Shown one piece after another: positions 1-64,000 of a DNA stretch of 64,000 nt. A model generated the notes under the pieces. The model was not told where the DNA came from. It saw nothing but the letters and a program-made list of their open reading frames with translations, and searched no databases. The stretch covers positions 3,136,001 to 3,200,000 of the forward strand of contig OY970192.1 in the NCBI GenBank assembly GCA_963708135.1. Reading direction: 5' to 3'. Numbering within the stretch: the first letter of the stretch is position 1; each line of letters starts with the position of its first letter. Origin of the DNA: an uncultured Gemmatimonadales bacterium. Lineage in GTDB: Bacteria; Gemmatimonadota; Gemmatimonadetes; Longimicrobiales; RSA9. Both the position numbers and the translations under genes were made by a program.

Positions 1-1466
1 CACTGATCGGCCTGCTCCTCGTTGGCGATGGACCAGCAGAAGACGCTCGGGTGGTTGCGGTCCCGCCGCACCATGCGCTCGAGCTGCGAGAGCCCCTCCG
101 CTCCGGGCTCGAACATGCGCGTCTCGTCGACGACCAGCATGCCCAGCCGGTCGCACGCGTCGAGCAGCTCCCTGGCCGGGGGGTTGTGCGCCGCGCGGTA
201 GGCGTTCGAGCCCATCGCCTTCAGGCGCTCGATCCGGTACGCCTGCAGCCGGTCGGGCACCGCCGCGCCGACGCCCGCGTGGTCCTGGTGGTTGCACGTG
301 CCGCGCAACTCGAGGCGCCGGCCGTTCAGGAAGAAGCCGCGCTCGGCGTCGAAGCGGATCGTGCGCATGCCGAAGGTGGTCTCGACGCGGTCGAGCACGC
401 CGTCCACGCCCTCCACGGTGGTGACCAGGCGGTAGAGCGCCGGCGAGTCGGGCGACCAGAGGGCCGGCCGCGCCACCAGGGCCTCCTGCGTCAGGGTGAG
501 GCCGGTGCACGCGGGCAGGCTCGCGGGCTCGGCGGCCGTCGTGGCGACCGTGTTCCCCGCCGCGTCCAGCACGGTGTGGGTGACGCGGCAGTCGGCGGTC
601 TCGCCGGCGTCGTTGGCGAGCTCGGTCGCGATCGTGAGGCGGGCGTCGTCGCCTTCCACCGCCGAGTGGACGAAGACGCCGTCCGGCGCGACGTGCACCG
701 GGCCCGTCTCGACCAGCCACACGTGCCGGTAGATGCCGGCGCCCTCGTAGAACCAGCCCTCGTGCTCGGTGGCGTCCACGCGCACGACGAGGATGTTGGG
801 CGCGGCCGGGTCGAAGACGTCGGTGAGGTCCACGCGGAAGGGCGCGTAGCCGCTCATGTTGCCCGCGAGGAAGTGTCCGTTGAATGCGACGATGGCATTG
901 CGGAACACCCCGTCGAACTCGAGCGCCAGGCGCCGTCCGCGGGCCAGGGCCTCGGGCAGCCGGATCTCGCGCCGGTACCAGCCGATGCTGGTGTCGGGCC
1001 AGCGGCGGCCGAGGGGCCTGAAGCCGGAGTCGCGGAGCTCGGGGTCGTTCACGAACGGCAGCTCGACCGCCCAGTCGTGGGGCAGGTCGAGCTCACGCCA
1101 CGCGGCCGCGTCGAAGTCGGGCTTCGAGGGCTCGAAGAGCGTGCCCGCCTTGGCGAATGCGCTCTTCCGGCCGTAGCCGAAGTCGCGGGCGGGGTCATCG
1201 GCGTGGCCCAGCGCGAAGCGCCAGCCGAAGTCGAGGAGCAGGCGTCGGCGGGGGGAGCCGGGCGCGGAGGAGGAGGCGGGCTCGAGACGCGAACGGGACC
1301 TCGGATCGCCGGGCGCCGTACCGAGGAGGCCCGGGGGCAGGGCACACGCGGCGGCGGCGCCGAGGGTGGTCCTGAGGAGCTCGCGGCGGGTCCAGCGCTC
1401 GGCGGGCGCGTGCCCAGCGAGGCATTCCTCTGCCTCGGGGCCGCCTTGCGGCTCGTCGCGGCTCAT
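1..1466 (-). CDS. GH2 beta-galactosidase (GalA-like), Tat-exported; 3' end runs off the window
   Basis: Not in the ORF track (no stop in window). Manual translation from ATG 1466 (GGAGGAG upstream): twin-Arg TRRELL, RLLLDFGWRFALG, DLPHDWAVELPF, IGWYRR, LEFDGVFRNA, GWFYEGAGIYRHVWL, GTCNHQDHAGVGAA, NAYRAAHNP. An in-frame alternative ATG lies at 1526. Confidence 0.88.
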   Translation of the reverse strand, partial: MSRDEPQGGPEAEECLAGHAPAERWTRRELLRTTLGAAAACALPPGLLGTAPGDPRSRSRLEPASSSAPGSPRRRLLLDFGWRFALGHADDPARDFGYGRKSAFAKAGTLFEPSKPDFDAAAWRELDLPHDWAVELPFVNDPELRDSGFRPLGRRWPDTSIGWYRREIRLPEALARGRRLALEFDGVFRNAIVAFNGHFLAGNMSGYAPFRVDLTDVFDPAAPNILVVRVDATEHEGWFYEGAGIYRHVWLVETGPVHVAPDGVFVHSAVEGDDARLTIATELANDAGETADCRVTHTVLDAAGNTVATTAAEPASLPACTGLTLTQEALVARPALWSPDSPALYRLVTTVEGVDGVLDRVETTFGMRTIRFDAERGFFLNGRRLELRGTCNHQDHAGVGAAVPDRLQAYRIERLKAMGSNAYRAAHNPPARELLDACDRLGMLVVDETRMFEPGAEGLSQLERMVRRDRNHPSVFCWSIANEEQADQ

Positions 1467-1537
1467 CCGCCTACTCCTCCGGCTCATCGAGACATTCCTC
1501 TGGCTCGGGGGCGGCCTCAACTTCATAACGAACCGTC

Positions 1538-1568
1538 ACGGAGGAAACGGAGGAACGGAGGAACGGAG
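1538..1568 (+). repeat. (ACGGAGGA[A])n microsatellite, left arm of an inverted pair around the GxxExxY gene
   Basis: acggaggaaacggaggaacggaggaacggag directly before the GTG start. Confidence 0.9.
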
Positions 1569-1954
1569 TGGAGCGTCGCGAGGTGGATCCTCTTACGGGG
1601 AAGATCATCGGCGCGGCCATCACGGTGCATCGGCACCTCGGGCCCGGGCTGCTGGAGTCCACGTACGGCGCGTGCCTGGCGGCCGAGCTGAGACACCTGG
1701 GGCTCGGCGTCGAGCGGCAGGCCGTCGTGGCGATCGATTATCGCGATCTCCGCCTCGAGCGCGCCTACCGCATCGACATCCTGGTCGAGCACACGGTCGT
1801 GGTGGAGCTCAAGGTCGCGGCTGCGCTGGCCCCGATCCATGTCCGCCAACTCCTCACCTATCTTCGTCTCGCCGACCTCCACGTCGGCCTCCTCTTCAAC
1901 TTCGATGTCGAAGCCCTCGCCGCCGGCGGCATCCGCCGCGTCTTCCGGCCCTGA
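1568..1954 (+). CDS. GxxExxY protein (PD-(D/E)XK nuclease-like fold)
   Basis: 128 aa; IIGAAITVHRHLGPGLLESTY (GxxExxY), RIDILVE, VVVELK, QLLTYL, GLLFNF. Confidence 0.92.
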   Translation: MERREVDPLTGKIIGAAITVHRHLGPGLLESTYGACLAAELRHLGLGVERQAVVAIDYRDLRLERAYRIDILVEHTVVVELKVAAALAPIHVRQLLTYLRLADLHVGLLFNFDVEALAAGGIRRVFRP

Positions 1955-1956
1955 TG

Positions 1957-1982
1957 CCTCCGTTTCCTCCGTTTCCTCCGTT
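1957..1982 (+). repeat. (CCTCCGTTT)n microsatellite, right arm (reverse complement of 1538-1568)
   Basis: cctccgtttcctccgtttcctccgtt, 2 nt after the stop codon. Confidence 0.9.
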
Positions 1983-2088
1983 CGCTCGTGTCCGGCCGTT
2001 GGACGTCTGCCGAGCCACGGGGCCTCCGCAGCGCGGCGCGGCGCGGTCTCGGCACCGCGAGGTCGCTGCGCCCGGGAACTCTCCGCTC

Positions 2089-2148
2089 GCCCGTGCCCGT
2101 GCCCGTTCCCCGTGCCCGTGCCCGTGCCCGTTCCCCTTGCCCGTGCCC
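2089..2148 (+). repeat. (GCCCGT)n imperfect hexanucleotide microsatellite
   Basis: gcccgtgcccgtgcccgttccccgtgcccgtgcccgtgcccgttccccttgcccgtgccc, upstream of galM. Confidence 0.85.
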
Positions 2149-2172
2149 CCGCCGTCCGCTCTCATTCCGGAC

Positions 2173-3231
2173 ATGCCCGATCCCTTCGGCACCCTCGACG
2201 ACGGCACGGTCGTCCACGCGCACACGCTCCGCAACCCGGCGGGGATCGTCGTCCGCGTCCTGGACTACGGCGGCATCATCCAGTCGCTCGAGGTGCCGGA
2301 CCGCGACGGCCGCGCGGTGGATGTCGTGCTCGGCTTCGACTCGCTGGAGCCGTACACGAGCGTGTCGCCGTACTTCGGCGCGCTGATCGGCCGCTACGCC
2401 AACCGCATCGGCGGCGGCCGCTTCGCGCTCGATGGGCGGACCTTCACGCTGGCCCGCAACGACCCGCCGAACCACCTGCACGGCGGCGAGCGGGGCTTCG
2501 ACCGGCGCCTGTGGAGCGCGGAGCCGTTCGAGGCGCGGGGCCGGCGCGGCCTGGTCCTCCGCTACGTCAGCCCGGACGGCGAGGAGGGCTACCCCGGGAC
2601 GCTGCGAGCCACCGCGAGCTACACGCTGAGCGACGATGGCCGCCTCGTCTTCGACTTCCAGGCCACGACGGACCGCGCAACGCCGGTGAACCTCACGCAG
2701 CACAGCTACTTCAACCTGGCCGGCGCGGGCGCGGGCAGCGTGCTGGGCCACGTCGCGCGGATCTCGGCGGAGTCGTTCACGCCGGTGGACGCGACGCTCA
2801 TCCCGACGGGCGAGCTGCGGAGCGTCGCGGGCACCCCGTTCGACTTCCGCGCGCCCACGCCGCTCGGCCAGCGGATCGACGGGGACGACGCCCAGCTCCG
2901 CCACGGCCACGGCTACGACCACAACCTCGTGCTCGAGCCTGCGGGCGAGGAGGGCGGCCTCCGCTTCGCGGCGCGGCTCGACGAGCCGGCGAGCGGGCGC
3001 ACGCTCGAGATCCTCACGGACCAGCCCGGGCTCCAGCTCTACACGGGCAACTACCTCGACGGCACGCTCAAGGGGAAGGGCGGCGTCGCCTACGGCCGCC
3101 ACGCCGGCGTGGCGCTCGAGACGCAGCACTTCCCCGACTCGCCGAACCGGCCGGAGTTCCCCGCCTCGATCCTGCGGCCCGGCCAGCTCTACCACACGCG
3201 CACGGCCTGGCGCTTCTCCGTGAGCGGCTGA
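2173..3231 (+). CDS. galM: Aldose 1-epimerase (galactose mutarotase)
   Basis: Start re-called at MPDPFGTL; YFGALIGRYANRI, NHLHGG, DGEEGYPG, VNLTQHSYFNL, GYDHN, LETQHFPDSPN. Confidence 0.95.
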   Translation: MPDPFGTLDDGTVVHAHTLRNPAGIVVRVLDYGGIIQSLEVPDRDGRAVDVVLGFDSLEPYTSVSPYFGALIGRYANRIGGGRFALDGRTFTLARNDPPNHLHGGERGFDRRLWSAEPFEARGRRGLVLRYVSPDGEEGYPGTLRATASYTLSDDGRLVFDFQATTDRATPVNLTQHSYFNLAGAGAGSVLGHVARISAESFTPVDATLIPTGELRSVAGTPFDFRAPTPLGQRIDGDDAQLRHGHGYDHNLVLEPAGEEGGLRFAARLDEPASGRTLEILTDQPGLQLYTGNYLDGTLKGKGGVAYGRHAGVALETQHFPDSPNRPEFPASILRPGQLYHTRTAWRFSVSG

Positions 3232-3246
3232 GCGGGAAGGACGCCG

Positions 3247-3268
3247 GCCCGGCGGTTCCACGCCGGGC
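3247..3268. terminator. GC hairpin between convergent galM and gdh, possible terminator
   Basis: gcccggcg-gttcca-cgccgggc, 8-bp stem; weak U-tract. Confidence 0.35.
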
Positions 3269-3339
3269 GCGGCGGTTTCGATGCTGCCGGGAAGACGCAA
3301 GCTCCAACGGCCGTTCTCCGTTCTCCGTTGCCTCGGCCC

Positions 3340-4782
<1,443 letters not shown>

Positions 4783-4819
4783 GCGCGAACCGCGCGAGGG
4801 GCGCAAGAAGGGCCGGGGC

Positions 4820-4947
4820 GGCGCTGTCGAGGCCGGCCGGGTTGCGGCCAGGCGGGGCTCGAGGGTGCCCGGCCGCGAGAGTGGGAGATCCCGGGCCGGC
4901 GATGTCGAGGCGGCCGGGTTGCGGCCAGGCAGGCTCGACCGTGCCGG
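4820..4947. repeat. Two imperfect ~50-bp direct repeats upstream of gdh
   Basis: ggcgctgtcgaggccggccgggttgcggccaggcggggctcga (4820) vs ggcgatgtcgaggcggccgggttgcggccaggcaggctcga (4898). Confidence 0.8.
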
Positions 4948-5127
4948 ACGCATGAGTGGGGGACCCTGGGCCGGCTTGGCGGGCGCTCGGCTCGCGAGGC
5001 CTCGCGCCCCGCCGGGCGGACTGCCGGTCCGAACGGCCGGGCGCGGGCACGGGCGAAGGGGGCCGGCCGCCGCCCCCACTCCGGGCCGCCGGGGGGAGGG
5101 AGGAAGGGGGCGGAGGGGCAGTCCGAC

Positions 5128-5574
5128 TCAGCCGGCCGCCACCCTGCCGCGCAGCAGGTCGCGGATCTCGGCGAGCAACTTCTCCTCGGCGCTGGGCGCG
5201 GGCGGGGCGGGCGGCGCGGGCGCGGCCTCTTCCCTCCTCTTCAGCCGGTTGAAGCTGCGGACTACCATGAAGACCACGAACGCGACGATGCCGAACGAGA
5301 TGAGCGCGTTCAGAAAGACGCCCAGGTTCACGGTCACGGCGCCGGCGGCTTTGGCGGCAGCAAGCGTCGCGTAGGGGCCGGGGTGGGTGCCGGATTTCAG
5401 CACCATGAAGATGTTCGAGAAGTCCACGCCGCCGAGCGCGAGTCCGATGGGCGGCATGATGATGTCATCGACCAGCGACTTCACGACCGTGGCGAACGCG
5501 GCGCCGATGATGATGCCGACCGCCATGTCGAGCATGTTGCCCTTGACCGCGAACTCCTTGAATTCCTTGAACAT
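5128..5574 (-). CDS. mscL: Large-conductance mechanosensitive channel
   Basis: [27 protein letters not shown]...[10 protein letters not shown]...[12 protein letters not shown]. Confidence 0.97.
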
Positions 5575-6063
5575 GAAACCCTCCGGGGTGAGCGGGACGC
5601 GGCCAGGCGGAGCGGGCTCGACGCGCGTGCGCCGGACGGCCGGCTCAATCAATGGCGCCCCGGCCCCGGCAGCGCAACGGTGTTCGCGGCCGAGGCGGAT
5701 GGCCCGGTCGACGCCGAGGGCATCGGCTGGAGGCTGCTCCGTCTCAGGGCCGAGCGTTTCGGAGAGCGCGCACGCCGCCGCACGTCGCCCGCCGGAAGCG
5801 GCCTCGCCATCGTTGCGCCGCGGGGCGCACCCCACCTACCTTGACCCGCCGCGCCGGCCCGGACGGAAAATCACGGGACCGCGTGGACGGCTCCCACTCC
5901 CCCACATCGACGCAAGACTGCTCGCATGAATGTGCGATGCCGCCGCGGCGGGGTCCATCGCAATGTCGGGCATTCCGGCGGCGTTCCGCCGGCGCGCGAC
6001 GCAGTCCTCCACGCCCGCGGCCCCTCCGGCCGCGGACGCGGGTTCCCCTCGCCAGGAGGCGGC

Positions 6064-7245
6064 ATGCGCATTCTCGGACGGCCGTACCGACGCACGACCC
6101 TGTGGCTCGCGGTAGCCGCGCTCGCGGCGGCCGGCCTCACGGCCTGGTTCGCCGTCCCCCCCGGCGGCGGCGCGAGCCGGACCTACTACGTGGCCGCCGA
6201 CGAGCTGGACTGGGACTACGCGCCCGCCGGCAGCGACCTGACCATGGGGCAGCCGCTGCCGAAGAAGCCGTTCGAGATCGTGAACGGGCCGCCCGACACG
6301 CTGGCCCGGGTGATGCGAAAGGCCGTCTACCACGAGTACACCGACAGCACGTTCACCACGCGCAAGCCGCGCCCCCCGAAGTGGCGGCACCTGGGCATCC
6401 TCGGCCCCGTGCTGCGCGGCGCCGTGGGCGACACCCTCGTGGTGGTGTTCCGCAACAACACGAAGTTCCCGGTCGGCATGCACCCCCACGGCGTCTTCTA
6501 CGCGAAGGCCTCCGAGGGCGCGCTCTACAGCGACGGCACCTCGGGCGCCGACAAGGCGGATGACGGCGTGCCGCCGGGCGGGACGCACCGCTACGTGTGG
6601 CCGATCCCGGAGCGGGCGGGGCCCGGGCCGAACGACCCGAGCTCCGTGGTGTGGCCGTACCACTCGCACACGCACGAGCTGAAGGACTTCCAGTCGGGTC
6701 TCGTGGGCGCGATCCTCGTGACCCGGCGGGGGATGGCCCGGGCCGACGGCTCGCCGAAGGACGTGGACCGCGAGTTCGTCACTCTGTTCGCGGCCATCAA
6801 CGAGGACGAGTCGAACTATTACCAGCACAACCTCGAGCGCTACACCGGCGACACGACGAAGGTGGGGCCCCACGGGCCACGCCTCTTCGCGGCGGACGCG
6901 GCCGAGAACTATCACACGATCAACGGCTATATGTACGGCAACCTGCCGCTGTCCTCGCTCCAGATGAAGGTGGGCGAGCGGGTGCGCTGGTACGTCATGT
7001 CCGGCACGGGTTTTGACGACTACCACTCGCCGCACTGGCACGGCAACACCGTGCTCGTGCACGGGGACCGGACGGACGTGCTGGATCTCGGCGCGCCACT
7101 CGTCACCGTCACCGCCGACATGGTGCCGGACAACCCGGGCACCTGGCTGTTCCACTGCCACTTCGGCGAGCACATGGTGGATGGCATGTCCGCCCGCTAC
7201 GGCGTGGTGCCGGAGGACGCGCCGCTGGTGGCGGAACGCCAATAG
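6064..7245 (+). CDS. Two-domain multicopper oxidase, ceruloplasmin-like
   Basis: N-terminal hydrophobic signal; RTYYVAADELDWDYAP, HLGILGPVLR, MHPHGV, WPYHSH, HSPHWHG, WLFHCHFGEHMVDGM. Start chosen at MRILG. Confidence 0.9.
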   Translation: MRILGRPYRRTTLWLAVAALAAAGLTAWFAVPPGGGASRTYYVAADELDWDYAPAGSDLTMGQPLPKKPFEIVNGPPDTLARVMRKAVYHEYTDSTFTTRKPRPPKWRHLGILGPVLRGAVGDTLVVVFRNNTKFPVGMHPHGVFYAKASEGALYSDGTSGADKADDGVPPGGTHRYVWPIPERAGPGPNDPSSVVWPYHSHTHELKDFQSGLVGAILVTRRGMARADGSPKDVDREFVTLFAAINEDESNYYQHNLERYTGDTTKVGPHGPRLFAADAAENYHTINGYMYGNLPLSSLQMKVGERVRWYVMSGTGFDDYHSPHWHGNTVLVHGDRTDVLDLGAPLVTVTADMVPDNPGTWLFHCHFGEHMVDGMSARYGVVPEDAPLVAERQ

Positions 7246-7309
7246 CCTCCCTCCGGCCCTCCACCGCTGTCCCGCTCGCGAGAACGTGCCGCGGCCGGCG
7301 CCCCGCCGC

Positions 7310-9022
7310 TCACTGGCGGCAGGGACCGTTCGGGTCGGCGGGCTTGGGGTGGTCGAGGGCGGGACGCGAGGGCATGTCGGCGAGCGTGCGTGCCATGTCG
7401 AGGACGAGGCGGGCCACGCGCGCCATGTCCGGATAGTCGATGTACTGCGCCTCGTCCGTCACCTGGTGGTAGTCCAGGTGCTCGCCGCGCGAGAGGCTGA
7501 CGGTCGGGATGCCGAAGCGCGCGTAGCTGTAGGCGTCGTTGCGGCAGAAGTAGTTCAGCGGATCGCCCGGCTGGTCATACTGCAGGTTGAAGACGAACGG
7601 CAACGGCAGGCGCGCGTTGGCGGAGTCGAGCACCGCGCCGAACGCGCTCGACATCCGGTAGGCGCCGATCATCTCGAGGTACGTGGGGCCGCCCGCCTTG
7701 CCGATGACGGGTACGTCCGTGGTCTTGCCCCGGCCGACCATGTCCTGGTCGATCTCGCCGACGATGGAGTCGAGCGGGACGCTCGGGTGGTCGGTGAAGT
7801 AGCGCGAGCCGAGCAGCCCGGCCTCCTCGGCCGTGTGGCTGATGAAGAGGATCGAGCGGCGCGCCCGCCGGCCCGCCGCCATCGCTTCGGCCACCTCGAG
7901 GATCGAGGCCGTCCCCGAGCCGTCATCATCGGCGCCGTTCCTGATCGAGTCCAGCCGCGGCCGGTGCACCTGGCGCAGGCTGTCGAGGAGCGCATGGATG
8001 CGCGTCCACTCCTCGGGCGTGGCCGGCCGCGGCGGCGAGTCTGCGCCCATCGGCCGGACCACGCGGTTGAAGGCGCGCAGCGAGTCGTGGTCCACCGGGG
8101 CGTGGTCGAAGCCGACGTGGTCGTTGTGCGCGCTCAAGGCGACGTACTCGCCCGCGAGCGCCGGATCGCTTCCGCGCAGCACGCCGATCACGTTCCTGGC
8201 CGGGAACGCCACCGGCCGGCGCAGGTAGCCGAAGCGGCCGCGCACCGCGGCGCCGCCGGCGCCCGGCTCGAGCGTGGCCGGATCGGCGCCCAGGAGCGCG
8301 CGCGCGGCGGCCCGCGTCACGAGCAGGACCGGCACCGTGCGCGGATCGGCCGCGGAGTCGGGCACGGGCCGGCCGCTGGAGAAGCGGGCGAGGATCTCCG
8401 GCGGCAGCTGCTCGAGGACCGGCACCGCGAGCGCGGCCGCGCCCGTCCAGCGTGCCGCGTCGGCGAGGGCGCCGCGCAGCGGCGCCCCGGGCGGGACATC
8501 GAGCACGACGAGCTTGCCCGCGGCGCTCGCGGGCTGGATCCAGCGCGCGCTGTCCGTCACCGCTCCGCCGTACACCACCTCGGTGCCGTCCAGCACGCGG
8601 GGCGGCCCGCTCGGGACCGGCACGAAGTCGCGCCCGAGCTCGAGCGCCGCGCCGCCTGCCTCGATCCGCGAGGCGGGATCGAGCGTCAGGACCCAGAGCG
8701 GCACCGTCTGGAAGTAGCCATCCTCGCCCGCCGGCTCGATCCCCAGCCGGCGGAACTCCGCCGCGACGTAGGCGGCCGCCTGGTAGTCGCCCCGGCTGCC
8801 GCTCTCGCGGCCCATCATCGAGTCGTCCGCGAGTAGCCGCTCCCGCGTCTGGAGGTCGGCCGTCGTGATGGCCGGCACGGTGGCCGTTGGCGCGGCGCCG
8901 CTACCGGCCGCCGCGGGGCGGCCTGCCGCGGCCGGACCCGTGCCGCCCTGGTGCGCCGGTCCTCCGGCGGCGGCGCAGCCGCCCAGCGCCAGCGCGACGA
9001 GCGCCGCCGCGGCGCCCCTCAC
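7310..9022 (-). CDS. M28 family peptidase, lipoprotein
   Basis: Lipobox LGGC; DSMMGRESG, NVIG, SAHNDH, NGADDDGSG, HTAEEAGLLGS, DMVGR, HLDYHQVTD. Confidence 0.92.
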   Translation of the reverse strand: MRGAAAALVALALGGCAAAGGPAHQGGTGPAAAGRPAAAGSGAAPTATVPAITTADLQTRERLLADDSMMGRESGSRGDYQAAAYVAAEFRRLGIEPAGEDGYFQTVPLWVLTLDPASRIEAGGAALELGRDFVPVPSGPPRVLDGTEVVYGGAVTDSARWIQPASAAGKLVVLDVPPGAPLRGALADAARWTGAAALAVPVLEQLPPEILARFSSGRPVPDSAADPRTVPVLLVTRAAARALLGADPATLEPGAGGAAVRGRFGYLRRPVAFPARNVIGVLRGSDPALAGEYVALSAHNDHVGFDHAPVDHDSLRAFNRVVRPMGADSPPRPATPEEWTRIHALLDSLRQVHRPRLDSIRNGADDDGSGTASILEVAEAMAAGRRARRSILFISHTAEEAGLLGSRYFTDHPSVPLDSIVGEIDQDMVGRGKTTDVPVIGKAGGPTYLEMIGAYRMSSAFGAVLDSANARLPLPFVFNLQYDQPGDPLNYFCRNDAYSYARFGIPTVSLSRGEHLDYHQVTDEAQYIDYPDMARVARLVLDMARTLADMPSRPALDHPKPADPNGPCRQ

Positions 9023-9174
9023 GCGCCTTCCTCGATGGTGTCGATCTCGCGCCGGCCGTGGTCCACGAGCTCGTGGTAGCCTCGGAGGGCGTCCTCGACG
9101 TCCTTCGTCTGCTTCTCCACCATAGGCCGGACCTTCCCGGGCTTGAGGTACATGAGGTCGCGGATCAGCAGCAT
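9019..9174 (-). CDS. Small 51-aa ORF, possibly an internally deleted NIPSNAP/Dabb-like protein
   Basis: Below the ORF-track cutoff. GGGAGG RBS; MLLIRDLMYLKPGKVRPMVEKQTKDVEDALRGYHELVDHGRREIDTIEEGA*; its stop overlaps the M28 GTG (GTGA). Confidence 0.6.
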   Translation of the reverse strand: MLLIRDLMYLKPGKVRPMVEKQTKDVEDALRGYHELVDHGRREIDTIEEGA

Positions 9175-9208
9175 GGTTCGCCTCCCTTGCGTGAGGGGTG
9201 CGGGATGT

Positions 9209-12200
9209 CTACTGCATCACGATCGGACCGGCGGCGGCCGACTGGTTGAAGCGGGCGACGCGCTCCTTCGCCGCCTCGTAGCGGTTCGCGGCCTCCTGAA
9301 GCCGTCCGTCCAGCTCCTGGAAGGCCGCCAGCTGCTGCGTCGTCGGCGCGAAGTCGGACTCGGCCACCTGGCCGGCGAGGTAATCGAGCTGCCCGCCGAT
9401 GCGGACGGGCCAGCGCACGCCGTCCTGTCCCCGCCCGCTGAGCCGCAGGTCCTGCAGCAGTCCCTCCGCTGCTTCGAGCTGCCGCGCGAGGGAGTCCGCC
9501 GGCGCGGCCGGGCCGCCGGCGTCGCCATCCGTGGCGCGGGTGGCGCCCTCGGCCAGCGTCGCGTAGCGCGCGAGCTGCCGGCGGGCGGACTCGAGGGCGT
9601 TGTACATGCGCGCGGCGTGGTCCAGATCGGCCCGGATCTTCTCGAGCAGGGCCGTCTGCCGGGCGATCTCCTGCTCGGTGCCGAGCGAGTGGGGGTCCTT
9701 GCGCACCGTGAGGGGCTGCTCGAGCGTCTGTCCGGCCACGGCGAGCCGGACGGTGTAGCGGGCGGGCGGGGCGAGGATGGCGACATCGCCGAAGCCGGGC
9801 GCGGTGATCCCCTTTTCCGGGATCTCCATGGCGTCGTCGTAGAGCGGCGGGTTGAGCATCACGGCTCGGCTGGATGGGGTCTCGCGCAGGTTCCACCAGA
9901 CGCGGTTCAGCCCGGCCTTCGCCGGACCCTTCAGCGTGCGCACGACCTTGCCGGCGTCGTCGACGATGGCGATGCTCGCGCCCCGGTCCGCGGAGGCGGC
10001 GAGCCAGTAGGTCAGGCCCGCGCCGTACTCGGGGTTCTCGCCGGCGGTCGGGTCCTGGTTGTCGGCCATGTAGCTGGTGACCGGACGGAAGCGCCAGGCG
10101 TCGCGGGGGACGAAGAGGTGCACGGCGGCGGTGCGCGCGTCGGGGGTGAGCTGCTCGAGGGGCGAGATGTCGTCCAGGATCCAGAGCCCGCGGCCGTAGG
10201 TGGCGACGGCCAGGTCGTGGAAGTGCGGCTGGATGGTGAGGCCGTCGACGGGGGCGTGCGGCAGGTCGTTCTGGAGTGGCCGCCACTGGTCGCCGTCGTC
10301 GAAGGAGACGTAGAGGCCGTTCTCCGTGCCGAGGAAGAGGAGGCCACGCCGCACGGGGTCCTCGAGGACGACGTGGACGTAGCCGAGCGGGCCCGGCTCG
10401 ATGCCGGCCGTGATCTTCTTCCAGGTCTTCCCGAAGTCCGCGGTGCGGTAGACGTAGGTCCCGCGGTCGTCCTGCTGGTGGGCATCCACGGCGATAAACG
10501 CGGTGCCGGCGTCGAAGTGCGAGGGCGCGATGCTCGAGATCGTCCCCCACTCCGGGATGTCGGGGATGTTCTTCGTGACGTCGGCCCAGGTCTTCCCGGC
10601 ATCGCGCGTCAGGTGCAGCAGCCCGTCGTTGGTGCCGGCCCAGATGAGCCCGGCCTGCACGGGCGACTCCGCGATGCGGTAGATCACGCCCGCGTACTCG
10701 ACGCCGATGTTGTCCGGCGTGAGGCCGCCGGAGAGGCCCATGCGGGTGGTGTCGTCGCGCGTGAGGTCGGGGCTGATGATCTGCCAGCTCCTGCCGCCGT
10801 CCGTGCTCACGTGCAGGTACTGGCTGCCCGTGTAGATCCGGCTGTGGTCGTGCGGCGAGATCTCGAACGGCGCGTCCCAGACGAAGCGGTACTTCACCTC
10901 TTTCGCGGGATAGCCGCCCGTGCTGATCGGCCACACCTCGACGTTCTGGTACTGGCGGGCCTTGCGGCTGTAGCGGACGACGATGCCGCCGCGCGAGCCG
11001 GAGCCCGAGGCGGTGGACCAGATGATGTCGGGATCCACGGTGTCGGGGGTCGCCCAGCCGCTCTCGCCGCCGCCCACGCTGAACCAGTCGCCGCGCGGGA
11101 TGCGGCCGGGGCCGCGGAATCCGCCCGAGCGGCTGTCGCTCGGGCCGCACTGCGAGGGGCCGTCCTGCCGGTTGCCGCAGACGATGTAGGGCGTGCCGCC
11201 GCCGACCTCAACGTGGTACATCTGCCCGATCGGCAGCTGCACGCGCATCCAGCTCCGGCCGCGGTTCGTGGTGATGCCGAGCCCCTGGTCGTCCGCCACG
11301 ATCATGCGGTCCCCGTTGCCGGGGTCGATCCACATGTTGTGGTGGTCCCCGCCCGGCTGCTGGCTGCGCGGGATGTCCACGGTGTGCTCCCCGCCGTCCA
11401 GCGTCTTGCTGAAGGAGGCGGCCATGAAGTAGACCTCGTCCTCGTCATCCGGCGAGACCGCCAGCCGGTTGTAGTAGGCGGTGCGGCCGCCCAGCTGCCG
11501 ATCGTAGCTGACCACCTTCCAGCTGGCGCCGCCGTCGTCGCTGCGCCACAGCTCGCCGTTGTCCGTGGGCTGGGCGTTCCAGGGCACGCCATCCCCGGTC
11601 TCGATGAGGGCGTAGACGCGGCCCGGGTCCGTCTGCGCGACGCCGAGCCCGACCTTGCCGAAGGGCCGCTCGGGGAGGCCGTGGCCGGTGAGGCGCCTCC
11701 AGGTGGTGCCCCCGTCCGTGGACTTGAAGATGCCGCTGCCGGGGCCGCCGCTGTCGCGGCCCCACGTGTGAACCTGCACCTGCCAGGTGCCGGCATAGAG
11801 GACGTGCGGGTTGGTCGGGTCCATGACCAGGTCCGAGCAGCCGCTGTTCTCGTCCGAGAAGAGCACCCGCGTCCAGCTAGCGCCGCCATCGGTGGTGCGG
11901 TAGACGCCTCGCTCCTGCTGCGGGCCGTAGGCGGTGCCAAGCGCGCACGCGAACACGATGTCGGGGTTCGTGGGATCGATGACGACGCGCGAGATGCGGC
12001 CCGTCTTTTCCAGGCCCATGCGCTTCCAGGTCTTCCCCGCGTCCAGCGAGCGGTACATGCCCCAGCCGATCGAGATGTGGCTGCGGATGAACGGCTCGCC
12101 CGTGCCCGCCCACACGATGCTGAGATCGCTTGGCGCCACGGCCAGCGAGCCAATGGACTGCACCGGCTCGTCATCGAAGACCGGCGTCCAGGTGATCCCG

Positions 12201-12481
12201 CCGTCCGTGGTCTTCCACACGCCGCCGGAGGCCGCGCCCGCGTAGTAGGTCTCGGGGTCGCCAGGCACTCCGGCCACGGCATCCACGCGGTTGCCGACCG
12301 GGCCAATGTAGCGGTAGTGGAGCGGCGCGAAAGGCGACGTCTCCGCGCCCGACGCCGCCGCGGCCGCGGACCCCGCGGCCGGCGCCGCGCGCCGTTGCGC
12401 GCGAGCCGGAGACGCGGCCACGAGCAGTGCGAGCGGGAGCAGGATCGCGTGGCGAATCGGACGGATCCTCGACGAGCGCAT
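9209..12481 (-). CDS. Secreted BNR/Asp-box repeat beta-propeller protein (VPS10/sortilin-like, GH74-like)
   Basis: Signal peptide; YRYIGPVGNRV, GGVWKTTDGGITW, many S/T-x-D-x-G-x-T-W Asp-boxes, ATYGRGLWILDD; GAGGAGG RBS. Confidence 0.9.
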   Translation of the reverse strand: MRSSRIRPIRHAILLPLALLVAASPARAQRRAAPAAGSAAAAASGAETSPFAPLHYRYIGPVGNRVDAVAGVPGDPETYYAGAASGGVWKTTDGGITWTPVFDDEPVQSIGSLAVAPSDLSIVWAGTGEPFIRSHISIGWGMYRSLDAGKTWKRMGLEKTGRISRVVIDPTNPDIVFACALGTAYGPQQERGVYRTTDGGASWTRVLFSDENSGCSDLVMDPTNPHVLYAGTWQVQVHTWGRDSGGPGSGIFKSTDGGTTWRRLTGHGLPERPFGKVGLGVAQTDPGRVYALIETGDGVPWNAQPTDNGELWRSDDGGASWKVVSYDRQLGGRTAYYNRLAVSPDDEDEVYFMAASFSKTLDGGEHTVDIPRSQQPGGDHHNMWIDPGNGDRMIVADDQGLGITTNRGRSWMRVQLPIGQMYHVEVGGGTPYIVCGNRQDGPSQCGPSDSRSGGFRGPGRIPRGDWFSVGGGESGWATPDTVDPDIIWSTASGSGSRGGIVVRYSRKARQYQNVEVWPISTGGYPAKEVKYRFVWDAPFEISPHDHSRIYTGSQYLHVSTDGGRSWQIISPDLTRDDTTRMGLSGGLTPDNIGVEYAGVIYRIAESPVQAGLIWAGTNDGLLHLTRDAGKTWADVTKNIPDIPEWGTISSIAPSHFDAGTAFIAVDAHQQDDRGTYVYRTADFGKTWKKITAGIEPGPLGYVHVVLEDPVRRGLLFLGTENGLYVSFDDGDQWRPLQNDLPHAPVDGLTIQPHFHDLAVATYGRGLWILDDISPLEQLTPDARTAAVHLFVPRDAWRFRPVTSYMADNQDPTAGENPEYGAGLTYWLAASADRGASIAIVDDAGKVVRTLKGPAKAGLNRVWWNLRETPSSRAVMLNPPLYDDAMEIPEKGITAPGFGDVAILAPPARYTVRLAVAGQTLEQPLTVRKDPHSLGTEQEIARQTALLEKIRADLDHAARMYNALESARRQLARYATLAEGATRATDGDAGGPAAPADSLARQLEAAEGLLQDLRLSGRGQDGVRWPVRIGGQLDYLAGQVAESDFAPTTQQLAAFQELDGRLQEAANRYEAAKERVARFNQSAAAGPIVMQ

Positions 12482-12721
12482 CGGGAACCTCCTCGAGCCT
12501 GTGCGGGTTGCCAGGGGACGGCGTGTCGTGCTTGCGGCGGAGGGACTCCGGCATCTTCCTGCAAGGGGGCGCGGCGCGCAAGAGGCCGGCGCCCGGTGGA
12601 CCTTTCCGGTTGCCGGCCCGGTATATGCCAGACCGCCGCGCCGGGCGGGCCAGGCGACGCACCGCCCGGCTCACCCGGCGTCGCTGCGGAACCGCGCCCG
12701 ATCCGATCCTCCGGAGGACCC

Positions 12722-14524
12722 GTGCCCGACAGGACCCACACCCTCACCGCCAGTGCGCGCCGCCCGCGGCGCGGCGCCCTCGCACGCAGCGTCGGGGCGC
12801 TGCTCCCCGCCGTCGCGGCGCTCACCACCGCCTGCGCGAGCGCCGACAACGGCACGGGCGTCATGCCGCCGCCGGAGGCGGGCTCCCCGTGCGCCGGCGG
12901 CGCCTCCGTCCAGCTCGGTCCGCTCCAGGGCGCGCGGCTCGACTGCAGCACGGGCACGACGGTCACCCTGCCGGGCGGCGGCGCCACCTACCTGGTGGTG
13001 CCGAACCTGGCCGTCGGCGATGTGGCCAACCGCTCGACCGCCTACACCATCGGCGCGACCGGCGTCGGCGTCACGACGGCGCGCGTGCCGGCGCCGCGGC
13101 CGCCGATCGCCGCCGACCTCGCGCCGGGCGCGACCGAGTTCTCGGGCCCGGTCGGCCCCGGGGCGGCGCAGCGCCGCTTCGACGCCGAGCTGCGGGCGCT
13201 CCCGCTGCACCGGTCCGCGGCTCCGGCCGGGGCCGCCACGGTGCGCGCCGACGTCCAGGCGAGCCCGCCGCCGACGCTCGGCAGCATCAGAGAGTTCCAT
13301 GTGATCTCGACCCTCAGCTCCACGTCCGTCAGCTTCAAGGCCGTGGAGGCGCGGCTCGCCTACATCGGCACGAACATCCTGATCTACGAGGACACGCTGG
13401 CGCCGCCCGGCGGCTTCACGCAGACGCAGTTCTCCGAGTTCGGGAAGACCTTCGACCAGGTGCTCTATCCGATCGACGTGAACGCCTTCGGCCCGCCGTC
13501 GGACACGGACGCCAACGCACGCCTCATCATGCTGCTGACGCCGGTGGTGAACGGCCTCACGTCGTCGTCGAGCTGCGCCTCCCAGGGGTACGTGGCCGGG
13601 TTCTTCACGGGCAACGACCTGGTCAACAGCGACACCACCTCGAACCAGGGCGAGATCTTCTACGCGCTGGTGCCGGACCCGAGCGCCACGGTCAGCTGCA
13701 CGCACACCGTGGACGACGTCACGAGCGGCCTCGGGCCGACGTTCCTGCACGAGGTGCAGCACATGATCAACTTTTCGCAGCACGTGCTGGTGCATCACGG
13801 CAGTGCCGAGGACGGCTGGCTGGACGAGGGGCTCAGCCTCATGGCCGAGGAGCTCGGCGCCCGGTACTACGAGGACAGGTTCCCGCCGCCGTCCGGGCGC
13901 TCGAACCCCGACCAGATCTTCCCCGACTCGGCCGAGGCCTTCATCGGCAAGCTGCTGGTCACCTCGTACGACTACCTGCTCTCGCCGGACACGACGAGCA
14001 CCACGCTCCACACCGACGACCAGATCGGCCTCGCCTGGCGCGCCGGCGACTGGCTGCTGCTCCACTGGCTCGGCGACCGGAACGGCGGCGCGCCGTTCTA
14101 CCACGCGCTGGAGGAGACGTCGAGGACCGGCATCGCCAACATCGAGGCCGCCGCGGGCCAGCCGTTCACGACCCTCTTCGGCGACTTCGGCGCCGCCCTC
14201 TACACCGACAGCCTGCCCGGCGTGGCGCGCACCGACATCCCGCCCGAGTTCCGCTTTACCACGCGCAACCTGCGGCAGCTCTATGGCCGCCTCTTCGCCA
14301 TCGCCGGGCCCAGCGCGAGCGTGCCGTACGAGTTCCCGATCCTGCCGCGGCCGCTCCCGGCCACGGGCACCATCAGCGCCTCGCTCGTGCCCGGCTCGAT
14401 GGACTACTACACGGTCAACAGCGCCACCTCGGCCGACAGCGTGGTGATCACCTTCAGCGCGCCCGGCGGCGCGCCGCTTTCGGCGAGCGTGAAGCCGCAG
14501 CTCACGGTGTTCCGGCTGCCGTAG
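12722..14524 (+). CDS. Zinc metallopeptidase lipoprotein (M30/hyicolysin-like)
   Basis: GTG after GGAGG; lipobox LTTAC; FGPPSDTD, GYVAGFF, SNQGEIFY, HEVQH (HExxH), WLDEGLS. The ORF-track start at 9143 is a shadow of the antisense gene. Confidence 0.8.
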   Translation: MPDRTHTLTASARRPRRGALARSVGALLPAVAALTTACASADNGTGVMPPPEAGSPCAGGASVQLGPLQGARLDCSTGTTVTLPGGGATYLVVPNLAVGDVANRSTAYTIGATGVGVTTARVPAPRPPIAADLAPGATEFSGPVGPGAAQRRFDAELRALPLHRSAAPAGAATVRADVQASPPPTLGSIREFHVISTLSSTSVSFKAVEARLAYIGTNILIYEDTLAPPGGFTQTQFSEFGKTFDQVLYPIDVNAFGPPSDTDANARLIMLLTPVVNGLTSSSSCASQGYVAGFFTGNDLVNSDTTSNQGEIFYALVPDPSATVSCTHTVDDVTSGLGPTFLHEVQHMINFSQHVLVHHGSAEDGWLDEGLSLMAEELGARYYEDRFPPPSGRSNPDQIFPDSAEAFIGKLLVTSYDYLLSPDTTSTTLHTDDQIGLAWRAGDWLLLHWLGDRNGGAPFYHALEETSRTGIANIEAAAGQPFTTLFGDFGAALYTDSLPGVARTDIPPEFRFTTRNLRQLYGRLFAIAGPSASVPYEFPILPRPLPATGTISASLVPGSMDYYTVNSATSADSVVITFSAPGGAPLSASVKPQLTVFRLP

Positions 14525-14559
14525 GAGCGGGGGCTCGGCACTCGGGCGGCAGGTGAGCG

Positions 14560-14599
14560 CGCGAGAGGGCCCGGCGGGATCCCGTCGGGCCCTCTCGCG
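14560..14599. terminator. Long hairpin between convergent genes, likely bidirectional terminator
   Basis: cgcgagagggcccggcggg-at-cccgtcgggccctctcgcg, near-perfect inverted repeat. Confidence 0.7.
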
Positions 14600-14625
14600 T
14601 CGTGACGCGCCGGGCTGGCCGTCGC

Positions 14626-16374
14626 TCAGAAGGTGATGCTCTTCGGGTCCGAGCAGACCTGGGTGCCGGCCTCGCAGACCTTGTAGGTATCGGTCCACGT
14701 GCCCCGCATGTTCTTGCCGATCTTGTCGCTGTACTGGCCGTCGTTCGGCGTCGTCGCGATCAGCTGGAAGTCAACGGTGCCGCCGGGCTCGTCGCGGTAG
14801 ACGTCGATGGAGGCGGCGGACGAGCCGCTCCACGAGAGGTTGGCCGTCGTCCACGCGCCGTGGCTGCCATCGCTCACCGTCAGCGTGATGACCGTGGGCG
14901 GCGGCGTGCCGGGGCTCGTCACGGTGACGTCGTGGCTCGTCGTCGTCGAGGACGCGCCGTCATCGTCGGTGACCATCAGCGTGACGGTGTAGGTGTTCGC
15001 GCTCCCGTACGTGTGGGACGGGCTCTGCGCGCCCGAGCTCGTCCCGTCGCCGAAGTCCCAGCTCCAGGCGGTGACCGTCCCGTCGCTGTCGCTGCTCCAA
15101 TCGGTGAACTGGCAGGAGAGGTCGGCGCAGCTCGCGCCGAAGTCGGCGTTCGGCGGCTGGTTGGTCGGCGGCGGCGTGGAGCCCCAGCCGGCGGGCGGCG
15201 TGTAGAGCAGGTCGCCGTTGGCGCTGTTCAATGCGCCGACGATCCCCTTGTCCGTGGCGGCGTAGAGCGCGTCGCGCACCTGCTTCGGCATGGCGCTCGG
15301 ATTCGCCTGGAGGTAGAGGGCCGCGACGCCGGTGGTGTGCGGCGTCGCCATGGAGGTGCCACTGATCGTGTTGATCCTCGCGCCCGGCCAGTCGGAGGTG
15401 ATGTTCACGCCGGGCGCGAACCAGTCCACGCAGCTGCCGTAGTTGGACCAGTAGGGCCGCTGGTCGTTGGAGCCCGTGGCGCCGATGGTCATGGCGTCGG
15501 GCGCGTCGGCGGGGGAATAGTAGCAGGCGTCCCAACCCGCGTTGCCGGCGGCCACGGCGTAGGCGACGCCGTCGGCGATCGAGGCCTCGACGGCCTGGTC
15601 AACCGCCGAGCTCGAGCTGCCGCCGAGGCTCATGTTCGCGACCGCGGGGCTCCCCGCCCGGTGATCGCCCGTGACCCAGTCCACGCCCGCGACGACGCCC
15701 GCGAAGGAGCCGTTGCCGCTGCAGTCCAGCACGCGCACCGCCACGAGGCTCACGCCCTTGGCCACGCCGTACTTCGTGCCGCCGACCGTGCCGGAGACGT
15801 GCGTGCCGTGCCCGTCGCAGTCGAAGCCGTCGCGCCCATCCCCGATCTCGTCCACCCCGATGCGGGCCCGGCCGCCGAAGTCGGGGTGCGCGATGTCGAT
15901 GCCGGTGTCGATGATGTAGGCGGTCACGCCCGCGCCGTTCTCGTTCCAGGAGTACGTGCCGTCGAGTCCAGCGCGCTGGTCGATGCGGTCGATGCCCCAG
16001 GTGGCGCCGGTCTCCGTCCCGGACGCCGTGGCCACCTGGTCCTGCTCGACGTAGGCCACGTTCGGGTTGTTGCGGAGCGCCGCCGCGGCCTGCGCCGAGA
16101 GGTGGGCGGAGAAGCCCTGGAGCGCATGCTGGTAGAGGAAGCCGAGCGTCCCGCCGCGCGCGGCCGTGAGCTGTCGGGCGAGGCCGGCCACGTCGCGCAC
16201 GCCCGGGCGGAAGACGACGATGTAGTCGTCGGGGATCAGCCGCGCCGCAGCGCTCGCGGCGCCGACGGCCGCCCGCGGCGCACGCGTCGTCGCCGGCGCG
16301 AGCGGACCGGGAGCCTCCTGGCACGCCCCGAGCGCCATGGCGAGCGCGAGCGCGAGCGGCGGAATCCTCCGCAT
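14626..16374 (-). CDS. S8 subtilase (aqualysin/proteinase K type) with I9 propeptide and PKD domain
   Basis: Lipobox LGAC; YIVVF...[34 protein letters not shown] triad; WSWDFGDG and HTY PKD motifs. Confidence 0.95.
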
Positions 16375-16660
16375 GGGGACCTCCTGAATGGGCTGGATTG
16401 CAGGCTGGGCAGCGCTGCTGTATGGCGCGCGACAGGCCATGAGTCAAGGGTTACGGCGTTCGCGGCGCTTGACTCGCCCCCGCTGGCGACCCATAGTGCG
16501 AGAGATGGCATTCCCGCCGACGCAGCTCCAGGCACTCATCCGCGCTGGATCCGAACGACCCTGCTGGCCGCCTGCCTCGCCTCCGGTGGCACCCGGCCCG
16601 CCCCCGCTACCCCCGCGGCGATCTTCGACCGCCGCGGAGACCTCGAGAGGAGCAGAGATC

Positions 16661-17308
16661 ATGGCACTCGAGATCGCGAGCCGCGGCACCGCGGCGCAGC
16701 AGGCCCAGTACCGAGCGGGCGTCCAGGCCGTACTTTCCATCATCCGCACCCGGGCCGTGGGAAGCATCCTGCTACGGCACCTGGAGAGCGCGCCGCGGCT
16801 CGTCCGCATCGTGCCGTACGGCGCCGCCGACGTTCACGACATGGGGCAGAACGCCTACGCCGACCCCCTCAACCCGGCCGGCGCCGATCGACATGGCAGG
16901 AGGGCGGGCGGCGGCAGCGTCAGCGAGGTGCATTTCAGCCCGAGCCTGTGGGCGCGGGACCGGAGGGTGCAGTCCACGCCGGACGAGGTCCTGCTGCACG
17001 AGCTCTGTCACGCCTACCGCCAGATCAACGGGCTGCAGCGTCAGGCTCACATCGCGTCGTTCGAGAACGTCGAAGAGTACTTCGCCGCTCTGGTGGCCTC
17101 CGTCTACTCATCCGAGAACAACCGTCCTCCGCTGGGCAACCACGGATTCTGGACGCTGCGTGATCCAGCCGTCCTGGGGCAGCCGCCCTATTCCACCTGG
17201 CTCGACCGCTTTCGTGCCACCATGCCGGGGCTCACGCGAGAGCTGGGGCAGATCCCGGCCAACCGGGTCCGCTTCAATCCGTTCCGCGACATCGGCGTGC
17301 ACGCCTGA
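16661..17308 (+). CDS. Putative zinc metallopeptidase (M91/NleD-like)
   Basis: GAGGAG RBS; DEVLLHELCHAYRQ (HExxH), then NVEE and SSEN; no signal peptide. Confidence 0.6.
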   Translation: MALEIASRGTAAQQAQYRAGVQAVLSIIRTRAVGSILLRHLESAPRLVRIVPYGAADVHDMGQNAYADPLNPAGADRHGRRAGGGSVSEVHFSPSLWARDRRVQSTPDEVLLHELCHAYRQINGLQRQAHIASFENVEEYFAALVASVYSSENNRPPLGNHGFWTLRDPAVLGQPPYSTWLDRFRATMPGLTRELGQIPANRVRFNPFRDIGVHA

Positions 17309-17362
17309 TCCGACGCGCAACAGCTCGATCCGCCGGTTCTTCGCTCGCCCGGCCTCCGCCGC

Positions 17363-17920
17363 CTACTCCACCTCGTGCCGCACATCGACCTCGACGCCGC
17401 GGCGCAGCGTGTCGAGGTTGACGCAGCTCCGCTCCGCGGCCACGAGGAGCCGCCCGACCAGCTCCGGATCGGTTCCCTCGCGGGGCTTCACCCGGATCCG
17501 GCAGCGCATCCCCTGGAAGCCGACGCGGACGTCATCGGAGACGCGAAGCGTGCCGCGGACATCGACGTCGCCCGTGACATCCACGGAAAGCGCCTCGAGC
17601 GCGACGCCGTGGCGGTTCGCGATCATGCGGATCACGTTGTCCATGCAGGCGGCGAGGGCCATGCACAGCAGATCGCCGGGGTTCGGCGCGTCGTGCAGCC
17701 CGGCCACCGCGCTGTGGATCCCGAGCGTCCACCGGACGCCGTAGTCCTGACTGCCCGGCACGGCCCAGACGTGGAGCGGATCCGCGAGCTCGCCCTCGAC
17801 GGTGCGGCCGCGGTCGGTGATCCGGGCCTCCTCCGGCGCCGTGCGGTAGCGCTCGCGCAGCGGGTCCTGGCGGGCGCGGACGTCGACCGGCGGGTTGTGC
17901 GTATCCGTGCGGCTGGCCAT
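17363..17920 (-). CDS. OsmC/Ohr family protein
   Basis: GGAGGAGG RBS; PNPGDLLCMALAAC, GDVDVRG, AERSCVNLDTL. Confidence 0.88.
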   Translation of the reverse strand: MASRTDTHNPPVDVRARQDPLRERYRTAPEEARITDRGRTVEGELADPLHVWAVPGSQDYGVRWTLGIHSAVAGLHDAPNPGDLLCMALAACMDNVIRMIANRHGVALEALSVDVTGDVDVRGTLRVSDDVRVGFQGMRCRIRVKPREGTDPELVGRLLVAAERSCVNLDTLRRGVEVDVRHEVE

Positions 17921-18132
17921 GCTTCCTCCTCCTCCGTCAATGTGACGCGCGGGCGCGCTCCGGGGTCCCGCGCGGAAGCGGGCCCGGCGCGCGAGTGGCC
18001 CGACGTCGCCTCGCGCGCCGCTCCCCGGAGCTCAAGCTCCGCAGGCGACGGCGCCCGGGCCATGATCCGGGCTCCGCCATTCCTGACCGGGGCTCCACGA
18101 TCCCGGCGGGGCGCGGCCCTGGAGGTGCGCCG

Positions 18133-19170
18133 ATGGACCCTCTCTCCAATGTGCTGCGCGTCACGCGGCTGACGAGCGCCCTCTTCTTCACCGCCCGGCT
18201 GCGCGGGCCCTGGGCCGTGGCCTCGCCTCCGACGGCCGAGCTCGGCCGGCTCCTCCGGCTCCGCACGGAGTGCATCTCTCTCTTCCACGTCGTCGCCGAG
18301 GGACGCTGCCACATCGGGCTCGACCATGGCGCGCCCGTCGAGGTGGGGGCGGGCAGCATCGTGCTGTTTCCGCACGGCAGCGCGCACTTCATGGCCAGCC
18401 AGCCCGGGCTGGCGCCGCGTCCCGTGGCCGGGCTGCTCGCGCGGCTGCCGCTGGAGGACGTGCCGCACGTCGAGCACGGGCGGGACGGCCCGGCCACCCG
18501 CCTCGTGTGCGGCTACCTCGAGTGCGAGCAGCGCTTCGCCCCGCTCATGGGCGCGCTGCCCGAGATGCTGCTGGTGCGGGCGAGCGGCAAGATGCTGGGC
18601 GGCGGACCCGCGGCCGAGCCGCTGGACGGCGCCGGCGGCCGGGCCGAGGGCGAGGTGTGGCTGCGGGCGATGCTGGAGCACACGGTGCGCGAAGCCGGCG
18701 CGGACCGGCCTGGCGCCCCCGCGATGCTGGCGCGCCTCACGGAGCTGCTCTTCGTGGCGATCCTGCGGCGGGTGATGGAGCGGCTGCCCGCGCACGGCAC
18801 CGGCTGGCTCGCGGCCGTGCGGGATCCCGACGTCGGGCGCGCGCTCCGGCTCATGCACGCCGCGCCCGAACGTGCGTGGACGGTCGAGGCGCTGGCCCGC
18901 GAGGCCCACCTGTCCCGCTCCGCGCTCGCCCAGCGCTTCAGCGCGCTCGTCGGGGAGTCGCCGATGCGGTACCTGACCACCTGGCGCATGCTGGTGGCGC
19001 GGCGGCTTCTGCGCGAGCGTCGCCTGAGCACGGCGCAGGTCGCGCGGCGGGTGGGCTACGGGTCCGAGGTCGCCTTCCAGCGCGCCTTCAAGCGCGTGGT
19101 CGGCGCGACGCCCGCCGCCTGGCGCCGCGCTCAGGCGCCGGCGCCGAGCGAGGTCGGGGCGCGGAGGTAG
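18133..19170 (+). CDS. AraC family transcriptional regulator (cupin_6 + HTH), divergent from OsmC
   Basis: MDPLSNVLR, LVCGY, WTVEALAREAHLSRSALAQRF, VGYGSEVAFQRAFKR. Confidence 0.93.
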   Translation: MDPLSNVLRVTRLTSALFFTARLRGPWAVASPPTAELGRLLRLRTECISLFHVVAEGRCHIGLDHGAPVEVGAGSIVLFPHGSAHFMASQPGLAPRPVAGLLARLPLEDVPHVEHGRDGPATRLVCGYLECEQRFAPLMGALPEMLLVRASGKMLGGGPAAEPLDGAGGRAEGEVWLRAMLEHTVREAGADRPGAPAMLARLTELLFVAILRRVMERLPAHGTGWLAAVRDPDVGRALRLMHAAPERAWTVEALAREAHLSRSALAQRFSALVGESPMRYLTTWRMLVARRLLRERRLSTAQVARRVGYGSEVAFQRAFKRVVGATPAAWRRAQAPAPSEVGARR

Positions 19171-19443
19171 CCGCCGCCGCAGGCGCCGAACGCCGCCGAG
19201 CCCGTGGCCCGGCCCTCCGGCCGGAGACAACGGTCGGACGCCCCGGGGTTATCTCGGGCGGGCCGCAGCGCAATCGCAGGGATTCCCGCACCGAGCTACA
19301 CGTTTGCGCAGCCCGGACGAGGTCGCGCGATAGCTAGCCGGGCCGCGAGCGCTCCATGAATGTGTGCGGCGGCGGTCGTGAACTCCCCAGCCGTACCCCG
19401 GCGCAGAGGCGGTTCCCACGGGCCGGAACTCCATGGCAATGGT

Positions 19444-19513
19444 TGGGGACTTTGCCGCGCTATTCGCCGTCAAGTCCCCACGCGTTGATTTCACGGCCGA
19501 CGCGTGGGGACTT
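19444..19513. repeat. Three alternating inverted-repeat arms (REP/BIME-like cluster)
   Basis: tggggactt (19444) / aagtccccacgcgt (19472) / acgcgtggggactt (19500). Confidence 0.75.
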
Positions 19514-19580
19514 TCCTGCCCCGCGGACGGAGGCATGAAGGCGGCGCCGCAGGGCGCGGCGGCGCGAGTCGAGGGCACTT

Positions 19581-20024
19581 CTAGCCGGCGGTCGCGTCCT
19601 CGATGTGCTGGCTCATCATCCACTGCTGGCCGAACGGGTCGCGCAGCCGACCGGCGCGGTCGCCGTAGAACTGGTCCTCGAGCGGGTAGACCACCTCGGC
19701 GCCCGCCTCGACGGCACGGTTCCAGACCGCGTCCACGTCCTCCCAGTACGTGGCCATGATCGCGCTGACCCGGCCGCCGAGCGAGGGCGGCGCGGCCATG
19801 GGCGTGGGATCGGGGCCGACGCCCTCCTCGGTGATGAACACGACGGAGTCGCCGATGCGCAGCTCCGCGTGGATCAGCTGCCCATCGGGGGCGGCGAAGC
19901 GCTCGCCGAGCTCTTCGGCGCCGAACGCGCGGCGGTAAAACTCGATCGCCGCCGCGCCATCGCGCACGACGAGCCGGGGGGTGACTGTGTGCAGGTGCGC
20001 CGGGATCGGACGTTGGGAAGCCAT
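19581..20024 (-). CDS. VOC/glyoxalase family protein (PhnB-like)
   Basis: HTVTPRLVVRDGAAAIEFYRRAFGA, HAELRIGDS, DQFYGDRAGRLRDPFG. Confidence 0.92.
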   Translation of the reverse strand: MASQRPIPAHLHTVTPRLVVRDGAAAIEFYRRAFGAEELGERFAAPDGQLIHAELRIGDSVVFITEEGVGPDPTPMAAPPSLGGRVSAIMATYWEDVDAVWNRAVEAGAEVVYPLEDQFYGDRAGRLRDPFGQQWMMSQHIEDATAG

Positions 20025-20176
20025 GGAGGCATAGTGCGGCGGGCGGCGCGGCGGTGCAAGCGTCGCACGCGGGAAGCCGCCGGGCAAGCGGCGCGCCCTC
20101 ACCGGACCCGTCATCCGGGTTCGTCGAGCGCGACGAGCGAGATCCCGTACGCGCCGGGGTCGCGGAACGCGGCGAG

Positions 20177-20605
20177 TCACGGGCCGCCCTCCTCCAGCAG
20201 CGCGTCGATCTCGCGCAGGCGGGCCGCGGTCTCCGGCAGCTCGACCAGGGGGACGGCGCCGGAGGCGAGGGCGCCGTAGAGGAAGCGCGCGCGGGCGAGG
20301 AGGCTCGCGGCCGCCGTGTCGTCGCCTGAGAGGTGCGCCTCCAGGCCTTCGAGGTAGAAGCACTCGGCGAGGAACCAGCACCGCGTGGGATCCGCCTGCG
20401 GACCGGAGCCGACGAGCAGGAGCAGCGTCTCGGGGGTGACGCGGCGGGCGAGCTCCAGGTCCACGCCCGCGGCCTCGGCCGCGGCGTGCAGGTCGCGCCG
20501 CACCGCTTCGCGCGTGGTGGCGCCCCCGAGGAGGCGGGCACGCACCGCCGCCAGGATCCGCCCCAGCCGCTCGATCTCCCTCAGAATGAAGTCGCGCTGC
20601 GGCAT
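20177..20605 (-). CDS. Hypothetical helical protein
   Basis: MPQRDFILREIERLGRILAA N-terminus; coding-like composition. Confidence 0.7.
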   Translation of the reverse strand: MPQRDFILREIERLGRILAAVRARLLGGATTREAVRRDLHAAAEAAGVDLELARRVTPETLLLLVGSGPQADPTRCWFLAECFYLEGLEAHLSGDDTAAASLLARARFLYGALASGAVPLVELPETAARLREIDALLEEGGP

Positions 20606-20803
20606 CGGCGCTCCGGCATGAGGTCGGTGAAGCCGCCCGAAAAATGGAAGGTGCAGCTACCCCCGACCGCCGCGCCAGGATGCGGGCGCTCCGGCGGACC
20701 GGCGGCAGCGGGTTTCGCGGGCCGAGAGGCCCCTGGCCCAACTCCTCACCGCCCACGATCTTTCCCTTAGGCCAACCCCCCCGTGCAACCCGGAGCCCAG
20801 CCA

Positions 20804-21490
20804 ATGTCCAAGGCCGCCTGCGTCCCCGTACTCCGTGCCGCCCTCCGTCGGCGCGCCGCCCTGGCGCACCGCGCCGCGGGCGTCCTCGCGCCCGTCCGCC
20901 GCCGCGCCGCCGCGGCCGCCCTGGCCGCGGCCGTCCTCGGTCCCGCGTCCGTCCGCGCCCAGGCGCCTCCGCCCGTCCAGCAGATCGCCGCGGCCGTGCT
21001 CGCGGCGCCCGAGCCGATGCGTGCGGGCGCGGCCGTCCTCGGCTGGACCGACGACGGCCGCGTGGTCACGCTCCGGCGGGGCACGAACGCGCTGGTCTGC
21101 CTGGCGGACGACCCGCGTGACCGCTACTGGAGCGTGGCCTGCTACCACCGCTCGCTCGAGCCGTTCATGGCGCGTGGCCGCGAGCTGCTGCGGCAGGGCA
21201 TCAAGGGGAAGGAGCGCGAGGAGGTGCGCTGGAAGGAGGTGCGCGAGGGGAAGCTGAAGCTGCCGTACGGCCGCATCCTCTACGTGCTCGACGGCAAGGG
21301 CTACGATCCGGCCACGAAGACGGTGGACCAACCCTACCTGCGCTGGGTGATCTACACGCCCGGCGCCACCACGGAGTTGACCGGCATCGCCACGGCGGCC
21401 CGCGAGCCGGGCGAGCCCTGGCTCATGTTCCCTGGCACCGTCGGCGCCCACATCATGATCACGCCGCCGCGTGCCGGCGCGGAGCCGTAG
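20804..21490 (+). CDS. Hypothetical secreted protein
   Basis: Signal ending VRAQ; QIAAAVLAAP, GTNALVCLADDP, VACYH, PWLMFPGTVGAHIMI; start uncertain. Confidence 0.75.
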   Translation: MSKAACVPVLRAALRRRAALAHRAAGVLAPVRRRAAAAALAAAVLGPASVRAQAPPPVQQIAAAVLAAPEPMRAGAAVLGWTDDGRVVTLRRGTNALVCLADDPRDRYWSVACYHRSLEPFMARGRELLRQGIKGKEREEVRWKEVREGKLKLPYGRILYVLDGKGYDPATKTVDQPYLRWVIYTPGATTELTGIATAAREPGEPWLMFPGTVGAHIMITPPRAGAEP

Positions 21491-21625
21491 GGCGCGGCGC
21501 GATCTTGCGGCCGCACGCGCCCGGGAGCCATTCTCCGGCCGAGGAAGCGGTGTGCGCGCGGCGATCGCGCGTGCGGCGCCCGCCCGGCTCGACCCCGCTC
21601 CCGCTCGGCGAGGAGGCATGCCAGC

Positions 21626-22384
21626 ATGCGACCGCGAGACAGAATGCGCACGCGCGCGCTCACCCTGGCGGCGCTCGGAGTCGTGGGCCTCGGGGCGGCG
21701 CCCTTCAGGCTCGACGCCCAGGCGACGCCCCACCCGGTCCACGTGACCGGCAACCTCGGGTTCGTCAACGCCTCCGGCAACACGGAGCTGACAACGCTCA
21801 GCGCCGATGAGAAGCTCGCGGCCGTCTCGCGCGACTCCCTCTGGAAATTCGAGCAGACCGCGGCCGCGGTGTACGGCCGCTCCCGGGATTCGACCACGGC
21901 CGGCGCCTACGCCGCGGGCGCGCGACTGGACCGGATGCTCTCGCGCCGGCTCGGCGTCTTCGCGGGCGGGACGTGGCAGCGGAACCGGTTCGCGGGGATC
22001 GCCCGGCGCTTCGAGGAGCTGCTCGGCCTGTCCTACGACCTGCTGGCCGGCGCTCGCAACACGCTCGAGGTGGAGGTCGGCACGGCCTTCACGCAGCAGC
22101 GGAGCACGACCGGGCTGGACGAGAGCTTCGTGGCCGGCCGGTTCGCGGGCACGTACAAGCACATGCTCACGGACAAGGCCTTCGTCGCGGAGGCGGCCGA
22201 GATCCTCCCCAACCTCGAGACCCGCGCGGACTACCGGATCAACTCGGAGACCTCGCTCGTGGCCCCGCTGTCCACGGCCATCGCGCTCCGGCTGTCCTAC
22301 ACCGTCCACTTCGACAACCTGCCGGAGCCGGGCTTCGAGAAGACGGACCGGATCCTGAGCTCGGGCATCCAGGTCACGTTCTAG
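21626..22384 (+). CDS. DUF481-type outer-membrane beta-barrel protein
   Basis: Signal peptide; LGFVNASGNT, amphipathic strands, C-terminal Phe (QVTF). Confidence 0.85.
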   Translation: MRPRDRMRTRALTLAALGVVGLGAAPFRLDAQATPHPVHVTGNLGFVNASGNTELTTLSADEKLAAVSRDSLWKFEQTAAAVYGRSRDSTTAGAYAAGARLDRMLSRRLGVFAGGTWQRNRFAGIARRFEELLGLSYDLLAGARNTLEVEVGTAFTQQRSTTGLDESFVAGRFAGTYKHMLTDKAFVAEAAEILPNLETRADYRINSETSLVAPLSTAIALRLSYTVHFDNLPEPGFEKTDRILSSGIQVTF

Positions 22385-22387
22385 CGA

Positions 22388-22620
22388 GTGGCCCGTATCC
22401 CTCGTCGCCAGGGGGCAGGCTCGTTCCTCAAGCAGCTCGTGCGACGCCGCGTGTTTGCGGCCCGCTCGCTCCGCGACGCCGAGCCCGCCGCGGCCGCGCG
22501 CGCGCTGCCCGCCCGCGCTCCCGGCCGCGCGGCCGTGGCCGTCATGCCGTTCAAGGAGCGGGGGCCGCGCCTGCGCGAGATCGGCGCGAGGCTGGGGGCG
22601 ACGGCGGTAGTGGATGGAGC
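22388..22620 (+). pseudogene. Collapsed remnant of a TolB-N/TPR membrane protein gene
   Basis: FLKQLVRRRVF...AVAVMPFKERGPRLREIGARLGATAVVDG matches separate blocks of the intact paralogs at 58355 and 23886. Confidence 0.6.
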
Positions 22621-22762
22621 GTGCGGCGCGCGGGGACCGGGGGCGCATCGTCGCCCACGCCCCGCCGGCCCCCCGCGGGAGCGGCCCGAGCGCCACCGTC
22701 CCTGCCGGAGCCGGCTCGGAAGCCGCGACCGGCCGGGGCTCACTCCGGCCGGTCCGGCCAGC

Positions 22763-23053
22763 TCAGGCGCCGACCGTCGCCTCCTCGGCCGTCACCGGCT
22801 CGATCATGCGGTGCACGCGCGCGATCACGTCGGCGGGGAAGCCGCCCTCGCGGGCGTGCCTCAGCACCATCTCCTCGTCGGGCGCCACGTAGATGCAGTA
22901 GATCTTGTCGTCCGTGACGTAGCTGTGGACCCACTGGATCCTGGGACCGAGCTCGTTCAGCACGCCGCACGAGCGCTGCGAGATGGCCGCGAGCTGCTCC
23001 GCCGACAGCTGGCCGGCGCCCGGCAGGTCCCGCTCGATGATGTACTTGGGCAT
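22763..23053 (-). CDS. DUF4242 domain protein
   Basis: MPKYIIERDLPGAG, IQWVHSYVTDDKIYCIYVAP, HAREGGFPAD. Confidence 0.92.
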   Translation of the reverse strand: MPKYIIERDLPGAGQLSAEQLAAISQRSCGVLNELGPRIQWVHSYVTDDKIYCIYVAPDEEMVLRHAREGGFPADVIARVHRMIEPVTAEEATVGA

Positions 23054-23078
23054 GGTACTCTCCTGGTTCGGGTCGAGG

Positions 23079-23759
23079 TCACTGGGAGGCGCCGAGGTGC
23101 GTCACATCGCTGCCCGCATACTGGCAGGTCACGGTGGGATTCCAGTCGCTGAAGACGCCGCTCGGGTTCTCCTGCCACACCCACGCGTGCAGCCCCCAGA
23201 TGCCGAAGGCGTCGTTGTGGTGGAAGGGGACACCGCCGAACAGGGTAGGCGCCGGATCGGTGGCCGGCACGAGCGTGTAGGGGATGATGTACTCGACGCC
23301 CACCAGCTGCATGCGCCCGTTCTTCTGCGGCGCGTACATGAGCAGCTCGGGCTTGCGCGCGTCCGGCACGGGGTCGTTGACGTAGGTCGGGTTGCCGTAG
23401 TGGTAGCCCATGGTGCCGGCCGGCAGGTTGTCCATGCAGTTGGTGACCTCCACCGTCCAGCCCGCGTCCTGCGCCGCCTGGAAGTCGTGGAAGCGCGCCG
23501 TCACCTGCCGCAGCGCGGCCAGGTCGCGGTTGGCTGTGGCCGACCCGCCGCTGCTGCCCATGTCGAACGCCACCTGCCCGGCGGGGCCCCGCTGCGCCGC
23601 GGGCGCGTCGATCGGCTGGTCGCACGCGGCCGCCAGCAGGAGCGCCAGCGCGCCGGCCGCTCCGGCCCGCGCGATCCGCCCGGCCGCTGCGCCCGCCCGG
23701 CCGCTGCCCCCCGCGCGCCGCCCCGCGGCCGTCTCCCGATCCAGCATTCTCGATTCCAT
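23079..23759 (-). CDS. Hypothetical lipoprotein
   Basis: GGGGAGG RBS; lipobox LAAAC; TARFHD, GTMGYHY, PELLMY, LVGVEY, WGLHAWVWQENPSGVFSDWNP. Confidence 0.8.
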   Translation of the reverse strand: MESRMLDRETAAGRRAGGSGRAGAAAGRIARAGAAGALALLLAAACDQPIDAPAAQRGPAGQVAFDMGSSGGSATANRDLAALRQVTARFHDFQAAQDAGWTVEVTNCMDNLPAGTMGYHYGNPTYVNDPVPDARKPELLMYAPQKNGRMQLVGVEYIIPYTLVPATDPAPTLFGGVPFHHNDAFGIWGLHAWVWQENPSGVFSDWNPTVTCQYAGSDVTHLGASQ

Positions 23760-23885
23760 CACAAGACCTCCCCATGGTTGAAGGATGAGGGACCACTTGC
23801 CGTCCCTCTGCGTCGCGCTGCACATTGCAGCCGCGCCATCGCCCGGCTGTCGTCCCGTTCTCGCCACCCTCTCGCCCATGGCATC

Positions 23886-26132
23886 TTGTTTCGGCTCAAG
23901 CTCTTCGGCAGCGCCACCATCGAGGGCCCCGACGGCCCGCTGAGTGGCCGGCCCGTGCAGCGGCGGCGGCTCGCGCTGCTGGCGCTCCTCGGCCTGGCCC
24001 GCCAGCGCGGGCTCACGCGCGACAAGCTGATCGGCTATCTCTGGCCGGATGCCGACCCGGAGCGGGCTCGCCGTCTGCTCTCGGACTCGGTCTACCGGAT
24101 CAACCAGGCGGTGGGCGGCGAGGCCATCGTCGCCTTCGGGGACGACCTCCGGCTCGATCCCGAGCGGCTGCCCAGCGATGCATGGGAGTTCCTCGAGGCG
24201 CTCGAGCGAGGCGAGTGGCGGCGCGTCACCGAGGTCTACGTGGCGCCGTTCCTGGACGGCTTCTTCCTGACCGGCGCGGACGAGCTCGAGCGGTGGGTGG
24301 ACGCGCAGCGCGAGCGGCTGGCGCGCGAGCGCGGGCGCGCGCTCGAGGCGCTCGCGGAGGCGGCCGAGCGCGACCGCGACACTGGCGAGGCCGTCCGCTG
24401 GTGGCGCATGCTGGCGGCTCAGGATCCCTACAGCTCGCGGGTGGCGCTGCGACTGATGCGGGCGCTGGATGCGGACGGCGATGCGGCGGCGGCGCTCCGG
24501 CACGCGCGCGTGCATTCGCTCATGCTGAAGGAGGAGCTCGGCCTCGAGCCGGATGCCGAGCTGCTGGCTTTCGTCGAGGCGCTGCGGGCCGCGCCGCGGG
24601 CGGGCGTGCCGGCCGGCGACGAGGCCCGCGCCGCCCGCGCGGATGCCGCCGCACTCGCCGGGACGCCGCCGGTGCGGCCCGCCTCAGCCTCCGCCGCCGC
24701 GCCGATGGCCGTGCCCACCGGCGCAGATTCCCCCTCGCCCAGGCCACCGGCCGGCCCCGCCGGGCACACGGTTGCCGTGCTGCCGTTCGTGAACCTGAGC
24801 GCGGATCCGGAGAACGAGTACTTCGCCGACGGGATCACGGAAGATGTGATCGCCCACCTGTCGAGGATCGGCGCGCTGAGCGTGATCTCGCGCGCCTCGA
24901 GCATGCGCTTCAAGGACCGGGAGCAGAGCCCCCGCGAGATCGGGGCGGCGCTCGGGGCGGCCACCCTCCTGGCCGGGAGCGTGCGGCGCGCCGGGGACCG
25001 GGTGCGCATCGTCGCCCAGCTCGTGGATGCGGAGACCGGCCGCTGCCTCTGGGCGGAGACCTACGACCGGCGGCTCACCGATGTGTTCGCGATCCAGACG
25101 GACGTGGCGCTCCGGATCGCCGAGACCCTGCGCGCGCAGCTTTCGGCCGACGAGCGGGCGCGGATCCGGAAGGAGCCGACGCGCGACCTGCAGGCCTACC
25201 AGCTCTACCTCCAGGGCCGGATCTGCTTCGTCCACTTCACCGAAGAAGGACTGCGCGGGGGGATCGACTACTTCGAGCGGGCCATCGAGCGGGACCCGGG
25301 CTATGGCCCGGCCTACGTCGGGATTGCGATGGCGTACGCCGAGCTGGGGGAGACCGGGATGCTGGAGCCGGGCGAGGCATACCGGCGGGCCAGCGAGGCG
25401 GCCGCGAAGGGCCTCGCCCTCGACGATGGGCTGGCCGAGGCGCACTGCGTTCTCGGCCAGCTCAAGGTCGTGTCGGCCTTCGACTGGCCGGGCGCCGAGC
25501 GCGAGTTCCGGCGCGCCCTCGAGCTGAGCCCCAGCAGCGCCGATACGTGGGACCTCTACGGGCGTATGGCCTCATCCCTCGGCCGGCACGAGGAGGCCGT
25601 CGCGATGGAGAGTCGAGCGCAGGAGCTCGACCCGCTGGCGCACCGGGCGGACTTCGCCACCGCCCTGATCCGCGCCGGCCGCTACGAGGAAGCGCTCGAG
25701 GCGGCCCGGCGCACCATCGAGCTCGACCCCCGCTACGACCGGGGGCACGCCACCCTCGGCTGGGCCTACCTGAAGAACGGGCTGCCGGAAGAAGGCCTGG
25801 CGGAGCTGGAGAGGGCGGTCGCGCTGTCGCCGGAGAATGCCGCCTGGCTCGCGCAGCTCGGGCAGGCGTACGGCATGGTGGGGAGGACCGAGCAGGCGCG
25901 CGAGGCCCTCGGCCGGCTGGAGGCGATGGCCCGCGAGCGCTACGTCTCGCCGTACCACATGGCCTACATCTACACGGGCCTCGGCGAGGCGGATCGCGCC
26001 GTCGAAGCACTCGAGCGCGCCTACGAGGAGCGGGCCGGTGGGGTCTACGGCATCAAGGGCTCGTTCCTCTTCACGACCCTCCACTCCCACCCCGGCTTCC
26101 AGGCCCTGCTCCGGCGCATGAACCTGGCCTGA
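23886..26132 (+). CDS. BTAD/SARP-type transcriptional regulator with TolB-N-like and TPR domains
   Basis: TTG start (MFRLKLFG); LALLALL, LTRDKLIGYLWPD, DPYS, VAVLPFVNLS..EYFADGITED, WAETYDR, TPR repeats. Confidence 0.9.
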   Translation: MFRLKLFGSATIEGPDGPLSGRPVQRRRLALLALLGLARQRGLTRDKLIGYLWPDADPERARRLLSDSVYRINQAVGGEAIVAFGDDLRLDPERLPSDAWEFLEALERGEWRRVTEVYVAPFLDGFFLTGADELERWVDAQRERLARERGRALEALAEAAERDRDTGEAVRWWRMLAAQDPYSSRVALRLMRALDADGDAAAALRHARVHSLMLKEELGLEPDAELLAFVEALRAAPRAGVPAGDEARAARADAAALAGTPPVRPASASAAAPMAVPTGADSPSPRPPAGPAGHTVAVLPFVNLSADPENEYFADGITEDVIAHLSRIGALSVISRASSMRFKDREQSPREIGAALGAATLLAGSVRRAGDRVRIVAQLVDAETGRCLWAETYDRRLTDVFAIQTDVALRIAETLRAQLSADERARIRKEPTRDLQAYQLYLQGRICFVHFTEEGLRGGIDYFERAIERDPGYGPAYVGIAMAYAELGETGMLEPGEAYRRASEAAAKGLALDDGLAEAHCVLGQLKVVSAFDWPGAEREFRRALELSPSSADTWDLYGRMASSLGRHEEAVAMESRAQELDPLAHRADFATALIRAGRYEEALEAARRTIELDPRYDRGHATLGWAYLKNGLPEEGLAELERAVALSPENAAWLAQLGQAYGMVGRTEQAREALGRLEAMARERYVSPYHMAYIYTGLGEADRAVEALERAYEERAGGVYGIKGSFLFTTLHSHPGFQALLRRMNLA

Positions 26133-26147
26133 GGGCTGTCCGGCTGC

Positions 26148-26289
26148 CTCGCGGCGCGATAAGGATCGCGCAATGGGCGGGCGCCGAATCGCACCCACCC
26201 TCGCGGCGCGATAAAGATCGCGCAATGGGCGGGCGCCGAACCGCACGCACCCACGCGGCGCGATAAAGATCGCGCAATGGGCGGGCGCC
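26148..26289. repeat. Array A: ~3 x 52-bp tandem repeat with a GCGCGAT-N4-ATCGCGC hairpin
   Basis: Units start at 26148, 26200, 26252: ctcgcggcgcgataa(g/a)gatcgcgcaatgggcgggcgccgaa... Confidence 0.95.
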
Positions 26290-26495
26290 ACGCCGTCCAG
26301 ATCCGGAATCATCTCGGAAACCGGGCAAGATCGCGGGCGCGGCGTCGCCGAGAGGCGGCGGGTGCGCCTTTCTTCTCGAATCCCGATCAAGAAGGCGGTC
26401 GCGATCCTCGCGGCGAGGTCCGCTCGCCGATCCTGCTCGCCGCCCGCCGCGCGGATCGGCTGTCCGTCGCGCCCGCGCGGGCGAACCCGCGACGG
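26290..26495. repeat. ~200-bp segment, copy 1 of a long direct repeat flanking the DUF559 gene
   Basis: Near-identical to 27857-28059. Confidence 0.95.
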
Positions 26496-26549
26496 CGGCC
26501 CGATCGGAGGTTCATCCCGCGGTGCCGGCGGCCGGGCCTGACGGGCGGC

Positions 26550-27494
26550 CTATGCCCGATGTGCGCGGTGCCGGGGGGCGGCTGCCTTGCGCGCCCCCGC
26601 CAGGGCGAGAATCTGGCCGATCTCGACGGCCACGGCGGTGGGCTCTCGCGTGAGCCGTCGCCAGCTCACGCGGATGACCTCGATGCCGCGGGCGCGCAGC
26701 CACGCGTCCTTGCGGCGGTCGCCCTCGAACCGGGCCCGGGACGAATGGTGCTGCCAGCCGTCGATCTCGATAGCGACCCCCTCCCGGGGCCATAGGCCGT
26801 CCACCTCGTAGGGCCCGATCGCCACGTTGAGGTGCGGGCGCGCCAGGTGGCCGACGCGCACGAGGTCCTGGAGACGCTCCTCGGCTCCGGAGCGCGTGAA
26901 CGCCGGGCCGTCCAGATCACCGAGAACGTCCCGGAGCGCCGCCATGCCCGGGCGCCCCCGGTATCGCGCCGGCAGGCGGGCGAGCTCGTCGCTCGTGATC
27001 AGTTTCTGCCGCTCCGCGACGGCCACGCTCTGCTCGATCTCGCGTCGCCCGAGGAGAGCCGCGATGTCCACCAGCGTGCGGCCGGGGGACGTGACCGGAA
27101 TGCCTTCGGCGACGGCGCGCTCGTCCTCCGCCAGCGCCTTCACGTGGTGCAGCCGGATCCCGGCGCGGCCCGCGTGCGCGCTTCGGAAGACGCTGACATC
27201 GAGGGGCCCCGGGCGTTCGGGGCGCGGTCGCACGCCCAGCAACACCGCGCCGGAGAGGTGGCTGAGCAGCGCCCCCGTGCCGCCCGCCAGGACGGCCGCC
27301 ATCTCGGCCGCATGAGGCGCCTCGAACGGTCCAATGAGGTAGACCCCGCTGTGAAGCGGCCGGAATCGGCGGGACTGCATCCGACGACCGATCGCCGCGG
27401 AGGAGAGGCCTGCCCGGAGGAGCTGCGCCCGGCTCACCACGCCGTGCTGCGAGGCGGCCAGCGCCATGACGCGCTCTTCGGTCTCGATATCCAT
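26550..27494 (-). CDS. AbiEi-family N-terminal wHTH + DUF559 (Vsr-like endonuclease) protein, copy 1
   Basis: QHGVVSRAQL, LHSGVY, LSHLSG, IPVTSPGRTLVD, TRSGAE, YEVDGLW, IEIDGWQHH, DRRKD. Confidence 0.9.
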   Translation of the reverse strand: MDIETEERVMALAASQHGVVSRAQLLRAGLSSAAIGRRMQSRRFRPLHSGVYLIGPFEAPHAAEMAAVLAGGTGALLSHLSGAVLLGVRPRPERPGPLDVSVFRSAHAGRAGIRLHHVKALAEDERAVAEGIPVTSPGRTLVDIAALLGRREIEQSVAVAERQKLITSDELARLPARYRGRPGMAALRDVLGDLDGPAFTRSGAEERLQDLVRVGHLARPHLNVAIGPYEVDGLWPREGVAIEIDGWQHHSSRARFEGDRRKDAWLRARGIEVIRVSWRRLTREPTAVAVEIGQILALAGARKAAAPRHRAHRA

Positions 27495-27656
27495 GGCTCA
27501 CACCCGCAGGGTTGCCCGGTGGCTCGGACCGCCCGCACCAGCCCGGCGCGATGTGCGACTGGGTCCGGTGCGGCCGGTGGGGCCCATGATCGCCCGGAAC
27601 GCGGGGCAACCCCATGGCAGGATGCGCCGCGGACCCGCCGGCCGGCCACGAAGCCA

Positions 27657-27856
27657 CTCGCGGCGCGATAAGGATCGCGCAACGGACGGGCGCCACGCCG
27701 CAGGCACCCACTCGCGGCCCGATAGGGATCGCGCAACGGACGGGCGCCACGCCGCAGGCACCCACTCGCGGCCCGATAAGGATCGCGCAACGGACGGGCG
27801 CCACGCCGCAGGCACCCACTCGCGGCCCGATAAGGATCGCGCAACGGACGGGCGCC
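27657..27856. repeat. Array B: ~4 x 54-bp tandem repeat, same family and orientation as array A
   Basis: Units start at 27657, 27711, 27765, 27819: ctcgcggc(g/c)cgataaggatcgcgcaacggacgggcgccacgccgcaggcaccca. Confidence 0.95.
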
Positions 27857-28059
27857 ACGCCGTCCAGATCCCGGATCATCTCGGAAACCGGGCAAGATCG
27901 CGGGCGCGGCGTCGCCGAGAGGCGGCGGATGCGCCTTTCTTCTCGAATCCCGATCAAGAAGGCGGTTGCGATCCTCGCGGCGAGGTCCGCTCGCCGATCC
28001 TGCTCGCCCGCCGCGCGGATCGGCCGTCCCTCGCGCCGCCGCGGGCGAACCCGCGACGG
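27857..28059. repeat. ~200-bp segment, copy 2 of the long direct repeat
   Basis: acgccgtccagatcc...gcgaacccgcgacgg, matches 26290-26495. Confidence 0.95.
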
Positions 28060-28334
28060 GGCAGCGGTCCGGAGCCAGGCGCCAGGTCCTTCCGGCGGCG
28101 AAGGCGCTCCGGCCTGTAGGTCGCCCCCCCGGGCTGGCGGCGCGGGCCGGCCGACCGTAGAACTCCTGCGGAAGCCACCGCGCCGATCCGGTCCGCACCC
28201 CCTCCGAACAGGAGACCGGCATGCTCGTGAGGCACGGGGCGTGGTGGGGCTCGGTTGGGGGGGCGCGCCCGCGCGGCCTGGCGGCGAACGGCGGACGAGC
28301 GCACGACACCTGCGACCCCGGAGAGGAGACCGGC

Positions 28335-31256
28335 ATGATCGTGACGGCGGCGAGGCGAATCGGCGGGACGGCGCGGAGCCTCGGCGCGGTCCTCGTCGCC
28401 GGCGCCCTCCTCGCCGCTCCCCGCCCCGCCGTCGCGCAGCGGCCGGATTCGGTCCGCCACCGCCTCGAGGCCGCGCGGCGGCCGCCGCCCTCCGCAGCCT
28501 ACCGCGACGCGCACCTCCCCATCGCCACACGCGTGCGCGACCTCCTCGGGCGCATGACGCTGGAGGAGAAGTTCTGGCAGCTGTTCATGACCCCCGGCGA
28601 GCTGGACGACCCGGCGCACGACTACGGCCACGGCGTCTTCGGCCTGCAGATCCCGGCCGTGCGAAAGCCGGCGGCGGGTGCACCGCGGCAGGACCTTTCG
28701 GACCCGGTGCGCGCCGGCGATCGCGCCGCTAGCCGCGGCACTGCCGAGACGCGACGCACAGCCGAGGCGCCCGTCACGGCCGAAGCCCGCGGCGCGGCCG
28801 AAGCCCGCGGCACGACCCCGCCTGGCTCCGGGACCGCCGCCGCCAGCCTCGCCCGCGCCGACGCCGCGCGGATCGACAGCATCCAGCGTCATTTCGTCGA
28901 GCGGACCCGGCTCGGCGTCCCGATCATCCCCTTCAATGAGGCCGTGCACGGGCTGGTGCGCCCCGGCGCCACGGCGTTCCCGCAGGCCATCGCGCTGGCG
29001 GCCACGTGGGACACGGCGCTGGTCGCGCGGGTGGCGGGCGCCATCGCGCGCGAGACGCGCAGCCGCGGGATCCGGCAGGTGCTCTCGCCCGTGCTGAACA
29101 TCGCTAGCGACGTGCGCTGGGGGCGCGTGGAGGAGACGTACGGCGAGGATCCCGTCCTGGCCTCGGCGATGGCGCGGGCGTTCGTGGGCTCGTTCGAGCG
29201 CGCGGGCGTCGCGACGACGGCCAAGCACTTCGTCGCCAACGTGGGCGAGGGCGGGCGCGACAGCTACCCGGTGGACTACGACCGCCGCGTCCTCGAGGAG
29301 CGTTTCTTCCCGCCGTTCCGGGCCGCGCTGGTGGACGCCCACGCCAGCGCGGTCATGAGCGCCTACAACTCCGTGGGCGGCGTGCCGGCCACGCAGAACC
29401 GTGCCCTGCTCACGGGCGTGCTGCGCGCGGAGTGGGGCTTCCGCGGCATCGTGATCTCGGACGCGGCGGCCACCGCGGGGCCGACGGTGCTGCAGCACAC
29501 GGAGGCGAGCACGGCCACGTCGGCGCGGGACGCGCTCGAGGCCGGCCTGGACGTGATCTTCCAGTCGTCGTATCCGCAGCACCGCCCCTATCTGGCCGCA
29601 TTCCGACGCGGCCTGGTCCCGGACAGCGTGATCGACCGCGCCGTCGCGCGCGTGCTGCGCCTGAAGTTCCGGCTCGGCCTCTTCGAGCGCCCGTACGTGG
29701 ACCCCGACAGCGCCGCCTACTGGAACGGCCGCCCGGAGCACCGCGCGCTCGCCCTCGAGGCGGCGCGCGAGTCCATCGTGCTGCTGCGCAACGAGAACGG
29801 CACACTGCCACTCTCGCCCGCCACGCGCGCGCTGGCCGTGATCGGCACGGATGCCGTCGAGGCACGGCTCGGCGGCTACAGCGGTCCGGGCGTCCAGCCG
29901 GTCTCCATCCTCGACGCCCTCCGGCAGAAGCTCGGCCCCGCCACGGAGGTGCGGTACGCGCCCGGCCCCGGCCGCGAGAGTCCGGAGTACGTGGCCATCC
30001 CGGCGGCGCGGCTCACGTCCGCCGGTTCCGCCGACTCCACCGCCAGCGTGGACCGGCAGCCGCAAAGGGGCCTTCGGGGCGAGTACTTCGACAACCCGCG
30101 GCTCGAGGGCTCGCCGAAGCTCGTCCGGGCGGACAGCCAGATTGCCTTCCAGTGGACCCTCGCCTCGCCGGGCCCGGGCATCCCGCACGGCTGGTACTCC
30201 GTGCGCTGGACCGGCCGGGTCACGGGCCCGCCCGGCGGCGAGGTGCGGCGCATCGGCGTCGAGGGGAACGACGGCTGGCGGCTGTACCTGGATGGCCGGC
30301 TGCTGATCGACGACTGGCGCCCGCGCTCGTACGGGGCGCACCTGGCCGATGTGGCGCTCGCGCCCGGGAGCACGCACGACCTGCGGCTCGAGTACCACCA
30401 GGCGACGGGGCGCGCGCGCGTCCGTCTGGTATGGGACGCCGGCGTGGCGCACGCCTGGCCCGCGGCCATCGACAGCGCCGCCGCCCTGGCCCGGCGGAGC
30501 GGTGCCGCCGTCGTCGTGGCGGGCATCGAGGAGGGCGAGTTCCGGGACCGCGCCTCCCTCGCCCTGCCGGGCCACCAGGAGGAGCTGATCGAGCGCGTAG
30601 CCGCGACAGGCACGCCGACCATCGTCGTGCTGATCGGCGGCAGCGCCATCACCATGTCGGGCTGGCTCGAGCGCGTGGGCGCCGTCCTCGACGCGTGGTA
30701 CCCGGGGGAGCAGGGCGGCCGCGCCGTCGCCGACATCCTCTTCGGCGACGGCGACCCCGGCGGCCGGCTGCCCATCACCTTCCCCGTGGCCGAGGGCCAG
30801 CTTCCGCTCTACTACGACCACGAGCCGACGGGCCGCGGCGACGACTACGTGGACCTCACGGGCGAGCCGCTGTTCCCGTTCGGCTTCGGGCTGAGCTACG
30901 CGACGTTCGCGTTCTCGGACCTCGCCATCACGCCGGACTCGGTCGCGCCCGACGGCACCGCGGTCGTGCGCTGCGTCGTCCGCAACACGGGCACCCGCGC
31001 CGGCGACGAGGTGGTGCAGCTCTACGTGCACCAGGAGCTGGCATCGGTCGCCCGGCCGGTGCTGCAGCTCGAGGGCTTCCGCCGCGTGCACCTGGCGCCG
31101 GGCGAGGCGCGCGAGGTCCGGTTCACCCTGTCGCGGGAGCAGCTCCGGCTGCTCGCGCGGGACGGGCGCTGGGTCGTCGAGCCGGGCAGCTTCCGGGTGA
31201 TGGTCGGCGCCTCGTCGAAGGACATCCGCCTGCGCGGGGAGCTCCGCGTGCGCTGA
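28335..31256 (+). CDS. GH3 beta-glucosidase/xylosidase with PA14 and Fn3-like domains
   Basis: RMTLEEK, EAVHG, FPQAIALAATWD, WGRVEETYGEDP, KHF, VMSAYN, VISD, PA14 insert, PFGFGLSY, GDEVVQLY; alternative in-frame start at 28221. Confidence 0.95.
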   Translation: MIVTAARRIGGTARSLGAVLVAGALLAAPRPAVAQRPDSVRHRLEAARRPPPSAAYRDAHLPIATRVRDLLGRMTLEEKFWQLFMTPGELDDPAHDYGHGVFGLQIPAVRKPAAGAPRQDLSDPVRAGDRAASRGTAETRRTAEAPVTAEARGAAEARGTTPPGSGTAAASLARADAARIDSIQRHFVERTRLGVPIIPFNEAVHGLVRPGATAFPQAIALAATWDTALVARVAGAIARETRSRGIRQVLSPVLNIASDVRWGRVEETYGEDPVLASAMARAFVGSFERAGVATTAKHFVANVGEGGRDSYPVDYDRRVLEERFFPPFRAALVDAHASAVMSAYNSVGGVPATQNRALLTGVLRAEWGFRGIVISDAAATAGPTVLQHTEASTATSARDALEAGLDVIFQSSYPQHRPYLAAFRRGLVPDSVIDRAVARVLRLKFRLGLFERPYVDPDSAAYWNGRPEHRALALEAARESIVLLRNENGTLPLSPATRALAVIGTDAVEARLGGYSGPGVQPVSILDALRQKLGPATEVRYAPGPGRESPEYVAIPAARLTSAGSADSTASVDRQPQRGLRGEYFDNPRLEGSPKLVRADSQIAFQWTLASPGPGIPHGWYSVRWTGRVTGPPGGEVRRIGVEGNDGWRLYLDGRLLIDDWRPRSYGAHLADVALAPGSTHDLRLEYHQATGRARVRLVWDAGVAHAWPAAIDSAAALARRSGAAVVVAGIEEGEFRDRASLALPGHQEELIERVAATGTPTIVVLIGGSAITMSGWLERVGAVLDAWYPGEQGGRAVADILFGDGDPGGRLPITFPVAEGQLPLYYDHEPTGRGDDYVDLTGEPLFPFGFGLSYATFAFSDLAITPDSVAPDGTAVVRCVVRNTGTRAGDEVVQLYVHQELASVARPVLQLEGFRRVHLAPGEAREVRFTLSREQLRLLARDGRWVVEPGSFRVMVGASSKDIRLRGELRVR

Positions 31257-31473
31257 GTGCGACCGCCCCGCTCCGCGGCGCCCCCGCGTCACCGTTGCGC
31301 CGCCTTCCTCCCCGCCGCCATCTTGACGGCGACGCCTTCCCCCTACAGCGCTCCGATCGCGCAGACCATCCCGCGCCCCGAGCCGCATGCGCTGCCGGCG
31401 CGGTGCGGGCGCTTCGGGCGCCCGCCGGACGGCTGCCTTCCAGCGCGCCCGCGTCCCCCGTCCCCGAGGCCGA

Positions 31474-33135
31474 ATGTCCAGACCGACGCTCCTCGTCGTC
31501 GACGACGACCCCCAGGTGCTGCGCGCCATCGCGCGCGACCTACGCCGGGAGTACCGGCACGGCTATCGTGTGATCGAGGCCGGCTCCGGCGCCGAGGCGC
31601 TGCTGGCGCTGCAGACGCTGAAGCGGCGGGGAGAGCCCGTGGCGGTCCTCGTCGCCGACCAGCGCATGCCGGAGATGACGGGCGTCGAGTTCCTGCAGCA
31701 GGCCGGCGGGGTGTACGCGGACGCCAAGCGGGCGCTGCTGACGGCGTACGCGGACACGGAGGCCGCGATCCAGGCGATCAACGCGGCGCACATCCACTAT
31801 TACCTGCAGAAGCCGTGGGACCCGCCGGAGGAGAAGCTCTATCCGGTGATCGCCGAGCTGCTGGAGGAGTGGGAGAGCCGCTTCCGTCCGCCCTTCGAGG
31901 GGGTGCGCGTGGTAGGCCACCGCTGGTCCCCCGAGGCGCACAAGATCCGCGACTTCCTGGCGCGCAACCAGGTGCCGTACCGCTGGCTGGACGTGGAGGA
32001 GAACCCCGAGACGGCGGAGCTGCTCGCGGCCACGGGGCTCGCGGGCGAGCCGCTGCCGATGGTGATCTTCCCGGACGGCACGCACCTGTCGGGGACGGGG
32101 CTGCAGGACGTGGCGGAGCGGATCGGGCTGCGCACGCACGCGGAGCGGCCGTTCTACTCGCTCGTCATCGTGGGCGGCGGCCCGGCGGGCCTGGCCGCGG
32201 CCGTGTACGCGGCCAGCGAGGGCGTGCGCACGCTGCTCGTCGAGGAGCAGGCGCCCGGGGGGCAGGCGGGCCAGAGCTCGCGCATCGAGAACTACCTCGG
32301 CTTTCCGGCGGGCGTGAGCGGCGGCGAGCTGGCGCGCCGCGCTGTCGCGCAGGCGCGCAAGTTCGGCGTCGAGATCCTGACGCCGCAGTCGGTGGTCCGG
32401 CTGCGGGTCGAGGGCCCGCTGCGGACGGTCGTCATGGAGGATGGCACGGAGGTCGGCTGCCACGCGCTGCTCATCGCGACGGGCGTCTCCTACCGCACGC
32501 TCGACGTGCCGGGCCTGGCCGGGCTGGTCGGCGCCGGCATCTACTACGGCGCGGCGACGACGGAGGCGCGGGCATGCGCCGGCGGGAACGCCTACGTCGT
32601 CGGCGGCGGCAACTCCGCGGGCCAGGCGGCGATGTATCTCTCGAGCTTCGCCTCCCGGGTGATCCTGCTCGTCCGCGGCCACGACCTGGCCGGCACCATG
32701 TCGCTCTACCTGCGCGAGCAGCTCCGCGCCACGCCGAACATCGCCGTCCGGACACAGATCGAGGTGGCCGCGGCCGAGGGCGCCGGCCACCTCGAGCGGC
32801 TCGTGCTCCGCGACCGGCGCGACGAGTGCACGGAGAGCGTCCCCGCCGCCGGGCTCTTCATCTTCATCGGCGCGCAGCCGCGGACCGACTGGCTGGAGGG
32901 CGTCGTGGCGCGCGACCCGCGCGGCTTCCTGCCGACCGGCCGCGACCTGAGCCCCGACGGCGGACACCCGAAGGGTTGGCCGCTCGAGCGCGACCCGCTG
33001 CTGCTCGAGACCAGCGTGCCCGGCATCTTCGCCGCCGGCGACGTGCGCAGGGGCTCCATGAAGCGCGTCGCCTCGGGCGTCGGCGAGGGCGCCATGGCGG
33101 TGTCGTTCGTCCACCAGTACTTGGCGGAGCTGTGA
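31474..33135 (+). CDS. Response regulator receiver fused to a thioredoxin-reductase-like FAD oxidoreductase
   Basis: LLVVDDD, ADQRMP, LLTAYAD, QKPW; GGGPAGLAAA, IENYLGFP, GGGNSAGQAA, FAAGDVR. Confidence 0.93.
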   Translation: MSRPTLLVVDDDPQVLRAIARDLRREYRHGYRVIEAGSGAEALLALQTLKRRGEPVAVLVADQRMPEMTGVEFLQQAGGVYADAKRALLTAYADTEAAIQAINAAHIHYYLQKPWDPPEEKLYPVIAELLEEWESRFRPPFEGVRVVGHRWSPEAHKIRDFLARNQVPYRWLDVEENPETAELLAATGLAGEPLPMVIFPDGTHLSGTGLQDVAERIGLRTHAERPFYSLVIVGGGPAGLAAAVYAASEGVRTLLVEEQAPGGQAGQSSRIENYLGFPAGVSGGELARRAVAQARKFGVEILTPQSVVRLRVEGPLRTVVMEDGTEVGCHALLIATGVSYRTLDVPGLAGLVGAGIYYGAATTEARACAGGNAYVVGGGNSAGQAAMYLSSFASRVILLVRGHDLAGTMSLYLREQLRATPNIAVRTQIEVAAAEGAGHLERLVLRDRRDECTESVPAAGLFIFIGAQPRTDWLEGVVARDPRGFLPTGRDLSPDGGHPKGWPLERDPLLLETSVPGIFAAGDVRRGSMKRVASGVGEGAMAVSFVHQYLAEL

Positions 33136-34547
33136 GCGGCGGCACGCCTGGCGCCGAGGAGCTGCGTCACGTCGGCGTGTTCGCCGACCTCGCCGAGGCC
33201 GACCTCGACTGGCTGGCCGCCACGGGCCGCTTCGTCTCCCTCGCGGCCGGGGACGCCGTCATCAGGGAGGGCGATGCCGCGGATGTCATGATCGCGGTGA
33301 TGGAGGGAGAGCTGCGCGCCACGCGCGAGACACCGCCGTCCGACGGCCGCGTCTTCGTGGTCAAGGCGGGGGGTGTGGGGGGCATGCTGCCCTTCTCGCG
33401 GCTGCGGACCTTCCCCGTCACGAGCCGCGCGGTACTGCCCACGCGGGCGCTCCTCTTCCCGGCCGCGGCGTTCCCGGAGATGCTGCACCGCATCCCCGTG
33501 CTGGAGGCCCGACTCGTCACGACCATGGCGGACCGCGTGCGCGAGAACGCCCGCGAGGAGCACCACCGCGAGACGCTCATGGCGCTGGGCAAGCTCTCCG
33601 CCGGCCTCGCCCACGAGCTGAACAACCCCGCCGCGGCCGCGCGCCGCGCCGCCGCCGATCTCGGCCGCGAGCTCGCCCGGGTGCCGGCGCTGGCCACGGT
33701 GCTCTCCGCAGCCCGCCTCGGGCCGGAGCCGTGCGCCGCGCTCGACCGTCTCGTCTCCCACGCGGTCGAACCGGGCCGGGCCGCGCCGGCGGGAACCCTG
33801 GAGCACGCCGACCTCGAGGACGAGCTGGTGGAGTGGCTGGATGCCCGCGGCGTGGACGAGGCGGAGAGGCTGGGCGCGACCTTCGTCGAGCGCGGGCTCG
33901 CCGTCGCGGATCTGGACGAGGTCGCGGCCGCGGTCCCGGCGCACGCGCTGCCCGCCGCGCTCGCGTGGGCGGAGGCGCTCATCGCCGCCAGCGCGCTGGC
34001 GCGCGACATCGAGCAGGCGACGGGCCGGATCTCCGACCTCGTCGCCGCGGTCAAGTCCTACTCGCGCATGGACCAGGCGCCGAGCAAGGCGGCCACGGAC
34101 GTGCGCGAGTCGCTCGAGACGACGCTCACCGTCCTCGCCCACAAGCTGCGCCAGAAGGGGATCACGCTGTCGCGCAGCTTCGCGCCCGACCTGCCGCGGG
34201 TGAACGCCTACGCCGGCGAGCTGAACCAGGTCTGGACCAACCTGCTCGACAACGCCATCGACGCGGTGCGGCCCGGCGGCCGGATCCACGTCCGCACCGC
34301 GCGCGAGCACGAGGACGTGCTCGTCGAGTTCGTGGACGACGGCCCCGGGATCGAGCCCCAGAACCTGGGCCGCATCTTCGAGCCGTTCTTCACCACCAAA
34401 CCCGTCGGCGAGGGGACCGGCCTCGGCCTCGACATCGCCCACCGCATCGTCGCCCGCCGCCACGCCGGCGAGATCCGCGTGAACTCCCGCCCCGGCGAGA
34501 CCCGCTTCCAGGTCCGGCTGCCGCTGGACGCAGGCGGAAAGGCCTAG
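33132..34547 (+). CDS. Cytoplasmic histidine kinase with N-terminal cNMP-binding domain
   Basis: GTG overlaps the upstream TGA; VFADL, VIREGD, LAHELNNP, LNQVWTNLLDNA, DDGPG, FEPFFTTK, GTGLGL. Confidence 0.93.
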   Translation: MSGGTPGAEELRHVGVFADLAEADLDWLAATGRFVSLAAGDAVIREGDAADVMIAVMEGELRATRETPPSDGRVFVVKAGGVGGMLPFSRLRTFPVTSRAVLPTRALLFPAAAFPEMLHRIPVLEARLVTTMADRVRENAREEHHRETLMALGKLSAGLAHELNNPAAAARRAAADLGRELARVPALATVLSAARLGPEPCAALDRLVSHAVEPGRAAPAGTLEHADLEDELVEWLDARGVDEAERLGATFVERGLAVADLDEVAAAVPAHALPAALAWAEALIAASALARDIEQATGRISDLVAAVKSYSRMDQAPSKAATDVRESLETTLTVLAHKLRQKGITLSRSFAPDLPRVNAYAGELNQVWTNLLDNAIDAVRPGGRIHVRTAREHEDVLVEFVDDGPGIEPQNLGRIFEPFFTTKPVGEGTGLGLDIAHRIVARRHAGEIRVNSRPGETRFQVRLPLDAGGKA

Positions 34548-34598
34548 CGCCCCCGTCGCCCCTTCCGGCGCGCGCGCCCGGCCCGGCCCTCCCGGTCC

Positions 34599-37025
34599 TC
34601 AGCTCGCCCGCAGCGCCTGTGCGGGATCGGCCGCGAGCGCGCGCCGCGCCGGGACCGCGCAGGCGAGCGCCGCCGTCGCCAGAAGGAGGACGCACACCAG
34701 CGCGTACGTCAGCGGGTCGCCCGGCTGCACGCCGAAGAGGAGCCCGCGGATGAACCGCCCCAGCGCCAGCGCCAGGGCGGCGCCGACCACTACCCCCACC
34801 GCCACCGCGCCAATGCCGTCGCGGGTGACGAGCAGGAGGATCCGACGCCGGTCGGCGCCCAGCGCCAGCCGGATGGCGATCTCGGGGATCCGCTGGCTCA
34901 CCGTGTAGCCGACGACGCCGGCGAGGCCGGCGCCGGCCAGGATCAGCGCCAGCGCGGAGAAGCCGAGCACGAGCGCCGAGCGCAGCCGCGGCTCGAGCAG
35001 CTGCGCCGCCCGCACCTCGTCGAGCGTGCGCACGGCCGAGACGGGCTCGTGGTCATCGACGTCGCGCACCGCCGCGCGCAGCTGCGCGACGATCGGCGCC
35101 GTCGGCCCCGTGGCCCGGATCAGCACCCGGATGTCGGCGGGGGGCAGCGCCGAGGCGGGGACGTAGACCTCGTCCGTGATGTCCTCGGCCAGCCCCTCCT
35201 GGCGCACATCGCCCACCACGCCGATCACCTGGTTCCACGTCCTGCCGTCGTCGAAGGTGACCGCGCTGCCGACGGGGTCGCGGCCGCGCCAGTGCCTTGC
35301 CGCCAGCCGCCGGCTCACGATCACGGGCGGGCTCACGGTATCGCGGTCCGCCGCCGTGAAGAGCCGGCCGCGCAGCAGCGGCATGCCCAGCGCCGCGAAG
35401 TAGCCGGGGCTCACCGAAGTGTAGGCCGTCCTCGGCATCGCCGCGCCGGAGCCGGTCGGCTCCCCCCGGATCCGGAACGGAACCGTCCCGCCCACCGCGC
35501 CGTTCAGCGGGAAGGTGCTGCTGATCGCGATGGCGCGCGCGCCGCGGATCGTCGCCATGCGCGCGAGCAGGCGGTCCCCGAGCTGCCGCAGGAGCGCGTT
35601 CGTCGGATATTTCGTGAAGTTGTGCGGCAGCCGCGCCGTGACGACGCGGCCCGCGTCGAAGCCGCCGTCCACCGACTCCAGCGCCAGCAGGCTACGGCCC
35701 ACGAGGCCCGCCCCGATCAGCAGAATGAAGGCGACGCCGACCTGCGCGACCACGAACGCGCTCCGCAGCCGGCCCTCGCCCCGCGAGCCCATCGCCGCCG
35801 AGTTGCCCTGCCGCAACCGATCCACAACGTGGCCGCCGCGGGCCCCCCGCAGGAACGGCACCGCCGCCACCACGAGCCCGACCACCACGCACGTGGCAAC
35901 CGTCCAGGCGAGGACCGCCGGGTGCACGCCGATTTCTGAAGCCCGCGGCGTGAGCCCCGTCGCCAGCGCGCGCAGCAGGCCCACGCTCGCACCGGCCAGA
36001 GCCAGGCCCACGACGCCGCCCGCCGTCGTGAGCAGCAGGCTCTCGATGGCCAGCTGGCCGTAGAGGCGCCACACCCCAGACCCGAGCGCCTCCCGGATCG
36101 CCAGCTCGCGCGCCCGCCGCGTCTGCCGCGCCAGCGTCAGGCTCGCGAAGTTGGCCGCCGCCGCGAGCAGCAGGAACAGCGCGGCCGCGAAGAGCAGCAG
36201 CAGCACCGGCCGCGCGCCCGCCGTCATCTCCTCGCGGACCGGCCGCACGCTCGAGCGCAGCCGCTCCGCCGCCGGGTACGCCTCCGGATGGTCCACCCGC
36301 ATGCGGGCGTCGATCGCGGCCAGGTCGGAGCGCGCCGCGGCCAGCGAGACACCCGGCCTCAGGCGCGCGAACACCGTCGGCAGCCGTGCCGTCCGCGACG
36401 CCATGGCCGCCGGCGCCGAGCGGAACGGACACGCCCCCGCCGGCATCCAGATGTCGTTCGCGTCCGGATAGGTGGGAAGCGGCGGCAGGATCCCCACCAC
36501 CGTGTGCACCCGGTCGTTCATGATGAACGTCGAGCCCACCGCCTGCGGGTCGGCGCCCATCGCGTCCACCCAGTAGCGGTACGACAGCAGCACCACCGGC
36601 GGCGCGCCCACCGCCTCTTCCCCCGGCCTGAAGAGGCGGCCCTGGAGCGGGCGGACCCCCAACACCTCGAAGAAGTCGTCCGAGACCACGCCCGTCTGCA
36701 CCCGCTGCGGGTCCCCGCGGCCGTACAGCTGGAACGCCATCGAGTGGTACTCGACCACAGCGTCGAACGCCCGCGTCTCCCGCCGCAGGTCCGCGATCTC
36801 CGGAATCGAGAAGCGCGCATCGTCGGCCTCCGCCGAAGGATGCTCGACGTGCACCAGCCGCGCCCCCGCGCCATAGGGAAGGCGGCCGAGCAGCACGCCG
36901 TTCACCATGCCGAAGATCGCCGCGCTCGCCCCGATCCCGAGCCCCAGTGTCGCGACGGCCAGGAGCGAGAACCCCGGCGCCCGACGGAGGCTCCGGAGCC
37001 CGTGCGCGAGTCCCTGTCCGATCAT
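34599..37025 (-). CDS. ABC transporter permease, ADOP/MacB-FtsX duplicated type
   Basis: LRRAPGFSLLAVATLGLGIGA, ELAIREALG, VVAQVGVAFILLIGAGL, IGVVGDV, EIAIRLALGA. Confidence 0.93.
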   Translation of the reverse strand: MIGQGLAHGLRSLRRAPGFSLLAVATLGLGIGASAAIFGMVNGVLLGRLPYGAGARLVHVEHPSAEADDARFSIPEIADLRRETRAFDAVVEYHSMAFQLYGRGDPQRVQTGVVSDDFFEVLGVRPLQGRLFRPGEEAVGAPPVVLLSYRYWVDAMGADPQAVGSTFIMNDRVHTVVGILPPLPTYPDANDIWMPAGACPFRSAPAAMASRTARLPTVFARLRPGVSLAAARSDLAAIDARMRVDHPEAYPAAERLRSSVRPVREEMTAGARPVLLLLFAAALFLLLAAAANFASLTLARQTRRARELAIREALGSGVWRLYGQLAIESLLLTTAGGVVGLALAGASVGLLRALATGLTPRASEIGVHPAVLAWTVATCVVVGLVVAAVPFLRGARGGHVVDRLRQGNSAAMGSRGEGRLRSAFVVAQVGVAFILLIGAGLVGRSLLALESVDGGFDAGRVVTARLPHNFTKYPTNALLRQLGDRLLARMATIRGARAIAISSTFPLNGAVGGTVPFRIRGEPTGSGAAMPRTAYTSVSPGYFAALGMPLLRGRLFTAADRDTVSPPVIVSRRLAARHWRGRDPVGSAVTFDDGRTWNQVIGVVGDVRQEGLAEDITDEVYVPASALPPADIRVLIRATGPTAPIVAQLRAAVRDVDDHEPVSAVRTLDEVRAAQLLEPRLRSALVLGFSALALILAGAGLAGVVGYTVSQRIPEIAIRLALGADRRRILLLVTRDGIGAVAVGVVVGAALALALGRFIRGLLFGVQPGDPLTYALVCVLLLATAALACAVPARRALAADPAQALRAS

Positions 37026-37266
37026 TCTTGCCCTCCCGCCCACAAAGGCGCGCCCCCCGCCGGCCCCCTGCCCGCGCGGCGACGTCATCGACTCCCCACC
37101 AAGCTGCCGGCGGAGGCGGCCGCGTCAAAGGACGGCGACCCGACCGTATCGGACATCCGGGACGGGATGCGGGGCGCGGGATTCTCCGCGCGTCGTCGCG
37201 GGATTGCCCCGCGTCCCCGCGTCGGGCGGTGCGCGGCGGCGGGGGGCCCGCGGCGGCGCCCCGCGC

Positions 37267-38238
37267 CTACGCCGATCCGAACCTGCTGCGGTAGCTCCGG
37301 GGGGAGATGCCGAAGCGCCGCTCGAAGGCGCGGCGGAAGCCATCGTCGGAGGCGAAGCCGACGGAGCGGGCCACGCGGTCGATGCCGGCGCCGGAAGAGC
37401 ACAGGCGGCGGCCGGCCTCATCGAGGCGCATGCGCTCGACGAAGGCGGCGGGCGTGGTGCCGTAGGCCTGGCGGAAGGTGCGCGAGAAGTGGCGCGGGCT
37501 GAGGAACACGCGGGCGGCGAGCGCGGCGACGGACAGGTCGCCGTCGAGGTGCCCGCGGATCCAGGCCACGAGATCGGCGAAGCGGTCGGCGGAGTCCGCC
37601 TGGAAGCGGAGCGGCTCCGAGAACTGGTTCTGTCCGCCGGGCCGCTTGAGGAACATGACCAGCTCGCGGGCGGCGGCCAACGCGGCGCGCGGGCCGAAAT
37701 CCTCCTCGATCAGGGCGAGCGCCAGGTCGATCCCCGCGGTCACTCCCGCCGACGTGTAGAAGGGGCCGTCCTTCAGGTACAGCGCATCGGCGTCCACCCG
37801 CAGCCGCGGGAAGCGACGCTCGAGGTCGGCGGCGTAGCGCCAGTGGGTGGTGACGCGGCGCCCATCGAGGAGTCCCGTGGCGGCCAGCCCGTAGATGCCC
37901 GTGCAGACGGACGCGATGCGACGGATCCCGGGCGCCCGCGCGCGGATCCAGGCCGCGGCCCTCTCCTGCGCGTCCGTGCCGCGCAGGCCCCGCCCGCCCG
38001 GAACGATCAGCGTGTCGAGGTGCACGCCCGGGGCGGGGAGGGTCAGGTGCGCCTGCAGCACGATGCCGGACTCCGCCGTGAAGCTCGGCCCGTCGAGCCC
38101 GAGGACGACGACCTCGTACGGCGACCCGGCGGCGCCCTCCTCGCCGCGCGCGACGCTGAACGCGTCGGACGGCCCGATCACGTCGAGCGCCTGGACGGCG
38201 TCGTAGCCGAGGATGCCGATGCGGCGGGGCTCGGTCAT
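37267..38238 (-). CDS. GlxA family regulator (DJ-1/PfpI + AraC HTH)
   Basis: SVCTG, TTHW, TSAGVTAGIDLAL, KRPGGQNQFS, LSPRHFSR. Confidence 0.94.
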   Translation of the reverse strand: MTEPRRIGILGYDAVQALDVIGPSDAFSVARGEEGAAGSPYEVVVLGLDGPSFTAESGIVLQAHLTLPAPGVHLDTLIVPGGRGLRGTDAQERAAAWIRARAPGIRRIASVCTGIYGLAATGLLDGRRVTTHWRYAADLERRFPRLRVDADALYLKDGPFYTSAGVTAGIDLALALIEEDFGPRAALAAARELVMFLKRPGGQNQFSEPLRFQADSADRFADLVAWIRGHLDGDLSVAALAARVFLSPRHFSRTFRQAYGTTPAAFVERMRLDEAGRRLCSSGAGIDRVARSVGFASDDGFRRAFERRFGISPRSYRSRFGSA

Positions 38239-38368
38239 GCGTGGAAGGTAGCGCCGGCGGGATCCGGCCTCAAACCCCGTCCCGCCCCGGTCCAGCGTGC
38301 GCGCGGCGTACGCCTCGGCGGTGCCGGCCGCGTCAGCCTGGCGCGCGCGCAAAGGACCGGCCCGAGCG

Positions 38369-39142
38369 CTAGCCAGGCGCCGCGGCGCTCGCGCCCTGCC
38401 GCTTCACGGGGCCCGGCTCGGCCGGCCCCACCGCCGGCTGTGCCGAGAGCAGCGCGGTCCAGGTCTGGCGACCGACACGGCCATCCACATCCAGCCCGTG
38501 GCCCCTCTGGTATGCCCGCACCGCCGCCTCGGTGCGCGGGCCGAAGGTGCCGAAGCCGGGGTCGCCCGGCGCAACGATGCCGAGCAGCCCCTGGAGCTTC
38601 TCGACCGCCGGCCCGCGGTCGCCGCGGCACACGACCGGCCAGCGCCGCGGCGGCTCGGCCCGGGGCAGCGCCTGCTTCACCGTGTCCCAGTCGATCCCGG
38701 TGGCCAGGTCCTCCGGCGTGCACACGATCTCGTAGTGCATCGGATCCTTGAGCCTGCGGTAGTTCCCGCCCCAGCCCCAGACCTGGACACCGTTGCCGGA
38801 GCGGATGCGCTGCGCGCTGCGCACCATCGCCCGCGGCATGTCCGTGACCAGCACGTTGTCCGCGCGGTACGGGTTGGTGTTCCAGTTGATGTCGATCGCG
38901 ATGCCGAAGGCGTGCAGGCTGTGCCCCGTGCCGCCGGTGATCTGCCGGCAGTTGTAGGCGCCGGTGTCACCCGCGCGCACGGCGTAGCCGTGGGCCTCGA
39001 GGACGCGGCCGAGCGCCCGAACCGCCGTGGCCGCGCTCGCGTGGCATTCCACGCTTACGCCCTGCACCAGCTCCACGGCGACCATCGTCGAGGGGTCGCA
39101 GGGCGGCGCCCAGGCCGTGCGCAGCTCCGCGGTGGTCAGCAT
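38369..39142 (-). CDS. M15 family Zn peptidase with C-terminal peptidoglycan-binding domain
   Basis: YNCR, SLHAFGIAIDIN, WGG, DPMHYE; GDRGPAVEKLQ...FGPRTEAAVRAYQ...DGRVGRQTW. Confidence 0.9.
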   Translation of the reverse strand: MLTTAELRTAWAPPCDPSTMVAVELVQGVSVECHASAATAVRALGRVLEAHGYAVRAGDTGAYNCRQITGGTGHSLHAFGIAIDINWNTNPYRADNVLVTDMPRAMVRSAQRIRSGNGVQVWGWGGNYRRLKDPMHYEIVCTPEDLATGIDWDTVKQALPRAEPPRRWPVVCRGDRGPAVEKLQGLLGIVAPGDPGFGTFGPRTEAAVRAYQRGHGLDVDGRVGRQTWTALLSAQPAVGPAEPGPVKRQGASAAAPG

Positions 39143-39667
39143 GATCACCTCCCGTGAGAATGGGGCACGCCCGCACACGCCGTGCGGTGTAGCCGCCCGA
39201 GGCCGCTCCGCATGAACACCTCCGGGTCAGAGGAGCGTGAACCCGCCATGGCAGCGCCGGCGTGAAGCCGATGCGAGCTCGGCGCGCGGCGTCGCGGGTG
39301 GATCCTGCGGACGGGGAGGCTGGTGCGTCGTGTGTCGCAACGGGCAGGGGCAGGTCGCGGCCGCAGGCTCGACGAAGATGTGCCGGGTCCGCCCGGGGTG
39401 GCAATGGAGACGTGGCACGACAACGGCTCCCGCCGGCTTGCTCGCGTTCCTGCTGGCCGACCCCATCGGCTGGCGCCTGACGGACGTGCCTGTGTCGCGG
39501 CTCATGCTCGTGGGCCTGGCGGCACGTTCGGCTGACACCAGACCCGCTCTGGTTGCGTAGGGATCGGGGCGGGAGAGAGAATGCAATGGGTTTTTCCCGG
39601 CCGCCATGCAACCACGGCGCGCTCCGTGGTACGATGAAGGCGGCGCGCCGTTCACCAGGACGCATCC

Positions 39668-40051
39668 ATGAACGCCATCGTCGAGCACACCGGCCACCGC
39701 CTGCGCCGCCACGTCCGCGAGGTGTGGGAATCGCGCGGCGGCGGCTTCTACGGCTTTGTCGCCATGCTCACGTTCCTCTACCTCGAGGGTGCGAACCTCG
39801 TGGGCGACATCGCGTCCCTGCCCGGTCTCCGGCCGAACCTCGGCGGCATCATCTCGTGGCTCGTGCAGAACTTCGTCCAGGCCATCCTGAACGTGGTCTG
39901 GGCCGCCATCTGGCCTGTCGAATGGATCAAGCTCTTCGGCGTCGGCGTCACGTCCGGCGCGCTCCTCGGCGCTTCCTACATCACTTACCGGCTCGTGCGC
40001 CCCACCGCGCTCCGGCTGCTCCGGGAACCCGAGGAGGCGCCCGGGAGCTAG
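39668..40051 (+). CDS. Hypothetical membrane protein
   Basis: 127 aa; GGGFYGFVAMLTFLYLE and hydrophobic segments. Confidence 0.75.
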   Translation: MNAIVEHTGHRLRRHVREVWESRGGGFYGFVAMLTFLYLEGANLVGDIASLPGLRPNLGGIISWLVQNFVQAILNVVWAAIWPVEWIKLFGVGVTSGALLGASYITYRLVRPTALRLLREPEEAPGS

Positions 40052-40139
40052 TGGAGGGGCTACTTCCGGGCCGCGTGCGCTCTCCTTCCTCGCCGCAGGA
40101 CCCGGGGACCGGCGCTGGAGTCCGACATTTGACGCGCCG

Positions 40140-41876
40140 TCAATGCGCGAGGATGCGGTCCAGCAGCGGGCGCATGCGCGGGTCGCCGCGGTAGGGGTCG
40201 AACACGGGATCGACGCCGAGGTCCAGCGCCGATTCGTCCTTCTGCGCCACCGCGCGCTCGAGGAACTCGAACACCTTGGCCGCTGCCCCGAGCCCGGCGT
40301 AAGCCGTGGCCACCAGGTAGGGGCTGGGCTCGGGCTGCGACTGGAGCGCCGCGAGCGCCCGCTCCGCGTCGGCCCGGCGTCCCGCCCGGGCGTAGCCGTA
40401 GGCCAGCACGGCGAGCGTGTACTGGTCCTGCGGATCCAGGGCGCGCGCCTGCTCGGCGGTCCGGATCGCCTCCTGGTGCCGGCCCGCGACCGAGAGCGTG
40501 GCCGCCAGGTTCGCGAGCGCCACCGAGCTGTTCGGCTGGAGCGCGATGGCGGCGCGGAACGCCTGCACGGCCTGCTCCGCCTGGCCGGCGTAGTTGTACA
40601 TTCCGCCGAGGTTGTTCAGCATTCCCGCCGAGACCGGGTCCAGCTCGGTGGCCCGCTTCGCCTCCGCCAGCGCCTCCGCGGTCCGGCCCATGTCCATGAG
40701 GACCCAGCCCCGCTGGCTGTGCGCCACCGCCAGCCCGGGATTCAGCTCGATGGCCCGCCGGTAGTGCGCCTCCGCCGCTCGCGGGTCCCAGTCCTGCTGC
40801 CAGGCAAGACGCCCCAGGGCGAACTGCGCGGAGGCCTGCGTGGAATCGAGCGCGAGCGCGCGCGTGGCCGCCTCACGGGCCTTCGCCACCAGCGCCTCGC
40901 GCGGACCGTAGCGCGCATACGCCTGCTGGCTGAACGCGTTCGCGAGCTCGGCCCAGGCCCGAGCGTACGTGGTGTCGCGCCGGATGGCCTGGCCCAGGAG
41001 GTCCACCGCGCGCGCGAGCGCCGCCCGGTTCCCCTGGTGGGCGAAGTAGTCACCCTTCAGCGCGAGATCGTGCGCCTGCGGGTCACTCGTCCCCTCCTTC
41101 ACCAGCCGCGCCGCCTGGCCGCCGGAGAGCTTCAGCGCGAGCGCGTTCACGATCGCGCGGCTGATCTCGTCCTGCACGGCGAAGACGTCCTTGAGCTCCC
41201 GGTCGTACGTCTCGCTCCACAGGTGGTAGCCCGTGCCGGCGCTGATCAGCTGCGCCGTGATGCGGACCCGGTCGCCCTCCTTGCGAACGCTCCCCTCGAG
41301 CACGTTGCCGACCCGCAGCGCGCGGCCGATCGAGTCGATCGAGACGCTCATCCCCCGGAACGCGAACGCCGACGTGCGCGACGCCACGCGCAGCCCCGGC
41401 AGCCTGGTGAGCGCGTCCAGCAGCTCGTCCGCGAGCCCGTCCGAGAAATACTCCTGGTCGTGCTTCGGACTCAGGTCCAGGAACGGCAGCACGGCGATCG
41501 AGCCCTGCTCCGCCGCGGCGGCCGGAGCCGCTGCCGTGGCCGTTGCGTCGCGCCCCGCCGCCGCGGCCGGCGCACCGCTGCGCCCGCGGCTCACGAACGC
41601 CACCGCCGCGCCCGCCACCACGAAGATCCCGGCCAGCATGAGCAGCTCCGGGCCGCTCACGCGCTGCGTCCCCCTCTCGCCGTGGTACCACGCCACGACG
41701 AGGACCGCGAAGAAGCCGACCCCGAGCAGCACCACCGCCGCCCGCAGCACCAGGACCGGCCAGGCGAACGGCTGCGCCAGCAGGTCCAGCACCTGGAGCA
41801 CCACCCACGCGCCCGCCAGGTAGGCCAGGGCCCACTGCGCCAGCTTGCGATCCTTGAGCACCTGCCAGGAGATCAT
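40140..41876 (-). CDS. Membrane-anchored TolB-N-like/TPR protein
   Basis: LKDRKLAQWALAY plus 3 TM segments; SIAVLPF, EYFSDGL, VLEGSVRK, WSETYDR; TPR repeats. Confidence 0.9.
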   Translation of the reverse strand: MISWQVLKDRKLAQWALAYLAGAWVVLQVLDLLAQPFAWPVLVLRAAVVLLGVGFFAVLVVAWYHGERGTQRVSGPELLMLAGIFVVAGAAVAFVSRGRSGAPAAAAGRDATATAAAPAAAAEQGSIAVLPFLDLSPKHDQEYFSDGLADELLDALTRLPGLRVASRTSAFAFRGMSVSIDSIGRALRVGNVLEGSVRKEGDRVRITAQLISAGTGYHLWSETYDRELKDVFAVQDEISRAIVNALALKLSGGQAARLVKEGTSDPQAHDLALKGDYFAHQGNRAALARAVDLLGQAIRRDTTYARAWAELANAFSQQAYARYGPREALVAKAREAATRALALDSTQASAQFALGRLAWQQDWDPRAAEAHYRRAIELNPGLAVAHSQRGWVLMDMGRTAEALAEAKRATELDPVSAGMLNNLGGMYNYAGQAEQAVQAFRAAIALQPNSSVALANLAATLSVAGRHQEAIRTAEQARALDPQDQYTLAVLAYGYARAGRRADAERALAALQSQPEPSPYLVATAYAGLGAAAKVFEFLERAVAQKDESALDLGVDPVFDPYRGDPRMRPLLDRILAH

Positions 41877-42054
41877 GGGCAGCCACGACGAGGCGAGGAT
41901 ATGGCGTGGGGGACGAGAGAATTGTAACGCATGCGGCAGGGCGGACGCCAGAGAGAGAGGCGAGCTCCGGCCGCGCCCGCGGAAGGGCGCCGAGCGCCGC
42001 CGGCGGCGCTTCGCCTGAAGTCCGCCGCCGGCTCCCGCAGCGCGAGACTCGAAC

Positions 42055-42660
42055 CTAGCGGTCCTCCACCACCAGCGCCATCCCCCGCCGGACGGTGATC
42101 GGCGCCGGCCGGTCGAGGCGACGGATCGCGCGGTAGACGGCGTCGCGGAGCGACGTCTCGCGCGGGTCGTCCACCAGCCAGAAGTCGAGCTTGTTCATCA
42201 CGTAGGCGTAGCCGAGGCGAGCGTCGGGGTCGGCGAAGCCGAACGAGCCGCCGGCGCCCGGCGCCCCCAGCGCACGCGGGCTGGAGCCGAATGGGGCGTC
42301 CGGCCCGGGCCGCAGGAAGCCGAGCGAGAAGTAGCTCGGGATGCCGAGCACCTCGTCCCGGAGACGTTTCACGTCCGGCGGCGCGGTCAGCCGGGCGAAC
42401 GTCTCCGGCGTGATCCCGATCTCGCCGCCGCCCGCGGCCAGCGCCGCGTACGCCCGCGCAATGGCGCGCGCCGTGCCCACGCCGTTGCCCGCCGGCAGCT
42501 CCACCTCGAGCCAGCGCCGGTCGCCGAAGTCGAGCCCCGCCGGGATCGACAACGACCTGCGCAGCAGCGACCATGGCCAGAGCACCCGCCGGAGCAGCTC
42601 CGGCGTGGAGTGCCCGAGCGCCAGCAGCGCGCGCCCCGGGGAGAGCGGCTCGAGCACCCC
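42055..42660 (-). pseudogene. C-terminal fragment of a serine hydrolase (beta-lactamase/EstA family)
   Basis: ELPAGNGVGTARAIARAY, FSLGF, GAGGSFGFADPD..GYAYVMN; no N-terminal SxxK region upstream. Confidence 0.75.
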
Positions 42661-42950
42661 CGGGGGCGGGTGGGCGACGAGCGCCGCGCCGCCGGCCGCG
42701 GAGATCGGCCGGCTCGGCGCGTCCGAGGACAGCAGCCGGCACCTATCGGGCCGCCCGGCTGCACACCTGGAAGTGTAGTCTCTATCGCTACTTGCAGATC
42801 CCGCCATCGTGCCTGGCTGCGCCGCGGCGGGCAATCCGCCACGCCGGCGGACCAGTGATGCGGCAAAGCGCCCCACCTCTCCTGCACCTTGCTGCACGCC
42901 CCTTGCACAAGGCCCCGGCCGTGGTTCGGCACGGGCTCGAGCGAGGAGGC

Positions 42951-43475
42951 ATGGTGGGACGGGCGAGGCATGGGTGGGCGGCGCTCCTGCTGGCCGGGAC
43001 GCTGCTCGCAGGCGGCGCGCGCGGCGAGCTGCGCGGACAGGTGCTGGCGGCGGGGCTCGGCGCCGCGACGGGGATGGCGGCGGGGGGCTACATCACGCTG
43101 AGCGTGGTCGTGGCCGGCTCGCGGACGGGGCACTACGTCGCCAACATCAGCGACGTGCTCGGATGGGGCTCCATCCCCGTGCTCGCCGGCGGCGCCACGG
43201 GCGCGGCGCTCGGCTGGTTCGACCCGCCGCGGCTGTGGGGCGTGATGGGCTACGGCGCCGCCGGCACCGTGCTCGGCGCGGCGCTGGGCGCCCTGGTCGG
43301 GCACCTGGCCTGGTCGCCGCCGGAGGGGAAGTGGGCCGGCGCGGCGATCGGCGCCGGGCTCGGCCTCATCGCCGGCAGCACGATCGGCGTGCTGTACCCG
43401 ATCGGCCACGGCGGCGGCGGACCGCTCGGCCTGTCCGGCGCGCGCGTGCCGATCGCCGTCCGGGTGCCCTTCTGA
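42951..43475 (+). CDS. Gly-rich hypothetical membrane protein
   Basis: GAGGAGG RBS; several Gly-zipper hydrophobic segments; TGATG coupling to the next gene. Confidence 0.75.
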   Translation: MVGRARHGWAALLLAGTLLAGGARGELRGQVLAAGLGAATGMAAGGYITLSVVVAGSRTGHYVANISDVLGWGSIPVLAGGATGAALGWFDPPRLWGVMGYGAAGTVLGAALGALVGHLAWSPPEGKWAGAAIGAGLGLIAGSTIGVLYPIGHGGGGPLGLSGARVPIAVRVPF

Positions 43476-44650
43476 TGCGCGCGCGGGCGGGCGCGGCCGC
43501 CGGAGCACTCGTGGCGCTCGCGGCCTCGGCGTGCGTGACGTCGCATTCCGGACTTCCGCCGTGGCAGCCGATCGAGGCGCCGTCACCGGACCGGGTCGAG
43601 GCGGTGCTCTTCCTGGCGGGGGACGCCGGGGAGTCGGTGGCGGAGAGCACACCGCTGATCGCGCGGCTGCGCCAGGAGGTCGAGAGCTGGGCCGCGCGGC
43701 TGCCGCGCGACTCGGCCGTGGTGGTGCTCTATCTCGGCGACGACGTCTACCCCGCCGGCGTGCACGCGCCGTGGGACCCGCTCTTCGCCGCGGACTCGAC
43801 GCACCTGGCCGCCCAGCTGGACGCGGTCTCGGGACCGGTCGCCCGGCGGCGGGGAGCCCGCGCGTACTTCGTCGCCGGCAACCACGACTGGGGCAACCAA
43901 CCCGGCGCGGCCGGGATCCAGCGGCTGGAGAACCTCCAGGCCATGATCGACCGCGCGCGCGCCCGCGGGATCGCCGCCTGGCTGCGCCCTGCCGCCGGCG
44001 AGGGCGGACCGGTGGCGGTCGATGTCGGCCGGCACCTGCGCCTCCTGCTCCTCGACACCGCGTGGTGGCTCTACGAAGCGGAGGAAGAGCCGAAGGGCGC
44101 GCTGCTCGCGGCCGTCGAGGGTGCGATACGCGCCGCGGGCGGGCGCTCCGTCATCCTCGCGGCGCACCACCCGTTCGCCTCCGGTGGACCGCACGGCGGG
44201 CTCATCCCCTTCTGGCAGGGCCTCGGCGTGCAGTGGCTGCTCTACAAGTCCGGCGCCCTGCTCCAGGACCTGAACTCGATCCCGTTCAAGGAGCTCCACA
44301 ACGGGCTGCTCGGCGTCTTCGCGCGCACCGGGGCGCCGCTCGCCTTCGCCGCCGGCCACGACCACTCGCTCCAGGTGCTCCGCGACACGGCCGTGAACGC
44401 GCCGCGTTGGGCGCTCGTCAGCGGCAGCGCGAGCAAGCGCACCAGGATCGGCTGGGACTCGCGCATGCGCTTCCGCCGCTCCTCGCCCGGCTTCATGCGC
44501 ATCGAGGTAAGAGGCGACGGCCGCGTCGCCCTCTTCGTCGAGGCCGCCGACAACGCCTTCGCCTCCTGCCCCGCCGGGCCCGACCTCGCGAAGTGCATGG
44601 CCGACGGGGTGGCGGCGTTCAGCACCGCGTACTCGGCGTGGCTGAAGTAG
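43475..44650 (+). CDS. Calcineurin-like metallophosphoesterase lipoprotein
   Basis: Lipobox ASAC; GDAG, LGDDVY, GNHDW, HHP, GHDH. Confidence 0.88.
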   Translation: MRARAGAAAGALVALAASACVTSHSGLPPWQPIEAPSPDRVEAVLFLAGDAGESVAESTPLIARLRQEVESWAARLPRDSAVVVLYLGDDVYPAGVHAPWDPLFAADSTHLAAQLDAVSGPVARRRGARAYFVAGNHDWGNQPGAAGIQRLENLQAMIDRARARGIAAWLRPAAGEGGPVAVDVGRHLRLLLLDTAWWLYEAEEEPKGALLAAVEGAIRAAGGRSVILAAHHPFASGGPHGGLIPFWQGLGVQWLLYKSGALLQDLNSIPFKELHNGLLGVFARTGAPLAFAAGHDHSLQVLRDTAVNAPRWALVSGSASKRTRIGWDSRMRFRRSSPGFMRIEVRGDGRVALFVEAADNAFASCPAGPDLAKCMADGVAAFSTAYSAWLK

Positions 44651-44823
44651 CCCCGCGGCCGCACCGTGCATCCGGGCGGAAATCACTCTTCACGGCGAAT
44701 CTCGGCGAGCGTATATTTCCCGTTGCATCCTCGCCGGATGCAACGATCTCCTGCTGCGCCCATCCGCACGCGCGACGCCGCGCTCCCTGCCGATTCGGGG
44801 ACGAACCTCCCGGAGGAAGGCCA

Positions 44824-46755
44824 ATGTCCGCGTTCCATGCGTCGTCGCTCCCGATACTCGGGCTCTCCCTGCTCCTCGCCGGCGGCGCGCGGCCCGCGCC
44901 GGGCGGCGCTCTCCCGCCCGTCAGTCCCAATCGCAATCTCCAGCCGGCCGGCCGCCTCCGGGGCGGGGTGCTGACCGTCGCGCTCGAGGCCCGGCGGAGT
45001 GCCTGGCAGATTAACGGGCCCGCTCGCCCGGCAATGGCGGTCGAGGCCTTCTCGGAGCCGGGCAGAGCGCCGCTCGTCCCGGGGCCGCTTCTGCGGGTCC
45101 CGCGGGGAACGGAGATCCGCGTGTCAGTGCGGAACACGCTCGAGACTCCGCTCACCTTTTTCATCCCCGCCGTCGTCCGGGGCGGCCCGGACCGGATGAC
45201 CGCCATGGACTCGGTCGTGGTCGCGCCCGGTGGCGTGGGCCGGCTGACCACGCGCGCCAGCGTGCCGGGCAATTTCGTCTACCGCGCCACGACGCCGGCC
45301 GGCGTGAACCGGCTTACGGAAGTGGCCGGACTCCTGGCCGGCGCCCTGGTGGTGGACACGGCAGCCGTCGTCGCACCGGCGCGCGACCGGGTCTTCGTGA
45401 TCATGGAGGCGCCCGATTCCGAGGCCACTGCCTACCTGGACACGGTGAAGGTCGTCAGCCCCGCGTTTCCGGTCGGGCGTGAGGTGTTCACCATAAACGG
45501 CCTCTCCTGGCCCGCGACGGAGCGGATCCACGCCACGGTCGGCGACTCGCTGCACTGGCGGGTGATCAACGCCACCAACGACGTCCACCCGATGCACCTG
45601 CACGGCTTCTACTACCGCGTCGACGCCTTCGCCGGACCCGAGGCCGACCGGCAGGGCCGGCCCGCGCCGGGACAGATGGTCGTGACGCAGCTGATGACGC
45701 CGTTCTCCGGGATGTCCATGACCTGGTCGCCCGACCGGCCCGGCAACTGGCTGTTCCACTGCCATTTCGCGCTGCACCTGCAGCCCGATTCCGTGTCCGC
45801 GGCGCCGGGCGACCCGCACCTGCGGGGCATGGTCGGGTTGGTGATCGGGACGCTCGTGGCGGAGCGGCCCGGTGCGCGCCCCACCTCGCTCGCGGCGCCG
45901 GCACGGCGGCTCCGTCTCGTCGCCGTCACCGGCCCGGCGCCGCTCGGCCGCGGCCCCGACTCCGTGCCGTCGATGCATTTCGTGCTCGAGGAGAACGGCC
46001 GCCGGACCGACACGGGGCGGGACTTCAGCCCGGAGCTCGACCTGACCCGTGGCGAGCCGGTCTCGATCACGATCCTGAACCGCCTGGCCGAGCCCACGAG
46101 CGTCCACTGGCACGGCATCGAGATCCAGGACAGCTACTATGACGGCGTGCCCGGCTTCAGCGGGGAAGGCGACCACCTGACGCCGGCGATCGCGCCGGGC
46201 GATTCCTTCGTGGCGCACTTCGCGCCGTCGCGCTCGGGCACCTTCATGTATCACGCCCACATTGATGATGTGCCGGAGCAGGCGGCCGGGCTGGAGGGCG
46301 CGCTCATCGTGCGCGACCCCGGCGCCACGCCCGCGCCCGACGATCACGTGTTCTTCCTGAAGGGCGCCGTCCGTAGCCGCGCGCATCCGCTGGAGATCGA
46401 CGGCCAGCCCGACCCCGACACGGTCGTCCTGCACGTCGGCCGCACCGCCCGGCTCCGCCTCATCAATCTCGCCACCACCAACCCCGTCCCGTGGTTCTGG
46501 CTCACGGCCCGGCCGGACAGCGCCCTCACCCTGCAGAGCGACCCCATGGTGGTCCGCTGGCTGCCCGTCGCCAAGGACGGCTTCGACCGGCCCGCGTCCG
46601 CACGGGTTCCCCGCACCGCGGGCCAGATCGTCGCCATGGGGGAGACCTACGACTTCGAGTACACGCCCCACGAGCGCGGGATGCTGCGCCTCGAGGTGCG
46701 CGCCAACGGGAGGCAGCGCCGTCTGCTCATCAGGGTGCCCATCCGGGTGGAGTAG
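44824..46755 (+). CDS. Multicopper oxidase with permuted domain order
   Basis: Signal peptide; HPMHLHG and WLFHCHFALH precede VHWHG and FMYHAH. Confidence 0.88.
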   Translation: MSAFHASSLPILGLSLLLAGGARPAPGGALPPVSPNRNLQPAGRLRGGVLTVALEARRSAWQINGPARPAMAVEAFSEPGRAPLVPGPLLRVPRGTEIRVSVRNTLETPLTFFIPAVVRGGPDRMTAMDSVVVAPGGVGRLTTRASVPGNFVYRATTPAGVNRLTEVAGLLAGALVVDTAAVVAPARDRVFVIMEAPDSEATAYLDTVKVVSPAFPVGREVFTINGLSWPATERIHATVGDSLHWRVINATNDVHPMHLHGFYYRVDAFAGPEADRQGRPAPGQMVVTQLMTPFSGMSMTWSPDRPGNWLFHCHFALHLQPDSVSAAPGDPHLRGMVGLVIGTLVAERPGARPTSLAAPARRLRLVAVTGPAPLGRGPDSVPSMHFVLEENGRRTDTGRDFSPELDLTRGEPVSITILNRLAEPTSVHWHGIEIQDSYYDGVPGFSGEGDHLTPAIAPGDSFVAHFAPSRSGTFMYHAHIDDVPEQAAGLEGALIVRDPGATPAPDDHVFFLKGAVRSRAHPLEIDGQPDPDTVVLHVGRTARLRLINLATTNPVPWFWLTARPDSALTLQSDPMVVRWLPVAKDGFDRPASARVPRTAGQIVAMGETYDFEYTPHERGMLRLEVRANGRQRRLLIRVPIRVE

Positions 46756-46821
46756 CCGGGGCGCTCCCCGCGAGGTAAAGGCCGCGCCCAACGCGGGGCG
46801 TCGCCCAGCTACGAAGCGGGC

Positions 46822-48405
46822 TCAGCGCCCCGCAGGCGACGACAGCATCCGCCGCGCGACCTGCTCCGCCAGCCCCTTCGCGTCCGCCGCCGCGTCGTTC
46901 GTCAGCACGATGACCACCGCGCGGCGACCGGGGATGCGCAGGAAGGCGTCCCGGCGGCCGCCCTCAATGCCGTAGGCGCCGAGCACGGTCATGCCGTCCA
47001 GCGTCTCGGCCGTCCAGCCCTTCGTCGCGTCCACGCCGCGCCAGGTGGCCGGGCTCTCGAGGCCGAGCTCCAGCCGGTAGAGCTCGTCCACATCCGAGCT
47101 CACCTGCCCGTCCGTGTCCGCGCTGGTCCGGTGCAGCCCGATCGGCGGCCCGATCTCGCGCGCGAGGCAGCGCCCGAGCGGCTTCATCGCCTGCCAGCGC
47201 TCCTGCGCGGCGGCCGCTCTCCGCGCCGCGGCGGCCCGGGCGGCCGCACTCGCCGCCGCGGCGCCCCCGCCCCCCGCCCCGCGCGGCGCCGCGGGCGGCG
47301 GCAGCTGGGCGCAGAGCGCGGAGAACACCGCGGACATGCGGCCGAGCGGGAACTGCGGCAGCGTCGTCGTCGGCATGAGCCGCTCCTGGTCCGGCACGCC
47401 GTACGACGCGTCCACGAACACCTCGCCGTCCATGGCGGCGAGCACCGTCGCGCCGCCGCGCGAGGCGTCGGCGTAGCCGGCGAAGAGGCTGTCCACGAAG
47501 GCCTGCGTCAGCGGCGAGTCATCGATCGCGCGGTGGGTGACGTGCCGCGTCGCCAGATCGTAGCGGTCGCCGGGGTGGAGCGTGAGGAACGGCTTGCCCG
47601 GATCGGTCGGGTCGTTGCCGCCGTAGACGAAGGCCTTGTTGCGCCCGACGATCACCGCCGTGTCGCCCCGCACCACCCACGCGGTGCCCTCGTCCTCCGA
47701 CATGCCGAGCAGCCGCGGGTAGCGCGGCATGATCGAGTCGGCCAGGTCCGGCAGCCGCTCGCGCGCCACCACGTGCTGGTCGATGCCCACCCCGCGCAGA
47801 AACGCGAAGCCCTTCTCGTAGCCCGGGTAGTCCATGATGAAGTTGTCGTTCGACGGCGCGCCGCGGACGAGGAAGTCGCCCAGGATCGTGGCGCCGGCGG
47901 ACGAGCCGCCCACTACCCCGCCCCGCGCCAGCAGATCGTGGAACGCCTGCTCCGTCTTCGTCCCCGCGTACGCATCCACCAGCCGGTACTGCCGCCCGCC
48001 CTCGAACCAGACGCCGCCGGCGCGCCCGATCGGCGCGGCGAACGAGTCCGAATCCGCCACCTTCCGATCCGTCGTGAACAGCACGTGCACGTTGCGCGCA
48101 CCGTGGGCGCGCAGCGCCCGCGCGCCTCCCGCATCCTCGCCGTAGGAGGCGCCGCCACCCGCGTTCGGCACGTCCAGGATCAGCGCGTCCCGCCCGCCCG
48201 CCGCGGCAATGAACCGCGCGTAGATCTCCGGCCCCAGCGCGCCGCCGCCGACCACGATAACGGTGCCGTGCGCCGGGCCGACCGTGGTCGTGCCGGGCGA
48301 CGCCCCGGCCTCGCCGCTGGCCTGCGCGGACACCACGGCCGGAAGGGCGAGCGCGGCGAGGAGAACGAGGAGGTAGGCGCGCGGGACGCGGGGGAGGAGC
48401 GGCAT
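46822..48405 (-). CDS. Cyanophycinase-like S51 peptidase fused to a degenerate beta-lactamase-like domain
   Basis: VIVVGGG, WFEGGRQ, GGSSAGA, IDQH, EDEGTA; C-terminal AVVIVLTN. Confidence 0.85.
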   Translation of the reverse strand: MPLLPRVPRAYLLVLLAALALPAVVSAQASGEAGASPGTTTVGPAHGTVIVVGGGALGPEIYARFIAAAGGRDALILDVPNAGGGASYGEDAGGARALRAHGARNVHVLFTTDRKVADSDSFAAPIGRAGGVWFEGGRQYRLVDAYAGTKTEQAFHDLLARGGVVGGSSAGATILGDFLVRGAPSNDNFIMDYPGYEKGFAFLRGVGIDQHVVARERLPDLADSIMPRYPRLLGMSEDEGTAWVVRGDTAVIVGRNKAFVYGGNDPTDPGKPFLTLHPGDRYDLATRHVTHRAIDDSPLTQAFVDSLFAGYADASRGGATVLAAMDGEVFVDASYGVPDQERLMPTTTLPQFPLGRMSAVFSALCAQLPPPAAPRGAGGGGAAAASAAARAAAARRAAAAQERWQAMKPLGRCLAREIGPPIGLHRTSADTDGQVSSDVDELYRLELGLESPATWRGVDATKGWTAETLDGMTVLGAYGIEGGRRDAFLRIPGRRAVVIVLTNDAAADAKGLAEQVARRMLSSPAGR

Positions 48406-48564
48406 GAGGCCTCCAGCGAAGTCTCGGATGGATGGAGCGGCGTCAGCGGGTGACGGGTCGAAGATGCGGCCGGCCCCACCGCCGCGCAACGAGCGGCGGT
48501 CGCCCGCCGGCGAAGCACCTCGGCTCGGGTCCCTCGCGCGCGGCCCGGCTCCACGAAGCAGCTC

Positions 48565-48978
48565 TCAGCCGGACGCCGAAGCTTCCCCCGGCACGAGGAA
48601 CTCGCAGCGCGGGCCGGCCGCCCGGCTCAGCCGGATGTCCAGCGTCGCGAGCTTCGCGCCCAGCTCCTCGGCGACCGCGACGTACCACGCGTCGTAGGTC
48701 GTGAGATTCGCCCGGAGCGCCCAGATCCTCTCCCCGAACGGCGCGTATGGGAGCAGGTCGAGGTCCAGGACGAGGAGGTCGGCGTAAGCGAGCGACGCCG
48801 CGTCGGCCGACACGTCGCCCGCGAGCGCCGCCCGCCGGAGGATGTTCCCGACCTCCGCGAGCATCAGGTGCGGCGCCGATGGGCGCTCGCTCGCAAGAAC
48901 CGCCTCGGCCCACACCCCATCGGCTCCGCTGTCGATGAGGGCCGCCACCACCACAGACGCATCGACAACCAGGCTCAC
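48565..48978 (-). CDS. vapC: PIN-domain toxin, VapC family
   Basis: LVVDASVVVAAL, EVGNILRR, TTYDAWYVAVAE, LATLD. Confidence 0.93.
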   Translation of the reverse strand: MSLVVDASVVVAALIDSGADGVWAEAVLASERPSAPHLMLAEVGNILRRAALAGDVSADAASLAYADLLVLDLDLLPYAPFGERIWALRANLTTYDAWYVAVAEELGAKLATLDIRLSRAAGPRCEFLVPGEASASG

Positions 48979-49211
48979 CGGCGCTCGGCGTCCCTGTAGG
49001 ACAGGATCCGCTCCCGCGGAAGTCGTGTCCCCGTCCGCATCTTCCTCTCGCGAATCCGTGCGATCAGGAGCTCGGGATCCGGCCGGCGCGACATCTCCAC
49101 CAACTGAGCCCGCAGGTATTCCTGTAGCGAGCGGCCGCTCGCCGCGGCCCGCGCCGCCAGCTCGTCGCGCGTCTCATCGGGCACGTCGCGAATCGTGATG
49201 GACTTGCTCAT
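48975..49211 (-). CDS. Ribbon-helix-helix antitoxin (FitA/VapB-like)
   Basis: ITIRDVPDETRDELAARAAASGRSLQEYLR; 4-nt overlap with vapC. Confidence 0.9.
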   Translation of the reverse strand: MSKSITIRDVPDETRDELAARAAASGRSLQEYLRAQLVEMSRRPDPELLIARIRERKMRTGTRLPRERILSYRDAERR

Positions 49212-49217
49212 GGTGAT

Positions 49218-49246
49218 ACTCTACTGCGGCTGCATGCACAATGCAA
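49218..49246 (-). promoter_or_regulatory. Sigma70-type promoter for a leaderless TA transcript, with overlapping operator-like palindrome
   Basis: Minus strand reads TTGCAT-17 nt-TAGAGT-6 nt-ATG, with no SD; TGCAT-N5-ATGCA inverted repeat at 49231-49245. Confidence 0.7.
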
Positions 49247-49256
49247 GCGCCCCGCA

Positions 49257-55719
<6,463 letters not shown>

Positions 55720-55728
55720 AGCGCCGCC

Positions 55729-56703
55729 TCAGCGCGCCGACTCGAGCACCTGGTCCTCCCAGGAGAAATCGGGGCGCGGCCGCTGCTGCCGGCGATACCA
55801 GGCGTACGTGTCGCGGAGCCCGTCGTCGAGCGGGGTGAGCTCGAGGCCGAGCTCCGCGCGCACCCGGTCGCTGCGGACGACGAGCGGCGGGAGGTCCAGG
55901 TAGGCGCCGAAGTAGTAGGGCGGCGCGGCCAGTCCTCCGCCGGCCGCCTCGAGCCGCTCCCGCGGGATGTGCACGAGGTCCGCGGGCCTGCCGGCGATGT
56001 CCGCCAGCAGCCGGACGAAATCGTCCTGCGCGATCGGCGGGTAGCCCGCCAGGTTGTAGGCGTGGCCGATCGCGACATCCTCGTCGGCCGCGAGCACCGC
56101 CGCGCGCGCGACGTCGTGGACGTGCACCCACTGCATCGGACGCGAGCCGTCTTCCGGCACGATGATCGGGCGCTCAGCCAGCAGCCGGTCCCAGAAGAAC
56201 GCCTCACGCTCGAACGGGTTGTGCGGCCCGTAGATGAACGCCGGGCGGAGCGTGCTGACGGGAAGGCCGCCGCGGCGCGAGAGCTCGAAGAGGGCCCGCT
56301 CGCTGTCCGCCTTCTGCGCCCGGTACGGGCTCGGATCGCTCGGCGGAACGAGCGGCGCATCCTCGTCGTATTCGCCGCCCACGCCGTAGACCGCGATGCT
56401 CGAGGTGAACACGTAGCGACGACCGGGCAATGCCGCCTCCGCGGCGGCGCGCACCTGCTCGCCCGTGGTCCCGCGCTGCCAGTCGTAGACGTTGTCGAAG
56501 ACGAGGTCGAACGCGGTGCCCTCCAGGGCGGAGCGGACCGCCGCGATGTCGTTGCGGTCGCACCGGATCTCGCCCACGCGATCGCCGAACGGCGTGCCCG
56601 CGCCGCGGTGCATGATGACGACGTCGTCGCCGCGCTCGAGCAGCCGCTCCACGAGCGCCTGGCCGATGAACTGGGTCCCGCCGATCACGAGCGTCCGTGC
56701 CAT
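55729..56703 (-). CDS. NAD-dependent epimerase/dehydratase (atypical SDR)
   Basis: VIGGTQFIG, FTSSIAVY, YRAQK, LRPAFIYGP, HVHDVA. Confidence 0.92.
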   Translation of the reverse strand: MARTLVIGGTQFIGQALVERLLERGDDVVIMHRGAGTPFGDRVGEIRCDRNDIAAVRSALEGTAFDLVFDNVYDWQRGTTGEQVRAAAEAALPGRRYVFTSSIAVYGVGGEYDEDAPLVPPSDPSPYRAQKADSERALFELSRRGGLPVSTLRPAFIYGPHNPFEREAFFWDRLLAERPIIVPEDGSRPMQWVHVHDVARAAVLAADEDVAIGHAYNLAGYPPIAQDDFVRLLADIAGRPADLVHIPRERLEAAGGGLAAPPYYFGAYLDLPPLVVRSDRVRAELGLELTPLDDGLRDTYAWYRRQQRPRPDFSWEDQVLESAR

Positions 56704-56712
56704 GATGCCTCC

Positions 56713-57270
56713 TCAGCCGCCGAGCAGGGATTCGATGCCGTCGATCGTCGGCCAGGTGCCGGGCCGCACCGGGCCGCGCACCCTCTGGCGCTCGCGGGAC
56801 GCGAAGTACGGGTTGACGCACTGCCCCTCGCAGGTCGGGTAGACGAGCACGTCGCCCACGTCCAAGAGCAGCGGCTGGGGCTTCTTCAGCACCCTGCGAG
56901 ACTTCCCCGCGACCGGGCCGGCGGCGAGCCGGGTCCGCAGCTCCGCGAGCATGCGACCCCGCTTCCTCAGGTCGCCGGCGCCCATGCCGAGCCGCTCGAG
57001 CATGGAGATGTCCTCGCCTCCGTCAATGATCGCGAGCGCCCGCGCCCGCGCCTCGGGGCAGTCGATCCCCCGCCTCGCGAGCTGGTCGGCCACCACCAGC
57101 CAGAAGGTGGTGTGGTCCTCATCCCCCGGAGCCACAGCCGCCGGCTCCCGCTCGCGCAGCAGGGCCAGCAGCTCGCCCCCGTCGAACGGCAGCCGGGCGA
57201 CCGCGCCAATCGTCGCCCGCAGGTCCATCGCGAAATCGCCCGAATAGAGACTCGTGCCCCAGACACCCAT
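56713..57270 (-). CDS. Hypothetical protein with MGxWG N-terminus (DUF4259-like), possibly shortened
   Basis: MGVWGTSLYSGDFAMD, FWLVVADQ; start re-called. Confidence 0.65.
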   Translation of the reverse strand: MGVWGTSLYSGDFAMDLRATIGAVARLPFDGGELLALLREREPAAVAPGDEDHTTFWLVVADQLARRGIDCPEARARALAIIDGGEDISMLERLGMGAGDLRKRGRMLAELRTRLAAGPVAGKSRRVLKKPQPLLLDVGDVLVYPTCEGQCVNPYFASRERQRVRGPVRPGTWPTIDGIESLLGG

Positions 57271-57540
57271 GGCCACAACAGTGGCGCCGATTCCCGCCCC
57301 CTGCAAGCGGTTCCGGCGCGGAGCGGAGTGGAAGACCGACCTTCCCGAGCCTGAAAGGTCGGGGAAAAAGCTGACACGCGCGCGGTCGCCGGCCAGGTTG
57401 GCCCCGGCCGGACCAGCGGGCTGGCCGGCGAGACCAGAGGCGAGGGGCTCCGCACGCGGCGCGTGCGGGGCCCTCTGCATCCGGCCCGCCCGGGGCCGCA
57501 TCAGGCGCGGTCCTTTCTTTCCTCGTTGCACGGAGGTCTT

Positions 57541-58145
57541 ATGCGCACGACACTGCCCCCCCCGTCTGCTCGCCCTCGCGCTCGCGCTGCCGCTCGCAGC
57601 CGGGTGCGCCGGGGACAACCCCGCCTCCGCGCCCGCCGGGCTCACGGGACCCCGGGTGAGCGCGTCCCGCCAGATCGGCGGCGCCGCGGCACCCACGCCC
57701 ACCGGCGTCCCCTCGGGCGAGCGCCTGGTCGGGCAGGCCGCCACGGGCGGCGAGTCCTTCAGCGAGCTGGACCTGGACCTGAAGTTCGCCAACTTCGCGT
57801 TCGCCGAGCACGGGCTGCTGCTGGGCTACGGCGCGGGGCTCGCCGTACCGCTGCGCACCGAGGGGGAGCCGGCCAGGGCGCTGACGTCGGTCGAGCCGTT
57901 TCTCAACCTCGGCTACAAGAAGGCCGCCTGGGAGGTGGAGACCTTCGCCCGCTTCGGAATCCCGACCTCCGGCAGCGACGGGGTCCCGGCCAACGCGGAG
58001 CTCGGCACCAACCTGTCCGTGCTGCGCCACTTCGGAGAGCGCCTCCAGGCCCTCCTCGAGATGGACACGACCTCGCCCCTGGGCGGCGGTGACGACCCGG
58101 TCCTGGCGGACCTCACCCCCGGCGTGAAGGTCCAGCCGCGAGATC
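57541..58145 (+). pseudogene. Frameshifted lipoprotein N-terminus joined to a beta-barrel-like fragment
   Basis: GGAGG-ATG at 57541; the C8 run at 57556-57563 puts the signal LLALALALPLAAGC out of frame; downstream LKFANF, VEPFLNLGYK, LTPGVKV resemble barrel strands. Confidence 0.55.
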
Positions 58146-58354
58146 CAGCCACTCCAGACTCAGCTCACCGGGAACACCTTCCACCCATGCTGCCGGGTGG
58201 CCGCTGCGTCCTGCTCAGCACCCGCCGCTCTCGCACGATCCTGCGATGCCAGGATTGCGGCGGGCCTTCCGCGCCACGATCTTGCGAGGCCACGCGCGAT
58301 CCCGGTCCTGATTCCCCGGCACCCGAACCCGAGTCCGCTTCCCAACCCCTGACC

Positions 58355-60694
58355 ATGCAAGGTCTCCGCACCTTCTTCGCCGAGTTGCGGCGCCGGCGCG
58401 TCTACCGCGTGGCGATCGCCTATCTGGCCGTCGCCTTCGGCGTCCTCCAGGGCGCGGACGTGCTCGTGCCGGCGCTGCACCTGCCAGGCTGGACCATGAC
58501 GCTGCTCGCGGTACTCGTGATCCTCGGCCTGCCGGTCGCGCTCGTCCTGGCCTGGGCGTTCGACATCACGCCGGAAGGTGTGCGCCGGACCGCGCCGGCG
58601 GCGCATGCGACGCCGGGCGCGCCAGCTTCCACCGGGCGCCTCGCGCGCGGCGTCGCCACCGGCATCGGCGGGCTCGCCCTCGTCGCCGGAGGCTGGGTGA
58701 TCTGGCGGCATTTCTCGCCTCCGGCCGGGGGCGGCTCCCTGGACCCGAACGTCGTCGCCGTGCTGCCGTTCCGGGTCGCGGGAGCTGAGCCGTCACTGCG
58801 TTACATGCGCGAGGGAATGCTCGATCTTCTCGCCACGAAGCTGGGCGGCGAAAGCGGGCCGAGGGCGGTCGATCCACGGTCGCTGGTGAGCGCGTGGCGG
58901 CAGATGGTCGGCTCCGAGGACGACGACCTGCCCCCGGACTCCGCGCGCGTCCTCGCCCGCCGGCTCCACGCCGGCCGCCTCATCCTGGGCGAGCTCGTGA
59001 GCACGCCTGGCCGGGTCGTGCTGAGCGCCTCGCTCTATGGGGTCGCGGATCACGACACGCCCCAGCCGGTGAGCGTCGAAGGGCCGCCGGACTCGATCCC
59101 GGCGCTGGTCGATCGGCTCGCGGCCTCGCTGCTCAGCATCGGCGCGGGCGAGGAACGGGACCGGATCGCCTCGCTCACGAGCACGTCGCTCCCGGCGCTG
59201 CGGGCGTACCTCGACGGGCAGGCGCTGTATCGGCGGGCGGACTTCGCGGACGCGGAGCAGTCGTTCCGGCGCGCGGTCGAGCTGGACTCCACTTTCGCGC
59301 TGGCGGCACTGGGCATCTACCAGGCGACGCGGTGGGGCGTATCCGAGAGCAACGACCCGGAGGCGCTCGCCCGGACCTGGCGCTTCCGCGACCGACTCGA
59401 TCCGCGCGACCTCGCCTTCCTCGGGGCCGTCGCCGGGCCGCGCTATCCCGGCCGCTCCTCACTCGCCGAGCGGCTCGCCGGCTGGCAGGATGCCGTCGGG
59501 CGCATGCCGGACCGGGCGGAGGCGTGGTTCGAGCTGGGGGATCTCCTGCTCCACGACGGGCGCCTGATCGATATCGACCGGCCCCTCGAGCGGGCGGCCG
59601 ATGCGTTCCAGCACTGCGTGCGGCTGGATCCGACCTTCGGCGCCGCCCTCGGGCACCTCGCCGACATCGCGGCCATGACGCGGGACACGGCGAGCTTTCG
59701 CCGCTACACGGCGCAACGCAGGGATCTGAAGGGACTCTACCTGTGGTTCGCCCGCTGGGAGAGCGGCGAAATCTTCGGCGACCCCGCCGCCGCGCGCCTC
59801 GTCCGCGATTCCCTGGACCGCGTGGGGCTGGACGAGCTGTCCACGTATCTCATGCTCGGCGAGCTCTTCGCGGCCGGCGACAGCATCTCCCCCGAGATCG
59901 CGAGCCGCCTCGTGCCCCGCGCGCGATCACCGCAGGAGCGGGCCTTCGCCTTCAGGGCGCTGCATGACTACGCGCTGAACGCCGGACAGCCGGCGCGCGC
60001 GCTCCGGCTCACGGATTCCCTGAGCACACCCGACGATGCGAGCGTCCCGCTGCGCGTCCGCATCACGGATGCCCTCTTCTGGGGAGGCGACACGACCGCC
60101 GCCGCGGCCGCCGCCCGCGAGCTTGCCGCCCGTGCCGCGGCGGCAGGCGCCGGCTCCGGCGCGCGCTGGAGCGACGGCTGCACCCTCGCGCAGTGGCGCC
60201 TCGCGCACGGCCAGCCGCCGGGCGACGCCGAGATCGCGCAGCGGCGCGACGCCGCGGGCACCCGGACTGCCGGCGACAGCATCGGAAGCCGCCTCTGCGC
60301 AGAGCTGCTCGAGGCCTGGCGCGCGCAGTCGCTCGAGCGACCGGACGCCCGTGCCCGCCTCGAGCGCCTCGACTCGCTGCTCGCGACCGGGCCCTCCACC
60401 GCGTTCAGTGAGCAGGCCGACTTTGCCGCCGCCCGTCTGCTGGAAGCCGCCGGGGACCGGAACGGCGCGCTGCGCGCCGTGCGGCGACGCCCGATCAACG
60501 TCAACGGCCCGCCCCGTCTTTCCGCCCACCTCCGCGAAGAAGGCCGCCTCGCCGCCCTGACCGGCGACCGCGACGGCGCCATCGCGGCGTACCGCCACTT
60601 TCTGTACCTGCAGAGCGACCCCGAGCCGGCCGTCCGGCCGGAGGTAGAGCGGGTGCGCGCGGAGCTGGCGCGGCTGGTGGACGAGACGCGCTAA
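58355..60694 (+). CDS. Membrane-anchored TolB-N-like/TPR protein
   Basis: MQGLRTFFAELRRRRVYRV, LAWAFDITPEG, VAVLPF, TSTSLPALRAYLDG, AVELDSTFALA. Confidence 0.88.
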   Translation: MQGLRTFFAELRRRRVYRVAIAYLAVAFGVLQGADVLVPALHLPGWTMTLLAVLVILGLPVALVLAWAFDITPEGVRRTAPAAHATPGAPASTGRLARGVATGIGGLALVAGGWVIWRHFSPPAGGGSLDPNVVAVLPFRVAGAEPSLRYMREGMLDLLATKLGGESGPRAVDPRSLVSAWRQMVGSEDDDLPPDSARVLARRLHAGRLILGELVSTPGRVVLSASLYGVADHDTPQPVSVEGPPDSIPALVDRLAASLLSIGAGEERDRIASLTSTSLPALRAYLDGQALYRRADFADAEQSFRRAVELDSTFALAALGIYQATRWGVSESNDPEALARTWRFRDRLDPRDLAFLGAVAGPRYPGRSSLAERLAGWQDAVGRMPDRAEAWFELGDLLLHDGRLIDIDRPLERAADAFQHCVRLDPTFGAALGHLADIAAMTRDTASFRRYTAQRRDLKGLYLWFARWESGEIFGDPAAARLVRDSLDRVGLDELSTYLMLGELFAAGDSISPEIASRLVPRARSPQERAFAFRALHDYALNAGQPARALRLTDSLSTPDDASVPLRVRITDALFWGGDTTAAAAAARELAARAAAAGAGSGARWSDGCTLAQWRLAHGQPPGDAEIAQRRDAAGTRTAGDSIGSRLCAELLEAWRAQSLERPDARARLERLDSLLATGPSTAFSEQADFAAARLLEAAGDRNGALRAVRRRPINVNGPPRLSAHLREEGRLAALTGDRDGAIAAYRHFLYLQSDPEPAVRPEVERVRAELARLVDETR

Positions 60695-60724
60695 CTACAT
60701 GTCGAGCGAGAGCCCGGTCGCCTC

Positions 60725-60769
60725 TGGTCGTGCCGCAGTTGGTCGTGCCGCAGCAGTTGGTCGTGCCGC
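60725..60769. repeat. 3 x TGGTCGTGCCGC short tandem repeat between convergent genes
   Basis: tggtcgtgccgcagttggtcgtgccgcagcagttggtcgtgccgc. Confidence 0.8.
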
Positions 60770-60770
60770 C

Positions 60771-62603
60771 TCATGCCTCCACCACCGGCCGCTCCTCGCC
60801 CACCCCCGCCTCCCGCTCGAGCGCCAGCCCTACCCGTGCGATGGTGCCCTCGTCGAACAGCCGGCCGACCAGCGTGACGCCGTAGGGCACCCGGCGCGGC
60901 GGCGAGAAGGTAGGCAGCGGGTGCGCGGGGTCGGGCGCCCAGTCGCTCCTGGCCTTCGCGACCTCCACGAAGCCCGTGCGCAGCGTCAGCGAGGGGTGTC
61001 CGGTGAAGTTGGAGATGACGAGCATCTCGTCGCGTAGCGAGGGGACGAGGAGCAGATCCACCCGCCCCATGAGGCGGTCCATCTCGGCGGCGACCTTGCG
61101 CCGCAGCCGGTCCGCCTGCACGAAGTCAACGGCGGAGAGGAAGCGCGACTCGCGGAACAGGTTCGGCCACGCGTCCGGTACCTGCGCCGTGAGCTCGCGG
61201 TCGCGGCCGCCGAGCGTCAGCTCCTCGAACGCGGCCGCCGCCTCGGCGAAGAGCAGCACGTTGAGGCCATCGTACGGCCAGTCGGGCAGCGAGACCTCGA
61301 CCGGCTCGAGCCCCGCCCTTCGCAGCAGCCCGAGCGCATCCCGGTCCACCTGCGTGGCGGGCGGCTCCTTCATCCAGGCCGGGAAGTAGCCGACCCGGAG
61401 CCCCCGCACCGCGGCGCCCGCGTCGAAGTCGAGCCGGGCCGGACGGCTGTACACGTCGCCTGCATCGGGTCCGGCGATCGCGTGCAGCACCAGCATCGTG
61501 TCCTCCACGCTGCGCGTGATGGGGCCGAGCTTGTCCTGGGTCCAGCACAGCGTCATGGCGCCCGTGCGCGGCACGCGCCCGAATGTCGGCCGGAGCCCCG
61601 TGTCCCCGCAGCGCATGCACGGGTCGATGATGCTGCCCTGCGTCTCACTGCCGATCGCAAAGGCGACGAGACCCGCCGCCGTCGCCGAGCCCGGCCCCGC
61701 GCTCGAGCCGCCCGCACCCTCCTCGGGCACCCACGGATTCATGGTCTGCCCGCCGAACCAGATGTCGTTGAGCGCCAGCGCGCCCATGCTCAGCTTCGCG
61801 ACGAGCACCGCGCCCGCCGCGTCCAGCCGCGCCACCACCGCCGCGTCCGCGTCCGGCACGCGGTCCTTGAACGGCGTCGCGCCGTACGTCGTCCGGATCC
61901 CCTTCGTGTCGAGCAGGTCCTTCGCGCCCCACGGGATCCCGTGCAGCGGCCCGCGATACCGCCCGGCCGCGATCTCGGCGTCCGCCCGCTTCGCCTGCGC
62001 CAGCGCGTGGTCGTCCGTGCGCGTGATCACGCAGTGCAGCTTCGCATCGAGACGGCCGAGGCGGTCGAGATAGAGGCGCGTCAGCCGCTCGGACGTGAGC
62101 TGCCGCCGCTCGATCCAGCGCGACAGCCGCCAGACCGGCGCGAACGCGATGTCCGCGTCGGCCGAGGGGAGCGCTCCGGGCTCGGTCGTGGAGCGAACGA
62201 AGCGGTCGCGCGCCGGTCCCACCTTCATGCCGGGAAGCACCGGGTCCCAGGTGGTGCCGGGCGCGAGCGAGTCCTCGAGCGCGAGCCTGCGCGGCCCCGT
62301 GCGTCGCTCGACCAGCCCCGCCATCGACGTGCGCCAGCTCGCCGCCATCATCTGCCGCTCGGCGTCCGTCATGCTCACCCGCGCGAGCTTCTCCGCCTCC
62401 GCGAACGTGGCCGGCGAGACCGGCGGCCCCACGGCGTCGGAGGTGTTGAAGGCGGGCGTCGCACCCGGCGTGGTGTCCACCGCCGAAGCGGACGCCGCTT
62501 CGGCGCCGCCGGCCGGGGAGGACGTTCCCGCGCCCTTGCACGCTGCGAGGAGCCCGGCGAGCCCGAGCGGTGCCCGGGCGAGAAACTGGCGACGTGTGTT
62601 CAT
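60771..62603 (-). CDS. Amidase signature family enzyme, Tat lipoprotein
   Basis: TRRQFL + LAAC; GPLHGIPWGAKD, GGSSAG, IGSETQGSI, GLRPTFGRV. Confidence 0.93.
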   Translation of the reverse strand: MNTRRQFLARAPLGLAGLLAACKGAGTSSPAGGAEAASASAVDTTPGATPAFNTSDAVGPPVSPATFAEAEKLARVSMTDAERQMMAASWRTSMAGLVERRTGPRRLALEDSLAPGTTWDPVLPGMKVGPARDRFVRSTTEPGALPSADADIAFAPVWRLSRWIERRQLTSERLTRLYLDRLGRLDAKLHCVITRTDDHALAQAKRADAEIAAGRYRGPLHGIPWGAKDLLDTKGIRTTYGATPFKDRVPDADAAVVARLDAAGAVLVAKLSMGALALNDIWFGGQTMNPWVPEEGAGGSSAGPGSATAAGLVAFAIGSETQGSIIDPCMRCGDTGLRPTFGRVPRTGAMTLCWTQDKLGPITRSVEDTMLVLHAIAGPDAGDVYSRPARLDFDAGAAVRGLRVGYFPAWMKEPPATQVDRDALGLLRRAGLEPVEVSLPDWPYDGLNVLLFAEAAAAFEELTLGGRDRELTAQVPDAWPNLFRESRFLSAVDFVQADRLRRKVAAEMDRLMGRVDLLLVPSLRDEMLVISNFTGHPSLTLRTGFVEVAKARSDWAPDPAHPLPTFSPPRRVPYGVTLVGRLFDEGTIARVGLALEREAGVGEERPVVEA

Positions 62604-62783
62604 GGCGAGTCTCGGTTGGGGGAGGACTGGCCGGATCTCGGGGGCGGGACTCCGCGAATCTCCGCGCCTCCCTGAGAGAGAGGCACGCCGGCAGGCTCGG
62701 GATCGCGGGTCGGTCAGTCCGGTGCGTGCGACCCCAGAGCCGCGGCCCCTCCGTCGGGGCCGTGGCCATGGGAAGCCCCGCCG

Positions 62784-63332
62784 CTACTTCGCGGGCTTGG
62801 ACCGCTGCGCGGTCGGCGGAAGCATCCCGTTGAGGCGCATGTAGTTGGCCACCTGGCTGTAATGGTCCGCCAGGTCCTCGACGTAGATGAACAGGGCCAG
62901 CGCGCGTGTGCCCTTCATGAACCCCAGGTCGACCTGCTCTCCGAGGTTGCTGTCGTCGGCCGCGGCCAGCGCCTTGTCGCAGAAGGCGAAGGAGTCCTTG
63001 AGCTCACCGACGAGCACGTCCTTGCTCTCCGTTCCCTTCCGCTCCGGCACGGGCGCCGCTTTCATCCCGCCGATCGCGCCGCAGATCCCGCGATTGGCCT
63101 GGGCCAGGTGCGCCCAGATCTGCCCGAAGCTCATCTGGGCCGGGGTCGGCTTGTAGGACAGCTTCGCGGCCGGCACCTCGTCGGCCGCCTTCATGAGGTT
63201 CTGCCCGAAATGCTTGCTCATGCCCTGCGCGGCTTCCGTCGTCGGATTCGATCCCGACGCGGGAGCCTGCTGCGCGGCGAGCAGGCCCGGGACGAGGAGC
63301 GCGGCCAGGCCGCAGAGGCGGACTCGCTTCAT
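62784..63332 (-). CDS. Secreted DinB family protein
   Basis: Signal peptide; YKPTPAQMSFGQIWAH, HYSQVANYMRLNGMLPP. Confidence 0.88.
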   Translation of the reverse strand: MKRVRLCGLAALLVPGLLAAQQAPASGSNPTTEAAQGMSKHFGQNLMKAADEVPAAKLSYKPTPAQMSFGQIWAHLAQANRGICGAIGGMKAAPVPERKGTESKDVLVGELKDSFAFCDKALAAADDSNLGEQVDLGFMKGTRALALFIYVEDLADHYSQVANYMRLNGMLPPTAQRSKPAK

Positions 63333-63600
63333 GGGAACCTCCGGTTGCTTGGGGGGATGGGACCGGCACGCACGGATTCTGGCGCCACCGGGGCGGCCGC
63401 GGCAAGGGTCTCGAGCATCCGCATGGCGAGCCCCGTCGCGCTTCCCTTCCCGCCGCCGGCACTGCGCAGCACGATGACCCCAACACCCGCCTTGCGGTCG
63501 TAGAGCATCCCGGCCGTGTAGCCGGCCACGCTGCCGCCATGGCCGAAGGCGACGCGGCCATCCTCCAGCCGCACCGCCATGAAGCCGACGCCGTAGCCGG
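63329..63600 (-). pseudogene. C-terminal fragment of a serine hydrolase (beta-lactamase family)
   Basis: GYGVGF...FGHGGSVAGY...GVIVLRS; the upstream ~110 bp before marR cannot hold the rest of the domain. Confidence 0.7.
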
Positions 63601-63710
63601 AGCGACGCGAGCGACGCGGGAGAGACGGAGGCGCCGCTCCGGGCGATCAGAGCAGAGGCCGAAAGGCCGAGCCAGAGCGCGCGATTTGACTGGTACGAGC
63701 TTCGGGCCGC

Positions 63711-64000
63711 CTACGTCAGCGATGCGCTCAGCCGCTTCATGATGCGACCGAGGTCCGCAAGGTCGCGATCATCGAGCGCGTCGCCGAAGACTCGCTGCAG
63801 GAGCTCGTGGTGCCCCTGGCGGGCCTCCCCGGCCAGGGACCGGCCCCTTCGGGTGACCGTGGCGAAGGCGGAGCGGGCATCGCGGGGGTCCGGGTCGCGC
63901 CGAACGAGGCCCGACACCGCCATGCGGTCGAGCAGCTTCGACAACCCCGACTGCGACAGCATGATGGAGGAAGCGAGCTCGCTCAGCCCGAGGCGTCCCC
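63711..64000 (-). CDS. MarR family transcriptional regulator; 5' end lies outside the window
   Basis: LSELASSIMLSQSGLSKLLDRM..GLVRRDPDPRDAR. Confidence 0.88.
   Translation of the reverse strand, partial: GRLGLSELASSIMLSQSGLSKLLDRMAVSGLVRRDPDPRDARSAFATVTRRGRSLAGEARQGHHELLQRVFGDALDDRDLADLGRIMKRLSASLT

What the first reader, a model, noticed from the sequence alone, without database searches (positions are those of the whole stretch)
26148..28059. DUF559 nuclease gene enclosed by two direct-repeat 'leader + tandem array' modules
Seen: read in the gene's (-) direction, the order is [~200-bp segment][4 x 54-bp hairpin repeats]-AbiEi/DUF559 gene-[same ~200-bp segment][3 x 52-bp repeats]. The two 200-bp copies are nearly identical, while the repeat units have diverged between the arrays but are similar within each. 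The cassette sits between unrelated genes (BTAD regulator, GH3), with no transposase or integrase. Known: DUF559 has a Vsr-like endonuclease fold; RAYT-REP and type III TA (toxIN) both pair a nuclease with flanking repeats. Inference: a candidate undescribed element in which the nuclease mobilises or processes its cognate repeats, or the arrays make small structured RNAs (antitoxin- or guide-like). The direct repeats would also allow excision as a ~1.57-kb circle.
Basis: partly seen in the sequence, partly recalled or inferred. Interest (0 to 1): 0.86.

Follow-up and report, generated by a model that had tools for sequence, protein, structure and literature searches.

The report
Nuclease gene hemmed by repeat arrays
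A gene for a DNA-binding nuclease sits between two copies of a small repeat element that is scattered around the genome, and relatives of this gene are almost always surrounded by short tandem repeats, so enzyme and repeats probably form one undescribed selfish unit.

Summary
In detail: a 3x52-bp array plus ~200-bp segment, the AbiEi_4/DUF559 gene, then a 4x54-bp array plus the same segment (95% alike).

- **The flanking module.** "One unit + segment" is a ~190-240-bp dispersed element with inverted ends. It has 24 copies in this genome, 22 of them far from any such gene, and none by its signature in ~185,000 other species.
- **Gene and arrays.** All 7 paralogs here lie beside tandem arrays. 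For strong arrays it is 6/7, against 3.4% of random positions. In 7 sister genomes it is 28/34 homologs against 18.5% of controls. Arrays cover 15-26% of the first 750 bp on both sides. At 3 of 3 resolvable syntenic sites, gene and arrays are present or absent together.
- **Specificity.** Transposases and other gene families do not show this.
- **A second case.** Another paralog is bracketed by two copies of a different dispersed element (19 copies).
- **The protein.** It is an AbiEi-like DNA binder fused to a Vsr/homing-endonuclease-like nuclease with conserved catalytic residues.

My best reading (0.45) is a nuclease-repeat partnership, REP/RAYT-like in logic but with an unrelated enzyme. 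Against it, the flanking repeats in sister genera are mostly unique and unrelated on the two sides.

This scan has noted similar loci before on other DNA (8 notes). I found no paper describing it.

The parts
26147..26302 (+). Tandem array of 3 units of 52 bp. Each unit carries the palindrome GCGCGAT-N4-ATCGCGC. The third unit is the left end of element copy W1.
   Evidence: TRF period 52 x 2.8, 95% matches; units shown in register.
26254..26495 (+). Copy W1 of dispersed element family 1 (last unit plus the '200-bp segment'). It lies 55 bp beyond the 3' end of the gene.
   Evidence: nhmmer E = 1.4e-60; alignments of 8, 24 and 23 copies.
26550..27494 (-). Gene for a 314-aa protein: an AbiEi-like winged-helix and middle domain fused to a C-terminal Vsr/DUF559 nuclease. 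E243, D245, H250 and D259 are invariant among 11 homologs.
   Evidence: Pfam; alignment A3; model with pLDDT 85; PDB matches by sequence and by fold.
27495..27653 (.). 159-bp spacer upstream of the gene, unique to this locus. No consensus promoter was found in it.
   Evidence: No match elsewhere in the genome apart from repeats; promoter scan found 0 sites.
27654..27869 (+). Tandem array of 4 units of 54 bp, homologous to the 52-bp units including their spacer part. The last unit is the left end of element copy W2.
   Evidence: TRF period 54 x 3.9, 98% matches; units shown in register.
27821..28059 (+). Copy W2 of dispersed element family 1, in direct orientation to W1 and 95% identical to it. 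It is 82-88% identical to the six other close copies.
53628..54545 (+). Second instance in the same window: paralog P3189 (49% identical to the first gene), which lies between the two arrays listed next.
   Evidence: tblastn; Pfam six-frame hits; alignment.
53084..53533 (+). 61-bp x 6.2 array upstream of P3189.
   Evidence: TRF score 637; units printed.
54762..55155 (-). 61-bp x 6.5 array downstream of P3189. It is partly homologous to the upstream array, in inverted orientation.
   Evidence: Flank-versus-flank BLAST, 67% over 334 bp, inverted; units printed.

Best explanation
**What it is.** The locus is one of seven copies of a self-contained cassette: a gene for a sequence-binding nuclease (AbiEi-like DNA-binding part plus Vsr/EDxHD-type endonuclease) embedded in repeat DNA.

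**Shown**
- In this bacterial family the gene lies in intergenic DNA.
- It is hemmed in within about 750 bp on both sides by young tandem arrays.
- It is present or absent together with those arrays at syntenic sites.
- At this locus the repeat DNA is built from a ~190-240-bp dispersed element with inverted ends (24 copies). The element's hairpin-bearing left end is amplified 3 and 4 times, and the whole module stands on both sides of the gene.

**Inferred mechanism.** The nuclease recognises and cuts or nicks structured repeat DNA next to its own gene. Repair of those breaks by slippage or template switching amplifies the repeats into arrays, can copy a module across the gene, and now and then seeds copies elsewhere. 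Enzyme and repeats therefore persist as a partnership. It is REP/RAYT-like in logic but run by an unrelated enzyme.
For: 1. **Gene-array association in this genome.** Arrays of TRF score >=400 and period >=10 lie within 1.2 kb of 6/7 paralogs, against 3.4% of random gene-sized windows. Only 58 such arrays exist genome-wide. Against the harshest null, 9-22% of long non-coding stretches carry such an array.
2. **Sister genomes.** Among 34 homologs in 7 genomes, 28/34 have an array of score >=100, against 199/1074 control positions in the same loci. Arrays on both sides: 14/34 against 1.6%. Score >=250: 15/34 against 4.0%.
3. **Profile over 41 loci.** Arrays cover 15-26% of bases at 0-750 bp on both sides and about 1% beyond 1.5 kb.
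4. **Empty sites, 3 of 3 resolvable.**
   - 2.27-kb block against 417 bp.
   - 1.76 kb against 91 bp.
   - 2.38 kb against 189 and 198 bp in two congeners.
   - None of the empty sites has arrays.
5. **Specificity.**
   - This is the only multi-copy ORF family concentrated at arrays: 4/5 detected members against a 5.4% background.
   - Transposase loci: 3/30 even within 2.4 kb.
6. **Two paralogs, two element families.** Each is bracketed by two direct copies of a different dispersed ~190-bp element: family 1 with 24 copies and family 2 with 19 copies. A third paralog has a dispersed non-coding repeat on one side.
7. **Amplified ends.** Of the 24 family-1 copies, W1 and W2 are the only two with an amplified left end (a third copy, e5084146, has an array overlapping its right end), and both stand beside the gene.
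8. **Young arrays.** Two highly diverged paralogs in G065 (a single 161-bp match at 66% identity) carry the same 9-mer array, 96% alike. Its congener has none.
9. **Protein.**
   - The fold matches AbiEi antitoxin 6y8q and Rv2827c in the N-terminal part.
   - It matches the I-Bth0305I catalytic domain, 3hrl and Vsr in the C-terminal part.
   - E243, D245, H250 and D259 are invariant.
Against: - In sister genera the two flanks are rarely related: 2/33 at E<=1e-6 against 1/520 controls. With a sensitive search, 3/33 lie above the controls' 95th percentile.
- In 4 of 4 relatives' cassettes tested, the flanking repeats are unique or nearly so in their genome.
- Array units range from 9 to 336 bp and share no motif, so no common recognition element is visible.
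- The cassettes show no terminal inverted or direct repeats.
- Family 1 shows no target-site duplication.
- Most arrays in this genome (about 200 of 237) and 22 of 24 family-1 copies have no such gene nearby. Both element families are array-associated on their own: family 1 at 12/24 and family 2 at 10/19. Arrays therefore also arise without the nuclease in cis.
- There are no expression, binding or cleavage data.
Confidence: 0.45

Rival explanations
1. Free-standing homing-type selfish gene, with the repeats as bystanders. The nuclease cuts empty alleles and is copied in by recombination. The arrays are neutral scars or junk in the imported non-coding DNA. The two element copies arrived by local duplication or by independent insertion.
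For: - The nuclease domain is homologous to the homing endonuclease I-Bth0305I. That family also includes free-standing genes (PMC3239194, passages read).
- Presence/absence at syntenic sites, with no transposon-like ends.
- 29 of 122 match rows carry in-frame stops (my hand count of the table), and other copies are split. This pattern is expected for decaying selfish genes.
- Flanking repeats in relatives are not dispersed.
Against: - It does not explain why arrays sit on both sides of nearly every copy while transposases lack them.
- It does not explain why two paralogs are each bracketed by two copies of different dispersed elements.
- Copies within a genome are old (42-60% identical), so recent intragenomic homing is not seen.
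Confidence: 0.25
2. Coincidence of 'junk'. Long, unconstrained intergenic spacers collect tandem arrays, MITE-like elements and dispensable genes independently.
For: - Both dispersed element families are array-associated without any nuclease gene nearby: 12/24 and 10/19.
- Half of all arrays belong to unit families that recur at several loci (117/237).
Against: - The enrichment is family-specific and is absent for transposases.
- Empty sites are short spacers without arrays, so the spacer is long because of the cassette, not the reverse.
- Against long non-coding stretches the comparison is still 6/7 against 9-22%.
Confidence: 0.1
3. Operator arrays. The palindromic units are binding sites through which the AbiEi-like domain represses its own promoter, as AbiEi antitoxins do (this property is recalled, not from a call).
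For: - Four palindrome-bearing units lie 160-370 bp upstream of the start codon.
- The N-terminal two-thirds of the protein has the AbiEi fold.
Against: - The same units also lie downstream of the gene.
- Across 41 loci, arrays are as dense downstream as upstream.
- The units are unrelated between loci, and many are not palindromic.
- The element carrying the unit occurs at 22 loci without the gene.
Confidence: 0.08
4. RNA-based system. The arrays are transcribed into small structured RNAs: a type III (toxIN-like) antitoxin, or guides.
For: There is only the layout: repeats next to a nuclease gene, with hairpins in the units.
Against: - The nuclease fold is that of DNA endonucleases.
- Arrays lie on both sides in either orientation, with units of 9-336 bp.
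- No Rfam match.
- Folding energy is no better than that of shuffled sequence (z = -0.9 and -0.4).
- Covariation is weak.
Confidence: 0.04
5. Assembly artefact: the second module is a mis-joined duplicate.
For: No long read or contig spanning the locus was available.
Against: - The two modules differ at 5% of positions and in unit length (52 against 54 bp) and unit number.
- Contigs of a public DNA run match each module exactly.
- The same layout recurs at other paralogs.
Confidence: 0.02

Closest known systems
REP/REPIN elements with their RAYT gene (Bertels & Rainey 2011, PMC3116915, and PMC3337134: search listing and start of abstracts only; further details recalled)
   Same: - One gene is flanked by copies of a short, hairpin-bearing, extragenic repeat that is also scattered through the same genome.
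- Different paralogs go with different repeat families (here families 1 and 2).
- The repeats are non-autonomous.
   Different: - The enzyme is a Vsr/PD-(D/E)XK-type nuclease with an AbiEi-like DNA-binding part, not a HUH Y1 transposase.
- The flanking copies are direct, not inverted.
- The elements are ~190 bp and are tandemly amplified.
- In sister genera the flanking repeats are usually unique to the locus.
EDxHD (Vsr-like) homing endonucleases, prototype I-Bth0305I (PMC3239194, 12 passages read; PDB 3r3p)
   Same: - N-terminal DNA-binding region plus a C-terminal Vsr-like nuclease (3r3p: E = 1.5e-4 by sequence, TM 0.77 by fold).
- Conserved acidic and histidine residues.
- Free-standing members exist.
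- Presence/absence polymorphism.
   Different: - The N-terminal part is AbiEi-like, not NUMOD.
- The gene is not in an intron or intein.
- It is surrounded by tandem arrays.
- Homing and target cleavage have not been shown.
AbiEi antitoxin of type IV AbiE toxin-antitoxin systems (PDB 6y8q; Rv2827c, 1zel)
   Same: The fold of residues ~1-195 matches (Foldseek E about 1e-5), and the AbiEi_4 Pfam domain scores above its cut-off.
   Different: - There is no AbiEii toxin gene next to it.
- The protein carries its own nuclease domain.
MITEs (miniature inverted-repeat transposable elements), as a comparison for the flanking element
   Same: - Small (~190-240 bp), non-coding and multi-copy (24).
- 14-15-bp inverted termini.
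- Intergenic and lineage-specific.
   Different: - No target-site duplication was detected.
- No parent was found among the 7 IS families checked.
- The terminal motif is repeated internally at a ~62-nt period.
Type III toxin-antitoxin systems (toxIN); features recalled, not from a call
   Same: A tandem repeat array lies next to a nuclease gene.
   Different: - A DNA-nuclease fold rather than a ToxN-type RNase.
- Arrays on both sides.
- No fixed unit length or orientation.

Membership tests
Pfam AbiEi_4 + DUF559 architecture | Both domains score above the curated cut-offs in one polypeptide. | tested here: met
   AbiEi_4 scores 31.1 bits (cut-off 25) over residues 7-54. DUF559 scores 28.5 bits (cut-off 20.6) over residues 204-296.
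Vsr/EDxHD-type endonuclease | Vsr-like nuclease fold. | tested here: met
   - By profile: 3hrl E = 6.2e-6; 3r3p E = 1.5e-4.
- By Foldseek: 3r3p TMt 0.77, 3hrl TMt 0.80, 1cw0 TMt 0.48, on a model with pLDDT 85.
Vsr/EDxHD-type endonuclease | Conserved catalytic E, D, H and D residues. | tested here: met
   E243, D245, H250 and D259 are invariant in 11 sequences. Mapping them onto the published EDxHD motif is my own reading of PMC3239194, not a structural superposition.
Homing endonuclease gene | Presence/absence at otherwise conserved sites. | tested here: met
   3 clean cases among homologs in congeneric genomes. This could not be tested for the window's own copy.
Homing endonuclease gene | The enzyme cleaves the empty allele, and the gene is copied into the break. 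| not testable with these tools
   This needs biochemistry or genetic crosses.
Type IV TA system AbiE | An AbiEi gene paired with an adjacent AbiEii (nucleotidyltransferase) toxin gene. | tested here: not met
   The neighbours are a BTAD/TPR protein and a GH3 glycosidase. No other coding-like ORF lies in 26133-28220.
REP/REPIN-RAYT system | The partner enzyme is a HUH Y1 (RAYT) transposase. | tested here: not met
   The only gene in the cassette is AbiEi_4/DUF559.
REP/REPIN-RAYT system | The gene is flanked by its repeat, and the same repeat is dispersed in extragenic DNA. | tested here: met
   - Family 1 lies on both sides of the gene, with 22 further copies.
- Family 2 lies on both sides of P0741, with 17 further copies.
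- The orientation is direct, not inverted.
REP/REPIN-RAYT system | The association holds across related genomes. | tested here: not met
   Flanking repeats were not dispersed in 4 of 4 relatives' cassettes. The two flanks were alike in only 2/33 loci.
MITE (the flanking element) | Terminal inverted repeats. | tested here: met
   Consensus left end GCGAGCAAGATCGCG and right end CCCGATCTTGCTCGC, from the 23- and 24-copy alignments.
MITE (the flanking element) | Target-site duplication. | tested here: not met
   The longest word shared by the two flanks averages 3.8 nt, against 3.6 nt in mismatched controls. The element's boundaries are uncertain.
MITE (the flanking element) | A parent transposon with the same ends. 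| tested here: not met
   7 IS families have different ends. No partial profile hits point to longer elements.
Type III TA (toxIN-like) | A repeat array upstream of, and co-oriented with, a ToxN/AbiQ-type RNase gene. | tested here: not met
   The fold is that of a DNA nuclease. Arrays lie on both sides.
Known RNA family (Rfam) | A match to a curated covariance model. | tested here: not met
   No relevant match at E<=1 in 25500-28800.

The most novel reading that the evidence does not exclude
AbiEi-like/Vsr-like nucleases are the missing partner enzymes of a whole class of intergenic hairpin repeats and VNTR-like tandem arrays in high-GC bacteria. On this reading they create, amplify and spread these repeats by cutting structured DNA next to their own genes. 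That would make them a second, independently evolved REP/RAYT-type replicator system built on a repair-nuclease fold.
Probability: 0.3. Interest if true: 0.85.

Novelty: new variant of a known kind. Interest (0 to 1): 0.7.

Why it matters
- **An open question becomes testable.** The origin of intergenic tandem arrays and palindromic repeat families in bacteria is largely unexplained outside the REP/RAYT systems of proteobacteria. Here one widespread but uncharacterised gene family (DUF559 with an AbiEi-like domain) shows a strong, controlled and cross-genome association with such repeats. It also shows presence/absence polymorphism. This gives a concrete candidate enzyme and simple experiments: binding and cutting of its own flanking units, and array instability in a catalytic mutant.
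- **Annotation.** These genes are routinely labelled as antitoxins or 'DUF559' proteins.
- **Assembly.** Several copies in fragmented assemblies lie at contig ends.

Tried and rejected
- **Structured-RNA reading of the element.** Single-sequence folds were no better than shuffles (z = -0.9 and -0.4). RNAalifold gave only 8 pairs. Mapping each copy's own fold onto the alignment gave no shared helices. A column-pair scan gave weak covariation, confounded by GATC/CG palindromes. Rfam gave nothing relevant.
- **Public genome collection.** The protein pattern scan found no relative. The element signature found 0 matches.
- **13-mer terminal motif with 2 mismatches.** Not diagnostic: 572 hits outside known elements, against 276 in a reversed-genome control.
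- **Empty BTAD-GH3 site.** The genome is the only species of its genus held. GH3 orthologs (~70% identity) in G009 and G014 have no shared neighbours.
- **BTAD/TPR matches near two relatives' copies.** They cover only the TPR half, lie 3.5-6.7 kb away, and come from a multi-copy family.
- **Empty-site comparisons.** L083, L086, L097 and L098 were inconclusive: variable content, or flanks on different contigs.
- **61-bp unit of P3189.** Full matches at only 2 loci, so a clear 'one paralog, one dispersed repeat' rule is not shown there.
- **Other flank hits.** P1681's multi-locus flank hits are a coding gene family. P3378's 3' flank is low-complexity hexamers.
- **Target-site duplications and IS parents of family 1.** None found.
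- **Consensus promoters and terminators at the locus.** 0 found.
- **Sequencing runs.** No RNA holder is listed. The contigs of the one DNA holder are short (82-390 bp on the locus), bridge nothing and show no joints, so neither the long-range order nor circles could be checked.
- **Domain-wise divergence.** wHTH 0.45, middle 0.45, nuclease 0.51 mean identity. This gives no sign of faster change in the DNA-binding part.
- **First GH3 search.** It failed on a frame error and was repeated with corrected coordinates.
Full report
**1.

- TRF finds a 52-bp x 2.8 array at 26147-26289 and a 54-bp x 3.9 array at 27654-27862. Each array runs into a ~200-240-bp segment.
- The two segments are 95% alike over 194 nt and 93% over a further 55 nt. 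As one BLAST match they give 352 bp at 89.5%.
- Each unit carries the palindrome GCGCGAT-N4-ATCGCGC.
- Between the modules lies a 314-aa gene (26550-27494, minus strand). It has AbiEi_4 and DUF559 domains above the Pfam cut-offs.
- Its neighbours are a BTAD/TPR protein and a GH3 glycosidase.
- The window is part of a single 5.45-Mb contig with 72% G+C.

**2. The 'leader + unit' is a dispersed element**

- BLAST found six more copies of 'one unit + segment' elsewhere in the genome.
- A profile search raised this to 24 copies at E<1e-9 (two of them partial). Of these, 22 are away from the locus.
- The alignments show an element of ~190 bp (up to ~240 bp in the close subfamily):
  - Its ends are inverted: GCGAGCAAGATCGCG ... 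CCCGATCTTGCTCGC.
  - The terminal motif is repeated inside at a ~62-nt period.
  - There are about six GATC sites per copy.
- A two-motif signature hits 19 of the 24 copies and nothing else in the genome. It hits nothing in one genome each of ~185,000 other species.
- BLAST found no copy in 30 relatives. The family is therefore lineage-specific.
- I found no target-site duplication, no parent among 7 IS families and no convincing RNA structure. 'MITE-like' therefore describes its anatomy, not a shown mechanism.
- The 52/54-bp arrays are amplifications of this element's left, hairpin-bearing end. Of the 24 copies, W1 and W2 are the only two with an amplified left end (a third copy, e5084146, has an array overlapping its right end), and both stand beside the gene.
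- W1 and W2 are each other's closest relatives: 95% alike, against 82-88% to the other close copies.

**3. Elements and gene copies do not travel together, but both sit by arrays**

- The genome has exactly seven AbiEi_4+DUF559 genes, 42-60% identical to the window's. One of them is split.
- Apart from the window gene, the nearest family-1 copy lies 5 kb to 880 kb from each paralog.
- Family-1 copies are enriched for adjoining tandem arrays:
  - TRF score >=90 within 350 bp: 12/24, against 5.7-8.9% of control windows.
  - TRF score >=150: 10/24, against 3.4-6.4%.
- Unexpectedly, every paralog also lies beside arrays.

**4. The gene-array association is strong, specific and general**

In this genome, for arrays of period >=10 within 1.2 kb:

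| TRF score | Paralogs with an array | Random gene-sized windows | Such arrays genome-wide |
|---|---|---|---|
| >=100 | 7/7 | 10.4% | 237 |
| >=250 | 6/7 | 5.1% | 99 |
| >=400 | 6/7 | 3.4% | 58 |

- Against the harshest null, long non-coding stretches carry a score->=400 array in 9.1% of cases (stretches >=300 bp) to 22% (>=500 bp). That null is over-conservative, because arrays themselves lengthen the spacers.
- Among ORF families with paralogs, only this one is concentrated at arrays: 4 of 5 detected members, against a 5.4% background. Other families gave 3/44 to 4/22.
- Thirty transposase loci gave 3/30 at score >=400, even within 2.4 kb.
- Homologs occur in 36 of 121 genomes of the order: 28/40 in the window's own family, with up to 7 copies per genome. 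This tally includes one unpublished genome, G016. By my hand count, 29 of 122 match rows carry in-frame stops, and several copies lie at contig ends.
- Within the phylum, the subfamily is nearly confined to this family: f1 3/4, f2 2/24, all other families 1/172.

For 34 homologs in 7 near-complete genomes, using 20-kb loci with internal controls:

| Measure | Homologs | Controls |
|---|---|---|
| Array of score >=100 within 1.2 kb | 28/34 | 199/1074 (18.5%) |
| Arrays on both sides | 14/34 | 1.6% |
| Array of score >=250 | 15/34 | 4.0% |

- Oriented on the gene, arrays cover 15-26% of bases at 0-750 bp on both sides. Coverage falls to about 1% beyond 1.5 kb.

**5. Gene and arrays come and go together**

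In three syntenic comparisons between congeners, a block of gene plus arrays in one genome faces a short spacer in the other:

| Locus | Block (gene + arrays) | Corresponding empty site |
|---|---|---|
| L085 (G065) | 2.27 kb | 417 bp in G101 |
| L087 (G065) | 1.76 kb | 91 bp in G101 |
| L096 (G046) | 2.38 kb | 189 bp (G077) and 198 bp (G004) |

- No array was found in the spacer of any of the empty sites.
- Four further comparisons were inconclusive.
- The blocks have no inverted or direct terminal repeats.
- In L087 a 39-bp duplication includes the 3' end of the neighbouring gene, so local sequence was amplified there.
- In G065, two highly diverged paralogs (a single 161-bp match at 66% identity) carry the same 9-mer array, 96% alike. 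Its congener has none. The arrays are therefore young.

**6. How far the REP/RAYT-like reading goes**

- Eight earlier notes of this scan, on other genomes, describe DUF559/AbiEi-like genes bracketed by hairpin repeats that are also dispersed. They are unchecked leads, but they made me test each paralog's flanks against the genome.
- Paralog P0741 is bracketed by two direct copies (82% alike) of a second ~190-bp element, with 19 copies in all. That element has its own inverted ends and a central palindrome. It too is array-associated (10/19).
- P4909 and P3189 are bracketed by repeats that occur at a few other loci.
- P3378 has a dispersed non-coding repeat on one side.
- P1681 and the split P4895 have none.
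- In this genome, then, 4 of 7 copies are enclosed by related repeats, and two of those repeats are clearly dispersed families.
- In sister genera the picture is different:
  - The two flanks are alike in only 2/33 loci, against 1/520 controls. With a sensitive search, 3/33 lie above the controls' 95th percentile.
  - In 4 of 4 cassettes tested, the flanking repeats were unique or nearly so in their genome.
- Half of this genome's arrays (117/237) belong to unit families that recur at several loci.

**7. The protein**

- A model built from 11 homologs has pLDDT 85.
- Residues ~1-195 resemble the AbiEi antitoxin (6y8q) and Rv2827c (1zel).
- The C-terminal domain resembles the catalytic domain of the homing endonuclease I-Bth0305I (3r3p), 3hrl and Vsr, both by sequence and by fold.
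- E243, D245, H250 and D259 are invariant.
- I-Bth0305I likewise joins a DNA-binding N-terminus to a Vsr-like nuclease, and its family has free-standing members (PMC3239194, passages read).
- Vsr, DUF559, 3hrl and 3r3p are placed in one group of the PD-(D/E)XK superfamily (PMC3424549, one passage read).

**8. Reading**

*Shown*
- A nuclease-gene cassette is consistently wrapped in young tandem arrays.
- It is polymorphic in presence.
- At this locus the wrapping is built from a dispersed element.

*Inferred*
- The nuclease acts on structured repeat DNA next to its gene. Break repair then amplifies, duplicates and sometimes spreads that DNA.
- I put this at 0.45.
- The main rival (0.25) is a homing-type selfish gene whose repeats are bystanders.

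*Lesser rivals*
- Passive accumulation of junk (0.10).
- Operator arrays (0.08).
- RNA products (0.04).
- Assembly artefact (0.02).

**9. Novelty**

- My searches found no paper linking DUF559 or AbiEi_4 proteins to flanking or dispersed repeats:
  - 'DUF559' + 'tandem repeat': 3 papers, 2 of them listed; the listed ones are not on this topic by title or abstract.
  - 'DUF559' + 'AbiEi': 0 papers.
  - 'AbiEi_4': 4 papers, on toxin-antitoxin catalogues.
  - 'DUF559' alone: 25 papers, with the term in no title or abstract.
  - RAYT/REPIN papers: none of the 12 listed contains 'Vsr'.
- Subscription journals are not covered by these searches.
- The scan itself has met the pattern before on other DNA.
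- New here: a controlled, cross-genome measure of the array association, the empty sites, and the limits of the REP/RAYT analogy in this lineage.

Noticed in passing
window 53084-55155: A second AbiEi_4/DUF559 paralog (53628-54545, +) lies in the same window. It sits between a 61-bp x 6.2 array (53084-53533) and a 61-bp x 6.5 array (54762-55155). The two arrays are partly homologous in inverted orientation.
   Followed up: partly
window 28122-28344: The region just upstream of the GH3 gene holds an internal duplication. 28122-28170 matches 28266-28314 at 73%. 28204-28230 matches 28318-28344 at 89%, and that pair includes GGAGACCGGCATG. There are therefore two alternative ribosome-site/ATG starts 114 nt apart in the same frame.
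   Followed up: no
genome G000:C1, 19 loci, e.g. 741171-741490 and 742823-743030: A second dispersed ~190-bp element family (19 copies). Its inverted ends are CGGACCAAAC... and ...AAAGGTCCG, and it has a central palindrome GCGGACCAAAGTCCC/GGGACTTTGGTCCGC. 10 of the 19 copies lie beside tandem arrays, and one locus holds two copies in tandem (period 280).
   Followed up: partly
genome G000:C1, whole genome: The genome is unusually rich in tandem arrays: 237 merged arrays of TRF score >=100 and period >=10. Of these, 117 fall into 23 unit families that recur at several loci. One such family has ~230-bp units at 14 loci, in arrays of up to 3 kb.
   Followed up: partly
genome G000:C1:3066764-3085092, 3644009-3653563, 5132697-5140585: Stretches of 8-18 kb lack any ORF with coding-like GC3 by my caller. 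They are filled with long-period arrays (periods 183-439), and the last one also holds transposase genes. They may be giant repetitive genes or non-coding islands.
   Followed up: no
family-1 element, e.g. window 27821-28023: Each element copy holds about six GATC sites, where about 0.5 would be expected at this base composition (my estimate from the alignment).
   Followed up: no
L085 8615-9177 and L087 9006-9242 (genome G065): The 9-mer CGTCGCCCT forms arrays of 63 and 26 units just upstream of two highly diverged paralogs (a single 161-bp match at 66% identity). There are only two other short runs of it in that genome and none in the congener G101.
   Followed up: partly
genome G000:C1:489679-489849: An eighth DUF559 domain lies inside an open frame of 1896 aa, without an AbiEi_4 domain.
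   Followed up: no
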